A DNA stretch of 64,000 bases from Phycisphaerae bacterium. GTDB taxonomy: Bacteria > Planctomycetota > Phycisphaerae > UBA1845 > Fen-1342. Under the pieces are notes generated by a model. The model was not told where the DNA came from and did no database searches. It saw only the letters and a program-made list of their open reading frames with translations. The position numbers were made by a program, and so were the translations under genes. The stretch covers positions 1 through 64,000 of the forward strand of contig JASFQK010000017.1 in NCBI GenBank assembly GCA_050115495.1, in the 5' to 3' direction. Of the stretch, positions 1-64,000 are shown one piece after another (the stretch's first letter is position 1; each line of letters begins with the position of its first letter).

Positions 1-125
1 CGCGTCGTTACTCTCGTGCATCGGCGTACTCCTCTGCCCAGCGTGGGCGGCTCGGAACCAATCTTGATCCCGAGAGTACGCCGCCTTTTTTCATCCCGCC
101 ATCAACGAAATTCGGTTATAGCTCG
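1..125 (-). mobile_element. Probable left end of an insertion sequence (start of a minus-strand gene with RBS sequestered in a hairpin), running off the window edge
   Basis: Minus-strand ATG at 21-19 (MHESNDA...) with AGAGGAG RBS at 35-29. The RBS overlaps one arm of a perfect 10-bp inverted repeat (22-31/74-83). The upstream ORF 102..695 ends abruptly here. The IS identity is inferred. Confidence 0.35.
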
Positions 126-695
126 CAGAGCGGTCAATGCCTCCTGAAGTCTGGAGTTCCCCCTGAGATCCTGCTGTCCAGGAAGCAGACTGGCAAGGTC
201 TGATCCGGTGCCGAAGAGCTCCTTCTCTGTGTTGGCACGAAGCGGATAGAGGCACGCCAGCGAGACGTTGTAGAGCAATTCGCAGAGGCCTTGATTGAGA
301 AGGCAAAGATACCCGTGGGGAGTGGCCTGGGCGCAGGCGTTGAAATCGGATGTAGGGAAGATGTTGAAATAGACGTCGCCGGGCAGCGTCCTACCAGCTT
401 CCGTTAGCGCTCGCGTGACTGTCCTGACGTACTCGTCGATCAATGTCTCCTCGACACCTTCCTCTCGTTCGATCGCTTCGACAGCCGCGATCACATCTGC
501 CTCCGTCAGGCCGCGTTCCGCCGCCGTGCCTCGAATGGCATCAAGGGCGAGCCTTGCGGCCTGACGCTTCCAAAGCTCCGGAGAATGTAGCCACCTCTTA
601 AGCTTCTCGTACATTTCTCTCTGAGTAGGCATGGGAGGCTTCGGTTTGAGGCCATGAGCACGCAGGAGCTTACGGTAGTCGCTTTTCAGACTCAT
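102..695 (-). pseudogene. Hypothetical protein, probably a C-terminally truncated M48/U49-like zinc peptidase
   Basis: GGAGGTGAGGA RBS before the ATG. The motif 'DFNACAQATPHGYLCLLNQGL' resembles the N-terminal NA-x-A...lvlntGL segment of M48/U49-type peptidases, but no HExxH occurs before the stop. Codon usage is atypical. Confidence 0.4.
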
Positions 696-1557
696 TCCTC
701 ACCTCCGGCTTCGGCATCGCATGTGTCCTGGTGGCCAACAATGATCAGACGAGCCCGCACAGGATTCGGGACATCACAAGTCTGCGCGTATGAGACACCC
801 TCTGTTCAGCTGCCAAAGTACGATACAACTGCATCCCTCAAGGACGGGCGGATGCTGCAGCCGCTCAGTGCAGTGGGTTAGGTGGGTAACCATAGGAAGC
901 TCTTCCTCAAGGCCCGTCCGCAGGACTGCACACGCCTGACGGTCGGGGCTAAGGACGTGCGCGCTGATCGTCGTGGTCATGACGTCGGCAAGGCCCTGCA
1001 GCCCCTGATCCGCACGGATATCCTAGCCGCATTCGAGAAGGTGCGCGACGAAGAAGGACCGGCGGCTGCGCCCAGTAACCTGCCTCGTCTGGCCCACTCT
1101 CATAGTCACCTCCTGAGCCGCGCTGTCCGAACGAGGGGTTCGTCTGCATGATTCCGTTCCCGTTCGATGCTCTGTGTGTTCTTCCGACAGCTTCCCTTCC
1201 GAAAGGTTCATTGCCGACGCGGCTCCGCAGATGACTTGCTCCGGCACTGCGCCAAACAGCAACAACTTATCGTAACGCGCCGCAGCCGCGGGCGTCCACG
1301 TGGTGACAGCTCAATCTACTGCGGCCGTCGGCGGAGGACGGCAGTACTGGGCGGAGGTGGGAGAGGCCCGTGGCATGTGGCCTCGGAAATCGCACCGCAG
1401 CGGTCAGCGCCAGGAACGAAGACTCTCGCTGTTCGGCCTCGGATCGGTCGCCGGCGTCATCGAGCCGCTTAATGGCCGGGTCAGCCCCACACCACTGCAG
1501 ACATGGTGATCCCGTCCTGGCAGCCAGCGATCTCAACCGCCTGCTTCGCCATCTTGA

Positions 1558-1589
1558 GCTCGGTGTCCCAGTTGTGTGGGACACCGAGC
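1558..1589. repeat. Perfect 13-bp inverted repeat with 6-nt loop
   Basis: GCTCGGTGTCCCA (1558-1570) / TGGGACACCGAGC (1577-1589); no U-tract. Confidence 0.8.
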
Positions 1590-1761
1590 ACGTCATCGGT
1601 AGTACCGCCTCGTTCTGGTCGAGTTCAACTCGAACACGCGAGCAATAGCAAAGCGTCGCGCCAGGACGATGCCCTCCGCATTTCCATAGGGTCCTCTGGC
1701 CCGCGGTTCGGTCCCGCACGCACATACACTGGGCAAGGAAGCGCTATAATGGGGACTGCCC

Positions 1762-3441
1762 CTACCCCCCCACCTCAAACTGCAACACATCCCTCCGCTC
1801 CCCCCGCGGGTAGTAGCGGATCGTCTGCACCTTCTCGCCGCGGAGGACGTGGAGTTCCACCTGCTCGTCCGCATCGCCGCGGATCTTCCAGCCGGCGAGG
1901 GTGTCGCCCTCTCGCAGACCGGCGGCCGCCGCTGGCGACCCTGACTTTAGGCCCCGCACGCATGACTCGCGTAGCGAACGCTCGCGGTCGAAGCCCAGGT
2001 CGAACTCGTACACCGCCTGCACCCGCCCCGTCAGCTCCGGGGCCAGCGCGTCCGCCGGCACGTCGACCGTCGCCGCCTGCGTCACGTACCGGTCGAACTC
2101 CGCCCCGAACCACTTGCCCAATACCCGGGAGCCCTCCCGGCGGATGTCCGCGTTCGACACCTCGAACCCCTCCCGCCGACCGCGGTCCACCAGCACGCGG
2201 AACAGCGCGTCGATCCCGTCGGTGACGCCGTGATCCCGTGCCACCCGCTGCCACCGCAGCCCCAACATTAGCCCGCGCTGATACGGCACCTCTCCCACCG
2301 TGTTCCGCTCCGCCCAGTACCGCTCGGCGATCTCCTCGTTCGTCGCATGAATCGCCGGATTGGCGTCGTACTCGCGCAGGTGGCGGTTGATCCACTTCGC
2401 GTATACCGCCGGCGACCAGTGCCCCGACTCGTACAGGATCCGCAGGGCGTAGTAGTCGGTGAACCCCTCGATGAACCAGTAGACGAGCTTATCGGGCGTC
2501 TTCGCCTTCAGCAGCCCACCGTTCCAGAAGTGAAACAGCTCGTGGGCGAACAGGTGCTCGAACGCGTCGGTCAGCCCCGACTTCGGCGCCGCCATCAGGG
2601 CGAAGCTGTGGTGTAGGCCCATGCCGACGAGCCGGGCGTTACCGGGTTTGACCGGCTCACCGACGGGCACCGCCGTCACCAGGAACGGCGGAAAATCCTC
2701 TTCCTGCATGAAGTTACACTCATGCCCCACGATCGCCGCCGCCAGGTCCGCGAACTCGTCGGCGGTGAACCCGAACCGATCGACGATCGCCACGCTGACC
2801 TTGCGCCCATCCCGCTCGACCCGGCGCGTCTCCAGCCGGCCGGCCAGGTACACCGAATTCCGCACATCCGCCGGCGACATCCGCGCCCCCACGCTCGGCC
2901 CCGCCCCCCAGGAGCAGACGGCCGTCCACCCCTCCGGCAGCTTCCACCGCAGCGTAATGTCGTACTCCTCCGGCAGCCCGCCGCCGGACTGCGGCGCTAG
3001 CAGGAACGCATAACCCATCCCGTGGAAGAACGTCCGATTCGTCACGGGCGCGTGTGCGGCGTCCCAGGCGAGGCTGCGCCGACCGGGATGTACGACATAC
3101 GTGCACGTGATCGTGGCGCCGCGCGGGTGGTCCAATAACCAGCGCGTCTTACCCGTTTGCCGCGCCGACGCGCCGTCGATGCGCAGGTTCCGAATCAGCG
3201 CCGGCACGTCCGCAACGCTGCCCCACTTGGCAGCGACGTTCAACGCCGACTGACCGCGGCCTTCGGTCTGCCAGGTCAGCGTGACCCGCATTTCCCCGCC
3301 TTCAATGTCCGGTTCGAGCGTGTAGCTGACGGTCTCCGCAAAGGCGGCGGTCGGCACGAGTTGCGCGACGGCCAACAATACGAGCGCTTTCACGCCTGAT
3401 GATGTCAGAGTCCGCTTGTGATTGTCGCGATTCCAAAGCAT
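1762..3441 (-). CDS. M61-family (glycyl aminopeptidase-like) zinc metallopeptidase with C-terminal PDZ-like domain, secreted
   Basis: AHELFHFWNG (HExxH) plus WFIEGFTDYY, PYQRG and GSPAAAAGLREGD (PDZ); hydrophobic signal peptide. Start uncertain (3489 or 3441). Confidence 0.8.
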   Translation of the reverse strand: MLWNRDNHKRTLTSSGVKALVLLAVAQLVPTAAFAETVSYTLEPDIEGGEMRVTLTWQTEGRGQSALNVAAKWGSVADVPALIRNLRIDGASARQTGKTRWLLDHPRGATITCTYVVHPGRRSLAWDAAHAPVTNRTFFHGMGYAFLLAPQSGGGLPEEYDITLRWKLPEGWTAVCSWGAGPSVGARMSPADVRNSVYLAGRLETRRVERDGRKVSVAIVDRFGFTADEFADLAAAIVGHECNFMQEEDFPPFLVTAVPVGEPVKPGNARLVGMGLHHSFALMAAPKSGLTDAFEHLFAHELFHFWNGGLLKAKTPDKLVYWFIEGFTDYYALRILYESGHWSPAVYAKWINRHLREYDANPAIHATNEEIAERYWAERNTVGEVPYQRGLMLGLRWQRVARDHGVTDGIDALFRVLVDRGRREGFEVSNADIRREGSRVLGKWFGAEFDRYVTQAATVDVPADALAPELTGRVQAVYEFDLGFDRERSLRESCVRGLKSGSPAAAAGLREGDTLAGWKIRGDADEQVELHVLRGEKVQTIRYYPRGERRDVLQFEVGG

Positions 3442-3711
3442 GGAGAACCGCCATCTCGGATTTGCCTGTCCCCATCTCATTTTACACACTTCCGCTGTCT
3501 ACACACGCTGCCGGCCTCAGCCGGCCACCCTGCAAACCTGCACATGGCACGGCAACGCCTGCCACCATTGAGGGGCGCGCCCGCGGGCGCGCCCCTCTGC
3601 GTGCGCCCCCAACAACATCGCGCAGCGCCGGCGCCCCAACCGTGCACAGATGCACACCACGCCAACCCCGCGCCGATAAACCGTAATGGTTCTCAGCAGT
3701 CTGGAGGTACC

Positions 3712-5100
3712 GTGAGCACCATACGTCTTACCGCGCTGACGGCAATAGCGACCGCCCTCGCCACCCCGGCCTGGTCGGCCAGTCCGGAGTACGTCGCCTC
3801 GCGTGATGTTCTGCTGACCTTCGCGGCGACCGCCAACACGCCCGTAACCGGTGTCGAACTGTGGGTTTCCTGCGACAACGGGCAAACCTGGCAGAAGGAA
3901 CCCGCGGAGCGCACCGACCAGCAAACCGTGCGCTACACCGCCCCCGCCGACGGCCGCTATGCGCTGTACCTGATCCTGCGCAACGCGGTCGGGCAGTCAG
4001 CCAACCCGCCGACCGTCGGTACGCGTCCGCACGCGCTGCTGGTTCTGGACACCGTCGCTCCGACGTTGCAGCTACATGAGATTCTTCCGCCCGTAGCGGC
4101 GCGGCCGGCGTTAGTCGACCTCGACCCGCTGGTATCGGAGGACCTTTCGCAGTCGCCGTGGGCGCAGCAAGCCCTCAGCCCGGCGACGCCCGCTCCGATC
4201 ACGATCCCGATCCGGGCGACAGTGATTGACGAGAATCTGGGTCCGCAGGGGCTGCGCGTGTTCTACCGCGGTATCGGGGAAGAAGAGTGGCACGACGGTG
4301 GGACCGCTCCCACGAGCGACGGGCTCATTATCTGGCAACAGCCGGACGACCTGCCGGATCCGTTTGAGGTCCGCGTCGTGGCGACGGACCTGGCGGGCAA
4401 CCAGGCGCACGATGAACTGGCCAGCGTACCCGATGCGCCGGCGCCGACGAGTCAGCCCACCGAGACGGTGATCGTCTCCGTTGCGCCCGCCAGCGACGCA
4501 GCCATGGAGCCGATTGCGCCCGTGGAGCCGGCGGCGCCCGTGATCGTGGAGGACGTCGAACCGCTGGTGCTCGAAGACGAAGCGCCGGCGTCCCCACCCA
4601 AGCCGACGAACCGCCCGGAGAGCGAGCAACTCCACCGGCTGGGTCTGCGGTTCATGAACGAACGGCAGTACGCGCTGGCCGCGGCGCGGCTGGAAGATGC
4701 ACTGAAGCTCTCGCCGGAAGACGCGGATCTCCAGGTCGATCTGGGCAGTGCGCTCTATTGGTCGCAGCGTTACAGCGAGGCCGACGCATACTTCGAGAAG
4801 GCACTCAAGTCGTATCCAAACCACACGGGGGCGATCGAGGGACTGGCTCTGGTGGCCGCCACGGAAAAGCGGTACCCTCAGGCCCGCGAGCACCTGCACC
4901 GTTTGCTCAAGCTGATGCCCGAATCTGACGTCACGTGGCTCCGCTGCGGCGACATCGAGCACAAGCTGGGCAATCGCGACAAGGCCGTCGAGGCCTGGGA
5001 GCACGTGCTCGACCTGCCGAACGTGGATGATTCGGTACGGGAGAAGGCCCTGAAGCGCCTGCGGTACTTCGCCGACGACCGCCCGGCGCAGCAACCCTAG
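3712..5100 (+). CDS. Secreted protein with N-terminal Ig/beta-sandwich region and C-terminal TPR repeats
   Basis: GGAGGT RBS before GTG 3712; signal peptide ending AWS-A; TPR-like helices (ALKLSPEDADLQVDLGSAL..., ALKSYPNHTGAIEGLA...). Confidence 0.75.
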   Translation: MSTIRLTALTAIATALATPAWSASPEYVASRDVLLTFAATANTPVTGVELWVSCDNGQTWQKEPAERTDQQTVRYTAPADGRYALYLILRNAVGQSANPPTVGTRPHALLVLDTVAPTLQLHEILPPVAARPALVDLDPLVSEDLSQSPWAQQALSPATPAPITIPIRATVIDENLGPQGLRVFYRGIGEEEWHDGGTAPTSDGLIIWQQPDDLPDPFEVRVVATDLAGNQAHDELASVPDAPAPTSQPTETVIVSVAPASDAAMEPIAPVEPAAPVIVEDVEPLVLEDEAPASPPKPTNRPESEQLHRLGLRFMNERQYALAAARLEDALKLSPEDADLQVDLGSALYWSQRYSEADAYFEKALKSYPNHTGAIEGLALVAATEKRYPQAREHLHRLLKLMPESDVTWLRCGDIEHKLGNRDKAVEAWEHVLDLPNVDDSVREKALKRLRYFADDRPAQQP

Positions 5101-5114
5101 ATCCGGCACCAGGC

Positions 5115-6107
5115 ATGGCCCAGGCTCAACCTCCGGCGATCGTCATCTACGGGGACGAAACACACCAGAAAGCGGTGGCTCTGGAGCGCGCGCTCGATGC
5201 ACTGCTCCCGCCGGACGTGGACCGCGCCCTGGCCCTAACGGTGTACGAGGGCACGGAAAACGAGGAACAGGGCGGCCCGACGTTCGCGCTGGTGGCGGAC
5301 GATCTGAGCACGCTGCCACTGCTGACAGACCGGCGGGTCGTGGTGATCCGCGACGCGGACCGGTTCATCTCAGCGTCGCGTGAACGGCTGGAGCGGTTCT
5401 TCGCCTCGCCGCCGCCGACGGGCACGCTGGTCCTCGAATGCCGCAGCTTCCCGCGGACGACGCGGCTTTACAAGGCGATTGCGGCCGTCGACGGCAAGCT
5501 GATCGAGTGCAAAAAGCTCACCGGTCGGGGTCTGGTCGAGTTCGTGATGGAAGAGGCCCGGGCCCGCAGGAAGCGCATGGATTACGCGACAGCGGCGCGG
5601 ATTTGCGCGCTCGTCGGACAGGATCAGGGGATGCTCGCCGGCGAGGTCGAGAAGCTGGCCCTGTACGCGACGGACCGGCCGGCGATCACGGCCAAGGACG
5701 TGGCCGAGCTGGTCGGACAAAGCCGGGAGGAAAAGGTCTTCGCCGTCATGGACGCTGCCGCCGCCGGCCGGGCCCCGGAAGCCCTGCGGCTGTGGTACGA
5801 AGTTTGCGCTACGGATCCGGCGGCGGTGTACAAAGCTGTGGGGGGAATCGGGTACGTTCTGCGGCGGTGGCTGCTGGCCCACCGACTGGCGGCGGAACGC
5901 GTTCCCGTGAAGGCGATCGTTCCGAAAGTGATGATGTGGGGGCGTGAGGAGCTGCTGGCGACGCTCCTGCGAAGGCTCCCGCCGACCCGGTTGCAGCGGC
6001 TCCTGGCTGCGCTGGCGGAACTGGACTCGCAAGCCAAGTCGGGCACCCGGTCGATAGAGAGAGGTGTGGAGGGACTTGTGCTGCAAGTGGCAGCTCCGGC
6101 CACGTAA
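5115..6107 (+). CDS. holA: DNA polymerase III delta subunit
   Basis: IVIYGDE, TLPLLTDRRVVVIRDAD, EVEKLALY and LAELDSQAKSG motifs; 330 aa. Confidence 0.9.
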   Translation: MAQAQPPAIVIYGDETHQKAVALERALDALLPPDVDRALALTVYEGTENEEQGGPTFALVADDLSTLPLLTDRRVVVIRDADRFISASRERLERFFASPPPTGTLVLECRSFPRTTRLYKAIAAVDGKLIECKKLTGRGLVEFVMEEARARRKRMDYATAARICALVGQDQGMLAGEVEKLALYATDRPAITAKDVAELVGQSREEKVFAVMDAAAAGRAPEALRLWYEVCATDPAAVYKAVGGIGYVLRRWLLAHRLAAERVPVKAIVPKVMMWGREELLATLLRRLPPTRLQRLLAALAELDSQAKSGTRSIERGVEGLVLQVAAPAT

Positions 6108-6128
6108 GGAATTTGTTCGGAGCCGCGC

Positions 6129-7364
6129 ATGGATGCGAAGAAGACGCTCGCCCTGCTCGGCGGCGCGCTGGTCATGATGACCGGTTGCTTCCCGCTGCGG
6201 GATTCACCGACCGCTCACCCGGAGAATCCGGAACCCACCGACCCACTGCCCCCGTCGGAGGTCGTCCAGGCTGGACCGGCCGAATCCGCGGAGCTCGCAG
6301 CGGACACGTCGGCAGACGACGTGGACATCCTCGTCCAGGGCTACATCGCTAACGTGGACGGGATCGCCACACGCCTGCAACGCAATCCCGGCCAGGCGAA
6401 CCCCGGCAGACTCGTATCGGCCATCGAAACCACCACGCAACCGCCGCAGTCGCTGAACGACTTTCCCGGCGATGGCGATGAACCGACGGCCGAGCCCCTG
6501 ACCGGCGCAGCGCTGCCCTGGCAAACGCCGGGCGCTCCGTCGATGGCGTTCCAGCGGCCGAAGTCGCCCGTCCTCGGCGGGCTCACCGTGCACGCAGCTC
6601 CCGCAGAGCTCGCCACCGATACGGGAGACGCAACCGCGGCGGCGGTCAACGGGACGGCAACCGCCCACAACGCCCCGGTCTCGCTGCGCGACATGCTGGA
6701 CCACTGGCCGGGCGATCCGGAGGCGAGCACGTTCCGGCGGCAGCTCGACCGGCGGATGATCGCCGTCCTCGCCGGCGACTACGCCGAAGCCCGACGCCCG
6801 CTGACGATGGTCTCCGACGCCCAGCAAGACATCGCCGCCCGGTTCGTCGAATCGCTGATCGTGATCCGCGACGAGCACGACGGCGATCCCGCCGGCGCAT
6901 CGACCCGCGTGATGGAAGAGCTGGCCGAACTGAGCGAGGCGCTGCGTAGCCTCAGCGATCTGCGTATCCCCACGCTGGCCATCTGCCAGGAAGTGAGCGG
7001 CTACGGCATCTACAAGCCGATCGAGCCGGCGGTCTTCCCGGGAGGCGTGCCCAGCGAGTTCGTCACGTACTGCGAGGTCAGTGACTTCGTCCGCCAGCGC
7101 GGCGAGGACGGCCTGTACGTCTCGCGCTTCGACATGCGGACGCGGGTGCTGGACAGCCTGGGCGAGACAGTGCTGGACGTCCGGGACCGGGACATCGTGG
7201 ACCGCTGCCGGCAGCCCCGACACGATTGCTTCATCCCCCGCCTGATCCGCGTGCCGGGCACCCTGGCACCGGGCGAGTATGTGGTAAAAGTGACGATTGT
7301 TGATAAACTTGGGGAGAAGGTTACGGAGAATCGCGCGTCGTTCCGCGTGCTCGCAGGCCCATGA
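6129..7364 (+). CDS. Hypothetical lipoprotein
   Basis: Lipobox MTGC after a hydrophobic stretch; beta-rich C-terminal domain (PGEYVVKVTIVDKLG). Confidence 0.7.
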   Translation: MDAKKTLALLGGALVMMTGCFPLRDSPTAHPENPEPTDPLPPSEVVQAGPAESAELAADTSADDVDILVQGYIANVDGIATRLQRNPGQANPGRLVSAIETTTQPPQSLNDFPGDGDEPTAEPLTGAALPWQTPGAPSMAFQRPKSPVLGGLTVHAAPAELATDTGDATAAAVNGTATAHNAPVSLRDMLDHWPGDPEASTFRRQLDRRMIAVLAGDYAEARRPLTMVSDAQQDIAARFVESLIVIRDEHDGDPAGASTRVMEELAELSEALRSLSDLRIPTLAICQEVSGYGIYKPIEPAVFPGGVPSEFVTYCEVSDFVRQRGEDGLYVSRFDMRTRVLDSLGETVLDVRDRDIVDRCRQPRHDCFIPRLIRVPGTLAPGEYVVKVTIVDKLGEKVTENRASFRVLAGP

Positions 7365-7394
7365 TGGTGACGGCGGCGTGGCGCGCACTGCCGG

Positions 7395-7952
7395 TTGGAG
7401 CTGCGCGCAGTGAATTTCCCCCGCTTTCTCAGGCGGTTGTTTCGAACGCCATACGACGGCACGCGCCACTTCGGCGTTGTTGAAGAGGGCGTGCTGTATC
7501 GTTGCGGGCAACCGACGCCGGCCGAACTTACCGACCTCATCCAGCAGCATCACTTCCGCACGGTGGTGAGCCTGCGCGGCTCGCGGGACGCGGACGATCC
7601 CGACGGGTGGGAACAGGCGGAGCGTCAGGTCTGCCGCGACCACGGGGCGGAGTTCGTCGCCCTGCCCTGCAACCACAAGAACCCGCCGACGGTCGAGCAG
7701 ATGCGTCAGTTCCTCGACGTGGTGCAGGCGCCGCCACGACGACCAGTGCTGGTGCACTGCCGGCTCGGCCAGCAGCGGACGCTGCTGTTCTGCGCCCTGC
7801 ACCGGGTGCACGCCCAGGGCGTCGACCCGGAGCAGGCGCTCCGCGAGATGGACGAGCTGGGCTTCAACATCCGCCATCGGCGGCACCAGCGCCTGCTGCG
7901 AGCCTTCCGCGACCTGGCGGCAACTCCCGTCGGCGACTCCACGAGTCGCTGA
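7395..7952 (+). CDS. Dual-specificity/tyrosine protein phosphatase family protein
   Basis: LYRCGQP, VVSLRG and P-loop VLVHCRLGQQRT (HCxxGxxRT). Confidence 0.85.
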   Translation: MELRAVNFPRFLRRLFRTPYDGTRHFGVVEEGVLYRCGQPTPAELTDLIQQHHFRTVVSLRGSRDADDPDGWEQAERQVCRDHGAEFVALPCNHKNPPTVEQMRQFLDVVQAPPRRPVLVHCRLGQQRTLLFCALHRVHAQGVDPEQALREMDELGFNIRHRRHQRLLRAFRDLAATPVGDSTSR

Positions 7953-7986
7953 ACCATTCATCCATCCGGAATCTGGATTGGGAGGA

Positions 7987-8442
7987 TCAGGAATCCCCGG
8001 TCGGGCTATCGCCTTCGGGCGGCGTCGCGCGGCGGGCGTCGAGGAAGGACTGGAGGATCACCTGGGCAGCCAGGGCGTCGCGGAGGTTGCGGCGGCGGGA
8101 GCGGCGCACGGCGGCGGCGTCCAGGACCTGGTCCGCCGCGAAGCTGCTCAGCCGCTCGTCCCAAAGCTCGACAGGCAGGTCGCCGAGGGCAAGGAGCTGC
8201 TCGGCCAGGCGACGAGAGAGAGCAGCCTGGGGCCCCTCGGTGCCGTCCATGTTGATGGGGAGGCCGAGGACGATACCGCCGGCATCTCGGGAGCGGGCCC
8301 AGTCAAGAATCTGGCGGGCATCTTTGGGAGCGGTACCGGCGGCCGGGAGGGTGGTTTCGGGAAAGGCCATGGTATTTCCGGGGTCGGCAACAGCGAGGCC
8401 GATCCTCTTGGTCCCATAATCGACGCCGATCCAACAAGCCAC
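7987..8442 (-). CDS. ruvX: Holliday junction resolvase RuvX / pre-16S rRNA nuclease YqgF
   Basis: GVDYGTKRIGLAVAD, VLGLPINMDG, WDERLSS and DALAAQVILQSFLD; start approximate. Confidence 0.93.
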   Translation of the reverse strand: MACWIGVDYGTKRIGLAVADPGNTMAFPETTLPAAGTAPKDARQILDWARSRDAGGIVLGLPINMDGTEGPQAALSRRLAEQLLALGDLPVELWDERLSSFAADQVLDAAAVRRSRRRNLRDALAAQVILQSFLDARRATPPEGDSPTGDS

Positions 8443-8514
8443 GCGGGGTCCTCCAGGCTGTCCCCATGATGGGAATGGTTTGTCGAAAGTCAAATTTGTT
8501 TTCTGCTAAAGCGC

Positions 8515-8542
8515 TTGCCAAGGGGCTCGCCAGAAGTATAAT
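8515..8542 (+). promoter_or_regulatory. Sigma70-type promoter for the rpoB operon
   Basis: TTGCCA (8515-8520), 16-nt spacer, TATAAT (8537-8542), in an AT-rich patch ~200 nt upstream of rpoB. Confidence 0.7.
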
Positions 8543-8741
8543 GCTGGGTTCATTCAGCCGCAGTGCGCGCCCAAAAGGAGCGGCGGCGCGCAACAGAACA
8601 CGACGGCCGAAGGGTCCGGCATCACGAACTACGGCGAGGCAGCAGGTAGAGTGATCGGCTGTCGCAGCATTCCACGCCGCCTAATCCCTCAAGGGGGATT
8701 TGTGACTGCACGGGGAACGCCGAGCAACGAGGGTTGCCAGC

Positions 8742-12572
<3,831 letters not shown>

Positions 12573-12636
12573 GCACGGACCCGGCGGCCGGCCGGGGGCT
12601 GACCACGCCGGCCGCCAGCAACAGGAGCAGCTAACG

Positions 12637-13128
12637 ATGGCCGCGGTCACTTATGGCGACGGCAGCGACACCACGCCGGAAGAGCTCACCGAGTTCTACC
12701 AGCGGGTGGAGCACGCCATAGCCGCCCAGCCCGAGCAGATTCGCAAGATGATGGCGGCCAGCGCTGCCTTCATCACGGCGCGGGATGACGGGCGGCTGAT
12801 CGGTATTGCCCGCGGCGTGTGCGACGGCCTGCGTGGCTACCTGACCGAGTGCAAGCTGGATCCCCTGCACCAGGGGCCGGCGGCGGTAACGCGCACGGAC
12901 GGTCGCGTCGAACATGATACGGCGGGCATCGCCCGCGAGATGGCCCAGCGCGTCCTGGACAAGATGTACGCCGAGGGCGTCTGGCGTGTGGACGTGGTGG
13001 CCTGGGGGACTGAGGTCGATTTTCTGGAGGAGCTGGGGTTTCGACGACAGGGTGGCCTGGTCGGGATGACGATGCGGGCGGGCGACCGCCCCGCAACCGG
13101 CAACCCGGCACGTCCGCCCACGAGCTGA
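12637..13128 (+). CDS. GNAT-fold (N-acetyltransferase-like) protein between rpoB and rpoC
   Basis: AGGAG RBS at 12623-12627; [22 protein letters not shown]...GIA and FLEELGF GNAT pattern; host-like codon usage. Confidence 0.75.
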
Positions 13129-13219
13129 CGAAGAGACTCCTGCGCGGCCCGCACGCGGCGTCGCGGAGGCAACGTCCGGCCTCGCCGGACTGGACCTGGA
13201 GCAAGAGGTAGCGCAGCCC

Positions 13220-17629
<4,410 letters not shown>

Positions 17630-17657
17630 GTCGGCAGCTACAACCAGGTCAACCGAC

Positions 17658-17695
17658 AGCGGGCCTGCCCCACCGGGTAGGCCCGCTTCGTTTCT
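17658..17695 (+). terminator. Rho-independent terminator after rpoC
   Basis: AGCGGGCCT...AGGCCCGCT stem followed by TCGTTTCT. Confidence 0.75.
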
Positions 17696-17729
17696 GGTGG
17701 TGATTCGGGAGCGGTTACGGCCCGCGCAT

Positions 17730-17756
17730 GAAAGAGGCGCGGCAGTGCCGCGCCCC
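17730..17756 (-). terminator. Probable terminator of the convergent lipoprotein/tsaE-thiL unit
   Basis: GGCGCGGCA/TGCCGCGCC stem, followed on the minus strand by TCTTTC. Confidence 0.55.
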
Positions 17757-17798
17757 TGGGCTTGTCAGACAAGGTCGGGCGACGCCGGCCGGACGCGG

Positions 17799-18008
17799 TT
17801 AACGCATCTGCCAGCGGGTCAGGCGGGTCGGACGGTCCATGTGCCAGGCGAAGTTCCAGTCGTCTGACATCATGAGCAGTTCGTACTGCCAGACACGGCC
17901 GTACGTCTGGTGGACCTCGGCGGCCGAATCCGTCATGGTGGCACAGCCGGTGGTCGCCACCAGCACGAACAACGACCCAAGAAACAGCATCACACGCAGT
18001 GCACGCAT
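17799..18008 (-). CDS. Small lipoprotein of unknown function
   Basis: AAGGGG RBS; MRALR + hydrophobic core + TTGC lipobox; Trp-rich mature part (DDWNFAWHMDRPTRLTRW). Confidence 0.65.
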   Translation of the reverse strand: MRALRVMLFLGSLFVLVATTGCATMTDSAAEVHQTYGRVWQYELLMMSDDWNFAWHMDRPTRLTRWQMR

Positions 18009-18081
18009 CGCATTCCCCTTGAGGTCCAACTCACTCAAGCTCTTCACCAGTTTCTACGCCACCAATCCGTCTGTCAACCGG

Positions 18082-18621
18082 TCAACTTCTGTCGCCTTGC
18101 GAATCCGTGGCCGACGACACACCATTGGGGCCGCCGGACCCGCGCAGGGCTTCCAAATCACGCTGCACGGCCGCCCGTCGCTGCGAATCGGGCACGCTCA
18201 CGGTCAGCTCGCGCCTCTGCTCGCCGGCGTGGTTCAGCTCGACCGTCCACGCCGTCGGCGGGAGCACGCCCGGCACGCGATCCGCCCACTCGACAGCGAC
18301 CACCCCCGCCGAATCCGCGAGCATCTCGTCGATGCCCAGGCTCAGCAAATCGTCGGCCCCGCCCAGGCGGTAGGCGTCGAGGTGGTACAGCCTTAAACGT
18401 CCGATATATTCGCGAACCAGCACGAAGGTCGGGCTGACCACTGGCTCGTCGGCGGCGACACCAAGCCCCGCCGCCAGCCCCTTCACAAGCTGCGTTTTTC
18501 CCGAGCCCAGCTCTCCAAGCAACGCCAGCGCGTCCCCGCCGCACAGGTGCCGCCCCAAGACCCGGCCGAAGGCGAACGTGTGGTCGGGGCTAGTCGACTG
18601 CCAGCGGAAATCGCCGCTCAC
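18082..18621 (-). CDS. tsaE: tRNA threonylcarbamoyladenosine biosynthesis ATPase
   Basis: GELGSGKT, VSPTFVLVREY, HLDAYRL, VEWAD. Confidence 0.95.
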   Translation of the reverse strand: MSGDFRWQSTSPDHTFAFGRVLGRHLCGGDALALLGELGSGKTQLVKGLAAGLGVAADEPVVSPTFVLVREYIGRLRLYHLDAYRLGGADDLLSLGIDEMLADSAGVVAVEWADRVPGVLPPTAWTVELNHAGEQRRELTVSVPDSQRRAAVQRDLEALRGSGGPNGVSSATDSQGDRS

Positions 18622-19571
18622 CGGAAGTGCTCCCAGCCCCGCCGCTCAATCGGGTGTTCGTTGCCCCGTTCCAGCAGAACCAGCCCCTCCGAACGATCGA
18701 TCCGCCCCAGCGGCAGCAGACCGAGAGCGGCGGCATCACGCTCGGGCACTGCCGACGGCAGCACGACGATCAGCTCGAAATCCTCGCCGTCGTAGAGGGC
18801 GTGCTCGCGGGCGGATCGGCCGTCCTGGCTCGCGAGAGTGTGGGCATCGGCGTGCGTGGCGGCGTCGAGCGAAGCGGCGTCGACCGTCGCCCCGCAGCCC
18901 GACGCCTCCAACACGCGCCATAGATCGATGGCCAGCCCATCACTCACGTCGATCATCGCTCCCGGCCGCAGCGTGCGGTTGATGGCCAGAGCCGTCTCGA
19001 TCCGCGGCTCGAACCGCATATGCCGGCCCAGCAGCGAACCGCCGAGTGGGCCGGTGACGTAGATGCGATCGCCGAGGCGAGCCCCGTCGCGGCACACGGG
19101 CCGGCGTCCCGGTTCGGGCCGGGCGGCTACGGTGATGCTGATGACGGTCGGGGCTGCCCAGCTATTGGTGTCGCCGCCGACAATCGGGCAACCGTAGCGC
19201 AGGCCAAGATCCCGGGCGCCGTCGTGCAGGGCGAGGGCGTCGTCGAGCGAAAGCGTGTCGTTCAGCGAGACGGCGCACAACGCCGCCACCGGCTGGGCCG
19301 CCATCGCCGCACAATCGCTGAGATTGACGCCCATGGCCTTGCGACCGATATCGTGCCAGGAATGGCGGGCGGACTCGAAATCGACGCCGTCCATAAGCAT
19401 GTCCACGGTCCACAGCAGCGGCGTCTCGCCGGGAGCGAGCAGGGCCATGTCGTCCACGAGGTCCTGGGGCAGGCCGGGCGGGACGGCGGGACGATCGAGC
19501 CGGGCCCGCAGTCGCCGGATCAGCTCGGTCTCGCTCTTGTTCACAGGGACGCCGGACATGGACTCCTCCAC
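18618..19571 (-). CDS. thiL: Thiamine-monophosphate kinase
   Basis: DDMA, NLSDCAAMAA, GGDT, MIDVSDGL, GEDFEL, C-terminal GWEHF. Confidence 0.95.
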   Translation of the reverse strand: MEESMSGVPVNKSETELIRRLRARLDRPAVPPGLPQDLVDDMALLAPGETPLLWTVDMLMDGVDFESARHSWHDIGRKAMGVNLSDCAAMAAQPVAALCAVSLNDTLSLDDALALHDGARDLGLRYGCPIVGGDTNSWAAPTVISITVAARPEPGRRPVCRDGARLGDRIYVTGPLGGSLLGRHMRFEPRIETALAINRTLRPGAMIDVSDGLAIDLWRVLEASGCGATVDAASLDAATHADAHTLASQDGRSAREHALYDGEDFELIVVLPSAVPERDAAALGLLPLGRIDRSEGLVLLERGNEHPIERRGWEHFR

Positions 19572-19734
19572 ACACGCAGCTACTATCAGAATATGTCAGT
19601 TTGTGTCGGAATGGCAACGGGGGACCGCCCTGGGCGTGGCCGAGCGGCGGATGCCGTTGCCTCTCTGCGGGAAAGGACGATACACTACGTGGGGGGTGGA
19701 TGGGATTCTAACGGGCTCTGACACAGGTGTGCTG

Positions 19735-21105
19735 ATGACGAAGAGAACGTTTCCGTTGCTGGCGTTGCTGGCCTTCGCGTTGCTGATCTGGCTTCCGGCG
19801 ACTGCCTCGGCCCAGGACCTGGGCGAGCAACGCGTGCAGGACATGAACGGGCGGTGGTACCAGGGCCAGGTGGAAGAAGTGTCCGACGGCTACCGCATCA
19901 AGATGAGCAACGGCATCACCGTCAAGCTGCGCAAGGGCGAAGTGAAGACGATGATCCCGGTCGAGGAGGGGCGGTCGGAGGAGTCCTCGCCCGGTACGCC
20001 GGAGGCGGCGGAGAACTCGTTCCGCCGCTACGTCGCGGACGATGAGATCGAAGAGCTGCTGACCGACATCACGATCGATGAGAGCGACATTACGGACGCC
20101 GGCGGCGACGCGTTTGCAGAACTGCCGGTGGACGAATTCTCGCTGGAAGAGATGAAGCGGCTGGCCGGGCCGGAGGCGCAGGTGCTGACGACCGACCACG
20201 TGCTGCTGGTCTACACGGCCAAGGACGACGAGGCGCGGCGTCTGTGTGCGCGGCTGGAGCGCGTGTGGGACTGGAACATGCGCTACATGAAGATGCTGGA
20301 CGTGCCGATGACGGTCCCCGATCACAAGCTCGAGGTGTATTTCTTCGGCTCACAGAAGGAATTCGACGCCTACCAGACGAACATCGGCGGGAATCCGACG
20401 CACAACGTGCTGGGCTTCTTCCGGCCAGACAACAATCGCTCGGCCTTCTTCGACCTGCACGATTGGGCCTATCTCGAAGGTGCCCGTCGGGCCATCGAGA
20501 ACAAGAATACGCCCTACAAGGAGCGGCAGCGTCTGAGGAACCTCGTCCGCCGTTGGGTCGAGTACCAGAACATGCAGGTGGTCCAGCACGAGACCGGCCA
20601 TCACATCCACTTCAACATCAACCTGTTCCCGGCAGACGTGTTCATGAACTCGGAGAGCCAGGCCAGCCTGCCGGTGTGGCTCGTCGAGGGCACGACGATG
20701 ATGTTCGAGGTGCCGCCGACGCGATCCGGGGCCAGCCTGGGGGCGATCAACCAGGGCCGGCTGCACGAATTCCGGAAGTACTACATGCACCACCAGTTCT
20801 CCCCGGACTGGGTGAAGGCGTTCATCCTGGAGAACGGTGTGTGGTACGCCGGCGGCGGATCGTCCTATCCGCTCGGCTGGGCGATGGTGTACTACCTTTT
20901 CAAGGAGCACCGGCCCGAGTTCGCCAAGTACGTGCGGATCATCGCCGCCCGCGAGCCCGGTGTGGAGATCAGCTACACGCAGCGCGAGCGCGAATTCGAA
21001 GACTGCTTCGGCCGGATCGACGAGGAGTGGGTCAGCAACTGGTACGAGTTCCTCAGAAACCTGCCCTATAAGCCCAGCGAAACGCCGCCGGAACTCTTCC
21101 CTTGA
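19735..21105 (+). CDS. Secreted DUF1570-type putative zinc metallopeptidase
   Basis: Signal peptide (ASA-Q); QHETGHHIH (HExxH) and PVWLVEG; YPLGWAMVYYL. Confidence 0.75.
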   Translation: MTKRTFPLLALLAFALLIWLPATASAQDLGEQRVQDMNGRWYQGQVEEVSDGYRIKMSNGITVKLRKGEVKTMIPVEEGRSEESSPGTPEAAENSFRRYVADDEIEELLTDITIDESDITDAGGDAFAELPVDEFSLEEMKRLAGPEAQVLTTDHVLLVYTAKDDEARRLCARLERVWDWNMRYMKMLDVPMTVPDHKLEVYFFGSQKEFDAYQTNIGGNPTHNVLGFFRPDNNRSAFFDLHDWAYLEGARRAIENKNTPYKERQRLRNLVRRWVEYQNMQVVQHETGHHIHFNINLFPADVFMNSESQASLPVWLVEGTTMMFEVPPTRSGASLGAINQGRLHEFRKYYMHHQFSPDWVKAFILENGVWYAGGGSSYPLGWAMVYYLFKEHRPEFAKYVRIIAAREPGVEISYTQREREFEDCFGRIDEEWVSNWYEFLRNLPYKPSETPPELFP

Positions 21106-22202
21106 CCGTCAGCGGCTGGCTGGCCGCAGTCCTGCTTCCGCTGCTGCTGATCAGCGCGGCGGGCATGCCCGGTGAACGCCCTGCGAAGCTCGCCGCCGAC
21201 GGCGCCGTCGCCAGTCGGCCGGTTACGCCTGCCATCCTCGTGAGGCCGCTGCCCGCGGACGACGAGGCCGTCGAGCGATTGCGGGGGCGAGTCGGCGACG
21301 CGGCACGCACGCTCGTGACCGATCACTTCGTCCTGGTGCACACCACCTCCGAGCAGACGGCCCGCGCAGTCACGCGGCGACTGGAAGCCGTGTACCTGGC
21401 CAACGTGCGGATGGTCGTGGCCCTCGGGCTGGAGGTGCAGAAACCCACCGATAAACTGGCCGTCGTGCTGCACGGCTCGTATGACGAGTTCCGGGCCGCC
21501 CAGCGGGCGGCCGGCTCCACCGAGGAGGACGTCCTGGGGTTCTACGCCCCGGATGAGGACTGCTCGTATTTCTTCGATTTGACGACGTATCCGCCGATCG
21601 TGCGGCTGCACGACGAGCTGTCTCGCGCTGCTGTCTTTGACGACGAGGCGTATCGCCGGCTGCGTCTGCGGGTCGCACAACGTACTGAGCTGCTGGCCGA
21701 GCAGGTGATCCAGCACGAGGCAGCGCACCATGTGCACCGCCGGCTACGCCTGTTCGGCGCACCGGACCGGGCCCCGACGTGGCTGGTCGAGGGGCTGGCG
21801 CAGCTCTTCGAGCTGCCCTTCGTCGAACGGGGCGCTTCACTTCCGCTATCCACGAATCGCTACCGGCTGCTCGAATTCTCGAGGCTGTACGGCGACGCCC
21901 CGGATCTGCCGGGGGACATCCGGCGAATCGTGGCCGGTAACGGAGACTGGCGCGGCGCCGGCGACTACGCCCTGAGCTGGGCCCTGACGGACTACCTCTA
22001 CAAGCGGCAGCGACAACGGCTGGAGACGTATCTGCGTCTGGTGGCCGCCGGCGAGCGGTCTGCCACGGAGGACCCGCAGGCGGTCTTCGAGCAGGCGTTC
22101 GGGCCGGTGGACGAGGCGTTCGTCGCGGGCCTGCGCGAGCACGTGAGCCGCGTACGAGCACGCTACGCCCCACGCCGGCCGACGGCGGCGAAGCGTCCCT
22201 GA
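21102..22202 (+). CDS. DUF1570-type putative zinc metallopeptidase (paralog of the upstream gene)
   Basis: QHEAAHHVH, PTWLVEG, YALSWALTDYL; TTGA overlap with the upstream stop. Confidence 0.75.
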   Translation: MTVSGWLAAVLLPLLLISAAGMPGERPAKLAADGAVASRPVTPAILVRPLPADDEAVERLRGRVGDAARTLVTDHFVLVHTTSEQTARAVTRRLEAVYLANVRMVVALGLEVQKPTDKLAVVLHGSYDEFRAAQRAAGSTEEDVLGFYAPDEDCSYFFDLTTYPPIVRLHDELSRAAVFDDEAYRRLRLRVAQRTELLAEQVIQHEAAHHVHRRLRLFGAPDRAPTWLVEGLAQLFELPFVERGASLPLSTNRYRLLEFSRLYGDAPDLPGDIRRIVAGNGDWRGAGDYALSWALTDYLYKRQRQRLETYLRLVAAGERSATEDPQAVFEQAFGPVDEAFVAGLREHVSRVRARYAPRRPTAAKRP

Positions 22203-22253
22203 AGTGCGGCCGGGTGCTGTCGCCGAGCGCGTGCCGCCCGCATAATGGTCGCC

Positions 22254-23018
22254 ATGCTCACGGTCCGGCCATCGTCCTCGCGCACCCCCGCACCGCCGCG
22301 CAGAAACTCGCCCTGGCAGCGCTACGTGGAGGATACGCGCCGGCCGTTGTACTGCCTGCTGTTCCTGTTCCCCCTGGTGGCGACGTACGAGTTCGGCACG
22401 CTGATCGTGCGGCCGGAGGTCTGGCCCGAGCGGGAGCTGGTCGCCACAAGCCTGATTCGGCAACTGCTGGGCTGGTTCGGGGCACACGGCATGTGGCTGC
22501 CGGCGGCGGCTCTGCTGCTCACCCTCCTGATCTGGCACCTGCTGGAGCGTCATCCCTGGCGCGTGCGGCTGTGGGTGCTGGTGGGCATGGCGATCGAGAG
22601 CGTGGTGCTCACGGTGCCGCTGTTTGTGATGGGACAGGTGCTGATGGTGGCGGAGTCGGGCCCGAGCCCGGCGGCCCTGCGGCAGCACATCGTGCTGGCT
22701 CTGGGCGCGGGGGTCTATGAGGAGCTGGTCTTCCGGCTGTACCTCGTCGCCGGGCTGGCCCTGCTGCTGGAGACTGTCCTGCGCACGCCGCACCAGGTCA
22801 GCCGGCCGCTGGTGATCGTGCTGTCGGCGGGCGTGTTCGCCGGCTGCCACTTCCAACCGATCGGTTGCGCGTCGTTCGAGTGGAAGCACTTCGTGTTGCT
22901 GCTGCTGGGCGGGGCCTACCTGGCGTTGGTGTTTCTGGGCCGGGGGCTGGGGGTGGCCGCCGGCTGCCACGTGGCCTTCAACCTGCTACCGCTGCTCACG
23001 GCCGGCTGGCGCGGTTGA
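22254..23018 (+). CDS. CPBP (CAAX/Rce1-like) intramembrane glutamic endopeptidase
   Basis: Multiple TM segments; YEELVFR, FAGCH and GCHVAFN motifs. Confidence 0.85.
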   Translation: MLTVRPSSSRTPAPPRRNSPWQRYVEDTRRPLYCLLFLFPLVATYEFGTLIVRPEVWPERELVATSLIRQLLGWFGAHGMWLPAAALLLTLLIWHLLERHPWRVRLWVLVGMAIESVVLTVPLFVMGQVLMVAESGPSPAALRQHIVLALGAGVYEELVFRLYLVAGLALLLETVLRTPHQVSRPLVIVLSAGVFAGCHFQPIGCASFEWKHFVLLLLGGAYLALVFLGRGLGVAAGCHVAFNLLPLLTAGWRG

Positions 23019-23111
23019 CGGACCGGGGCGGCGACGAACCGATTGGGCAGAGGATGATCGGGGGCTAACGTCACAGACGAGAACACGGTGCACGCCGCGT
23101 TGTGCGGCGTG

Positions 23112-23165
23112 GAAAAGCGAAGCCGGCCGGAGATCGGATCAATCTCCGGCCGGCTGGGTTTTTCC
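23112..23165. terminator. Bidirectional rho-independent terminator between convergent genes
   Basis: Perfect 14-bp stem AGCCGGCCGGAGAT/ATCTCCGGCCGGCT (23121-23155), flanked by GAAAA and TTTTT. Confidence 0.8.
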
Positions 23166-23287
23166 TGTTTGACGCCGGCATCAGGTGGTCCGGCGTCTCA
23201 TGGATGCGATCGATTGCCGGCTTCCGGCCGGCGGGCAGGCGGCGTTTGCCGCCTGCCCGCCAACCGGTTGGCGTCGCCGATGGAACC

Positions 23288-25465
23288 TTAGAGCAGGCCC
23301 ACGAACGGCGAGATGTCGAAGTTGTTGACCGTGCCGTCTTCGTTGGCGTCGGCACAGAAGTAGTGGCCGGCCGGGTAGGCCGCCTCGAACTCCGCCTGGT
23401 CATGGAGGACGGCGTAGACGAACGGGGCGATGTCGAAGTTGTTCGCCGTACCGTCGCCGTTCACGTCGCCGAGCTCGGTCGGGCAGGGATTAGACTCGCC
23501 CGGCATCAGGCAGAAGTAGCCGTTGTAATTCGGACGGATGGTCCAGAACGGGTAGGCGGCATCCCAGGAGTAGCCGGCCACCAGGTCCGCACCGATGACC
23601 ACGGTGTTGTTGGCCCAGTACCACTGGCGGTTCGGGGAGATCCAGGCCATCTCACACATGCAGGTGATCCAGTACTTGGTACCCGCCTGCAGCGTGATGG
23701 GCGTCGCCAGGTCGGCGTGGTAGTAGAAGCTCTGGCCACTGATGTTCACGGTCGTGACACCCGCATCCGGGTAGATGAAGCTGTACAGCGCCACCGGGCG
23801 GGGATCGGTCAGGCCGTTGCCGACCGGCTTGGTGCCGGTACCGTCATCCTCCCAGAAGTGGATTTCCCAGCCAGTGACCGGCTGGTGATCCGCGTTGTTG
23901 AAGAAGCCGGACCAATCGACGGCGCCGATGGTGACGTCGCCGGTGCCGGTCAGCGTGAAGTCGTCAGCGCAGATGGCCAGGGCAGGTCCCATGAACTCCT
24001 GCGAGGCCACGCCCTGCGTGAAGTCCTCGAGGTCGGGCTGGTTCTGGTAGATCGCGTCGGTGCACGGCGGCAGCGGGGCGTCCTCACAGGTGATCACACC
24101 CATGTAGGACCACTCGCCATCCGTGCCGGGGCCGGTGCCGCAAGGCATGCCATCGGTGACCCACGGCGCGACGCGCAGGTAGTAGGTACCCGGGTTGCAG
24201 ATCTTCGAGATGGTCTGCACGGCGCAGACGGCGTCGGTCGTGACATACGGGCCAATGTAGCCGGTGAAGTCGGCGCAGTCCGCGGAGCCTTCCGGATCAA
24301 AGACACAGAAGCCCATGAACAGCGGGAACTCGGCCTCGACGTCGAAGGTCACGCTCGTACGCTCGGTGACGACGATCTTCCACCAGTCTTCGTCACGGGC
24401 GCCACCGTCGGCCCAGCAGGTACCGCAGATGGTCGCGCCGCAAGTGGTCGTCTCAAAGGCTTCCGGCGTGGCGCCGCAGCCGTTGTTGGTCGACTGGTTG
24501 CAGGGCTCGTTCTCGTTCTGACCCGTGCAGTCCACGACGCAGTTCGGGCACTCGTCGCAGGTCGCGCCAGCACCCAGCCAGACGCTCGGGGACACGCAGT
24601 CATCGGGACCGGTGATCGTGCAGGTGTAGTCCTCATGGCAGCAGGCGCCGGCCTGACCGCAAACCGGGTCGAGGTTGGCGCAGGTCGTGTAGGCGACCCA
24701 GCGGGTGCCACCGAGCTCGATGCAGGAGACCTCGTCCCAGTCGTCGACGCACTGCGGCGGATTCGTGGTGTCGAAGCAGCAGGCGCCCAGCGGCTCGGTG
24801 TTGGTGTACAGCTCGAGGGACAGACCGGAATACAGCTCCGGGCCGAACCACACGTTGTTGCAGTTGTAGTTGTCCGGGGGATCCGCCGGCTCGCCGATGC
24901 GGTTCTCGGTGAAACCGAGCTCGGCTTCCTTGTTGATGCCTACGCCGGACGATTCGACGTTCGTGACGTACCGAACCCAGAAGGTCTCGGGGACAACGAC
25001 GCTCAGGGTGGTCTCCAGGTCGAGCCAGCCAACGGACGTGTTGTTCGACCAGGTGTAGGTCCAGAGCATGTTGGCGCCGGTCGTCTGCGGGCAGGCATCC
25101 CAGAACTCGATCGTCAGATCGTAGTTCGCGCCCACATCGGCGTCGCCGTAGCTGTTCACCAACACGCAGTTGATGGTGGCGCCGCCGGGCGAGACCATCT
25201 GGATGTCGTCGGCGATGTCGAGGCCGTTTCCACCCGTACCGTGGACGTACCAGCCGTCTTCGTCCTGATTCAGATAGACCGCGTAGCCGCCGCACGCACG
25301 CGAAACGGCGGTGCCGTTGTTCGCGTTGACGGCCTGATAGTCAACGTTCGCGTTCAGATGGAGGACGTTCCTCTCGACCACGACTTTCGTGGCCGGGTCC
25401 GCCGCCATGATGCCGGCACAGCAAAGGCCGACGCCCAGGACACAAAGCAGTTTTCTCATCATCAT
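23288..25465 (-). CDS. Secreted Cys-rich acidic protein with GACC repeats and C-terminal dockerin-like domain
   Basis: AAAGGAGG RBS; signal peptide; two GACC motifs; GDVNGDGTANNFDIAPFV...ADANEDGTVNNFDISPFV duplicated Ca-binding loops. Confidence 0.85.
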   Translation of the reverse strand: MMMRKLLCVLGVGLCCAGIMAADPATKVVVERNVLHLNANVDYQAVNANNGTAVSRACGGYAVYLNQDEDGWYVHGTGGNGLDIADDIQMVSPGGATINCVLVNSYGDADVGANYDLTIEFWDACPQTTGANMLWTYTWSNNTSVGWLDLETTLSVVVPETFWVRYVTNVESSGVGINKEAELGFTENRIGEPADPPDNYNCNNVWFGPELYSGLSLELYTNTEPLGACCFDTTNPPQCVDDWDEVSCIELGGTRWVAYTTCANLDPVCGQAGACCHEDYTCTITGPDDCVSPSVWLGAGATCDECPNCVVDCTGQNENEPCNQSTNNGCGATPEAFETTTCGATICGTCWADGGARDEDWWKIVVTERTSVTFDVEAEFPLFMGFCVFDPEGSADCADFTGYIGPYVTTDAVCAVQTISKICNPGTYYLRVAPWVTDGMPCGTGPGTDGEWSYMGVITCEDAPLPPCTDAIYQNQPDLEDFTQGVASQEFMGPALAICADDFTLTGTGDVTIGAVDWSGFFNNADHQPVTGWEIHFWEDDGTGTKPVGNGLTDPRPVALYSFIYPDAGVTTVNISGQSFYYHADLATPITLQAGTKYWITCMCEMAWISPNRQWYWANNTVVIGADLVAGYSWDAAYPFWTIRPNYNGYFCLMPGESNPCPTELGDVNGDGTANNFDIAPFVYAVLHDQAEFEAAYPAGHYFCADANEDGTVNNFDISPFVGLL

Positions 25466-25847
25466 GCCTCCTTTGTTTCTACCCGCGTTCCGAAAGAGAC
25501 GGGCCGCTTGAACCACCAGTCATCGTACGTGATGACCGGACATACGCCTCGGGAAAGTGACGATCGAAGGTGTCCCCCGGCAGCAGAATAAAACGGGCAC
25601 GAAGCGGACATTCCAAGGTTTGACCGGAAACCTGCAAGGAAGCCCCTGCCTGCCCCGAAGCTGCTATCCAGTCCATGTTCACATCGCCGCTATACATTAG
25701 TGCCGGCCCCCCGCCGCCCGCACCGGCATAGAGCCCATACCGTACTACGCGCACTATCTAAGCCGTACACTGGCTGTGATCGGTACACCCTGAGATAGCC
25801 TCTTTCTCCTTCCTCTCCTCTCCCAACACAACGTGAGTAACCAACGG

Positions 25848-25877
25848 AATATAACTCGCTCGGCCCGAGTGTGTCAA
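25848..25877 (-). promoter_or_regulatory. Sigma70-type promoter for the dockerin-domain gene
   Basis: TTGACA (25877-25872), 18-nt spacer, TATATT (25853-25848). Confidence 0.6.
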
Positions 25878-26127
25878 GCGCAAACATCAACGCCCAGCCC
25901 CAGTTGGTACGTGCCCTATCGAGGCGCAAATCGCCTCGGTGAACGAGAACTCTTACATCATGTCGGCTAACGCAGGTCGCGCCCTTAGGTCGTCCGAGAG
26001 GTTGCCCATGACACCAGTCGTGTACCCATAAACGAACGATATTTTCGGACCCAGCGGGACGCAGCTTGCGCCCCCGCGAGGGGCACGCAAGCCGCCTGCC
26101 TCGGCCGGCAGGCGGCGTCATCCCGGC

Positions 26128-26156
26128 TTGACGGCATCCGCCCGGCGCGCCATGCT
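26128..26156 (+). promoter_or_regulatory. Possible promoter for the TssB-TssC fusion gene
   Basis: TTGACG, 17-nt spacer, CATGCT. Confidence 0.35.
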
Positions 26157-26206
26157 CCCGCCGTACCTGACCCATCACCGTCCGAAGCCGGACTGCCGGA
26201 GGAAAC

Positions 26207-27988
26207 ATGTCCAGCGACGACAACGCCGACGTGACCATGTCCAGCGACGCCAGCACTCCGGAAACCCCGCCACGCCCGCCGTACTGCCTTGTCCACATTG
26301 CCGACTTCGCCGCGGGCGACCGGCTGGCGCAGCTTACGCCCGTCGATTGCGACAACTTCTCGGACGTGCTGCGGCAGGCCAGGCCCGAGGTGGCGGTGGC
26401 CCTGAAGCCGCCGCTGGGCGACGGTTCAGACTGGGAATTCCGGCTGACCTTCGACAGCATGGCCTCCTTCATGCCCGCGGGCCTGCTCGCGCAGATCCCG
26501 GCGGCGAAGACGCGCCTGGACTTCTGGCAGAAATTGCGCGAGCGACGCCAGGGCCGCATCGACGAGGCTGCGTTGACAGCGGCGATCGAGGCGGCGATCC
26601 AGGCCGACGGCAGTCTGGCCTGGCTGCACGCGGCGCCTTCGGCCCCTGGGGCGGCACCCGCGGCGCCCGCCGACGGCAGCATCCTCGACCTGGTTGATGC
26701 CCCGGATGAGTCCCGCCGGGTCAGCGCCGACGTCGAACGGCTGGCAGCGGACACCGAGCAGGGCTCGGCTCGCATTGGCGGCGGTGAGGCTGGTCGCCTG
26801 AACGCCTGGCAGCAACGCCTCACGCTCGAGCTGACCACGATCGCCAACGCCGTCCTCCAGCACCCTGACGTTCGCCGGATCGAGACCGCCTGGCGCGGGC
26901 TGAAGCTGCTCGTGGACCGGATCGACTTCCGGGAAGGCGTGAAGCTGTCCGTGTTATCGGCCCCGGACGACGAGTTGGCGACCCGGCTGAACGAGGGGGT
27001 GATCGAGCCCGCGTTCGCCGGCGACATTCCGACACCAGGAATGATCCTCTGCGACCGGGCGTATGAGAACACGCCGATGGACCTGGCCCTGCTGGACGAG
27101 TTGGGTCGGGCGGCGGCCAGCCTGCCAGCACCGCTGGTCTTCCCGATGTCCGTGGCGTTCTTTGGCGTGAAGAGCGCTCGGCTGTTGAAGAACCTGCCGA
27201 ATCTGTCGGGGCTGATCGACGGCTGGCAGTTCGCGAAGTGGCGTTCGCTGCGCGAGCAGCCACACGCCCGCTGGCTCGTCGGCGTCGCCGGGCGGTTCCT
27301 GCTGCGCGGGTTGCACGCCGCGACGCCGGACGCGCAGACGTTCACGTGCGCCGAGCAGGTCAGCGCCGCGTCGCAACTGGCGTGGGCCGGCGGGCACCTG
27401 GCCATGGGCGTCGCCGCAGCTCGGGCATTCGCCCGTCACGGCTGGCCGACGCGCATGTTCGGCGCTGAGGCGGGCAAGCTGGACGATTTGCCCATCGTGC
27501 CCAATCCCGCCGACGCACAGCACCCGTGGGGGCCGGGCGATATGGTGCTGCCCGACCGCCGGGTGGACGAGCTGCCGGCGATCGGCCTCAACCTGCTGCA
27601 AAGCATGCCGGGCAAGGACTTCTGCCTGCTGCTCGGGGGGATGACCGTGGCGCGGCCGATGCCGACGGCGGAGATCGGCGCGCAGCAGGCGGCGCTCGAG
27701 GTCAGCCTGTCGTACCAGCAGTTCAGCAGCGCGGTCGGAGCGTGGCTGTGCGAGCAGGTGCCGACGCTGCGCGGTCTGGACGGCGAAGAGGTGCAGCGGC
27801 GGCTGCTGTTCGGCCTGCGGGACCTGGTGGGCCTGAAGGAGGACGACGCCGAAGACGCCCTGCTCGTGGGCGTTGGGCCGGCGCCGGACGACCCCGGGCG
27901 TACGCTGGTGCAGGTGCGGATCACGCCGCCGGGGCGCATCGTCCCGGGCGGCCTGCACGTCGATTTCGGCTTTCCCTTGTCGTCGTAA
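26207..27988 (+). CDS. Type VI secretion contractile sheath protein, TssB(VipA)-TssC(VipB) fusion
   Basis: N-terminus VDCDNFSDVLRQARPEV...LTFDSMASFMPAGLLAQIP is VipA-like; VLQHPDVRRIETAWRGLKLLVDR, WRSLREQPHARW and AFARHGWP are VipB-like; GGAGG RBS. Confidence 0.8.
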   Translation: MSSDDNADVTMSSDASTPETPPRPPYCLVHIADFAAGDRLAQLTPVDCDNFSDVLRQARPEVAVALKPPLGDGSDWEFRLTFDSMASFMPAGLLAQIPAAKTRLDFWQKLRERRQGRIDEAALTAAIEAAIQADGSLAWLHAAPSAPGAAPAAPADGSILDLVDAPDESRRVSADVERLAADTEQGSARIGGGEAGRLNAWQQRLTLELTTIANAVLQHPDVRRIETAWRGLKLLVDRIDFREGVKLSVLSAPDDELATRLNEGVIEPAFAGDIPTPGMILCDRAYENTPMDLALLDELGRAAASLPAPLVFPMSVAFFGVKSARLLKNLPNLSGLIDGWQFAKWRSLREQPHARWLVGVAGRFLLRGLHAATPDAQTFTCAEQVSAASQLAWAGGHLAMGVAAARAFARHGWPTRMFGAEAGKLDDLPIVPNPADAQHPWGPGDMVLPDRRVDELPAIGLNLLQSMPGKDFCLLLGGMTVARPMPTAEIGAQQAALEVSLSYQQFSSAVGAWLCEQVPTLRGLDGEEVQRRLLFGLRDLVGLKEDDAEDALLVGVGPAPDDPGRTLVQVRITPPGRIVPGGLHVDFGFPLSS

Positions 27989-28016
27989 TCGCTGAGTTGT
28001 CCGGCTCGCGGCGAGG

Positions 28017-28574
28017 CTACTCGTCGGGGGCCGGAGCTTCAGCGGGTGGTTGCGGCGGAGCAACGAGCAGTTCCGCGCGCTTGGCGCGGAGCAGGCTGAC
28101 GACGTCCTGTTCAGCCGCCAGACGCGGCAGGAGCAGCCCGGCCACGAGCGACGTGATGATCGTGACCATGGCGACCAGGCCAACGATCCCACGGACGCCA
28201 GGCGACAGCCAACCGAATGGCCGATTGATCGCCTTCAACGCCGTGTCCAGCAGGCGAAACACGAGGCTGGGCCGATCCGCATCGTCGCCGGTCGCAGCCG
28301 TGCCGTCCGACGTTTCGGCCTTGGTTTCGGCGGTGACGGCTTGCTCGGGGGCAGGCGCGGGCTGAGCAGCACCGGGGGCGGGTGCGGCCGCAGGGCGTGC
28401 TGGCATCCCCGGCGTGGGCACCGGGATGGGCACGACGTGGCCACCCTGCCCATCGTCGAGACTGGGCATGCCGTCCTGGCCCGGAACGAGCTCCTCGATC
28501 TCGGCCAGGGCCGCGTCCAGCTCTTCCTTGGTCAGAACGGCCTGCGATTTGTGTTCGGCGGTATTCGTTTCCAT
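28017..28574 (-). CDS. Hypothetical single-pass membrane protein
   Basis: Acidic/Pro-Ala-rich N-terminus, INRPF motif, one TM helix. Confidence 0.6.
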   Translation of the reverse strand: METNTAEHKSQAVLTKEELDAALAEIEELVPGQDGMPSLDDGQGGHVVPIPVPTPGMPARPAAAPAPGAAQPAPAPEQAVTAETKAETSDGTAATGDDADRPSLVFRLLDTALKAINRPFGWLSPGVRGIVGLVAMVTIITSLVAGLLLPRLAAEQDVVSLLRAKRAELLVAPPQPPAEAPAPDE

Positions 28575-28781
28575 CGCAAACTCGGCGCAGGGCTCCGCCC
28601 GGTAAATCGGCCGAACTCGGACGTGGCTTCAGTAAGCGGGCGGGCGCTGTAGGAACTTGTAGCGGCGCGCGTCGACAGAGAAGTCAAGGAACTATTAAAC
28701 TAGTGAGGCTCTGACTATCGGCGTAATCCTCAGCTTGTCGCCCCTCGGCCCGCGCCACGGCCGCCGCGGCGGGAGAAAGAC

Positions 28782-30494
28782 ATGACCCGCACTACCCCCC
28801 TGCTCGCCCTGCTGCTCCTGCTGCCCGGCGCGACGGCACAACCGGCCCCCACGACCGAGCAGCTCCTGGCCAAAGTGCCGCCGCGCACGGCGTTCGTGCT
28901 GGTCGCCCCGCGGCTGGACAACCTGGTGAGCAACCTAGCGAGCTTCGGCAAGAAGATCGGGGCGGATGAGCTGGCCGAGCTGACGCCGGCGCTCCTGCTC
29001 GAACGGGCGGGACTGCTGGAGCACGCCGAGGGTCTCGATATCGACGGTCCGCTGGTAGTCGCCCAGAGCCCCGAGTACGCCGTGCCGCTCGCGTTGTGCG
29101 TGGTGCGTGACGCCGAGGCCTGGAAGAAGGCCGTGCAGGCAGAAACGATGAACAACGGGCTGCTGCGCGTGCGGCTGTGTCATGCCGGCGGCTATGCGGC
29201 GATCGAGGAAAACGTTCTGATCCTTGGCGACGAGCCTGACGCGGTTCGCGCAGCGGTGGCCGCCGACGAGACGTTCGCCCTGCGGTTTGCGCAGGAAGCC
29301 GGGCCGCTGCTGGCCGACCACCAGTTCGTCTGCTGGGTGGACCTGCCGCCGTGGCGACCGCGAATGGAGGCCGTGCTGGCGGCGATGCGGCTGGCCATGC
29401 AGATGAGCATGGCCATGAACGCGCCGCCGGACGAGAGCATGCGTCGGGTCGTCAACGCGCTGGTCAGCGAGATAACAGGTCTGATCCGCGAGATGGACTC
29501 GCTCGCCGTGGGCATTCGGGGCGGCGCAGACGGCATCCGCCTGCACGCGATCACGCGTTTTCGCGAAGGCGGGCCGGTCGCGACGTATCTCGACAAGGCC
29601 GGCAAGGGTCGGGGGCACCTGCTGCGCGGCCTGCCGGACGCTCCGGCCATACTGATCGCGAGCTGCGAGTGGGAGAAACCGCCGGGCACCGACAGTCTGA
29701 CGCTCCGCTGGCTCAAGAGCCTGTTCGAGAACGACGAGGTCCGGGCCCGCGTGGGCGAGGAACAGTACAAACGCGCCCTGCAGGCCAGCATCGACATGAA
29801 CAACCGTATGTCCGGCTACAACTTCACGATGAGTGCGGGTGGGCCGGATGGTGGCCTGCTCATCACCGGCGTGTATTTCGCGGACGATCCGACCGCGTTC
29901 ATGGGCTACATGCGGGACGCCTTCGAGTTCAATGCGGAGTTTCTCAGCCCGGTCGGGCCGGGGACGAAGACGAAAGTGACCTCGCGCACGGAGCAGATCG
30001 CCGGGCACGAAGTGACGGCGTACGACATGGCCTTCGACGTCGATGACCCGCAGCTTCGCCAAACCGTACAAGCCCTGTACGGCCGGCAGCCGAGCGCGTA
30101 CGCGGCGGCCCGGGCGCAGGATGTCTTCTTTGTGATGGGACCGACGCGGCCGAGCCGGCAGCGCGTCGAGCAACTGCTCGACTCGGCGGGACGTCCGCTG
30201 ACCGAGAACCCGCGTGTGGCCGCCGTCTGCGGGGCGCTGTCGCCCGAGCCGCAGTGCTACGCGCTGCTCGACCTGGTCGAGTTCCTCAAGTTCGTGCTGG
30301 CCACGGTGCGGTGTGCCGGAGCCCCGGTGCCGCCGCTGGAGTGGAGTGACGAACCCGCGCCGTACGCGGGCCTGGCCTTGTACTTCGAGCCGGGCCGGAT
30401 CCGCACCGAGGCCTACGTGCCCGCCGAGCCCGTCCGCCGCATTATCAGCGCGATCACGGCCCTGAAGACTGCCGAGCCGGTTCACCGGCCCTGA
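28782..30494 (+). CDS. Hypothetical secreted protein
   Basis: Signal peptide (ATA-Q), GGAG RBS, host-like codon usage; family not recognised with confidence. Confidence 0.7.
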   Translation: MTRTTPLLALLLLLPGATAQPAPTTEQLLAKVPPRTAFVLVAPRLDNLVSNLASFGKKIGADELAELTPALLLERAGLLEHAEGLDIDGPLVVAQSPEYAVPLALCVVRDAEAWKKAVQAETMNNGLLRVRLCHAGGYAAIEENVLILGDEPDAVRAAVAADETFALRFAQEAGPLLADHQFVCWVDLPPWRPRMEAVLAAMRLAMQMSMAMNAPPDESMRRVVNALVSEITGLIREMDSLAVGIRGGADGIRLHAITRFREGGPVATYLDKAGKGRGHLLRGLPDAPAILIASCEWEKPPGTDSLTLRWLKSLFENDEVRARVGEEQYKRALQASIDMNNRMSGYNFTMSAGGPDGGLLITGVYFADDPTAFMGYMRDAFEFNAEFLSPVGPGTKTKVTSRTEQIAGHEVTAYDMAFDVDDPQLRQTVQALYGRQPSAYAAARAQDVFFVMGPTRPSRQRVEQLLDSAGRPLTENPRVAAVCGALSPEPQCYALLDLVEFLKFVLATVRCAGAPVPPLEWSDEPAPYAGLALYFEPGRIRTEAYVPAEPVRRIISAITALKTAEPVHRP

Positions 30495-31300
30495 GCATCC
30501 TCCGGCGGCGGCGCGGCAAGCTCGGTCAGCAGCCGCCGCAGGTAGTCGCTCGCCGCCAGCATGCGGCTGCCGTACCACCCGAACATCTCGCCATCCACGA
30601 GCCGCACACTGCTTTCGGGCAGGTGCCGGGCAAGCTCGTCAGCATGCTCCTGAGCGAACGGAAACGGCTCGGAGGACAGCCACACGTGCCCCGGCCGCCG
30701 CGCCTGCAACTGGGCGAGCGTAACCGCCGGATAGCGGCCCGGTAGCGCCGCCGCGACGTTGTCGAGTCCGCAGCGTTCGAGCAACGAATGGATGTACGTG
30801 TCGCGGCCGACGGTCATGAGGGGATCCCGCCAGATGAGATAGGCCACGCGCGGGCCGCTTAGACGCGGCAGCGACGCGAAGCGGGCCCGGATCGCCTCGA
30901 TGAGCGACTCCGCCGCCGGCACGCAGCCGGTCAGCGTGCCAAGGTCACGGATCGCCCGCAGCGACTGCTCGATATCGTCCACGTCCACAACGTACACCGG
31001 CCGAACGTCGGCCAGGGCCGCGACGTGCTCCGGGCGGTTCTCCTCCTTCGCGGCGATGACCAGGTCCGGCTCCAGGGCGAGGACGCCAGCGACGTCGACC
31101 GTCTTCGGTCCGCCGACGGTGGGCACGTCGCGGACCTGCTCCGCCGGGTGGATGCAGAATTCGGTGCGGCCAACGACGCGTCCGGCGAGGCCCAGCGCGA
31201 AGAGCGTCTCGGTCAACGACGGGCAGAGCGAGACGATCCGCCGGGGCGGTTGCGGGACGACGACGCGGCGGCCGAGATGGTCGGTGCAGACGTGCTCCAT
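30482..31300 (-). CDS. Helical-backbone metal receptor (BtuF/cobalamin- or Fe-siderophore-binding-like)
   Basis: RIVSLCPSLTETLFALG, VGGPK, PDLVIAAKEEN, LSSEPFPF, WYGSRM. Confidence 0.85.
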   Translation of the reverse strand: MEHVCTDHLGRRVVVPQPPRRIVSLCPSLTETLFALGLAGRVVGRTEFCIHPAEQVRDVPTVGGPKTVDVAGVLALEPDLVIAAKEENRPEHVAALADVRPVYVVDVDDIEQSLRAIRDLGTLTGCVPAAESLIEAIRARFASLPRLSGPRVAYLIWRDPLMTVGRDTYIHSLLERCGLDNVAAALPGRYPAVTLAQLQARRPGHVWLSSEPFPFAQEHADELARHLPESSVRLVDGEMFGWYGSRMLAASDYLRRLLTELAAPPPEDAQGR

Positions 31301-31428
31301 GGTCGGCGGCTTTCTCCGAGCGGCACGATTCTACCCGCGTAGGACGGCAGATTGCGTCCCCGGCGGAATGACGGTAGCTTAGCACGTCCTGGCTGGGGGC
31401 GTTCCGCCGCGGCGGGGAGTGAGCCGAG

Positions 31429-33348
31429 ATGAAGCTGTTCGTGCCCGGTCGGATCTGTCTGTTCGGCGAGCATTCGGACTGGGCCGGGGCCTACCGGCGG
31501 ATCAACGGCGAGCTCGAACGGGGCCACACCATCATCTGCGGGACCAACCAGGGCATCTTCGCCGAGGTGCGGTCGCATCCGTCGAAGCTGGTCCTGCGGG
31601 CTACGCTGAACGACGGGCGGCGCGAGGGGCCGTGCGAACTGCCCATGGAGCCGGCCGCCCTGCTGGCCGAGGCCCAGAGCGGGGGCTTCTTCTCCTACGC
31701 CGCTGGCGTGGCCCACCAGGTGCTGACCCACTACCGCGTGGGCGGCCTGGAGATCGACAATTACCGGACAACGCTGCCCGTGAAGAAAGGGCTGTCCTCG
31801 TCGGCGGCGATCTGCGTGCTCGTGGCCCGGGCGTTCAACCGCGTCTACGACCTGAAGATGACCACGCGCGGCGAGATGGAATACGCCTACCAGGGCGAGA
31901 TCGTCACGCCGTCACGCTGCGGGCGGATGGACCAGGGCTGCGCCTTCGGCAACCGGCCGATCGAGATGGTCTTCGACGGCGACCGCATCGACGTCGTCGA
32001 GCTGCGTGTGCCCGGCAGCCTGCATTTCGTCATCGTCGATCTTCACGCCGGCAAGGACACCAAGGAGATCCTCGCCAAGCTGAATCGCTGCTACCCGTTC
32101 GCCGAGGACGACCTCCAGCGCAGCGTGCAGAAGTACCTCGGGCCGATCAACACGCGGCTCACCGGCGAAGCCGTCGCCGCCATTCGCGCCGGCGACGCCC
32201 GCCGCGTCGGCAGATTAATGCGCGAGGCACAGGCCGTCTTCGACGAGCACTTGCAGCCGGCCTGCCCGAGCCAGCTCACGGCGCCCGTCCTGCACAAGGT
32301 GCTGAGCTACGAGCCGATTCAACCCTACGTGCTCGGCGGCAAGGGCGTCGGTTCGCAGGGCGACGGCTCGGCGCAGTTCATCGTCAAGGACGAGCTCGCC
32401 CAGCAGCGCGTGATCGAGATCCTCGAACGCGACCTGAAGCTCACCTGCCTCAAGCTCGACATCGAATGCGGCCGGCGGGTACGCAGGGCGGTCATCCCGG
32501 CGGCGGGCTTCGGCACACGCCTCTTCCCCGCCAGCAAGGTGATGAAGAAGGAGATGTTCCCCGTCATCGACCGCACGGGCCGGGCCAAGCCCGTTATCCT
32601 GGCCATCGTCGAGGAGGCGCTCTCGGCGGGGATCGAGCAAATCGCCATCATCATCCAGCCGGACGATCGCGGTTTCTTCGAGGAGTTCTTCGGCCCGCCA
32701 CCCATCGAGCACTACAACAAGTTGCCGCGTGAGCAGCGCGAGTACGCCCAATACCTGCTGGACGTCGGCCGGCGGATCACCTGGCTGTCGCAGGAAAGCC
32801 AGCAGGGTTTCGGCCACGCCGTGTACTGCGCCCGTGAGTGGGTCGGCGGCGAGCCGTTCCTGCTGCTGTTGGGCGATCACCTGTACGCCGCGGACGGCGA
32901 CGAATCGTGCGCGCAGCAGATGGTGGACGCCTACGAGCGTTACGGGCACAGCGTGGTGGGGCTGAAGGTCACGGCCGCCGAGGAGGTGCAGCACTTCGGT
33001 TGCGTCGGCGGCGCGTGGCGCGAGGATGGGCGGGTGCTGTCGATCACCGAGTTCTGCGAGAAGCCGAATGCTGACTTCGCCCGCAAGCACCTGCGGGTCG
33101 AAGGGCTGGACGACGACCACTTCCTGACCGTCTTCGGGCAGTACGTCCTCGACCCGCAGATCTTCGAGCACCTGGGCGAGAACATCGTCCATAACGCCCG
33201 CGAGCAGGGCGAGTTCCAGTTGACGTCCTGCCTGGATCGCCTGCGGCAGGAGCAGGGTTTCACCGGCGTCGTCGTGCGGGGCCGGCGTTTTGACATCGGT
33301 TTGCCCGATGCCTACCGGCAGACCGTCATCGACTTTCGGCAGGCGTAG
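31429..33348 (+). CDS. Bifunctional GHMP sugar kinase / GalU-like sugar-1-phosphate nucleotidyltransferase
   Basis: PGRICLFGEHSDW, PVKKGLSSSAA, GRMDQ and GSQGDG (GHMP); AVIPAAGFGTRLFPASK, GFGHAV, LLGD, EKP and FDIG (NTP transferase). Confidence 0.88.
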   Translation: MKLFVPGRICLFGEHSDWAGAYRRINGELERGHTIICGTNQGIFAEVRSHPSKLVLRATLNDGRREGPCELPMEPAALLAEAQSGGFFSYAAGVAHQVLTHYRVGGLEIDNYRTTLPVKKGLSSSAAICVLVARAFNRVYDLKMTTRGEMEYAYQGEIVTPSRCGRMDQGCAFGNRPIEMVFDGDRIDVVELRVPGSLHFVIVDLHAGKDTKEILAKLNRCYPFAEDDLQRSVQKYLGPINTRLTGEAVAAIRAGDARRVGRLMREAQAVFDEHLQPACPSQLTAPVLHKVLSYEPIQPYVLGGKGVGSQGDGSAQFIVKDELAQQRVIEILERDLKLTCLKLDIECGRRVRRAVIPAAGFGTRLFPASKVMKKEMFPVIDRTGRAKPVILAIVEEALSAGIEQIAIIIQPDDRGFFEEFFGPPPIEHYNKLPREQREYAQYLLDVGRRITWLSQESQQGFGHAVYCAREWVGGEPFLLLLGDHLYAADGDESCAQQMVDAYERYGHSVVGLKVTAAEEVQHFGCVGGAWREDGRVLSITEFCEKPNADFARKHLRVEGLDDDHFLTVFGQYVLDPQIFEHLGENIVHNAREQGEFQLTSCLDRLRQEQGFTGVVVRGRRFDIGLPDAYRQTVIDFRQA

Positions 33349-33405
33349 GGGCGAGGCCGGCGGCCCCGTTGCCAACGCCGCTCATCTCGCCTACGCTCTG
33401 TTATG

Positions 33406-33532
33406 GCTAGGGGTGGTCCGCCGCGGCGGACATGAGATCCGGGCACGGTCGGTCCGGAGACCCTGTGAACCTGATCAGTGCCAGGCCGACGGTCGCCGGC
33501 AGTGGTGGCCGCGGTCGACTGCGTAGGGAAGC
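33406..33532 (+). promoter_or_regulatory. TPP riboswitch (THI element) with extended P5/L5
   Basis: GCTAGGGGTG...TGAGA...ACCC-TGT-GAACCTGATCAG...CTGCGTAGGGAAGC conserved blocks in order; lies upstream of a thiC-containing operon. Confidence 0.88.
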
Positions 33533-33571
33533 ACCCATGCCACACGCATTCGCATTACACGAGTTCATCCA

Positions 33572-34672
33572 ATGATTGACCCGAGCACGCTGCGGGAGCT
33601 CTTCGAACACAACGACTGGGCCCGCGACAAGCTTATGACGCTGGCCGCCGATTTGACGGATGCCCAGCTCGACCGGCCATTCGAGATGGGCGAAGGGTCG
33701 TTGCGGGCGACGTTGCGGCACTACTACGGCGCTGAGCGTATCTGGGCGCAGCATGTCCGGATGCCCGGCTGCGAGGCGTTCCCGCATTCGCGCACGCTGG
33801 AAGCGGTCAGCGACCTGCGCCACACCGCCGACATCCTCGCCGAAGTGCGCCGCCGATGGCTGGACACCCTGCCGCCCGAAGCCATGGGGCAGACCGCCAC
33901 GTACACCACGAGCAAGGGTGAGACGTACACGACGCCGCTCGGGGATATCCTGCTGCACGTGTGTAACCACGGATTCCACCACCGCGCGCAGGCCCTGAAC
34001 ATGCTGCGGCACCTGGGCGTCGAGACGCCGATGCTCGACTTTCTGCTGATGAAGCTCGAACGACCGACGATCCCGATCACGCCCACGTTCAGCGATGGGC
34101 TGCGGGCGTTGGGACTGACCGTCCCCGAACAGACCGTCGCGGCGCGGCCGCTCGACCCGGAAACCATGCGTGCCGGCCACGCCTACGGCGACATGGCCAA
34201 TGAGCGTCTGTGCCGCCTGGCCGTCGAGTTGAGCGACGAGCAGCTCGACCGCCCCTTCGAAATCGGGTTGGGCACGCTCCGCAAGACGTTGCTGCACATT
34301 CGCGACGCCGAGCAGTGGTGGTACGAGAACTGGATTAACCCTGCGCCCGTTGAGTTCGCGAAGCTGCCGCCGGAGACGTCGATAGGCGACTTGCAGCGGC
34401 TTTTCGCCGAGACGACCGAGCGGCGCGATGCCTTCGTCGAGCAGGTTCGCGGACCGGACCTGGAGCGCGTCGTGACCGCGGAGGTCCGGCCGGGCGCATG
34501 CCTGAGCTTCCGTCTGGGGGAAACCATGCTTCAGCTCTTCGGCCACGGGACGCATCACCGGGCCCAGGCGCTGAACATGCTGCGGCACCTGGGAGCCGAG
34601 GTGCCGGCACTGGATTACATCGCGTGGCTGTGGGGGCGACAGCCGGGCGTCGCGGGGAACGAAAGGAGATAA
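33572..34672 (+). CDS. DinB/YfiT-superfamily protein with two tandem DinB domains
   Basis: Twice LDRPFE(M/I)GxG(S/T)LRxTLxH...AE..W and HGxHHRAQALNMLRHLG. Confidence 0.9.
   Translation: MIDPSTLRELFEHNDWARDKLMTLAADLTDAQLDRPFEMGEGSLRATLRHYYGAERIWAQHVRMPGCEAFPHSRTLEAVSDLRHTADILAEVRRRWLDTLPPEAMGQTATYTTSKGETYTTPLGDILLHVCNHGFHHRAQALNMLRHLGVETPMLDFLLMKLERPTIPITPTFSDGLRALGLTVPEQTVAARPLDPETMRAGHAYGDMANERLCRLAVELSDEQLDRPFEIGLGTLRKTLLHIRDAEQWWYENWINPAPVEFAKLPPETSIGDLQRLFAETTERRDAFVEQVRGPDLERVVTAEVRPGACLSFRLGETMLQLFGHGTHHRAQALNMLRHLGAEVPALDYIAWLWGRQPGVAGNERR
33995..34593 (+). repeat. Intragenic direct repeat marking the DinB domain duplication
   Basis: Identical 23-mer CTGAACATGCTGCGGCACCTGGG at 33995-34017 and 34571-34593. 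Confidence 0.9.
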
Positions 34673-34675
34673 CCG

Positions 34676-36226
34676 GTGACGCAGCTTCAATCCGCCCGTC
34701 AGGGCACCATCACCCCGGAGATGGTCCGGGTCGCCGCGCGAGAAGGCGTCGCGCCCGAGTTCATCCGTGAACACGTCGCCGCCGGCCGGATCATCATCCC
34801 CGCCAACAAGCGGCACCTGGCGGGTTCGAGCGGCAAGGAACCGTCGCAGCGTGCGGAATTCACGATCGACAGCTCGGCGGTCGGCCATCCCGGCTGTACG
34901 GCGAAGGCGGCGCTATGGGTCAACCAGACGGTCGCCCAGCGGCGACAGTGGCTCGACGACGCCAACTACTGCCGCGGCGAGCGGGCGGCCAAACGGCTCG
35001 ATCCGATCGGCATCGGCCGGGCGCTGACCACCAAGATCAACGCCAATATCGGCGCATCCCCCGTTTCCAGCGACACCGCCCACGAGGTCGAGAAGCTCCG
35101 CTGGGCACAGCTCTACGGCGCCGACACGCTGATGGACCTGTCCACCGGCGGTGATCTGGATGAGTGCCGCCAGCAGATCATCGACCACAGCACGATCCCC
35201 ATCGGTACGGTGCCCATCTACAGCATGATCGTCGGCCGCACTGTCGAGGAGCTCGACCACGACACGATCCTGAAGACGATCGCCCACCAGGCCGAACAGG
35301 GTGTCGACTACGTCACAATCCACGCCGGTATCCTGCGCGAGCACCTGGGGCTGATCCGCCGGCGGGTGTGCGGGCTGGTCAGCCGCGGCGGATCGCTGCT
35401 GGCCAAGTGGATGGTGCACCATCTCCAGCAGAATCCGATGTACGAGCTGTTCGACGAGATCAGCGCGATTCTGCGGCAGTATGACGTGGCATATTCGCTG
35501 GGCGACGGGATTCGGCCGGGCTGCCTGGCGGATGCGAGCGACCCGGCGCAGATCGCCGAGCTGCACGTGCTAGGCGAGCTGGTGCAGCGGGCGCGCGAAG
35601 CGGGCGTGCAGGCGATGGTCGAAGGACCGGGCCACATCCCGCTGAACGAGGTCGCCTGGAACATGGAGACCGAGCGGGCCGTGTGCGACGACGCCCCGTT
35701 CTACGTGCTCGGACCGGTGGTCACCGACGTTTTTCCCGGCTACGACCACATCACCAGCGCGATCGGGGCGTGCGAGGCGGCGCGGGCCGGGGCGGCGATG
35801 CTGTGCTACGTCACGCCCAAGGAGCACGTGGGCCTGCCCACGGCTGAAGACGTGCAGCAGGGCTGCGTGGCGTACAAGATCGCGGCCCACGCCGGCGATA
35901 TCGCCCGCGGCATCCACGGGGCGCGGCAGTGGGACGACGACATGAGCCGGGCCCGGGCGACGCTAAACTGGACAACGCAGTTTGAGCTCGCTTTCGACGG
36001 CGATACGGCCCGCGGGCTGCGCGGGGCCGAGCTGCCCGCAGATAGCGATTATTGTGCGATGTGCGGCCGCGACTGGTGCAGCCTGCGAACCAGCCGTACC
36101 GTAATGACCAGTAGCGAGCCGGACGATCCGGATGAGCCGCCCGCGGCGGGTGGCCCACAACGGCGACGGCCGAGCTGCTACGAAGAGCGGCGCCCGGGCG
36201 CGGGCGGCAGCGCTCAGGTCACGTGA
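34676..36226 (+). CDS. thiC: Phosphomethylpyrimidine synthase
   Basis: KINANIGAS, MDLSTGG, SRGGS, EGPGH, PGYDH, LCYVTPKEH, CxxCxxxxC (CAMCGRDWC). Confidence 0.97.
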   Translation: MTQLQSARQGTITPEMVRVAAREGVAPEFIREHVAAGRIIIPANKRHLAGSSGKEPSQRAEFTIDSSAVGHPGCTAKAALWVNQTVAQRRQWLDDANYCRGERAAKRLDPIGIGRALTTKINANIGASPVSSDTAHEVEKLRWAQLYGADTLMDLSTGGDLDECRQQIIDHSTIPIGTVPIYSMIVGRTVEELDHDTILKTIAHQAEQGVDYVTIHAGILREHLGLIRRRVCGLVSRGGSLLAKWMVHHLQQNPMYELFDEISAILRQYDVAYSLGDGIRPGCLADASDPAQIAELHVLGELVQRAREAGVQAMVEGPGHIPLNEVAWNMETERAVCDDAPFYVLGPVVTDVFPGYDHITSAIGACEAARAGAAMLCYVTPKEHVGLPTAEDVQQGCVAYKIAAHAGDIARGIHGARQWDDDMSRARATLNWTTQFELAFDGDTARGLRGAELPADSDYCAMCGRDWCSLRTSRTVMTSSEPDDPDEPPAAGGPQRRRPSCYEERRPGAGGSAQVT

Positions 36227-36257
36227 CAGTCCTTGCCAGAGAGGTGTGCGCAGATCC

Positions 36258-38018
36258 ATGGCCGGTCGCGGGGTGACATCAGCGGGGCGCCCGCCGTGGA
36301 GAGGGATGCGGACGCGGCCGGCGCGGCGGCGCCGTCCATCAGGCGGACGCGCTGTGCCCTTCCTGCTGCTGGTGGTTGCGCTCGTCGCGCTCGTGCTGGG
36401 TGGACGCTGGTACTGGCGGCGGGCGACGCTGCGCTGGGCCGTGTCGGGGGCACTTTCCGCGCTGGCGACCGCCGACTCGCCCGCCGCGGAGGCGACGGCG
36501 CTGAGCAACTGGGCGCGGCAGACGTCGTCCGACTGGGCCGATCGCCGCGAGGAGTTGGTGCAGCTTCTGTGCAAGCAGGTGCGGGCGGGCGATCTGCATG
36601 GCCGCAAGCTGCTGACGTGGTTGACGGGGGCTGATTACGGCGATCGGGCGGACGACTGGGAGCGCTGGCACGAGGCCCGCGAGAAGCAGCGCGACGAGGG
36701 AGCGGAATACGCCGGCGAGGGTGGCGTGCGGCTCAAGCCCGGGTGGGAGGCGCGGATCGGTCTGACGGCGTGGTTCACCACGATTCTGCCGCTGGATGGC
36801 CAGATCTACGTGGCCACGCTGGGCATGGCGTACGACGATCCGCGCGATGAATACGACGGCGTGGTTCGCGTTGACGGCGTCAGCGGAGAGGCGGCGTTCA
36901 TCTTTCAGCCGAGCGACGGGCCGGAGCGCGACATCGTGGGTCTGGCCGCCGGCGACGGTTGCCTGTTCGCCGGCTGTCGCAACGGCGTCGTGTATTGCCT
37001 CGAACCGGACGGGACCGTGCGGTGGGAGGGACGCGCCGGAGCGGCGATCGACGGGCCGCCGCTGGCGATCGACGTGAACGGCGACGGCGTCATCGACGTG
37101 GCCGTGGTCACCGTCGAAGGCCGCGTGGTGGCAATGAGCGGTCACAGCGGGCAGACAATCTGGCGAACGCGAGCGTCGGGGTCATCCGGCGTGGGCGGAG
37201 CCGGCGCGGTGCTCACCGCCGGTAACCTGCTGGGTGGCACCGGGCGTGAAATCGTGGTGACGACGCCAGCCGGCGCGATGCGCGTTCTGGCGGCGCGGAC
37301 CGGCAACGTGCTGTGGGAGAACACGCTCGGGGCGGGCTGCCTGGCCGGAACGATCGTGACGGCGAGGCTGCGCGGTGGTAGTCCACCGGCGTACGTCGCC
37401 GATCGCCAGGCGCGCATCTGGACGCTGTTGCGGGCGGCGCCGGCGATGCAGACCGTGCTGTCCTGGGACCTTGTGCTGCACGAACAAGATGGCATCGTCG
37501 CGGGCCTGCGGACGCTCGCCCGTCGTGATCAGCCACCGCTGGTCATCGCCTGTGTCTCCGGCGGCGGCGACTGGGACGGCAGCGTCTGCGCTGCTGAGCC
37601 GGGCGGTGTGCGCTGGCGCTTCTCCCCTGGCGGCTATATCTGGGCCGCGCCGGCGCTGGCCGATCTGAACGGCGACAAGGAATCCGAGATCGTTCTCGCG
37701 ACGGCCGGCCGCAACGACGCCGAGACAGGTGCCGGACTGATCGTCGTGCTGTCAGCGTCCGGCCATTGCCTTCGCCGCATCACGCTGCCCGCAGCGCCGA
37801 CGTGCTCGCCTATCATTTCCGACGTTGACGGCGACAACGAGTTGGAAGTGCTCGTCGCCGACGCCGGCGGTTGGCTGCGCTGCTTCGATACCGGACGTAT
37901 GGGCGCGGTCGAATGGAGTGTCGGTGGCGGAGATAGCCACAACACACGCGATGCAGAAAACGCGTACAGATACGGCCAGGTTCCGCACGGTGTGCAGTGG
38001 CGCTGGACGCCGGAATGA
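36258..38018 (+). CDS. Membrane-anchored PQQ-like/FG-GAP beta-propeller protein
   Basis: N-terminal TM helix; DVNGDGVIDV, DLNGDKESEI and DVDGDNELEV repeats; TGxxxW blades. Confidence 0.75.
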   Translation: MAGRGVTSAGRPPWRGMRTRPARRRRPSGGRAVPFLLLVVALVALVLGGRWYWRRATLRWAVSGALSALATADSPAAEATALSNWARQTSSDWADRREELVQLLCKQVRAGDLHGRKLLTWLTGADYGDRADDWERWHEAREKQRDEGAEYAGEGGVRLKPGWEARIGLTAWFTTILPLDGQIYVATLGMAYDDPRDEYDGVVRVDGVSGEAAFIFQPSDGPERDIVGLAAGDGCLFAGCRNGVVYCLEPDGTVRWEGRAGAAIDGPPLAIDVNGDGVIDVAVVTVEGRVVAMSGHSGQTIWRTRASGSSGVGGAGAVLTAGNLLGGTGREIVVTTPAGAMRVLAARTGNVLWENTLGAGCLAGTIVTARLRGGSPPAYVADRQARIWTLLRAAPAMQTVLSWDLVLHEQDGIVAGLRTLARRDQPPLVIACVSGGGDWDGSVCAAEPGGVRWRFSPGGYIWAAPALADLNGDKESEIVLATAGRNDAETGAGLIVVLSASGHCLRRITLPAAPTCSPIISDVDGDNELEVLVADAGGWLRCFDTGRMGAVEWSVGGGDSHNTRDAENAYRYGQVPHGVQWRWTPE

Positions 38019-38113
38019 CGCGATATCCGCGCGTGTTCCGGAGGTCGGAAGGCGGGCATGCAGCGGCGCCGTCCGGACGTGTGACCAGCAGCAGCAAGGG
38101 GGAAAGCGAGCGC

Positions 38114-38179
38114 AAAAAAGCACGGGCGGGGGGTACGACCGACCGGGGGGAAATCGGTGCGCACCGCGCGCCGCCCGTA
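38114..38179 (-). ncRNA. Candidate small RNA (long hairpin with C-rich loop and U6 tail)
   Basis: Extended -10 TGCTATAAT at 38193-38185; stems ACGGGCGG/CCGCCCGU, GGUGCG/CGUACC and ACCGAU/GUCGGU; loop UUCCCCCCG; followed by UUUUUU. Confidence 0.45.
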
Positions 38180-38392
38180 CAGTGATTATAGCAATGTTCT
38201 GGTCCGCAATCACGTCCGCGCAGCGTAAAAAAACGTCACGAACTGGCGGGCCGGCAACGACCGATAATTCGAAGCCCGCTTCCCCACCCCGCACGCCGGG
38301 AGCGGGCCCGAACACTCTCCCGGACCAGTCGCCCGCAGGCGGCAGCGCGGGTAGACTGCTGACAGAGCATCGAGGCTGGCTGAGGACGCGCC

Positions 38393-39046
38393 ATGGCTGA
38401 GACGGAGCGTTTGCAGGTCAACGAAATCTTCCATTCGGTTCAGGGCGAAGGGACCCGCGTCGGAGCACGCTGCGTCTTCGTCCGGCTAACCGGCTGTCAC
38501 CTGCGTTGCAGCTATTGCGACACGCAATACGCCTTCCAGGGCGGCGATATGCTCACCACGGCTGAGATTCTCGAACGCGTGCGGGCGTACGGTTGCCCCA
38601 CGGTCGAAGTCACCGGCGGTGAGCCGCTGCTCCAGCAGCCGGTGCACCCTCTCCTGCGGCAACTGGCCGACGAATACGCGACCGTGCTGCTCGAAACCTG
38701 CGGGGCCGTGTCCATCGCCGACGTGGATCCGCGGGTTGTTCGTATTGTAGACATTAAATGCCCGGGCAGCAGCCAATCAGACCGCAACGAGTGGTCAAAC
38801 ATGGAGCTGCTCACGGCGCGGGACGAGGTCAAGTTCGTCGTGCTCAACCGCACCGATTACAACTGGGCCAAGGACGTCATCGCCCGGTATGACCTGCTAG
38901 CCCGCTGCCCGGTGCTGATCGCCCCGGTGTTCGGCGTGCTCGAACCGGTGGACCTGACGAGCTGGATTCTCGAAGACCGGCTCGACGTGCGGCTGGGCCT
39001 GCAGCTGCACAAGGTCATCTGGCCGGCGACGAAGATGGGCGTTTGA
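38393..39046 (+). CDS. queE: 7-carboxy-7-deazaguanine synthase (radical SAM)
   Basis: EIFHSVQGEG, CHLRCSYCDT, TGGEPL, QLHKVIW. Confidence 0.95.
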   Translation: MAETERLQVNEIFHSVQGEGTRVGARCVFVRLTGCHLRCSYCDTQYAFQGGDMLTTAEILERVRAYGCPTVEVTGGEPLLQQPVHPLLRQLADEYATVLLETCGAVSIADVDPRVVRIVDIKCPGSSQSDRNEWSNMELLTARDEVKFVVLNRTDYNWAKDVIARYDLLARCPVLIAPVFGVLEPVDLTSWILEDRLDVRLGLQLHKVIWPATKMGV

Positions 39047-39071
39047 GCAACGTGAGGTAGTAACGACGAAC

Positions 39072-39434
39072 ATGCGGGCGCGACTGACGAAAACCATCGA
39101 TTTTGAGGCGGCGCACTGGTTGCCGACGTTTCCCGAAGGGCACAAGTGCCGGCGGCTGCACGGCCACAGCTTTCGCGTCGAGATCGTCGTCGAGGGCGAA
39201 GTGGACGAGGCCCGCGGCTACCTGGTCGACTACGGCGAGATCAAGCGAGCCTGCGCCCCGGTGCGCGAGCAGCTCGACCACTACTGCCTCAACGAAATCC
39301 CCGGCCTCGAAAACCCCACCGCCGAAATGCTGGCCCGCTGGATCTGGCAGCAATTGCGGCCGGCCCTGCCGCTGTTGGCGGCGATCATCGTGCACGAAAC
39401 CTGCAACAGCGTTTGTGAATATCGCGGCGAGTGA
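39072..39434 (+). CDS. queD: 6-carboxy-5,6,7,8-tetrahydropterin synthase
   Basis: FEAAH, CRRLHGHS, LDH, ENPTAE, HET. Confidence 0.95.
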   Translation: MRARLTKTIDFEAAHWLPTFPEGHKCRRLHGHSFRVEIVVEGEVDEARGYLVDYGEIKRACAPVREQLDHYCLNEIPGLENPTAEMLARWIWQQLRPALPLLAAIIVHETCNSVCEYRGE

Positions 39435-39452
39435 CGCGGCTGCCGAAGCCGG

Positions 39453-40166
39453 TCAGTTCATCCGCCAGGCGGCGCCGGGCTGCTGGGTCCGGCGGGCGCG
39501 GGTGATAGCGGCCAGTGTCCGGATGTGGTCGATGAGGATGCTGGTGCGGGCGGCGGCGTCGGGCTCGGCGAGCAAGTCCTGCCGCAGCTCGGCGTCGATG
39601 GGCAGACCGCTGGCGATGAGATCCGCCAGATCGCCGAGCTCCAGTTGCGTGTCGAAGAGCCGCAGCCAGTGGCCGAGAATCTCGGAATCGGCGACGGATT
39701 CGGCACGGAGCGTCTTCTGCAGCGTGCTGCGAAGGAACTTGAGCTGGCAAGGCATGCTCTTCGGCGGCAGCTCGAGCGAGGCGATGCGGGCCATGCGGTA
39801 CGGCTCGTGCGGCACCTCTTCGCAGATGCGGGCCCGGCCGACGCCGCGGAGAAGGATGTTGTAGTTGCCGTCGTCGAGCTCCTCGGAGGCGAGGATCTGG
39901 CCGATGCCGAGGACGGAGTGAATGGGGGCCCGCAATGTGTAGTACGCCGGCTCGAAACCGGGCTTGAGCAGGGCCGTTGCCATGATACGGTCGCCGGCGA
40001 GGGCGTCGGCGGTCATCTCACGATAGCGCGGCTCGAAGACGTGCAGCGGCAACACGGCGCGCGGAAAGAGCACGACCTCCGGCAGTGGGAAGATCGGTAC
40101 GACCGAGGGAATCTCGATGATCTGATCGTCCAGCAAGGGCGAAAGTGCCTCACGAGCAAGTGCCAA
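39453..40166 (-). CDS. LON peptidase substrate-binding-domain protein
   Basis: PIFPLPEVVLFP...LPLHVFEPRYREM, DGNYNILLRG; start uncertain (TTG 40166 or 40136). Confidence 0.88.
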   Translation of the reverse strand: MALAREALSPLLDDQIIEIPSVVPIFPLPEVVLFPRAVLPLHVFEPRYREMTADALAGDRIMATALLKPGFEPAYYTLRAPIHSVLGIGQILASEELDDGNYNILLRGVGRARICEEVPHEPYRMARIASLELPPKSMPCQLKFLRSTLQKTLRAESVADSEILGHWLRLFDTQLELGDLADLIASGLPIDAELRQDLLAEPDAAARTSILIDHIRTLAAITRARRTQQPGAAWRMN

Positions 40167-40300
40167 CAACGGGATTATAGTCCCATTCCGGCGTTCGGCA
40201 CGGTTGATTGTCGATCGAGCTGGCGGCGTAGCGGGAAGATGCCCGCTGCGTAGAGGACGATCGGCGGGTGGAACCCGCCCTACGCCGCGGACGCGACGTT

Positions 40301-41026
40301 TCACCGCCGCGGTTGAAGCGCTGCGGTCAGTTGAGCGGCGCTGCGAAACGGCCGGCCGGCGAGGTGCGTGAGGTGGTAGTCCTGTAACGAGAACCAGGCG
40401 AGTGCGTCGCCGGTTCGCGGGGTGCCGTCGGCCATCCCCGCCGGCAGACGGCGCTTCTCGGTGTAGTGCATCTCGCAATCGCGGCAGAGCAACCCGCCGG
40501 CGGTCGAGCTGAAATACGCCGGCGCGCCGGGTCGGCGGTGACGGCGGCAGCCGACGCAATGCTCGAAGTTGGGCGCATACCCGAGCGCGGCGAGCAGATC
40601 ACTCTGAAAGACAGCCAGCACGCGCGCGGACTCGCCCTCCCCGGCCAGCCCGGCGAGAGCCTCGCACAGGGCGGCGAACAGCTCCGGATGTGGATCGTCC
40701 TGCTCGGTAAGGCCGGCGACGAGCTCCGCGGCGTACAGCCCGCCGTAGAGCCGTTCCGCCGCCCGCCGCAGGCCGAGGAAGGCGTCGCGCTGCACCCACT
40801 CGGTGAGGGTGCCCAGTTGGGCGTCGCCGCGGGCCGGGACGAAGCTGACCTCGCCGAGTTCGAGGACGTCGAGGCCGGCGGCGAAGCGTTTGGCGGTGCT
40901 GCGGCGGGCGCCCTTAGCGATGAGGCGGAGCAACCCATGCCGCGCCGAAAAGAGCGTGGCGATCTGCGACGTCTCCGAATACTCGGTGAGACGAAGGACG
41001 ACGGCCTGATCACTCTGCACGGGCAT
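40301..41026 (-). CDS. recO: DNA repair protein RecO
   Basis: AVVLRLTEYSETSQI, IAKGARR, GYAPNFEHCVGC...GGLLCRDC Zn finger. Confidence 0.93.
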   Translation of the reverse strand: MPVQSDQAVVLRLTEYSETSQIATLFSARHGLLRLIAKGARRSTAKRFAAGLDVLELGEVSFVPARGDAQLGTLTEWVQRDAFLGLRRAAERLYGGLYAAELVAGLTEQDDPHPELFAALCEALAGLAGEGESARVLAVFQSDLLAALGYAPNFEHCVGCRRHRRPGAPAYFSSTAGGLLCRDCEMHYTEKRRLPAGMADGTPRTGDALAWFSLQDYHLTHLAGRPFRSAAQLTAALQPRR

Positions 41027-41141
41027 ACTGGTCGAGGGTCCCTGGCCCCGAGTGCCTTGGTGGCGACAATCCGGATAGATACAATAGTCCGGCCGCCGGA
41101 CGATGGGGAGCGGGATCCGGCGTAAATGAGGGCAGGCAGCG

Positions 41142-41459
41142 ATGGACGCCCCCGATTTGCAGGAGTTCCTGGGCCGCCGCGTGGTTCTGGATACGCAGGG
41201 GCCGCTGTTATACATCGGGCGGCTAGTAGCCTGGGATCGGCGGGGCTACTGGCTCGAACAGGCCGACATGCACGACTGCCACGACGGGCACGCCTCGAAA
41301 GAGGAGTACGTGAGCGAGGCCCACAAGCTCGAACGGGAGGGATCACAGCACGTCAACCGTCGCCGGGTGTTCGTCGCCCGGCACGCCATCGTCAGCGTGT
41401 CCGCCCTGGATGACGTGGTCACCGACGGCACCGAGGAACAGGGAGCCTGGGTCCCATGA
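41142..41459 (+). CDS. Small hypothetical protein (possible Sm/LSm-like beta fold)
   Basis: GRRVVLDT...YIGRL...LEQADMHD; ATGA overlap with the next gene. Confidence 0.65.
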   Translation: MDAPDLQEFLGRRVVLDTQGPLLYIGRLVAWDRRGYWLEQADMHDCHDGHASKEEYVSEAHKLEREGSQHVNRRRVFVARHAIVSVSALDDVVTDGTEEQGAWVP

Positions 41460-42487
41460 GACTGACCTACACGCGCCAGCGCATCCGCCCGCGCCACCGT
41501 TTCGCCACCTCACAGGGCGGGATCGACGAGAAGGAAACGCTCGTCGTCCGCCTCGAAAGCGAAGGCGTCGTCGGCTGGGGGGACGTCGTGCCCTCAGCCT
41601 TGTACGGCCAGTCGCTCGAATCCTCCGCGGCGGCGCTGAACGGCATGGCGGATCTGCTCGGCGACGATCCGTTCGCGGTCGAGACTATTCTGGGGCGACT
41701 GCTCGACGCCTTCGACGATCAGCGAGCGGCGATAGCCGGCATGGACAGTGCGCTGTACGACTGGATCGGGCGACGGCTGGGTCTGCCGGTCTGGCGTCTG
41801 CTCGGCCTCGATCGCCCGCGGAAGCGAACGACGTTCACGATCGGCGTGGCGGAGCTGTCGGAGATTCGCGTCAAGATCGACGAAGCCCTCGCCGCCGGCT
41901 ACGACGCGCTCAAGGTGAAGGTCGGCACGGACCACGACGACGAAACGCTGACGATGATCCGCGAGATCTTCGACGGGCCGCTGTTCGTGGATGCGAACCA
42001 GGCGTGGGCTCCGGACGAAGCCACCGAGCGCATCCGCGCTCTGGCTCGCTTCCGTCTGGCGCTGATCGAGCAACCGCTGCGCAAGGAGGACTGGCGCGAG
42101 ATGGCCGGCCTGCGCAAGCTGGGCGTGGCCCCCATCTTCGCTGACGAGAGTTGCGAGCGTCCGGCGGACGTGGTGCGTCTGCACGGCTGCGTCGACGGCG
42201 TTAACATCAAATTCACAAAGTGCGGCGGCATCCGCGAGGCCATGCGCATGATCACGCTGGCCCGCGGATTGGGCATGGGCGTGATGCTCGGCTGTTTCGT
42301 CTCGAGCAGCCTGGCGATCGCCCCCGCCCTGACGCTCGCCAGCCTCGTCGATCACGCCGATCTCGATGGCCACCTGCTGCTGGCGGACGATCCCTTCGAA
42401 GGTATCGGACGCGAGGGTTCGGTCGTCGAGCTCGGCGACCGGCCCGGCCTAGGCATCGAGCCGCGGCGTAACCGTGTCGCACCCTGA
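41456..42487 (+). CDS. Dipeptide (L-Ala-D/L-Glu) epimerase, enolase superfamily
   Basis: LKVKVG, DAN, EQP, ADES, NIKFTKCGG, DLDG. Confidence 0.9.
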   Translation: MRLTYTRQRIRPRHRFATSQGGIDEKETLVVRLESEGVVGWGDVVPSALYGQSLESSAAALNGMADLLGDDPFAVETILGRLLDAFDDQRAAIAGMDSALYDWIGRRLGLPVWRLLGLDRPRKRTTFTIGVAELSEIRVKIDEALAAGYDALKVKVGTDHDDETLTMIREIFDGPLFVDANQAWAPDEATERIRALARFRLALIEQPLRKEDWREMAGLRKLGVAPIFADESCERPADVVRLHGCVDGVNIKFTKCGGIREAMRMITLARGLGMGVMLGCFVSSSLAIAPALTLASLVDHADLDGHLLLADDPFEGIGREGSVVELGDRPGLGIEPRRNRVAP

Positions 42488-42548
42488 GGCGGTGGCTCCT
42501 CCCACCGAACCTTGGTACGCCACCAACGCCCAGCTACAATTACCTGTG

Positions 42549-43766
42549 ATGGACAACACTGACGCCGAAATGCGGATCACCACCGCCGTCGCCACGACGG
42601 TGCAAGCTGAGTCCCTGGTGGACCACCTGGTGGACCAGGTGCGCGCCGGTCTGGCCGGCCAATCGGTCGACCTGTGCCTGGTCTTCGCCAGCGCGGATTT
42701 TCAGGAACGGCTCGACGAGCTAGCCCTCGAACTGCACGAGCGGCTGGCCCCCCATACGTTCGCCGGCACGAGCGCCGAAACAGTCATCGCCGGCGGGCAC
42801 GAATACGAAGGTCAACCGGCGCTGGCGGTGTGGGCGGCGCACATGCCCGGTGTGCACGCGCAAGCGTTTCACCTGGCGGTTGGAGACCTGCCCAACGTCG
42901 CTGCCCGCGACGAATTGCTGGAGCTGGTTGGCGCGCCGCTCGGCGGCAACCCGTCGTTCCTGCTCTTCGCCGATCCGTTCAGCTTCAACCCGCCGCACCT
43001 GCTGAACCTGCTGGAACGCTTGCAGGAACTCTACCCGGGTCGGCCGGTGCTGGGCGGGCTGGCCTCCGCCGCCAAGGAGCCGGGGCAGAACCGCCTGTTG
43101 TTCGAGGGGCAAACGCTGCGTCACGGGCTGGTCGGCGTCGCCTTGTGGGGTAACCTGCGGGTCGACACCGTCGTCTCGCAGGGCTGCCGCCCGATCGGCC
43201 GGCACATGGTCATCACGCGTGCCGATCAGAACATCATCTACGAGCTCGGTGGCCGATCGCCGCTCGAAGTGATCAAGCACCTGCTCATCGACAGCGAGCC
43301 GCGCGATCGGCGGCTGCTGCGCGAGCGCGGCCTGCTGGTCGGCTGCGTCATCAACGAGTATCAGAAGGAGTTCGGCCAGGGCGATTTTCTGATTCGCAGC
43401 CTCATCGGCATCGACGAGAAGTCGGGGGCGATGGCAGTGAGCGACCTGATTCGCACGGGGCAGACGGTCCAGTTCCACGTTCGCGACGGTGACTCCGCCG
43501 CCGAGGATCTGGCCGCCATGCTCACGCCGATGCGCGAGGCACGGGCCGCCGGGGCGCTGCTGTTCACCTGCAACGGTCGCGGCACGCAGCTTTTCGAGGA
43601 TCGGCACCACGATGCCCTGGCCGTGCAACGGGCGGGTGGGAACGCTCCGGTCGCCGGCTTCTTCTGTGCCGGCGAGATCGGTCCGGTCGGTACGCACAAT
43701 TTCCTCCACGGCCACACGGCCAGCATCGGTTTCTTCCGTGCGGCCGAATCGAGATCCGATGGCTGA
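42549..43766 (+). CDS. FIST N/C-domain signal transduction protein
   Basis: ADPFSF, GGLAS, VSQGCRPIG, QFHVRD, LFTCNGRG, GFFCAGEIGP, HGHT. Confidence 0.9.
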   Translation: MDNTDAEMRITTAVATTVQAESLVDHLVDQVRAGLAGQSVDLCLVFASADFQERLDELALELHERLAPHTFAGTSAETVIAGGHEYEGQPALAVWAAHMPGVHAQAFHLAVGDLPNVAARDELLELVGAPLGGNPSFLLFADPFSFNPPHLLNLLERLQELYPGRPVLGGLASAAKEPGQNRLLFEGQTLRHGLVGVALWGNLRVDTVVSQGCRPIGRHMVITRADQNIIYELGGRSPLEVIKHLLIDSEPRDRRLLRERGLLVGCVINEYQKEFGQGDFLIRSLIGIDEKSGAMAVSDLIRTGQTVQFHVRDGDSAAEDLAAMLTPMREARAAGALLFTCNGRGTQLFEDRHHDALAVQRAGGNAPVAGFFCAGEIGPVGTHNFLHGHTASIGFFRAAESRSDG

Positions 43767-44178
43767 ACCCGGCGGGCAAGCGGGACGACGGCGACTGACT
43801 CGTGACCTGCGCGTGCGGCGGCGCCGGGACTTCGAGCGTGTCTTCGCCGTGGCCGTGCGCTTCGGCGACAGCCGGCTGACGGTGTGGGGTCTGGCCAACG
43901 AGACCGGGTATACGCGGCTGGGGCTGGTGGTCGGCCGCCGACATGGCAACGCCGTCCGCCGCAACCGCCTGAAACGCGTGCTGCGCGAGGCGTTCCGGCT
44001 GTCGCGGCCGGAGCTGCCGGTCGGATTGGACTTGGTGTGCAGCCCGCGCGTCGGGGCGGACCTGAGGCTGGAGAGCTGCCGCCGATCGCTCGCCCATCTG
44101 GCCGAGCGCATCGCGCAACGTATTCATACGAAACCTGAACGGACCAGGCGAGGGACGGGCGCAGATGGCAATGCGTGA
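43759..44178 (+). CDS. rnpA: Ribonuclease P protein component
   Basis: RLGLVVGRRHGNAVRRNRLKRVLREAFRL (RNR motif). Confidence 0.93.
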   Translation: MAEPGGQAGRRRLTRDLRVRRRRDFERVFAVAVRFGDSRLTVWGLANETGYTRLGLVVGRRHGNAVRRNRLKRVLREAFRLSRPELPVGLDLVCSPRVGADLRLESCRRSLAHLAERIAQRIHTKPERTRRGTGADGNA

Positions 44179-45370
44179 GGGAAGACCCATCCTGGTTCTG
44201 ACGGCGTCCACCGGCGCCGGGCACAACACGGCCGCCCGGGCCATCGAGGCCGCGCTGCACGCCGCGGTGCCGGACCAGATCGTCGAGTATCACGATGTGC
44301 TTGAATCCGCCGGCCGCTGTTTCCGCGGCTTCTACGGCGGCGGCTACCGGGCCCTGGTACGCCACCTGCCGTGTGCGATGGGCTGGCTTTACGAACGGGC
44401 GGATCAGCCCAACCGCCCGCTCGAAACGCGCGTGCACAAGGCGGTCCAGACCGCGCTCACCGGCGGCATCGCCCGCTACATCGAGCAACGCCGACCGCGT
44501 CTGGTGATCAACACGCACTACTTGCCGGGAGACATCGTGGCCCGGCTGCGGCTGCTCGGCCGGCTCGACTGCCCTCAGGTCGTCGTCACGACCGATTTCG
44601 AGACGCATCGCATCTGGGTCAACGCCTGCACCGAGCGCTACTACACCGCCACCGCGATGGGCCGCGAGTACCTGCGGCAATGCGGCGCACCGGGCGAGCG
44701 CGTGCTCGTCACGGGCATCCCCGTGCGGCCCGGGTTCGAGCAGCCACCCGAACGCGACGCGCTCCGCGCCCGGCTCGGGCTCGATGGCGAGGGGCCGGTG
44801 GTGCTCCTGTTGGCCGGCGGCGTGGGCTACAGCCGCCCGGAGCGCCTGGTCGAAGAGCTGATCCACATGCCGGCCGACGCCCAGATCGCCGTCGTCGCCG
44901 GGAAAAACGAGCGTTTGCAGCGCCGGTGCGAGGATCTCGCCCGCCGGACGCCGCGGCGCGTCGTTGTCAGCGGCTATACAGACCGCGTCTTCGAGTGGAT
45001 GCACGCGGCGGACCTGATGGTGAGCAAGCCCGGCGGGCTGACGACGTCCGAGGCGCTGGTCTGCGGATTGCCGCTCGTGCTGGTCGATCCGATCCCCGGG
45101 CAGGAAACACGTAACGCCGACTACCTGCTCGAACACGGCGCAGCCATCAAGGTGAACGACCCGCGTCTGCTCGGCCACCGCGTGAGCCAGCTCCTGACCA
45201 CGCCGACGCAGCTCGAACGGCGACGGGTGGCCGCCCGTACGCTGGCCCGGCCCGGCGCGGCGGGACGCATCGTGGCCGACGCCCTGTCGCTCCTGCCCGA
45301 CAGCCCCGCCGCCCCTGCGCCGGCGGCCGACCCCGGCCCGCCGTCGACAGCCCGCGTCCCCAGCGTCTAG
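44165..45370 (+). CDS. MGDG synthase/UgtP-like diacylglycerol glycosyltransferase (GT28)
   Basis: STGAGH, NTHY, VTTDF...HRIW, TGIPV, KPGGLTTSE, PIPGQE. Confidence 0.9.
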   Translation: MAMREGRPILVLTASTGAGHNTAARAIEAALHAAVPDQIVEYHDVLESAGRCFRGFYGGGYRALVRHLPCAMGWLYERADQPNRPLETRVHKAVQTALTGGIARYIEQRRPRLVINTHYLPGDIVARLRLLGRLDCPQVVVTTDFETHRIWVNACTERYYTATAMGREYLRQCGAPGERVLVTGIPVRPGFEQPPERDALRARLGLDGEGPVVLLLAGGVGYSRPERLVEELIHMPADAQIAVVAGKNERLQRRCEDLARRTPRRVVVSGYTDRVFEWMHAADLMVSKPGGLTTSEALVCGLPLVLVDPIPGQETRNADYLLEHGAAIKVNDPRLLGHRVSQLLTTPTQLERRRVAARTLARPGAAGRIVADALSLLPDSPAAPAPAADPGPPSTARVPSV

Positions 45371-45463
45371 AATCGACCTGCCGGCTTCTCCCGGCGTGCC
45401 GAACGCCGGCCCGCGCCTACAATCGGGCTATAGCCGAAGCGAGCCGCCCCTGGAGCAACGACC

Positions 45464-46207
45464 GTGCGTTATCTGGTCGCCATACCCGTTTACAACGAGG
45501 AGCGTTATCTGCCGCGTGTGCTGGCGGCTGTGATGCGCCTCACACGCGACGTCCTGGTCGTCGACGACGGCTCGACGGACGCCACCCCCGCCCTGCTTGC
45601 CGAGTACCCAGCCATTCACCGGCTGCGGCACCTGGAGAACCGCGGCTACGGCCAGAGCCTGATCCACGCGTTCCGCTTCGCCGCCCGCAGCGGTTTCGAC
45701 TGGGTCATCACGATGGACTGCGACGAGCAGCACGAGCCCGCCCAGATCGGCGAGTTCGTGGCTCATATCCGCGACAACCGGGCCGACGTCATCAGCGGCT
45801 CGCGCTACCTGCGTGAATACCCGAACGATGACACCGCCCCGCCCGAACGCCGCCGGATCAACCAGACGGTCAATATCGTCCTCGCCCAGACGCTGGGCCT
45901 GCACCTGACCGACTCGTTTTGCGGGTTCAAGGCCCACCGCGTGGCGGCGATGCAGCGTCTCACGCTCGACGAGCCGGGTTATGCCTTCCCGATGCAATTC
46001 TGGGTCCAGTGTGTCCGGGCCGGCCTGCGTATCCAGGAGATCCCCGTCCGGCGAATCTACCGCGATACGAACCGGGAGTTCGGCGGGACACTGGACGATC
46101 CGACGGCGCGACTGCAACATTACCTGGAAGTGTTGACCCGCGAGCTCCAACGCGAGCCGCTGTTCGTCGTGCCCCACGATACGTGCACAGGATGTCATTG
46201 CCCCTAA
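45464..46207 (+). CDS. Glycosyltransferase family 2 (DPM-synthase-like)
   Basis: IPVYNE, VDDGSTD, NRGYG, TMDCDEQH, DSFCGFKA. Confidence 0.9.
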   Translation: MRYLVAIPVYNEERYLPRVLAAVMRLTRDVLVVDDGSTDATPALLAEYPAIHRLRHLENRGYGQSLIHAFRFAARSGFDWVITMDCDEQHEPAQIGEFVAHIRDNRADVISGSRYLREYPNDDTAPPERRRINQTVNIVLAQTLGLHLTDSFCGFKAHRVAAMQRLTLDEPGYAFPMQFWVQCVRAGLRIQEIPVRRIYRDTNREFGGTLDDPTARLQHYLEVLTRELQREPLFVVPHDTCTGCHCP

Positions 46208-47763
46208 TCCCCCGGGTCCGCTACGAGAACCTGGTGACTCCGACGGAGCACCTGGGCGTTCTGGTTGAGCCCGAGCCGGTGGCGTGGCGCGCCCAACTGA
46301 CGGCGGGCCCGGCGCGCGATCTGGCGGCGGTGACGATTCTCGGACGGCCGCTGGAGGCGTGGCGGCGAACGCTGCGCGAGCGGTTGGGGCTCAACTCGCC
46401 GGTCGTCGCCGCCGGCCACCAGGCGGAGTTCAGCCACGCCGGCGTGTTCGCCAAGACGATCGCCCTGCACGCGCTGGCTAGCGCGACGGGTGCCGCGGGC
46501 GTCTTCTTCACCGCCGATCACGACCTGCCCAAGGGCGAGCGGCTGATCGTCCCCGAGATCGCCGCCGGTGGGCTACGACAGACCGAGGTGCCGATTCCCG
46601 GGCATGACGCGCAACGGCCGATCGAGCGCCAAGCCGCCGTGCCTCGCGGGCGATGGCTCGATTTCTTCACGCGCGTGGCGTCGGTGTACGAGCATTACGA
46701 CGTGTCGCTGCTGCGGCCGTTCGCCGACGCGTGGCTGGCAGGTGATGAGGCGGAGATCACGTTTCGCGACGGAGCGCGGCGCGGCTGGACGGCCGTCGAG
46801 CAGGCCCTCGACCTGACCGGGTTGCACCACGTGAACCTGTCGGCGCTGTGTGCCACGCCGGAGTTTCGGGCGTTTGCCGCGCATCTCATCCTGCACGCCG
46901 CCCGCTCGGCCCATGCGTACAACGCGGCGCAGACGGCGTATCGCGTGCGGCACCGCGTGCGAAGCCGGAACCGTCCGGTGCCGCCACTGGTCACATCGCC
47001 CGAGCGCACCGAGGTGCCACTCTGGCTCGTGCTGCCGGACGGCCGGCGCGAGCGATTGCAGGTCGTCATGCGCGGCGACCGGGTGATTCTCTGCGCCGGG
47101 GTCGAGCCGGTGGCCGAGATTCGGCGGCTGGATCTCGCTGACCCGGCGGCACTTGAGCAGGCCTGGCCGTTCGAGCGTGATGGCTGGGACGTGCGGCCGC
47201 GGGCGCTCGCTCTGTCGGCGCTGGTCCGCCTGCTACTCGCCGATTTCTACATTCACGGCATCGGCGGGGCGAAATACGACGAGATCACCGAGGAATGGCT
47301 GACCAGCCTGTTCGGCGCGCCGCCGGCGCCGATCGGGTGCGTGACGGCTACGGCGTTTCTGCCGCTGCCGCGCACGGGCGTGCGGTGGGCCGATGTGCTG
47401 GCCGCTCGGCATGCCGCCCGCGACCTCATCTTCAATCCGCAACGCCACCTGCCCGACGTCCCGGCCGGACTGTTACGCCGCCGGAGCGAGTCCGTGCGGC
47501 GATCCGACGAACTGCGGGCGGCCCGGTCGCGTAACCGGCAAGAGCGGCGGCTCATGTTTGAGGCGATTCGGCTGGTCAGTGCCGAGATTCTCTCGACCGA
47601 TCCGTGGCGGGCGGCGGAGCTGGAGCAGAACGTGCGGACGCTCGAACAGCGGTACAACCTGGACCGCATCGCGTTTGATCGCGAGTACTTCGCCGCGCTG
47701 CACCTCCGCTCGACGCTGCGCGACCTGGTGCAGCGCGTGCGGACGGCGCTCGAACTCGGCTGA
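46192..47763 (+). CDS. Hypothetical protein, remote BshC (cysteine ligase)-like
   Basis: VVAAGHQAEFSHAGVFAK, VFFTADHD, RPRAL and YIHGIGGAKYD echo the BshC motifs (VxTGQQ...K, FW...EDHD, YxGGPGE); the family assignment is inferred. Confidence 0.6.
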   Translation: MSLPLIPRVRYENLVTPTEHLGVLVEPEPVAWRAQLTAGPARDLAAVTILGRPLEAWRRTLRERLGLNSPVVAAGHQAEFSHAGVFAKTIALHALASATGAAGVFFTADHDLPKGERLIVPEIAAGGLRQTEVPIPGHDAQRPIERQAAVPRGRWLDFFTRVASVYEHYDVSLLRPFADAWLAGDEAEITFRDGARRGWTAVEQALDLTGLHHVNLSALCATPEFRAFAAHLILHAARSAHAYNAAQTAYRVRHRVRSRNRPVPPLVTSPERTEVPLWLVLPDGRRERLQVVMRGDRVILCAGVEPVAEIRRLDLADPAALEQAWPFERDGWDVRPRALALSALVRLLLADFYIHGIGGAKYDEITEEWLTSLFGAPPAPIGCVTATAFLPLPRTGVRWADVLAARHAARDLIFNPQRHLPDVPAGLLRRRSESVRRSDELRAARSRNRQERRLMFEAIRLVSAEILSTDPWRAAELEQNVRTLEQRYNLDRIAFDREYFAALHLRSTLRDLVQRVRTALELG

Positions 47764-50400
47764 GCCGGGCGTCTCAGGGGCGGCCAGCATTGTCTCGATC
47801 GTGATTTCCCCCGTGGGCTGAATAGTGACACTGACGGCGCCCGCATCGTGCGTGTTCAGCACGCGCGGGCGGTCGCCGAGCACCTCGCGGACGACGGCTT
47901 CGAACGCCGGCCGGGGCGTCGCCGACGAAACGATGATCACTTCGGGATCGACCACGGCGAGAAACACGGCCGTTTCTTTGCCGGCGACACTGCCGTGGTG
48001 CGGAGCGATGAGCACGTCGGCACTGAGCCGCACGCGGCCGGCAGCCTCCGCGCTGAGCAACCCCTGTATCGCCGCCTCTTCCACGTCACCCGGCAGCATA
48101 ATCGTCCGCCCGCCGGCGTGGACGCGCAACACCAGGCTGCGATCGTTCGCTGACCACGTTTGCGGGTCGAGGTCGGCCGGCGGCCACAGCACCTCGATTG
48201 GAAGCGGTCCGAGCGTACGCTGCTGGCCGGCGAAGACCTCGACGCGCGGTGGTGTCTGCGGCGGCAACAGACTCGTGAACTTCGCCGTGTCCTTGGCCGC
48301 AGCGGCCTCCGCGAAGTGCGGGCTGTGGCAGAGCTGCTCCGTTGGGACGTTCTTCAGCAACGACGGCACGCCACTGTAGTGGTCGAAGTTCGCGTGCGAG
48401 ATGTACACGTCCTGCAAACGCTGGTAGCCCAGCACGCGCATCGCCCGGACCACGGTCTCGCCCGCGTCGGTGTTGTGGATGCTGCCGGCGTCGCAGACGG
48501 ACGCGCTGCCGTTCGGGGCGGTCACCAGCACCGCGTTACCGTTGCCAACACTGAACACGTGCACGTGGCTCGTACCGAGTGCTGGCTCCACGGGTTCGAA
48601 CGACGGAGCCAGCAGCAGCGCGTACAGCGCCACCGCCGTCAGTCCGCCGAGCCAGCGATAGCGCGCCGTGCCGCCCGTGAACGGCGAGGCGGATTCGGTC
48701 CGCTCCGGACGCCGGCGCAGAAGCCAGGCCAGCGGCAACAGCACGCCATAGGCGGCGAACACGGACCACGCCGGCGGTGGCGTGACTTCGCAGACGGCGC
48801 CCGGCCACTGCTGGAACCACTTCGCCACCGTCAGCAGCCAATCGCTCAGCACGTGCGGGGGCGCCGTCAGCCACGCCGAATCGGTCGAGAGCCAGGAACC
48901 CGACCCTGCCGCCGTCCCCACCGTCCACAGCAGCGATCGCACAAGCATCGTCACGAAACTGAGGCAAATCAACATCGCCGCCGGGATGGTGAGCAGGGTC
49001 GTACCCACAATCCCCCACATCGAGCAACGCCCGAAGTGCAGCAGCACCAGCGGCAGACTGCTGCACCAAGCCACGACGCAAACGATAAACAGCCCGACGA
49101 AGAAGCGGTGTAGCCGATGCAGTATGAATCCGCGGATCGTCTCCGGCTCGCGCGGCGGATCGCCGGCGTCCAGCCCTCGCCGCCAGCTCAGCACCAACCG
49201 GCACACCGGCCCGGCCAGGACGAGCAGGGCCAGTACCTGCACGAACGAGAGCTGAAATCCCGGCCGAAACAGCTCACGCGGGTTGTAGATCAGAATGCAC
49301 ATCGCCGCGAGCGCCAGCCAGTTCACGACACAGAACGGCCGTCGCCCCACGAGCGCCAGCGCCGCGATGACCGCCCCCACCGTCGCCCGCAACACGGGCG
49401 CGTTCGGCTCGGCGATGAGGGCGTACAGCAGGATCACCGGCAGCGTCGCCAACGTCGCGGACCTGCGGCCCACTCTCAGCACCCAGTGTGCGAACAACCA
49501 CACCGCCCCGGCCAGCACGGCGACGTGAAAGCCGCTGACCGCCAGGAAGTGCATCCCCCCAGCCGCCAGGAACGCCTCGTTGACGTCGGCGCCGGCGGCG
49601 CCGCGTTGGCCAAGGACCATCGTGTCCAGCAGACGATCCGCCGCTTCGACATCCAGTTCGGCACCCGGTTCGAGCAACATCGCGCCGGCGGCCAGTCGCA
49701 GGTTTTGGATCGCACGCGTGACACTCCAACCATCGGCGTCGTCTGTCGCCGGCAGCGCGCGGACGTAGGGCGCACCCTCAACGCTCAGGCCGGCGTCGAT
49801 GCCCTGAAGCGTGCTCGTTCGGGCCCAATCCGTTTCGCCGGGATTCCGCGGATCGGTCGGCCGGTGCAGCTTGCCCGTCAACTCGACGCGGTCGCCGACG
49901 TGCAGGCCCAGCCCGACAGCGTCCACGCGAACCCGGACGCGCCCGGTGATCGGCCGCGATGCTTCGCCCATCCGCAACTCCCGCAAGTTCACGACGAAGC
50001 GGGTCGTCGGTGGCGGCGTGAAGGGCAGGAATCCGTTCCGGATTTCGGGCGGAGCGGCGTGCGGCCGGGTAAGGACCTCGCCGACGACGCGGGTCAGAAC
50101 CGGCTCGTCGCCCAGCATGCGCGTTACATGGTTCGGCGAAATGGAGAAGATCGCCTGTTGGCGTGCGAAGCCAACAGCCGCCGCCATCAGACACAGAATC
50201 GGCAACACAACCAGCGGCCGGCGTCGAGCGGCTCCGACAGCGACGAGCACAACCAGACCGGCCGGCGGCACGAGCAGACCCACCCAGCGCCACGGACCCG
50301 CCACCGGACCGAGCGTATCCCCCAGCCACACCCCCACCATGAGCGCCACCGCCGGCCAGAGGAGTGGTGTCGGCCGACCCGGCGTCGGCTGCTCACGCAT
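47473..50400 (-). CDS. comEC: ComEC/Rec2 competence protein with metallo-beta-lactamase domain (C-terminus runs into the convergent gene)
   Basis: RNPGE, HFLAVSGFHV, GFQLSF, VGNG, SHANFDHYSG, NDRSLV, PGD, PHHGS. Confidence 0.9.
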   Translation of the reverse strand: MREQPTPGRPTPLLWPAVALMVGVWLGDTLGPVAGPWRWVGLLVPPAGLVVLVAVGAARRRPLVVLPILCLMAAAVGFARQQAIFSISPNHVTRMLGDEPVLTRVVGEVLTRPHAAPPEIRNGFLPFTPPPTTRFVVNLRELRMGEASRPITGRVRVRVDAVGLGLHVGDRVELTGKLHRPTDPRNPGETDWARTSTLQGIDAGLSVEGAPYVRALPATDDADGWSVTRAIQNLRLAAGAMLLEPGAELDVEAADRLLDTMVLGQRGAAGADVNEAFLAAGGMHFLAVSGFHVAVLAGAVWLFAHWVLRVGRRSATLATLPVILLYALIAEPNAPVLRATVGAVIAALALVGRRPFCVVNWLALAAMCILIYNPRELFRPGFQLSFVQVLALLVLAGPVCRLVLSWRRGLDAGDPPREPETIRGFILHRLHRFFVGLFIVCVVAWCSSLPLVLLHFGRCSMWGIVGTTLLTIPAAMLICLSFVTMLVRSLLWTVGTAAGSGSWLSTDSAWLTAPPHVLSDWLLTVAKWFQQWPGAVCEVTPPPAWSVFAAYGVLLPLAWLLRRRPERTESASPFTGGTARYRWLGGLTAVALYALLLAPSFEPVEPALGTSHVHVFSVGNGNAVLVTAPNGSASVCDAGSIHNTDAGETVVRAMRVLGYQRLQDVYISHANFDHYSGVPSLLKNVPTEQLCHSPHFAEAAAAKDTAKFTSLLPPQTPPRVEVFAGQQRTLGPLPIEVLWPPADLDPQTWSANDRSLVLRVHAGGRTIMLPGDVEEAAIQGLLSAEAAGRVRLSADVLIAPHHGSVAGKETAVFLAVVDPEVIIVSSATPRPAFEAVVREVLGDRPRVLNTHDAGAVSVTIQPTGEITIETMLAAPETPGSAEFERRPHALHQVAQRRAEVQRGEVLAIKRDAVQVVPLFERPHVLLQLRRPPRIGRENLGTDQPNRLKHEPPLLPVTRPGRPQFVGSPHGLAPAA

Positions 50401-50496
50401 CCGCCTGTACCACGGGCCCGTCCCCGGAACCGATTCTCGCCCTCGCATGTCCGCTATTAGGCCCTAACGCCCCCCGACGCACAAGCCGCCGCCGGA

Positions 50497-53400
50497 CTAC
50501 GGCGCCTCACTCACCCGGAAGAACACCTCCGCGGGCACCAGTTTGCAGGAGACCGGGCGTCCGCCGGCGGTTACCTCCGGCGCCGGCAGCCGGCATACTC
50601 CCGGCCGCACCATGACGACGTTGTACTCGTGCACTTCCACGTTGCTCAGCGGCGCCGGGCGTTCGTAGCGCACGGTGTCCACCGTCCGCTCGCGGAGCGC
50701 GCCGATCTCGTTGCGGCAGGAAACGTTGCGGAACGCCGGACAGCAGTTGGACGGGACGCGCTGGGTCCACGCCACGCCGGCCAGCGGCGTCGTGGGCGTG
50801 ATCTGCTCCCGGACGAGAACGCGCTGGCCCGGGGCGAGCAGCGTCCCGAACGGCAGCGGGCTGCGCCGCCAGATCTGCTTCTCGGGCGCGTCCAGCGCGT
50901 CGGTCTCCTCGAAGGTGACGGGGTCGACGTGGATCATCACCGGCGTGAGCAGCATGAGGGAACGCTCCACGCGCAGCGACGCACCCTCGGGCGGCACGGT
51001 GCCGGGAGTCAGGACACTGTAGTCCGCGGTGGCCTGCTGCGTGGACGAGCCCACCTCGACCCAGGCCTGCATGACGCTCACGCCCTCCTGCATGGCTTCC
51101 GCGTCCAGACGCATCCACAGCCGGCCATGTGCCGGGACGGTCACCGCGACGCCCTCTTCGGCTTGCAGAATGTCGCCCGATTGCAGCGCTTCGTCGCCGA
51201 TGCGCACCGATTCGACGTGCAACCCCGTACCGACGTCGAGGTGCACACGCACGTCCGACGGCGTCTTGGCCACGCTCTCAAGCAGCAGTGACACGCGCGT
51301 CCGGTCGCCGAGCGTCCAGCGATTCGGGCTATCGGCCAGGAGGAACAGCCCGCCGCGTGTGTCCAGGTCGAGCTCTTCCATCGCCGCCGGCCCCCGCTGC
51401 GGCAGGGCCAGCACGACGAGCCGATACGCACCGGGCGCCGGCGGCATCGGCACGCTCAGCGTGGTCTCGCCACCTGGCGCCGGCTGCGCCGTCGTCCACA
51501 CCGTGGTGCCGGCGAAGAGTGCTTCGGTCAGCAGCGGCGACAACAGCGGCAGACCCCCACCGGCAGGCTCCGGCGGTGCATCGGCCGCGCGCTCCGGTGT
51601 CGACGAAAAACGCACGACGGGACCGGCGGTGGACTCGTCCAGCAATGCTCGTCCTTCACCCGCGAGCCACGGCTCGTAGCCGCGATCCATCGCCGGCACC
51701 AGGCGGGCAACGATCGTGGCGTCCGTCGCCGGCCGGCCGGCGCGCGTGCAGCGCACCCGCACGTCGACCGTGTTGCCCGGCAGCGGAGGCTCCCCGGCAA
51801 CGCGCTCGACGTGCAGCGTGATCGCCCACGCGGGGTCGGGCTCAACCACTTGGCGGGCGACGACGACCGGCGCGCCGCCGCGCTCGCCGACGAGCACGAC
51901 CTGGGCGCCGACCGGCGCCGCCGCGAGCGGCAGAAACGCTTCGGACGTCGTCCCAGCCGCCGGCAACACGCACCCGACCAGTGGATCGCCGGCTTCGACC
52001 ACGGCGATGAGCTGCCGCGGCTGATTGGTCTCGACGTACAGGGCGACGCCGGGCGTGCCGTCGCGTTCGCTGAGCCACGCGCGGCAATGCAGCGCGCCGG
52101 GATCCCCCGCCACCGACTCGGCCGGCGCGACGTGCACGTCGCGAACGACGTGCAGAGGCTCGCCGTCGAGGCGAGGGATGCTGGCCTCGACGCGGTAGGT
52201 GCCGGCACGATCGGGCGACCAGGGCTCGCTGACGGTGCCGCCCGGCGCCGCGTGGAGTGACAGCTCCACCGGCGTTTCATCGGCGGCAGCGATCTGCAAC
52301 TGCGGCGGCGCCACGCCGACCTGGTCGAGCGGGTCATACCAGCCCAGGTCGAAGCGCACGTCCTGCCCGACGCACGGTTCGTCCGGCCGCCAGGTCAGCC
52401 AGGAGAACACGGGCTCGTCCGCGAGCAGCGTTTGGCCGAGACCGCTGGTGCGCTCGCCGTCGTGGCCGTTGACGATGGCCTGCACGCCGAAGGCCCGCGG
52501 GCCGGCGGGCAAAAACCACGCGTCGAGGGGGACGTCAACGAACGCCAGGCCCGACTCATCGAGCTCGGCTTCGTGTATGGTCGCGTTCGTGGCGTGTGCT
52601 TCGCCACGAGCGACGCCACCCAGGTCCAGCGCTCGGGTCAGACAGGTCACCAGGGCGCCGCTGACCGGTGTGCCCCAGGGATACCAGGCCTGGACCTGCA
52701 CCGGAAGGACCCTGACGTTCGGGGGCAGGTGCGGCGGTACGTAGCAGTTGACGAGCGGCACGTGCACGCCGGGGCGAGCCGTCCGGCAACCGAAGCGGCC
52801 ACGGAGGCTGTTGACGGTCTGGCCGCCGCGGCGAACGAGCATATGCACGTGCTGGTCGACGAGGTCGGCGGTGATCGGCACCTTTGTGGAGAACACGCCG
52901 GTGGCCAACGGGTCGAGCGGCGTGCTGTACAGCTCGCGATCGTGTGTATCGAGGACGACGAGCCGGTACGGCTCATCATCGTGTCCGGTCTGCGGCGAAC
53001 GTTCGGGCAGCAGGAGACCGCTGACGCAGAAGTCGTCACCAAGATCCGGAGCAGGCGGACCGCCGGCGAGGGCGACGGTGGCGACGCCGCCGGCTTCCTC
53101 GGCGGTGGGCACGTCGCCGCGGCACAGAGCCAGGTGTTCGCCGACCTGCACGAGACAGACCCAGCGTTTCTCACGCAGCACACGTGATTCGGGTGGCAGG
53201 GCAAACCGGGCGAAGCCGTCCGTGAACGTCTGTTCGAGCGGCACGAACGAGCCGTGCATCCAGAAACTCAGCTTCATGCCGGTCAGGTCCAGGTCGCCCG
53301 CCGCTGACTCGCGCGGTCCGGCCCAGACGAGCATCTCGTGCGGGCCGGCGAGGGCCACGGCGGTCAGGTCGCCGACCACGACGAGTCGGCGCAGGGGGCG

Positions 53401-54609
53401 GACCTCCTCCGTCGGCGAGTTCGGTTGAACCGTGACGGCGTACGCGCCGGGCTCGGCGGTGAAGGTGAGCGGCGCGGTCGGCTCCCAGAAGGCATACGGG
53501 TCGGCGTGCGTATCAAGCCGCTGCGCGAACTGGACGGAGCCGGCCTGCGGCAGCAGCGCGGGGGCATAGCGGCCCTGCCGCGACGTGAGCCATTCGGCCA
53601 GGTCCACCCGCCGGACCTCGACGTCGACCGCATCCAGGTTGCGGGTTTGCAGCTTCAGCGACACGGGTTGTCCCGGCGCCGCATCCGCGGGAACGGCAAG
53701 CTGCACCTGCGGTCGCGTGATCTCGCGCAACCGCTCGGCGGCCTGCTCGGCGAAGGCCGCCGGGGCCTCGGCCTCGATGCGTCGGTACAGCGGCAGGACG
53801 TCCGCCCAGCGCTGTTCCCGTTCGAGATGGCCGGCGAGAGCGAAGCACGCATCGAGGACCGCCGGCGTCAGTTGCAGACTGCCGGCCAGTTGCTCCAAGA
53901 CGCGTATGCCGTCCGCGACGCGGTCGCCGGCGGCGATGAAATCCTGGGCGAGCAGCAGGTCCACGCAGGCCAGGGCATCTTCGTTGTCCGGCAGCGCAGC
54001 CAGCCGATCGCGGACCAGGCCCATCTGCTCGCGGCGGATCTCGCGGGCGTGCGCCGCATCCGGTGGGCGTTTGACGTTGAACCGCGGCGGCGTCACCTCC
54101 CACTCGGTGTGCCGGGACCAGGCTTCGGCCAGGGCCGCCAGGGCTGCGGCCTGCCGTTGCGGCTCATGCAGTGCGGCGAAGCCCGCCGCGGCGTCTTCGA
54201 GGAAGGCCAGCGCGTGGGCCGTTTCGGCCAATTCGGTGCAGGCGATGCCCATCGCCAGGTTGCACTCGGGGCGAGCCGCGATCGTCGCGTCCTCGCGGGC
54301 CACTTGCGCCAATTCGGCGCGGCCCTGCAAGCGGTCGTTGCGGGCCGGCATGCGCAGCATCGTCAGGGCGTGCACGGCCACGGCATCGCGGCGCACGCGT
54401 TCGTCCACCGACGACGCCAGCCGGGCGCACAGGCGCTGCGCGGCCCCGTATTCGCCGGTTCGATACAGATCGAGAGCCTCCGCCACCTCCGGACACCAGG
54501 GCGACGGCGGCGGCGAGTCCGCCCGGCCGAGCGCGATCGGCGCGGCGAGCAACAGAGCACAGACAGCGATGATGGGCAGAGCGCAGCGACGGGTACCGAT
54601 TCGCTTCAT
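50497..54609 (-). CDS. Large secreted TPR + alpha-2-macroglobulin-like (MG-domain) protein
   Basis: Signal peptide; TPR-like N-terminus; MG-type beta domains (YPWGTPVSGA, PGNTVDVRV, LGDRTRVSL, RPGVCRLPAPEV); no CxEQ. Confidence 0.65.
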   Translation of the reverse strand: MKRIGTRRCALPIIAVCALLLAAPIALGRADSPPPSPWCPEVAEALDLYRTGEYGAAQRLCARLASSVDERVRRDAVAVHALTMLRMPARNDRLQGRAELAQVAREDATIAARPECNLAMGIACTELAETAHALAFLEDAAAGFAALHEPQRQAAALAALAEAWSRHTEWEVTPPRFNVKRPPDAAHAREIRREQMGLVRDRLAALPDNEDALACVDLLLAQDFIAAGDRVADGIRVLEQLAGSLQLTPAVLDACFALAGHLEREQRWADVLPLYRRIEAEAPAAFAEQAAERLREITRPQVQLAVPADAAPGQPVSLKLQTRNLDAVDVEVRRVDLAEWLTSRQGRYAPALLPQAGSVQFAQRLDTHADPYAFWEPTAPLTFTAEPGAYAVTVQPNSPTEEVRPLRRLVVVGDLTAVALAGPHEMLVWAGPRESAAGDLDLTGMKLSFWMHGSFVPLEQTFTDGFARFALPPESRVLREKRWVCLVQVGEHLALCRGDVPTAEEAGGVATVALAGGPPAPDLGDDFCVSGLLLPERSPQTGHDDEPYRLVVLDTHDRELYSTPLDPLATGVFSTKVPITADLVDQHVHMLVRRGGQTVNSLRGRFGCRTARPGVHVPLVNCYVPPHLPPNVRVLPVQVQAWYPWGTPVSGALVTCLTRALDLGGVARGEAHATNATIHEAELDESGLAFVDVPLDAWFLPAGPRAFGVQAIVNGHDGERTSGLGQTLLADEPVFSWLTWRPDEPCVGQDVRFDLGWYDPLDQVGVAPPQLQIAAADETPVELSLHAAPGGTVSEPWSPDRAGTYRVEASIPRLDGEPLHVVRDVHVAPAESVAGDPGALHCRAWLSERDGTPGVALYVETNQPRQLIAVVEAGDPLVGCVLPAAGTTSEAFLPLAAAPVGAQVVLVGERGGAPVVVARQVVEPDPAWAITLHVERVAGEPPLPGNTVDVRVRCTRAGRPATDATIVARLVPAMDRGYEPWLAGEGRALLDESTAGPVVRFSSTPERAADAPPEPAGGGLPLLSPLLTEALFAGTTVWTTAQPAPGGETTLSVPMPPAPGAYRLVVLALPQRGPAAMEELDLDTRGGLFLLADSPNRWTLGDRTRVSLLLESVAKTPSDVRVHLDVGTGLHVESVRIGDEALQSGDILQAEEGVAVTVPAHGRLWMRLDAEAMQEGVSVMQAWVEVGSSTQQATADYSVLTPGTVPPEGASLRVERSLMLLTPVMIHVDPVTFEETDALDAPEKQIWRRSPLPFGTLLAPGQRVLVREQITPTTPLAGVAWTQRVPSNCCPAFRNVSCRNEIGALRERTVDTVRYERPAPLSNVEVHEYNVVMVRPGVCRLPAPEVTAGGRPVSCKLVPAEVFFRVSEAP

Positions 54610-54700
54610 GCCGGATTCGTTCCCTGATCATCCACTCGGCGCCGAGCCCCAGCGGCCCGGCCGCACGACATTGTACGCCCCCCGGCCAGTCCGGTGGGCC

Positions 54701-55663
54701 TCAGCGCTCGCGGACGAAATCCCCGCGGCCCAGGCCGGCCTGCCCGAGCAGCGGCTCGATATCGGCGAGGTAGCGCAGGGCGTCCTTGTAGTAGCCGGCG
54801 GTGGGCTTCAGCCCCGGCAGCAACCCCTGCCAAAACGCGTTGAGCCGCGTCATGACCACCTCACGCACGTACTTCGCCAGCATGCTGGCCAGGGCGACGG
54901 GCAGGTGATGCTGATCCGCGTCGACGACGAAGTCGATGTACCAGTCGCTGCGGGCCGTGGAGAGCCGGTAGCGGCTGCGCTCGTCCGACATCTCCTCAAT
55001 GTGCAGGTGGCGGTCGGGGAAGGCCTCCTGCAAGACCGGCCGGTAATCCTGCCGCCCGCCGAGCCGGTCGACGTGCACGCAGACATCCTGGTCACCGGTG
55101 GCGGCGGTGCAGCGGAGGATAAGCCGCAGGACCTGTTCGAGCAGGACGGCGGCCTTGTTGTGCGTGTGGTGCACGCGATCGTTGTACGCCGACTCGGTGA
55201 CCAGTTGGGCCATCAGGCCGATTGCCTGGTGGTTGCTGGTCTGCATGGCCTGGCGGAGTCGCGTCGCGGCGGCGGCGTGGGCCGAGCGGGTGGCGTCGAG
55301 CGGCAATGGCTGAGCGAGGTCGCCGTACCAGGGCAGGTGTCGCGCCTCGGGTGGCAGTGGCGGACCGAGAGCGTCGACGAACTCGCCGAGCGAAGCGTGC
55401 GGCAGGTCGAGCGCGGCGGCGAAGGCCAGCACCGTGCGTTCGAGCGTGGCAATGCCCTTGTGCCGATCGTAGATCTTCTTGGAGTCGTTCACCGGGAGGC
55501 GTGAGTCGCGGCGGGACGCCGCCCGGCTCACCGCGGTGTTGAGCTGCTCCCAGAAATCGACCTCGGCAGCCGGCGGTGGCACACGCCAGACCGTGGCCGC
55601 AACAACCAGCGGACCGAGCAGCGGTCCGTATCCGGCTTCGTCGATGCCGACCAGCAGCGGCAC
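54701..55663 (-). CDS. Ribonuclease HII-like protein
   Basis: VGIDEAGYGPLLGP, DSKK, DRLGGR, ADQHHLPVALASMLAK, GYYKD. Confidence 0.8.
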   Translation of the reverse strand: MPLLVGIDEAGYGPLLGPLVVAATVWRVPPPAAEVDFWEQLNTAVSRAASRRDSRLPVNDSKKIYDRHKGIATLERTVLAFAAALDLPHASLGEFVDALGPPLPPEARHLPWYGDLAQPLPLDATRSAHAAAATRLRQAMQTSNHQAIGLMAQLVTESAYNDRVHHTHNKAAVLLEQVLRLILRCTAATGDQDVCVHVDRLGGRQDYRPVLQEAFPDRHLHIEEMSDERSRYRLSTARSDWYIDFVVDADQHHLPVALASMLAKYVREVVMTRLNAFWQGLLPGLKPTAGYYKDALRYLADIEPLLGQAGLGRGDFVRER

Positions 55664-55664
55664 G

Positions 55665-56522
55665 TCACCACCCGAGGGTGTAAAAGACCACCGTGAAGAC
55701 GGCGTCGGCCCCGATGAGGGCGACGATGCTCTTGACGACGGTCGTGGTCGTGGCCCGACCGACGCCCTCCGCCCCGCCACGGACGTTGAGCCCCTCGTAA
55801 CAAGCCAGGCTGGCGATGATGACGCCGAAGACGCCCGCCTTGAACAGGCCGGTGAAGTAGTCGCCGACGGAGAGGGCCGCCTGGGTAAGGTCCATGTAGA
55901 GCCGCGGGCTGACGTCGAGGACGCCGGTGGCGGTCAGGAAGCCGCCGAAGACGCCGACCACGTCGGCCAGCACGGTGAGCCCGATCATCATGACCGCCGT
56001 CGCCACCAGCCGTGGCACGACGAGAAAGCGAATCGGATCGAGGGCGTGGGCTCGCAACGCCTTGATCTCCTCACCTTCGACCATGGCGCCGAGTTCGGCG
56101 GCGATCGACGCGCCGGCAAAGCCGCTGAGAATGATGGCACTGATGAGCGGGCCGAGCTCGCGGAAGACGGCGATGGCGACGACGTCGGCGACACGTTCGA
56201 GCTGCCCGTAGTCCTTCAACGTCGGGGCGAGGTTCAGGGCCAGGATGACACCGATGAAGATCTGCACCAGCACGATGATGGGAATGCTGCGCACGCCGAC
56301 GCGGACCATCTGTTGCGCCAGGGCGCTCAGACGGACGCGCGTGCCCCGCCCGCGGATAGCCAGCATAAGCCGGCGGGCGGCAGCCAGCAGCAGCGCGATC
56401 AGGCCTCCCGTGTAGCGCACCGCCCCCAGCACCGCCTGCCCGCGCCCGCGGAGTACTCGGCCGAGCGCCTCGGGCACACGCCGCCACAGCGGGGCCGGCG
56501 TTGGCTCGGAGGTGGGGTTCAT
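55665..56522 (-). CDS. mlaE: MlaE-family ABC transporter permease
   Basis: RELGPL, AAELGAM...EEIKAL...LDPIRFLVVPR, GAEGVGRATT. Confidence 0.92.
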   Translation of the reverse strand: MNPTSEPTPAPLWRRVPEALGRVLRGRGQAVLGAVRYTGGLIALLLAAARRLMLAIRGRGTRVRLSALAQQMVRVGVRSIPIIVLVQIFIGVILALNLAPTLKDYGQLERVADVVAIAVFRELGPLISAIILSGFAGASIAAELGAMVEGEEIKALRAHALDPIRFLVVPRLVATAVMMIGLTVLADVVGVFGGFLTATGVLDVSPRLYMDLTQAALSVGDYFTGLFKAGVFGVIIASLACYEGLNVRGGAEGVGRATTTTVVKSIVALIGADAVFTVVFYTLGW

Positions 56523-56869
56523 TTTCCGGTGGCCTCGTCGACGCTACCTGCGATGATGAAGAACTTGTCGAGCTGGGTGATCTCGAAGACGCCGCGGACG
56601 CGCGGCTGAAGACCGGCGAGCACGACGGCGCCGCCACGGCGTTCGACCATGCGCTTGACCTCGACCATGGTGCCCACGCCGGAGGAGTCCATGTAACCGA
56701 CGCGACTCAAGTCGACGACGAGTCGCTTCGGCTCGCGTTCGACGACCTGGAGCAGGCGAGTCCGCAACTGCGGCGAAGTGCGCAAGTCGATCTCGCCGAC
56801 GACGTGAACGACCTCGGCGCCGGCGACGCTGCTCGTGGAGACCTGGATGCCGTCGGGTTGCTCGCTCAT
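56519..56869 (-). CDS. STAS-domain anti-sigma factor antagonist (RsbV/SpoIIAA-like)
   Basis: GEIDLRTSPQLR, VVDLSRVGYMDSSGVG, VFEITQL. Confidence 0.92.
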   Translation of the reverse strand: MSEQPDGIQVSTSSVAGAEVVHVVGEIDLRTSPQLRTRLLQVVEREPKRLVVDLSRVGYMDSSGVGTMVEVKRMVERRGGAVVLAGLQPRVRGVFEITQLDKFFIIAGSVDEATGK

Positions 56870-57345
56870 GATGCCTCGTCCGGGGCGTGGCCGGTGCCCG
56901 CCGAGTGGTTCCTGAACTTGCGCATGGTCAACAGCATACCGCCGCCCTCGGCCGGCGTGTACCGCACGGTGCTCATCATGGCCCGGATCAGGTGGACGCC
57001 GAGGCCGCCCGGGCGGACGTCGTCCAGGTCGCGGCCGCGGATGAGGTCGGGGTCGATCTGGCGACCGAAGTCGCGAACGCGGATCTCCAATCCCTCGCCA
57101 GCATCCGGCTCGTCGATGGCGTGCACGTTGACCTGGATAGCGCAGGAGGCGTCGCAGTCGTAGCCGTGGCGAATGACGTTGCTCAGGGCCTCGTCGACCG
57201 CCAGGGCGATCTCCGCCGCCTGGTCCTCGGTCCAGCCGTGGTCGAGGGCCCATTGGCGGAGCGTCTGCCGCGCCTCGGGCAGCACGTCCGGATTGCTCGT
57301 CAGTTCCAGTTCCAGCGTGTCCGCGTCACTCATTCGACTGCTCAT
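56866..57345 (-). CDS. Anti-sigma factor / Ser kinase (RsbW-like, HATPase_c)
   Basis: LAVDEALSNVIRHGY, RDFG, GGLGVHLI; GAGGGGAG RBS. Confidence 0.92.
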   Translation of the reverse strand: MSSRMSDADTLELELTSNPDVLPEARQTLRQWALDHGWTEDQAAEIALAVDEALSNVIRHGYDCDASCAIQVNVHAIDEPDAGEGLEIRVRDFGRQIDPDLIRGRDLDDVRPGGLGVHLIRAMMSTVRYTPAEGGGMLLTMRKFRNHSAGTGHAPDEAS

Positions 57346-57775
57346 CGCTCCCCTCGGCAGAGGCGGCGTTCTCCGTCGCGGAGGCCGCGGTCCGGGCCGA
57401 CGGCTCCGGCGGCGACAGCGTAATCTCCCCGTCGCGGAGGGCGTCCTGCCAGCGCCGCTCGGCGGCGGCCCGCGCCGGGGCATCGGCGTAGTACTTGTAG
57501 CCGTAGGTGCGACCACAGAGGCGCTGCAAAGCCAGGATGGCGTACATGCGCACCGTGCGATCGCGATCACCGAGCAAGGCGACCAGCCGGTGCACGGCCG
57601 TGGCATCGCCGGCCTCGGCCAACCGCACCGCCGCCGTCACCTGATCGAGGGGATTGGCAGACGCCAGGCGCTCGCGGTCGGAGGCCGCCGAGCGACAACC
57701 CACCGTCGCGAGCAGCAGCACCGGCAGCAGAAACGCCTTCCGCCACCTCAACCGATGCCCGGCTCTGTCCACCAT
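57326..57775 (-). CDS. HEAT-repeat lipoprotein
   Basis: Lipobox TVGC; LVALLGDRDRTVRMYAILAL HEAT motif. Confidence 0.75.
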   Translation of the reverse strand: MVDRAGHRLRWRKAFLLPVLLLATVGCRSAASDRERLASANPLDQVTAAVRLAEAGDATAVHRLVALLGDRDRTVRMYAILALQRLCGRTYGYKYYADAPARAAAERRWQDALRDGEITLSPPEPSARTAASATENAASAEGSDEQSNE

Positions 57776-57876
57776 GCCGGGCATTATAAGGCCGTACCGC
57801 CACGGCGAAAGCGGTCGACAAGTTGCGACCGCCTCGGCGTTCCAACGGGCGGCGCCGGCCCGTATCATGCTCGGCT

Positions 57877-59598
57877 ATGATCGAGGTCCACAGCGGCACG
57901 AAACCTGGGCGACCGCGGCTTCTGCTGCTGCTCTGCGCGGGCGCGCTGGCGGTCGCGCTCAGCCTGGCCTGGCTCCAGGTGCACTACTCGCGCCAGCTCG
58001 GCCCCGAACGCGAGGTCCCCGGCACACCCTTGCGGGTCCGCCTGCCCCATCGCTGGGTGGCCGATCCCAGCGAGCCGGGGGCGTTCCTTCTGGCGGCACG
58101 CCACCAGCGCGGCGGCCGGCAGCACTTCGACACCGAGCGACGCATCCGCTTCGTATATGAACGCTGGCCGGCGTTCGAGCCCCCGGCCGAGCACCTGCGC
58201 ATGACGGCCTCCGGTGGATACGAACCCGTGCCGACCCACATCGGGCGGTTCCCCGGAGTGCAGTTGCATCAGGTGATTCTCCGCCGCTGGGGCCCGCGTC
58301 CCCAGGACTTGAGGAAGTCAGAGACGGTCCAGCGAATGGCCTGGCTGCCGGGCGGGCAGCTCATCAAGGTCATCTACACGCCCATGACCGACGTGACGCT
58401 TGCCGACCTGCGACTGCTCGACGACATCTGCGCCACCGTTCGCCTCGACGAGCCCGCACTCAACGTCACCGCGGACGAGGCGTTGACCCACACCGGCGTC
58501 CACTTCACCGTGCCCCCCGGCTCGACCGTCACGCTGCCCTACCTGATCGACGTGCCCGGCCTGTTCCTCAGCGGCAACGACAACGGCGTGCCCGCGTGGT
58601 CGATCTGCGTCGTCCGCACCTGGCTGGCCCCACAGCGCACACCACGCGACCTGTTGCTCGACTTCGCGGCGGCGGTGTGGCTGCTGCCCGAGAGGGCGGT
58701 CGAGGTCCGCGAGTGGCAGCGCCCCGACGGATCGGCCGTGGCCACGTTGCGACGGCCGGATGACCTGCAATCGCAGCACCCGGTGGCGTCGGCCTGGATC
58801 GTGGCCCCGTCACCGAGTACGGCGGTCCTGTTGCTCGTGTACACCAGCGAGGTCCACGTGCAGGCGGCGAGCAAGGCCGCCGGCCGCATCGCCGACGAGA
58901 TCACCATCGACCCCCTGCCCTTCTTCTCCGACCTGGCGGCGGCGGAGTCGGCGGGCACCAGGTTGGCCGGACTGCTCACAGCGAAGGGCGCGCTGCCCTG
59001 GTGGGGCGAGCGCAGGCACGAGATGACCTTCCGCCGATCCGACAGGCCGGGCAACGACGAGATCAAGAACACTCGCGAAACCTGGAGCGAATCAGGTCGG
59101 TACGGATACGAGGGGCTGAGAGAGCGCTTCATAGGCAAGAGCGACAACGTGTCTAACAGGCTGCGCTGGGAGATCGACGACCGTGCGACAGCGTACGCTT
59201 CCAAAGAAACAACCATCCTGGGCCAGCTCAACATACTAACCACGAACGACAGGCGCGACGGCGGCAGCGCGGTGCAGCGTGTGGTCCAACTGAACAAGAG
59301 TCCGCTGTGGTCGGGGACGTTCACGCCGGGGGCGGCGTTCGTCTGCCCGCCGGTCGAGGTTATCGCCGAAGCCTGGGTCGCCCGGCAGGCGTCGGGGCAG
59401 TGGCTGCTGGAGGTGGCGACGCCGTTCGGGCGGGCGAGCCACTCGCGTCTGCTCACGCCGCTGGCGCCAGAGGACGGCGCGCACCGCGTGCTGCTTCTGG
59501 ACGACTACGATCCATTAGGGACGATTCGCGGCTTCGACGACAGCGACGAGTTGCTGTACTGGCGCAAGCCGACGGTGCGCTACGATCGCGTCCCGTAG
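57877..59598 (+). CDS. Hypothetical membrane-anchored protein
   Basis: N-terminal TM helix; long ORF with mostly host-like codon usage. Confidence 0.65.
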   Translation: MIEVHSGTKPGRPRLLLLLCAGALAVALSLAWLQVHYSRQLGPEREVPGTPLRVRLPHRWVADPSEPGAFLLAARHQRGGRQHFDTERRIRFVYERWPAFEPPAEHLRMTASGGYEPVPTHIGRFPGVQLHQVILRRWGPRPQDLRKSETVQRMAWLPGGQLIKVIYTPMTDVTLADLRLLDDICATVRLDEPALNVTADEALTHTGVHFTVPPGSTVTLPYLIDVPGLFLSGNDNGVPAWSICVVRTWLAPQRTPRDLLLDFAAAVWLLPERAVEVREWQRPDGSAVATLRRPDDLQSQHPVASAWIVAPSPSTAVLLLVYTSEVHVQAASKAAGRIADEITIDPLPFFSDLAAAESAGTRLAGLLTAKGALPWWGERRHEMTFRRSDRPGNDEIKNTRETWSESGRYGYEGLRERFIGKSDNVSNRLRWEIDDRATAYASKETTILGQLNILTTNDRRDGGSAVQRVVQLNKSPLWSGTFTPGAAFVCPPVEVIAEAWVARQASGQWLLEVATPFGRASHSRLLTPLAPEDGAHRVLLLDDYDPLGTIRGFDDSDELLYWRKPTVRYDRVP

Positions 59599-59759
59599 GC
59601 ATGTGCCTCGCTTACCCAGCCACCCGCTCGGGCACGTCGGCGAGCCGGCCCGTTTTCAGAAGGGTTGCGGCGCAGTATGCTGCGCGGTTGAGAAGACACT
59701 TGTGCTCTGAATACAATGCCCCCGCACCGCCGGGCGGTCGGTGCAAACCGTAGCCCCGG

Positions 59760-61646
59760 GTGCTTCACAACATGGAAACGGCAGAAATCTTGTCTACTCT
59801 GCGTCGGCCGGTGACAGCGCCGGCGGCGGAACCGGCGGGCAGCGTGTCCGCCACACCGCCGCAGACCTCGGAGCGAACCGGCTGCGCTGATTTCGACGGC
59901 CTGTCGTGGACGTACCGCAACGGGTTCGACCGCGTCCTGGCGGGCGTGCCGCGCAGCGCGTGGCAACAGCCCGAGCGTCAGGGCTGGCAGCGTATCAAGC
60001 ACAACGCCCGCCGGGAGGTTTGGCGGGCGGTGATCGACGGCACCAGCTTCTACCTGAAATACTACCGGCACGACTGGCTATCCTCGCTGCGCGGTCTGTG
60101 GCAGGCCTCCGCCTGTCATGCCGAATGGCAAGGTGGAATGTACGCCCTGCGGGCCGGCCTCGCCGCGGTGCGTCCGGCGGGGTTCACCACCGGTCTGCGG
60201 CGTGGCAAGAGCACGTTCTCCCTGCTGGTCACCGAGGCGGTCGAGCCCGTCTACCCGCTGAACGAATTCTTCGCCCAGGTGCACGCGGACCGCGACCACC
60301 GCCGTCGCCGACACGACATCGCCCAATTGGCCGAGCTGATCGGCGAGACGATCGCCCGCGCGCACCAGGCCGGCTTCGAGCACCTGGACATGCACGCGGC
60401 CAATATCCTCGTGCAGCCGGTCGCCCCCGGGCGGTACCGTACGCTGTTCGTGGACCTGCAAAGCGCCCGACTGGGCGTTCCGCTCGGCGACCGAGCCGTC
60501 GTCCGCAACCTGGCGCAGCTCAACCAGTGGTTCCGCCGGCACAGCAACGTGACCGATCGCTTGCGTTTCCTGCGGGCCTACGTCCGCTGGCGAAACGAGT
60601 ACGAGGTGGCTTTCCCGCTCGGCCGCCCGCTAAGACTGACCTTCCGCGAACTGGTGCGAGCCCTCGCGCAGGCCGCGCACGTTCACGCCCGGCGGCTGTG
60701 GGCGCGGCGTGACCGCCGAGCCTGCCGGGACGGGCGTTACTTCACCCGGCTGCGTCTGCGGGGTGGCTGGCGCGGCGTAGCCGTCGTGCAGGCCAAGCAT
60801 CGCAAGGATGAATCGCGGGCTTCGCAGATGGTCATCGACCGGGCCTGGTGGACCACGCAGCTCGCCCGGCCGCTGCGCTGGTTCGACGAGGACGTCGGCG
60901 AATCGTGCAAGGACTCACACTCGGCGGACGTCCGCCGCGCCGTGCTGGTGCACCCCAGCGGCAACCTACCCGTGATCATCAAGCGTCCGCGATCACGCAA
61001 CGCGCGCCGCTGGCTGAGCCAGCACCTGACCCGCTCGCGCAGCCTGCGCGGCTGGTGCCGCGGACACGCCCTGCTGAACCGCGACGTACCCGCCGCCCGT
61101 CCGCTGGCCGTGCTCGAACGCCGGCTCGGACCGCTCGTCCTGGACAGCCTGCTGATCACCGAGGCCGTGCCCGGCGGCGTCGATCTCGAAAACCATCTGC
61201 GCCGCGAGCACGAGCGGTGCGGGCCGCTCGAATGGTTCCGCCACAAGCAGGCCCTCGGCCGGCTGCTGTGCCGGCACCTGCGGCTGCTCGAGCAGAAGGG
61301 TTTCACGCACCGCGACTGCAAGGCCAGCAACTTCCTGGTGCTCAGCGAGCCGGCCCTGAAGTTGCTCTGCATCGACATGGACGGCGTGCGTGTGCTGAAG
61401 CGAGCCAGGCCGGCACCGCACCACGTATGCCGCTCGCTGGCCCGCCTGCACGTCAGCCTGCTGGACAACCCCGGGCTGACGCGGACGGACCGGGCGCGTT
61501 TTCTGCGCTGCTATTGCGCCCGCTGGGGCGTCGGGGCGCACGCCTGGCGCACGCTCTGGCGGCAGCTAGCCCCCCATGTGTTAAGAACCGAGGTTGCTTG
61601 CGCAGCGCATCGCCGCTGGAAGCGCGAGCACTACGGCCGGGAGTAA
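59760..61646 (+). CDS. Tandem two-domain lipopolysaccharide kinase (Kdo/WaaP/InaA)-like protein
   Basis: Two kinase catalytic loops, HLDMHAANIL...VDL and HRDCKASNFL...IDMDG; DRLRFLRAY / DRARFLRCY. Confidence 0.8.
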   Translation: MLHNMETAEILSTLRRPVTAPAAEPAGSVSATPPQTSERTGCADFDGLSWTYRNGFDRVLAGVPRSAWQQPERQGWQRIKHNARREVWRAVIDGTSFYLKYYRHDWLSSLRGLWQASACHAEWQGGMYALRAGLAAVRPAGFTTGLRRGKSTFSLLVTEAVEPVYPLNEFFAQVHADRDHRRRRHDIAQLAELIGETIARAHQAGFEHLDMHAANILVQPVAPGRYRTLFVDLQSARLGVPLGDRAVVRNLAQLNQWFRRHSNVTDRLRFLRAYVRWRNEYEVAFPLGRPLRLTFRELVRALAQAAHVHARRLWARRDRRACRDGRYFTRLRLRGGWRGVAVVQAKHRKDESRASQMVIDRAWWTTQLARPLRWFDEDVGESCKDSHSADVRRAVLVHPSGNLPVIIKRPRSRNARRWLSQHLTRSRSLRGWCRGHALLNRDVPAARPLAVLERRLGPLVLDSLLITEAVPGGVDLENHLRREHERCGPLEWFRHKQALGRLLCRHLRLLEQKGFTHRDCKASNFLVLSEPALKLLCIDMDGVRVLKRARPAPHHVCRSLARLHVSLLDNPGLTRTDRARFLRCYCARWGVGAHAWRTLWRQLAPHVLRTEVACAAHRRWKREHYGRE

Positions 61647-61681
61647 TCCCGCCAACCATCCCCCCTGCCGATCTCCCCGCG

Positions 61682-62413
61682 TCAGGCGCTGACGGCGGTC
61701 TTGGCCTCGTCTCGAATCGCCGGCACGAGGATCTTCTCGCCCAGGCCGCGGCGCTTGGCGTACTCGTGCAGCTTGGGGACGTCGCGAATGACACTCAGGT
61801 CGTCGTGCGTGTCGGTGCCGATGGTGACGAACACGCGGTGGTTCGGCAGCAGGTTGAACCAGCGATCGTGCTCATCGAGCGGCAGGAACTTGGAGCTGAT
61901 CTCGTAAAACATCCGGGCGTTGGCCACCGTCCGCACGACCTGGTCCATGGAGGTCGTCGGGAACTGCTCGGCGACGACCGTGTGGGCCAGACCCACCGGG
62001 CAGGGCCAGCGCCGCGCCTGGTTGGCCAGCGTGGTCAGGCCGGCCCAGTCGGCGTACTCGAACAGGACGTAGTCGATGCCGGTGAGCATCTCGCGGATGC
62101 AGCCGAGCATCGTCTTGTTCATGGGCCAGTTGATCTCTGCCCCGCACAGGATACGCACTTTGCCCGCCCAGCGCTGGCGTGCCTCACGCACCTGCTCGAC
62201 GTACGCCCGCGTCTCCTTGCTGAACAGCCGTTCGAACTCGCGGTCGTTGGTCACCTCGCGTGACGACGGCGTGCCGAACAAGTGGTCCGAAATGCCGATG
62301 CCGGCCGTTTCGAACTCCTTGCAATCCAGGTGGGCCTCGACGATCTCGTCGATCGTGTAGGCGCCATCCGAGAACGGCGTGTGGTTGTGCAGGTTGTACA
62401 AGCCCTGACTCAT
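61682..62413 (-). CDS. PHP-domain phosphoesterase
   Basis: NLHNHTPFSDG, ISDH, GAEI, LAHT, GTDTH. Confidence 0.88.
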   Translation of the reverse strand: MSQGLYNLHNHTPFSDGAYTIDEIVEAHLDCKEFETAGIGISDHLFGTPSSREVTNDREFERLFSKETRAYVEQVREARQRWAGKVRILCGAEINWPMNKTMLGCIREMLTGIDYVLFEYADWAGLTTLANQARRWPCPVGLAHTVVAEQFPTTSMDQVVRTVANARMFYEISSKFLPLDEHDRWFNLLPNHRVFVTIGTDTHDDLSVIRDVPKLHEYAKRRGLGEKILVPAIRDEAKTAVSA

Positions 62414-63105
62414 GAAATCTCCCTGGCTTCTAGCCCAATCACGATCCAGACGGCGCCGCTCTTCCGCTGCGTTGTTCGCTCAGCGCTTCTGCCGCGGTAA
62501 CGGCGACCCCCCAGGGAACCCCTTCCACTCAGCAATGCCGAACCAACCGGCCCGAATACGACACCAGCAGACCACGCCAACGCCACCCCACGGGCGGCGC
62601 TATCCACCGAGCCCACTGAAAACGAAACCCGTCCTACCGTAGATTCGCGAACGCCGGGCAAACCCCAGGACCCACGCCTGCGTTCACGACTCCAATATAG
62701 CACCATCTCCCGGCCCCGTCCACCCCGGACGTAGCAGTACGTTCCTTCGGCCCGAATCCTTCCCTGTCACTCCGCCCGGTTCCCTCGGGGCTCGGCCACC
62801 AAGTGGGCTCGGCAGTCGAGCTCCCCTCACTTCATCGGCCCAGCACGCCCCGAGCCCTTACCAGATTCTATGCCGCCTGCCGGCCCGGCTCCCCTCGGTT
62901 CCAGCCTCCGGCGGCGCAGCGCACGATGCGTCGGTGAACGATGGCGCGGCGGTCGAGTTGCGCGTGTCCCGGAGCGATCGACCCCATTTCGGCCCAACGT
63001 AGCCCTCTTCGCCACCCTTCCCTTTACCTTAGTATAACATCGTCACGCGGCGAAGCAATGGTGTTCCGCCCGCCATATACCCATTGCCGCCACCGCCCGG
63101 CCCGG

Positions 63106-64000
63106 TCAGCCGACCCCGACGCATTCGGCCACCGCATCCGCCTCTGTCGGCAACGCCTCGGACATCACCTCGGGGCCGCCGGTCTCCCGCACGCAGATCG
63201 TGTGCTCAACGCGAATGCCGCCGAACCGGTCGCGCAGTAGCGCGTCCACCTTCGGACGATTGACGACGTCCGCCAGCGGCTGCACCAGCTCGGCACTGGC
63301 CCAGATGGCCGGCACGAGATAGATGCCCGGCTCGACCGTCAGCGTCATCTGCGGGGCGAGGTCGCGGTCCAGCCGTACGTACTTGTTGCCGAACTCCGGA
63401 CGGCGCGTCCGCCCCGGCGGATAGCCGGCGATGTCCCCGAAGTCCTCCATGTCGTGCCCGTCCAGGCCGATCAGATGGCCCAGCCCGTGCGGGAAGAACA
63501 GAGCGTGCGCGGTGCGGGCGGCCAGTTCGGCGGGATCGCCGCGGAGCAATTCCGCCTCAACCAGTCCGGCACAGATGACTTGCGCCGCCAGATCGTGCAC
63601 GTCACGGAACCGTCGGCCGGGCACGCACGCCGCCGTCGCCTGGTTCAGCGCGGCCAGCGTCGTGCCGTACAGGTGCCGCTGGATCGACGTCCAGCAGCCG
63701 TTGACCGGGAACGTCCGCGTGATGTCGCTCGAGTAGCCGCCGGGCTCCTCGCCGCCGGCGTCGGTCAGCAGCAGCGCACCGTCGGTCATCACGTTGCCGT
63801 GACCGTGGCCGTGCAGCACCTCGCCGCGAATCGTGATGATTGGGTTAAAAGCGACCTCGCACTGCTGCGCGGCCAGCACGGCGACGTACGCCGCCACGAC
63901 GTCCGCCTCGCGCCGTCCGGGACGCGTCGCCGCCATGGCCGCCCGGTGTGCCGCCATCGACACCTCGGTGGCCCGGCGCATGGCCGTCAATTCGTGCTCG
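63106..64000 (-). CDS. pepP: Xaa-Pro aminopeptidase (M24B), 5'-partial
   Basis: LTDAG, SDITRTFP, FPHGLGHLIGLDGHD, TVEPGIY, GIRVEH; the ORF continues past the window edge. Confidence 0.9.
   Translation of the reverse strand, partial: EHELTAMRRATEVSMAAHRAAMAATRPGRREADVVAAYVAVLAAQQCEVAFNPIITIRGEVLHGHGHGNVMTDGALLLTDAGGEEPGGYSSDITRTFPVNGCWTSIQRHLYGTTLAALNQATAACVPGRRFRDVHDLAAQVICAGLVEAELLRGDPAELAARTAHALFFPHGLGHLIGLDGHDMEDFGDIAGYPPGRTRRPEFGNKYVRLDRDLAPQMTLTVEPGIYLVPAIWASAELVQPLADVVNRPKVDALLRDRFGGIRVEHTICVRETGGPEVMSEALPTEADAVAECVGVG

Follow-up and report, generated by a model that had tools for sequence, protein, structure and literature searches.

A gene for a tandem DinB protein lies between a TPP riboswitch and thiC in the window under study (the whole stretch of 64,000 nt from a Phycisphaerae bacterium; all features given below are on its forward strand). 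Does this position make the protein a new enzyme of the thiamine (B1) pathway? A preliminary description had proposed that it might, on the ground that the first gene behind such a riboswitch is generally a thiamine gene. The evidence set out here leaves a thiamine role of DinB doubtful. The reading we favour, and hold to be somewhat better than evenly likely, is that the double DinB is an inherited and often lost passenger from a detoxification cluster, sitting in a slot of gene turnover.

The riboswitch and the path of translation to thiC

The TPP aptamer (33399..33546, with a 3-bp P1) covers the RF00059 covariance model end to end (1-105), at 40.2 bits and an E-value of 2e-6. This score is below the gathering score of 54.3 that marks membership of the family, so that a default Rfam scan of the window lists nothing (zero matches at the gathering threshold); the aptamer was found with the Rfam scan in E-value mode. 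The motifs UGAGA, CCUG-AU-CAG and CUG-CG-UAGGGA are all intact in the RF00059 alignment, and the host genome gave no other TPP match. Its GGGA has its last base at 33529, leaving 42 nt to the DinB ATG (33572), in agreement with the THI element placed about 40 nt upstream of that codon by the preliminary description, and thiC follows 1146 nt downstream of the aptamer. The P5 loop carries a 40 nt extension (33479..33518) that appears as an insertion in the cmscan alignment and as a GC-rich hairpin in the predicted fold. In relatives this extension is very variable and the spacer measures 11–135 nt, while UGAGA is intact in 76 of the 77 aptamers compared. Four matches in relatives were dropped as false, two of them (G018:C33 and G007:C1) for want of the 3′ strand, the others being L241 and the first match in L259.

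A −10-like hexamer, TAnnnT (33392..33397), sits 17 nt before the P2 G-run and probably belongs to the promoter of the riboswitch transcript; among relatives, TAnnnT starting 15–19 nt upstream gives 56 hits over 73 aptamers. A consensus scan found no sigma-70 consensus site at the leader. Behind the aptamer no terminator was found, the single terminator-like hit, inside the DinB gene, being at chance level.

The 3′ strand of the aptamer (P4, J4/1 and P1) contains the Shine-Dalgarno-like sequence AGGGAAG (33525..33531; compared with the host 16S 3′ end, ...GATCACCTCCTTT), and in relatives the start of thiC or DinB often lies 4–11 nt after a site of this type. From this site starts a 12-codon leader ORF (33537..33575), missed in the preliminary description, whose TGA overlaps the DinB ATG (ATGA). 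The arrangement makes translational coupling of the leader and DinB probable and, because the leader uses the aptamer's own site and overlaps the DinB start, DinB is probably repressed by TPP. The same overlap occurs at five other riboswitch-DinB loci, with unrelated peptide sequences. DinB is tied to the aptamer ribosome site at 12 of the 13 loci where it comes first behind the riboswitch (five directly, one in frame and six by overlap; shuffled-spacer product 0.0017), and the tied genes keep all six histidines of the protein.

At the other end of the gene, the DinB TAA (34670-34672) is followed after a 3 nt gap by the thiC GTG (34676), as had been described. The last DinB codons hold AAAGGAG (34662..34668), a strong Shine-Dalgarno sequence of thiC's own, which a local fold predicts to be mostly unpaired, with the GTG paired. 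The single operon suggested earlier is supported, and the tie of DinB to it is a physical one, through the ribosome site of the riboswitch. One sequencing run, which may be the source of the same DNA, spans 33200-35764 in a single contig with no difference. An RNA run (X3, share 0.14) gave an exact 160-nt contig (34523-34682) plus two in thiC, but the 160-nt contig covers just 7 nt of thiC, and a transcript cannot be demonstrated from contigs.

These elements resemble translation-acting TPP riboswitch leaders of thiC in having a full aptamer, an adjoining ribosome site and no intrinsic terminator; translational control by ThDP riboswitches has been described (PMC3020362). The present leader differs from the known ones in its long, variable P5 extension, in having the ribosome site within the aptamer itself, and in that this site serves a short leader for coupling and then a first gene that varies, instead of thiC. 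A literature search for direct Shine-Dalgarno sequestration by such aptamers found nothing. Direct sequestration of the ribosome site by a TPP aptamer has actinobacterial and cyanobacterial cases. In the mechanism we propose, the −10 box, the aptamer, the ribosome site inside it and the start codon would form a compact module driving a transcript that spans the leader, DinB and thiC. Bound TPP would lock AGGGAAG, which the layout places inside the aptamer, and leave the leader untranslated; the coupled start of DinB would then be lost, and thiC would drop through lost coupling or polarity. DinB would in that case be TPP-repressed in fact, albeit as a passenger.

The tandem DinB protein and its ThiC neighbour

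The DinB gene (33572..34672) encodes a 366 aa protein of two DinB/YfiT-fold domains, each with a three-histidine site. PF05163 matches in two stretches (136 bits), the two halves are 38% identical to each other, and a DinB superfamily profile matches at an E-value of 1e-6. The histidine pattern noted earlier in both domains is confirmed: H50/H133/H137 and H242/H325/H329, candidate metal sites, are unchanged in all 36 homologs aligned. The structural model (pLDDT 93.3, pTM 0.91) gave zero Foldseek matches at E ≤ 0.001; a later structure ranking put DinB structures first, the nearest being Bacillus cereus 3di5 (Z 16.7) and Bacillus subtilis YizA/BstH (2qe9, Z 16.4), and the protein atlas matches are DinB clusters only. 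The four-helix fold and the three conserved histidines per domain are thus shared with the Bacillus DinB/YfiT enzymes, in eight of which the histidine triad comprises the only fully conserved residues (PMC5815605). The present protein differs from YizA and 3di5 in joining two domains in one chain and in its low identity (13–20%), and it scores 29.5 bits with the YfiT-family bacillithiol transferase model NF009807, for which the cut-off is 160. Most likely, judging from the fold, it is a general metal-dependent enzyme handling electrophiles, either a hydrolase or a thiol transferase, with the architecture of a fused dimer. The host has only two DinB_2 genes.

The adjacent thiC gene (34676..36226) encodes a phosphomethylpyrimidine synthase of 516 aa, identified by NF009895 (600.6 bits, cut-off 410) and TIGR00190 (583.4 against 460), with BzaB under its cut-off. 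The C-terminal Fe-S cysteines C460, C463 and C468 are invariant in 30 of 30 rows. Residues 48-109 form a lineage-specific insertion of 62 aa (34817..35002) with a conserved WVNQTV core; such insertions measure 54–161 aa in 57 of the 64 sequences parsed and 8–12 aa in the remaining seven. The DinB-linked thiC genes fall in the clade with the long insertion. A predicted complex of ThiC 1-480 with DinB 1-358 (score 0.01, mark 0.32) gives no evidence either way.

Inheritance, turnover and loss in the slot before thiC

The genomes compared are incomplete MAGs. DinB comes first behind the riboswitch at 13 loci, eight in the host's Phycisphaerae family and five outside it, and the eight family proteins are 41–61% identical. 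A full double DinB is present at 37 loci in 35 of the 72 family genomes: eight behind an aptamer, four before thiC with no aptamer found, one upstream of an aptamer and 24 unlinked. The 13 near thiC or an aptamer are a minority, where a dedicated TPP regulon would have most orthologs linked. Checking for co-occurrence, as the preliminary description had advised, gave 13 loci with the layout, set against 24 of 37 unlinked family orthologs; the passive insertion named there as the opposing outcome is not borne out as a recent single event, given 13 loci at such identities, while the scatter of most orthologs away from thiC is.

The association of DinB with thiC is nevertheless ancient and much more frequent than chance would give. 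Counting remnants and single-domain forms, the DinB family of P0001 lies within 3 kb of thiC at 14 of 64 loci; the figure for the YfiT-like family is 10 of 64, against five for the best ordinary neighbour (MBOAT), which makes DinB-type genes the commonest enzyme neighbours of thiC in the genomes compared. In 12 of 22 genomes the YfiT-like paralog lies close to thiC, and eight of these 12 have it upstream of the aptamer; other Phycisphaerae likewise have a DinB cluster upstream of the riboswitch. At three loci (L203, L249 and L268) the double DinB and other DinB subfamilies stand together upstream of the aptamer; independent recruitment of three subfamilies was rejected on this account. On a quick tree of DinB, linked and unlinked states switch four times, against 7–14 times in 500 shuffles, so that linkage appears inherited from few origins. 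DinB follows the aptamer at none of 30 aptamer loci from the wider phylum, 23 of which lead straight to thiC, and none of ten Pirellulales-titled DinB loci is linked to thiC or an aptamer within the flanks fetched; at L207 and L214 contig ends bound the view from the aptamer toward thiC.

What stands between riboswitch and thiC changes from genome to genome. Aptamers lead to thiC in 54 family genomes and to thi4 in five genomes. In a tally over the 54 genomes, the slot holds a full DinB-type gene in 12, DinB remnants in two, other genes in seven and no gene in 22. Toxin-antitoxin genes of MNT/HEPN type occupy it in 14 of the 54, 11 of them without DinB, and of the family's 61 HepT-like genes six lie in this slot; the toxin-antitoxin cases fall mostly in one shallow thiC clade and so are not many independent events. 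DUFs are found there too, and the cargo is rich in general detoxification folds (DinB, RidA, glyoxalase/VOC, cupin and hydrolases), with no transporter among the genes scanned. A full double DinB is missing from 31 of 65 thiC-bearing family genomes. The gene has been lost repeatedly, leaving remnants (G011, G081 and G037). In one contig of a close relative DinB is shorter by a net 843 nt, in frame, with the leader and thiC junction kept, and in G081 the only aptamer copy leading DinB without thiC carries UGAAA, the sole mutated UGAGA of the 77, together with one additional base ahead of P1; each of these is a single case. The premise that a TPP riboswitch is always followed first by a thiamine gene finds no support here, given the toxin-antitoxin genes and DUFs in the slot, the unlinked orthologs and the repeated loss.

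Duplicated 5′ fragments of thiC at eight loci and tandem aptamers in three genomes point to insertions at the riboswitch-thiC junction. We tentatively infer recombination at thiC: the thiC tree mixes genera, but a single clade for genus g1 is compatible with the AU test (p 0.114). With variable accessory genes between conserved anchors, the slot has the character of a gene-turnover hotspot. It resembles the hotspots beside core genes described in PMC5635113 in its changing accessory genes, toxin-antitoxin genes among them, and in that no integrase was seen in the annotated slot loci. It differs in lying within a riboswitch-controlled leader and in varying across genera and families, not strains. 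We suggest that in an ancestor of the Phycisphaerae a cluster of DinB-type and other detoxification genes abutted riboswitch-thiC, that the riboswitch module was copied or moved so as to place part of the cluster behind the switch, and that the slot has kept gaining and losing genes since. The conserved feature would then be an unbroken translation path to thiC, not the activity of DinB.

Other roles considered for DinB

Support of ThiC by DinB is possible. Together with RidA, glyoxalase-like and further neighbours, the protein might remove reactive shunt products of ThiC's radical reaction, for example phosphorylated aldehyde fragments and (formyl)aminoimidazole; DinB would be helpful, not essential. 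In vitro, ThiC turns only 28% of the AIR consumed into HMP-P and releases aldehyde shunt products (PMC11117688), and clearance of these would explain why DinB is made when ThiC is made. The frequency of DinB-type genes beside thiC, the coupling kept at the 13 riboswitch-first loci and the confinement of linked thiC genes to the long-insertion clade fit this view, as does a RidA gene placed ahead of thiC and behind DinB (or what remains of it) in five family genomes and at L220. On the other side, the 30 wider-phylum loci show that ThiC generally works without DinB behind its aptamer, unlinked orthologs number 24 of 37, DinB and RidA can also cluster elsewhere than at thiC (L165), and the host RidA is on a different contig. 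Nor was a pathway for a thiol co-substrate found in the host (genome 92% complete): BshC was found in none of the 72 family genomes, a difference from the Bacillus setting of YizA/BstH, the best BshA match reaches 95.5 against a cut-off of 273.7, MshC stays under its cut-off and GshB was not found, leaving one GCS2-family gene and none found for bacillithiol, glutathione-synthetase or mycothiol. We give this role a modest, minority share of the probability. The stricter version, in which DinB is the first dedicated ThiC clean-up enzyme, a TPP-repressed, coupled metalloenzyme that captures aldehyde or aminoimidazole shunt products, works with the ThiC insertion and uses a thiol other than bacillithiol, mycothiol and glutathione, or none, is tentative and rather unlikely.

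Salvage by thiol-dependent, thiaminase-like or TenA-like recycling of thiamine or HMP breakdown products, the role first suggested for the protein, is improbable. Like this DinB, TenA/thiaminase salvage genes occur behind TPP riboswitches near thiC, three-histidine metal sites might serve for hydrolysis, the host genome gave no match to TenA (TENA_THI-4), which would leave the role vacant, and ThiD is present in four of the eight riboswitch-first family genomes versus 15 of 72 overall. But the other four lack a ThiD match; no such match was found in the host, which carries only a ThiD2-ThiE fusion; ThiD2 phosphorylates HMP monophosphate, not HMP (PMC12345177), so that salvaged HMP could not re-enter without the missing kinase. 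With no thiol pathway found either, the partners for such chemistry are lacking in this 92% complete genome. The protein is also of another fold and matched no TenA or thiaminase family in profile searches, and the slot genes scanned include no transporter. Among the papers listed in searches of the literature, none concerned a link between DinB and a thiamine riboswitch or thiC, in Planctomycetes and Phycisphaerae included.

Equally little probability attaches to co-regulation without shared chemistry, whereby low TPP would signal a disturbed carbon metabolism, in which pyruvate, methylglyoxal and aldehydes accumulate, and detoxification enzymes would be kept behind the switch. The detoxification folds in the slot and the portability of the module, found also before thi4, suit this idea, but the same genes stand equally readily upstream of the aptamer, and toxin-antitoxin genes and DUFs take the slot too. 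Decay of the aptamer, or an assembly artefact, is very improbable: the score is below gathering and the leader region folds no more stably than shuffles (z −0.44), but every hallmark motif is preserved, just 3 of the 37 match-bearing genomes (61 relatives scanned) pass the RF00059 cut-off, and the layout is seen again at 12 further loci and in a contig from an independent relative.

Should DinB prove to limit damage from ThiC, this would be a cellular answer to the inefficiency of that enzyme and a natural substrate for a DinB protein and, as a dedicated clean-up enzyme, for the large orphan DinB superfamily. If DinB is the passenger that we favour, the locus would be a clear exception to the rule by which a gene placed first after a riboswitch is taken for a member of the pathway, and the riboswitch leader would itself be a slot for gene turnover, in which short overlapping leader ORFs sustain translation through to thiC.

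The riboswitch and the double DinB protein

The window corresponds to contig C17 of the host genome (5.97 Mb, 92% complete). The TPP aptamer at 33399-33546 matches the full RF00059 covariance model (40.2 bits, E 2e-6), so the Infernal scan proposed in the preliminary description recovers the element, though below the gathering score; its P5 loop carries a 40-nt insertion. RF00059 was matched in 37 of 61 relatives and only 3 of these pass the cut-off, indicating that low scoring characterises this lineage. The P5 loops of the relatives vary from 11 to 135 nt and commonly hold GC-rich palindromes, explaining why most of their riboswitches fall below the Rfam cut-off. A TAnnnT hexamer begins 15-19 nt upstream (56 hits over 73 aptamers), suggesting that each aptamer may have its own promoter.

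A scan of the host sequence found no terminator behind the aptamer. A Shine-Dalgarno-like sequence (AGGGAAG, 33525-33531), partly complementary to the end of the host 16S rRNA, lies in the 3′ strand of the aptamer. The ATG located 7 nt past GGGA opens a 12-codon ORF, the TGA of which overlaps the ATG of the double DinB gene (33572-34672). The start of thiC is 3 nt past the DinB stop, and its product passes the ThiC family cut-offs. The spacings between aptamer, DinB and thiC described earlier all hold on re-measurement. None of the papers listed by our literature searches deals with DinB as a gene controlled by a TPP riboswitch.

The DinB protein has two PF05163 stretches, and its halves are 38% identical. 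The histidine metal-ligand pattern previously noted in both domains is borne out by six histidines that are invariant in 36 aligned homologs (of 671 found). The predicted structure is confident (pLDDT 93.3, pTM 0.91) and nearest to 3di5 and YizA. The closest characterised relatives are metal-dependent bacillithiol transferases, among which YizA/BstH is reported to have low activity on the model substrate (PMC5815605). BshC was matched in none of the 72 family genomes; in the host, BshA and MshC were below cut-off, a search for GshB gave no match, and there is a single GCS2-family gene. The double DinB appears to resemble STL enzymes in its putative mode of action, but cannot be classified as a bacillithiol transferase.

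Other genes in the window include one for a 639 aa protein (31429-33348) whose Pfam domains are a galactokinase-like GHMP kinase fused to a nucleotidyl transferase, and one ORF matching both the VipA and VipB families of the type VI secretion sheath (26207-27988). A radical SAM gene lies in tandem with a 6-pyruvoyl-tetrahydropterin synthase family gene (38393-39434, family matches), a pair we take to be queE-queD-like.

Distribution and history of the arrangement

Across all 72 genomes of the host's family, thiC was matched in 65, the aptamer pattern in 56 (reversed-pattern control, 0), and full double DinB genes at 37 loci in 35 genomes. Eight of these loci lie behind an aptamer (seven followed by thiC, one alone), four precede thiC in genomes without the aptamer pattern, and one is upstream of an aptamer. 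Outside the family, DinB is the first gene behind the aptamer (riboswitch-first) at five of the 79 best genome loci (L197, L207, L214, L220, L226) and at none of the 80 top-ranking metagenome loci, although many of the latter are short or distant. On the co-occurrence check proposed earlier, the riboswitch-first layout occurs at 13 loci, and 24 of the 37 family orthologs are unlinked. The recent passive insertion that the preliminary description named as the refuting case fails, since the eight riboswitch-first family proteins are 41-61% identical to one another. In the wider phylum, 30 aptamer loci were inspected of those found in 151 genomes; 23 lead straight to thiC, two to thiC about 1.3 kb on and one to thi4, four had no assigned target, and BLAST to the DinB clusters of this analysis recognised no DinB behind any of the 30. 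The flanks of ten Pirellulales-titled orthologs contained no aptamer and no thiC.

In other Phycisphaerae, DinB genes are found upstream of the aptamer, as the double form (L203, L249, L256, L259, L268 and genome G047) or as a single domain (L305, L312, L373), with thiC behind the aptamer on the same contig in L203 and L259, and by coordinates in L249. In L203, L249 and L268, several DinB subfamilies stand together in a single run that also includes RidA, SnoaL, hydrolase or methyltransferase genes. The YfiT-like gene neighbours thiC in 12 of 22 family genomes; in eight of those 12 it stands upstream of the aptamer. On the DinB tree, the linked/unlinked state changes four times, compared with 7-14 in shuffles, while riboswitch-first and other linked states interchange five times among 14 rows. 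The neighbourhood is therefore inherited, and the riboswitch moves inside it. Away from thiC, at L165 (genome G033), double DinB clusters with genes for ferritin-like, ADP-ribosylglycohydrolase, single DinB, RidA and hydrolase proteins.

Gene turnover between aptamer and thiC

The interval between aptamer and thiC (the slot) was tallied in 54 family genomes, those with an aptamer traceable to thiC; labels came from a custom gene caller, BLAST clusters and Pfam. The slot contains a complete DinB-type gene in 12 (seven double, two single-domain, three YfiT-like), a DinB remnant in two, MNT/HEPN-type genes but no DinB in 11 (14 with MNT/HEPN-type genes in total) and other genes in seven (DUF6398, DUF1905/OmdA, Macro, unknowns); in 22 no gene was called. 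Additional cargo includes RidA, rhomboid, DUF6265, DUF6429 and Fic/Doc. Of the 61 HepT-like matches in the family, six are in the slot, and MNT/HepT-type modules are reportedly mobile.

At eight loci (L068, L076, L100, L108, L130, L136, L146, L162) a second thiC 5′ fragment of 23-48 matched residues lies ahead of the complete gene, suggesting insertion into the 5′ end of thiC with the gene restored afterwards. Mostly MNT-HepT or other small genes lie in between, with overlapping stops and starts. Two aptamers occur within 2 kb in G025, G063 and G065; together with the duplicate fragments, these point to insertion at the aptamer-thiC junction. Within 3 kb of thiC (64 loci), the double DinB family, including remnants and single-domain forms, was counted 14 times and the YfiT-like family 10 times, against five for the best ordinary neighbour, so the DinB enrichment is real; MNT, a gene class without a known thiamine role, matches it with 15. 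The double DinB is probably a passenger in this slot of gene turnover, a cautious reading prompted by the predominance of unlinked orthologs, the DinB clusters upstream of the aptamer, the comparison with toxin-antitoxin (MNT/HEPN) genes and the losses of DinB described below. In three slots (L076, 8144-9346; L135, 3304-4431; L197, 6169-7299) MNT follows an uncharacterised N-terminal region of some 280-300 aa in the same protein, and the L076 fusion sits directly at the ribosome site of the riboswitch.

Genomes G011, G081 and G037 retain remnants of double DinB behind the aptamer. In a sequencing run of a close relative (X4), one 915-nt contig at depth 10, about 92% alike, connects 33650 to 34556 through 62 intervening letters. 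The net loss is 843 nt and in frame; most of both DinB domains is gone, and the leader and the thiC junction are kept. In G081 the riboswitch-DinB start is duplicated: the copy on the thiC side is a perfect aptamer with a DinB stump, and that before the intact DinB has UGAAA plus an extra base, the sole exception among 77 aptamers. The 76 intact ones include those before thi4, of the sulfide-dependent thiazole synthase family (L123, L147 and L151 in G028, G088 and G091; L124 and L125 in G006 and G048).

ThiC, the thiamine pathway and probable translational coupling

A less likely reading is that the double DinB performs damage control on shunt products of ThiC. The enzyme is reported to be inefficient in vitro, converting only 28% of the consumed AIR and shedding aldehyde fragments (PMC11117688). 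DinB, RidA and glyoxalase-like folds could plausibly scavenge such products, the DinB-thiC link persists across families, and the ThiC proteins concerned share a conserved insertion, yet most ThiC proteins of the phylum work without such a neighbour. The insertion (window 34817-35002) is 54-161 aa in the lineage versus 8-12 aa in seven outgroup sequences, and its core, WVNQTV, is conserved; another part is hypervariable and in several genomes looks like an assembly of short tandem repeats. In two family members, at L085 (G015) and L138 (G078), ThiC falls with a distant clade, the branch being long and fully supported, suggesting that thiC may have been replaced there.

A salvage enzyme, as first proposed, is improbable. 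The host has thiC, a ThiD2-ThiE fusion and a thi4 without riboswitch (G000:C1:74344), and ThiG, ThiD and TenA were not found in its 92% complete genome; ThiD matches occur in 15 of the 72 family genomes, including four of the eight riboswitch-first ones. Free HMP is reported not to be phosphorylated by ThiD2 (PMC12345177), and HMP salvage to require ThiD (PMC3020362), which weakens the proposal. General co-regulation without shared chemistry has a similarly small chance.

Binding of TPP would hide the ribosome site and so repress DinB; thiC has a strong SD of its own in the host, so its repression would need coupling or polarity. At the 13 loci with a full double DinB first behind the aptamer, DinB starts directly at the aptamer ribosome site in five, in frame in one and by an overlapping leader in six, with no start there in one. 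The six leaders are unrelated in sequence, and the product of shuffled-spacer probabilities is 0.0017 (seven indirect cases), a figure that overstates the case as the loci are related. A leader overlaps the thiC start, with no intervening gene, in G017, G020, G050, G067, G091 and G095. The riboswitch-DinB-thiC arrangement is real and an artefact is scarcely credible; the double DinB gene riding in the turnover slot as a passenger is the reading we favour.
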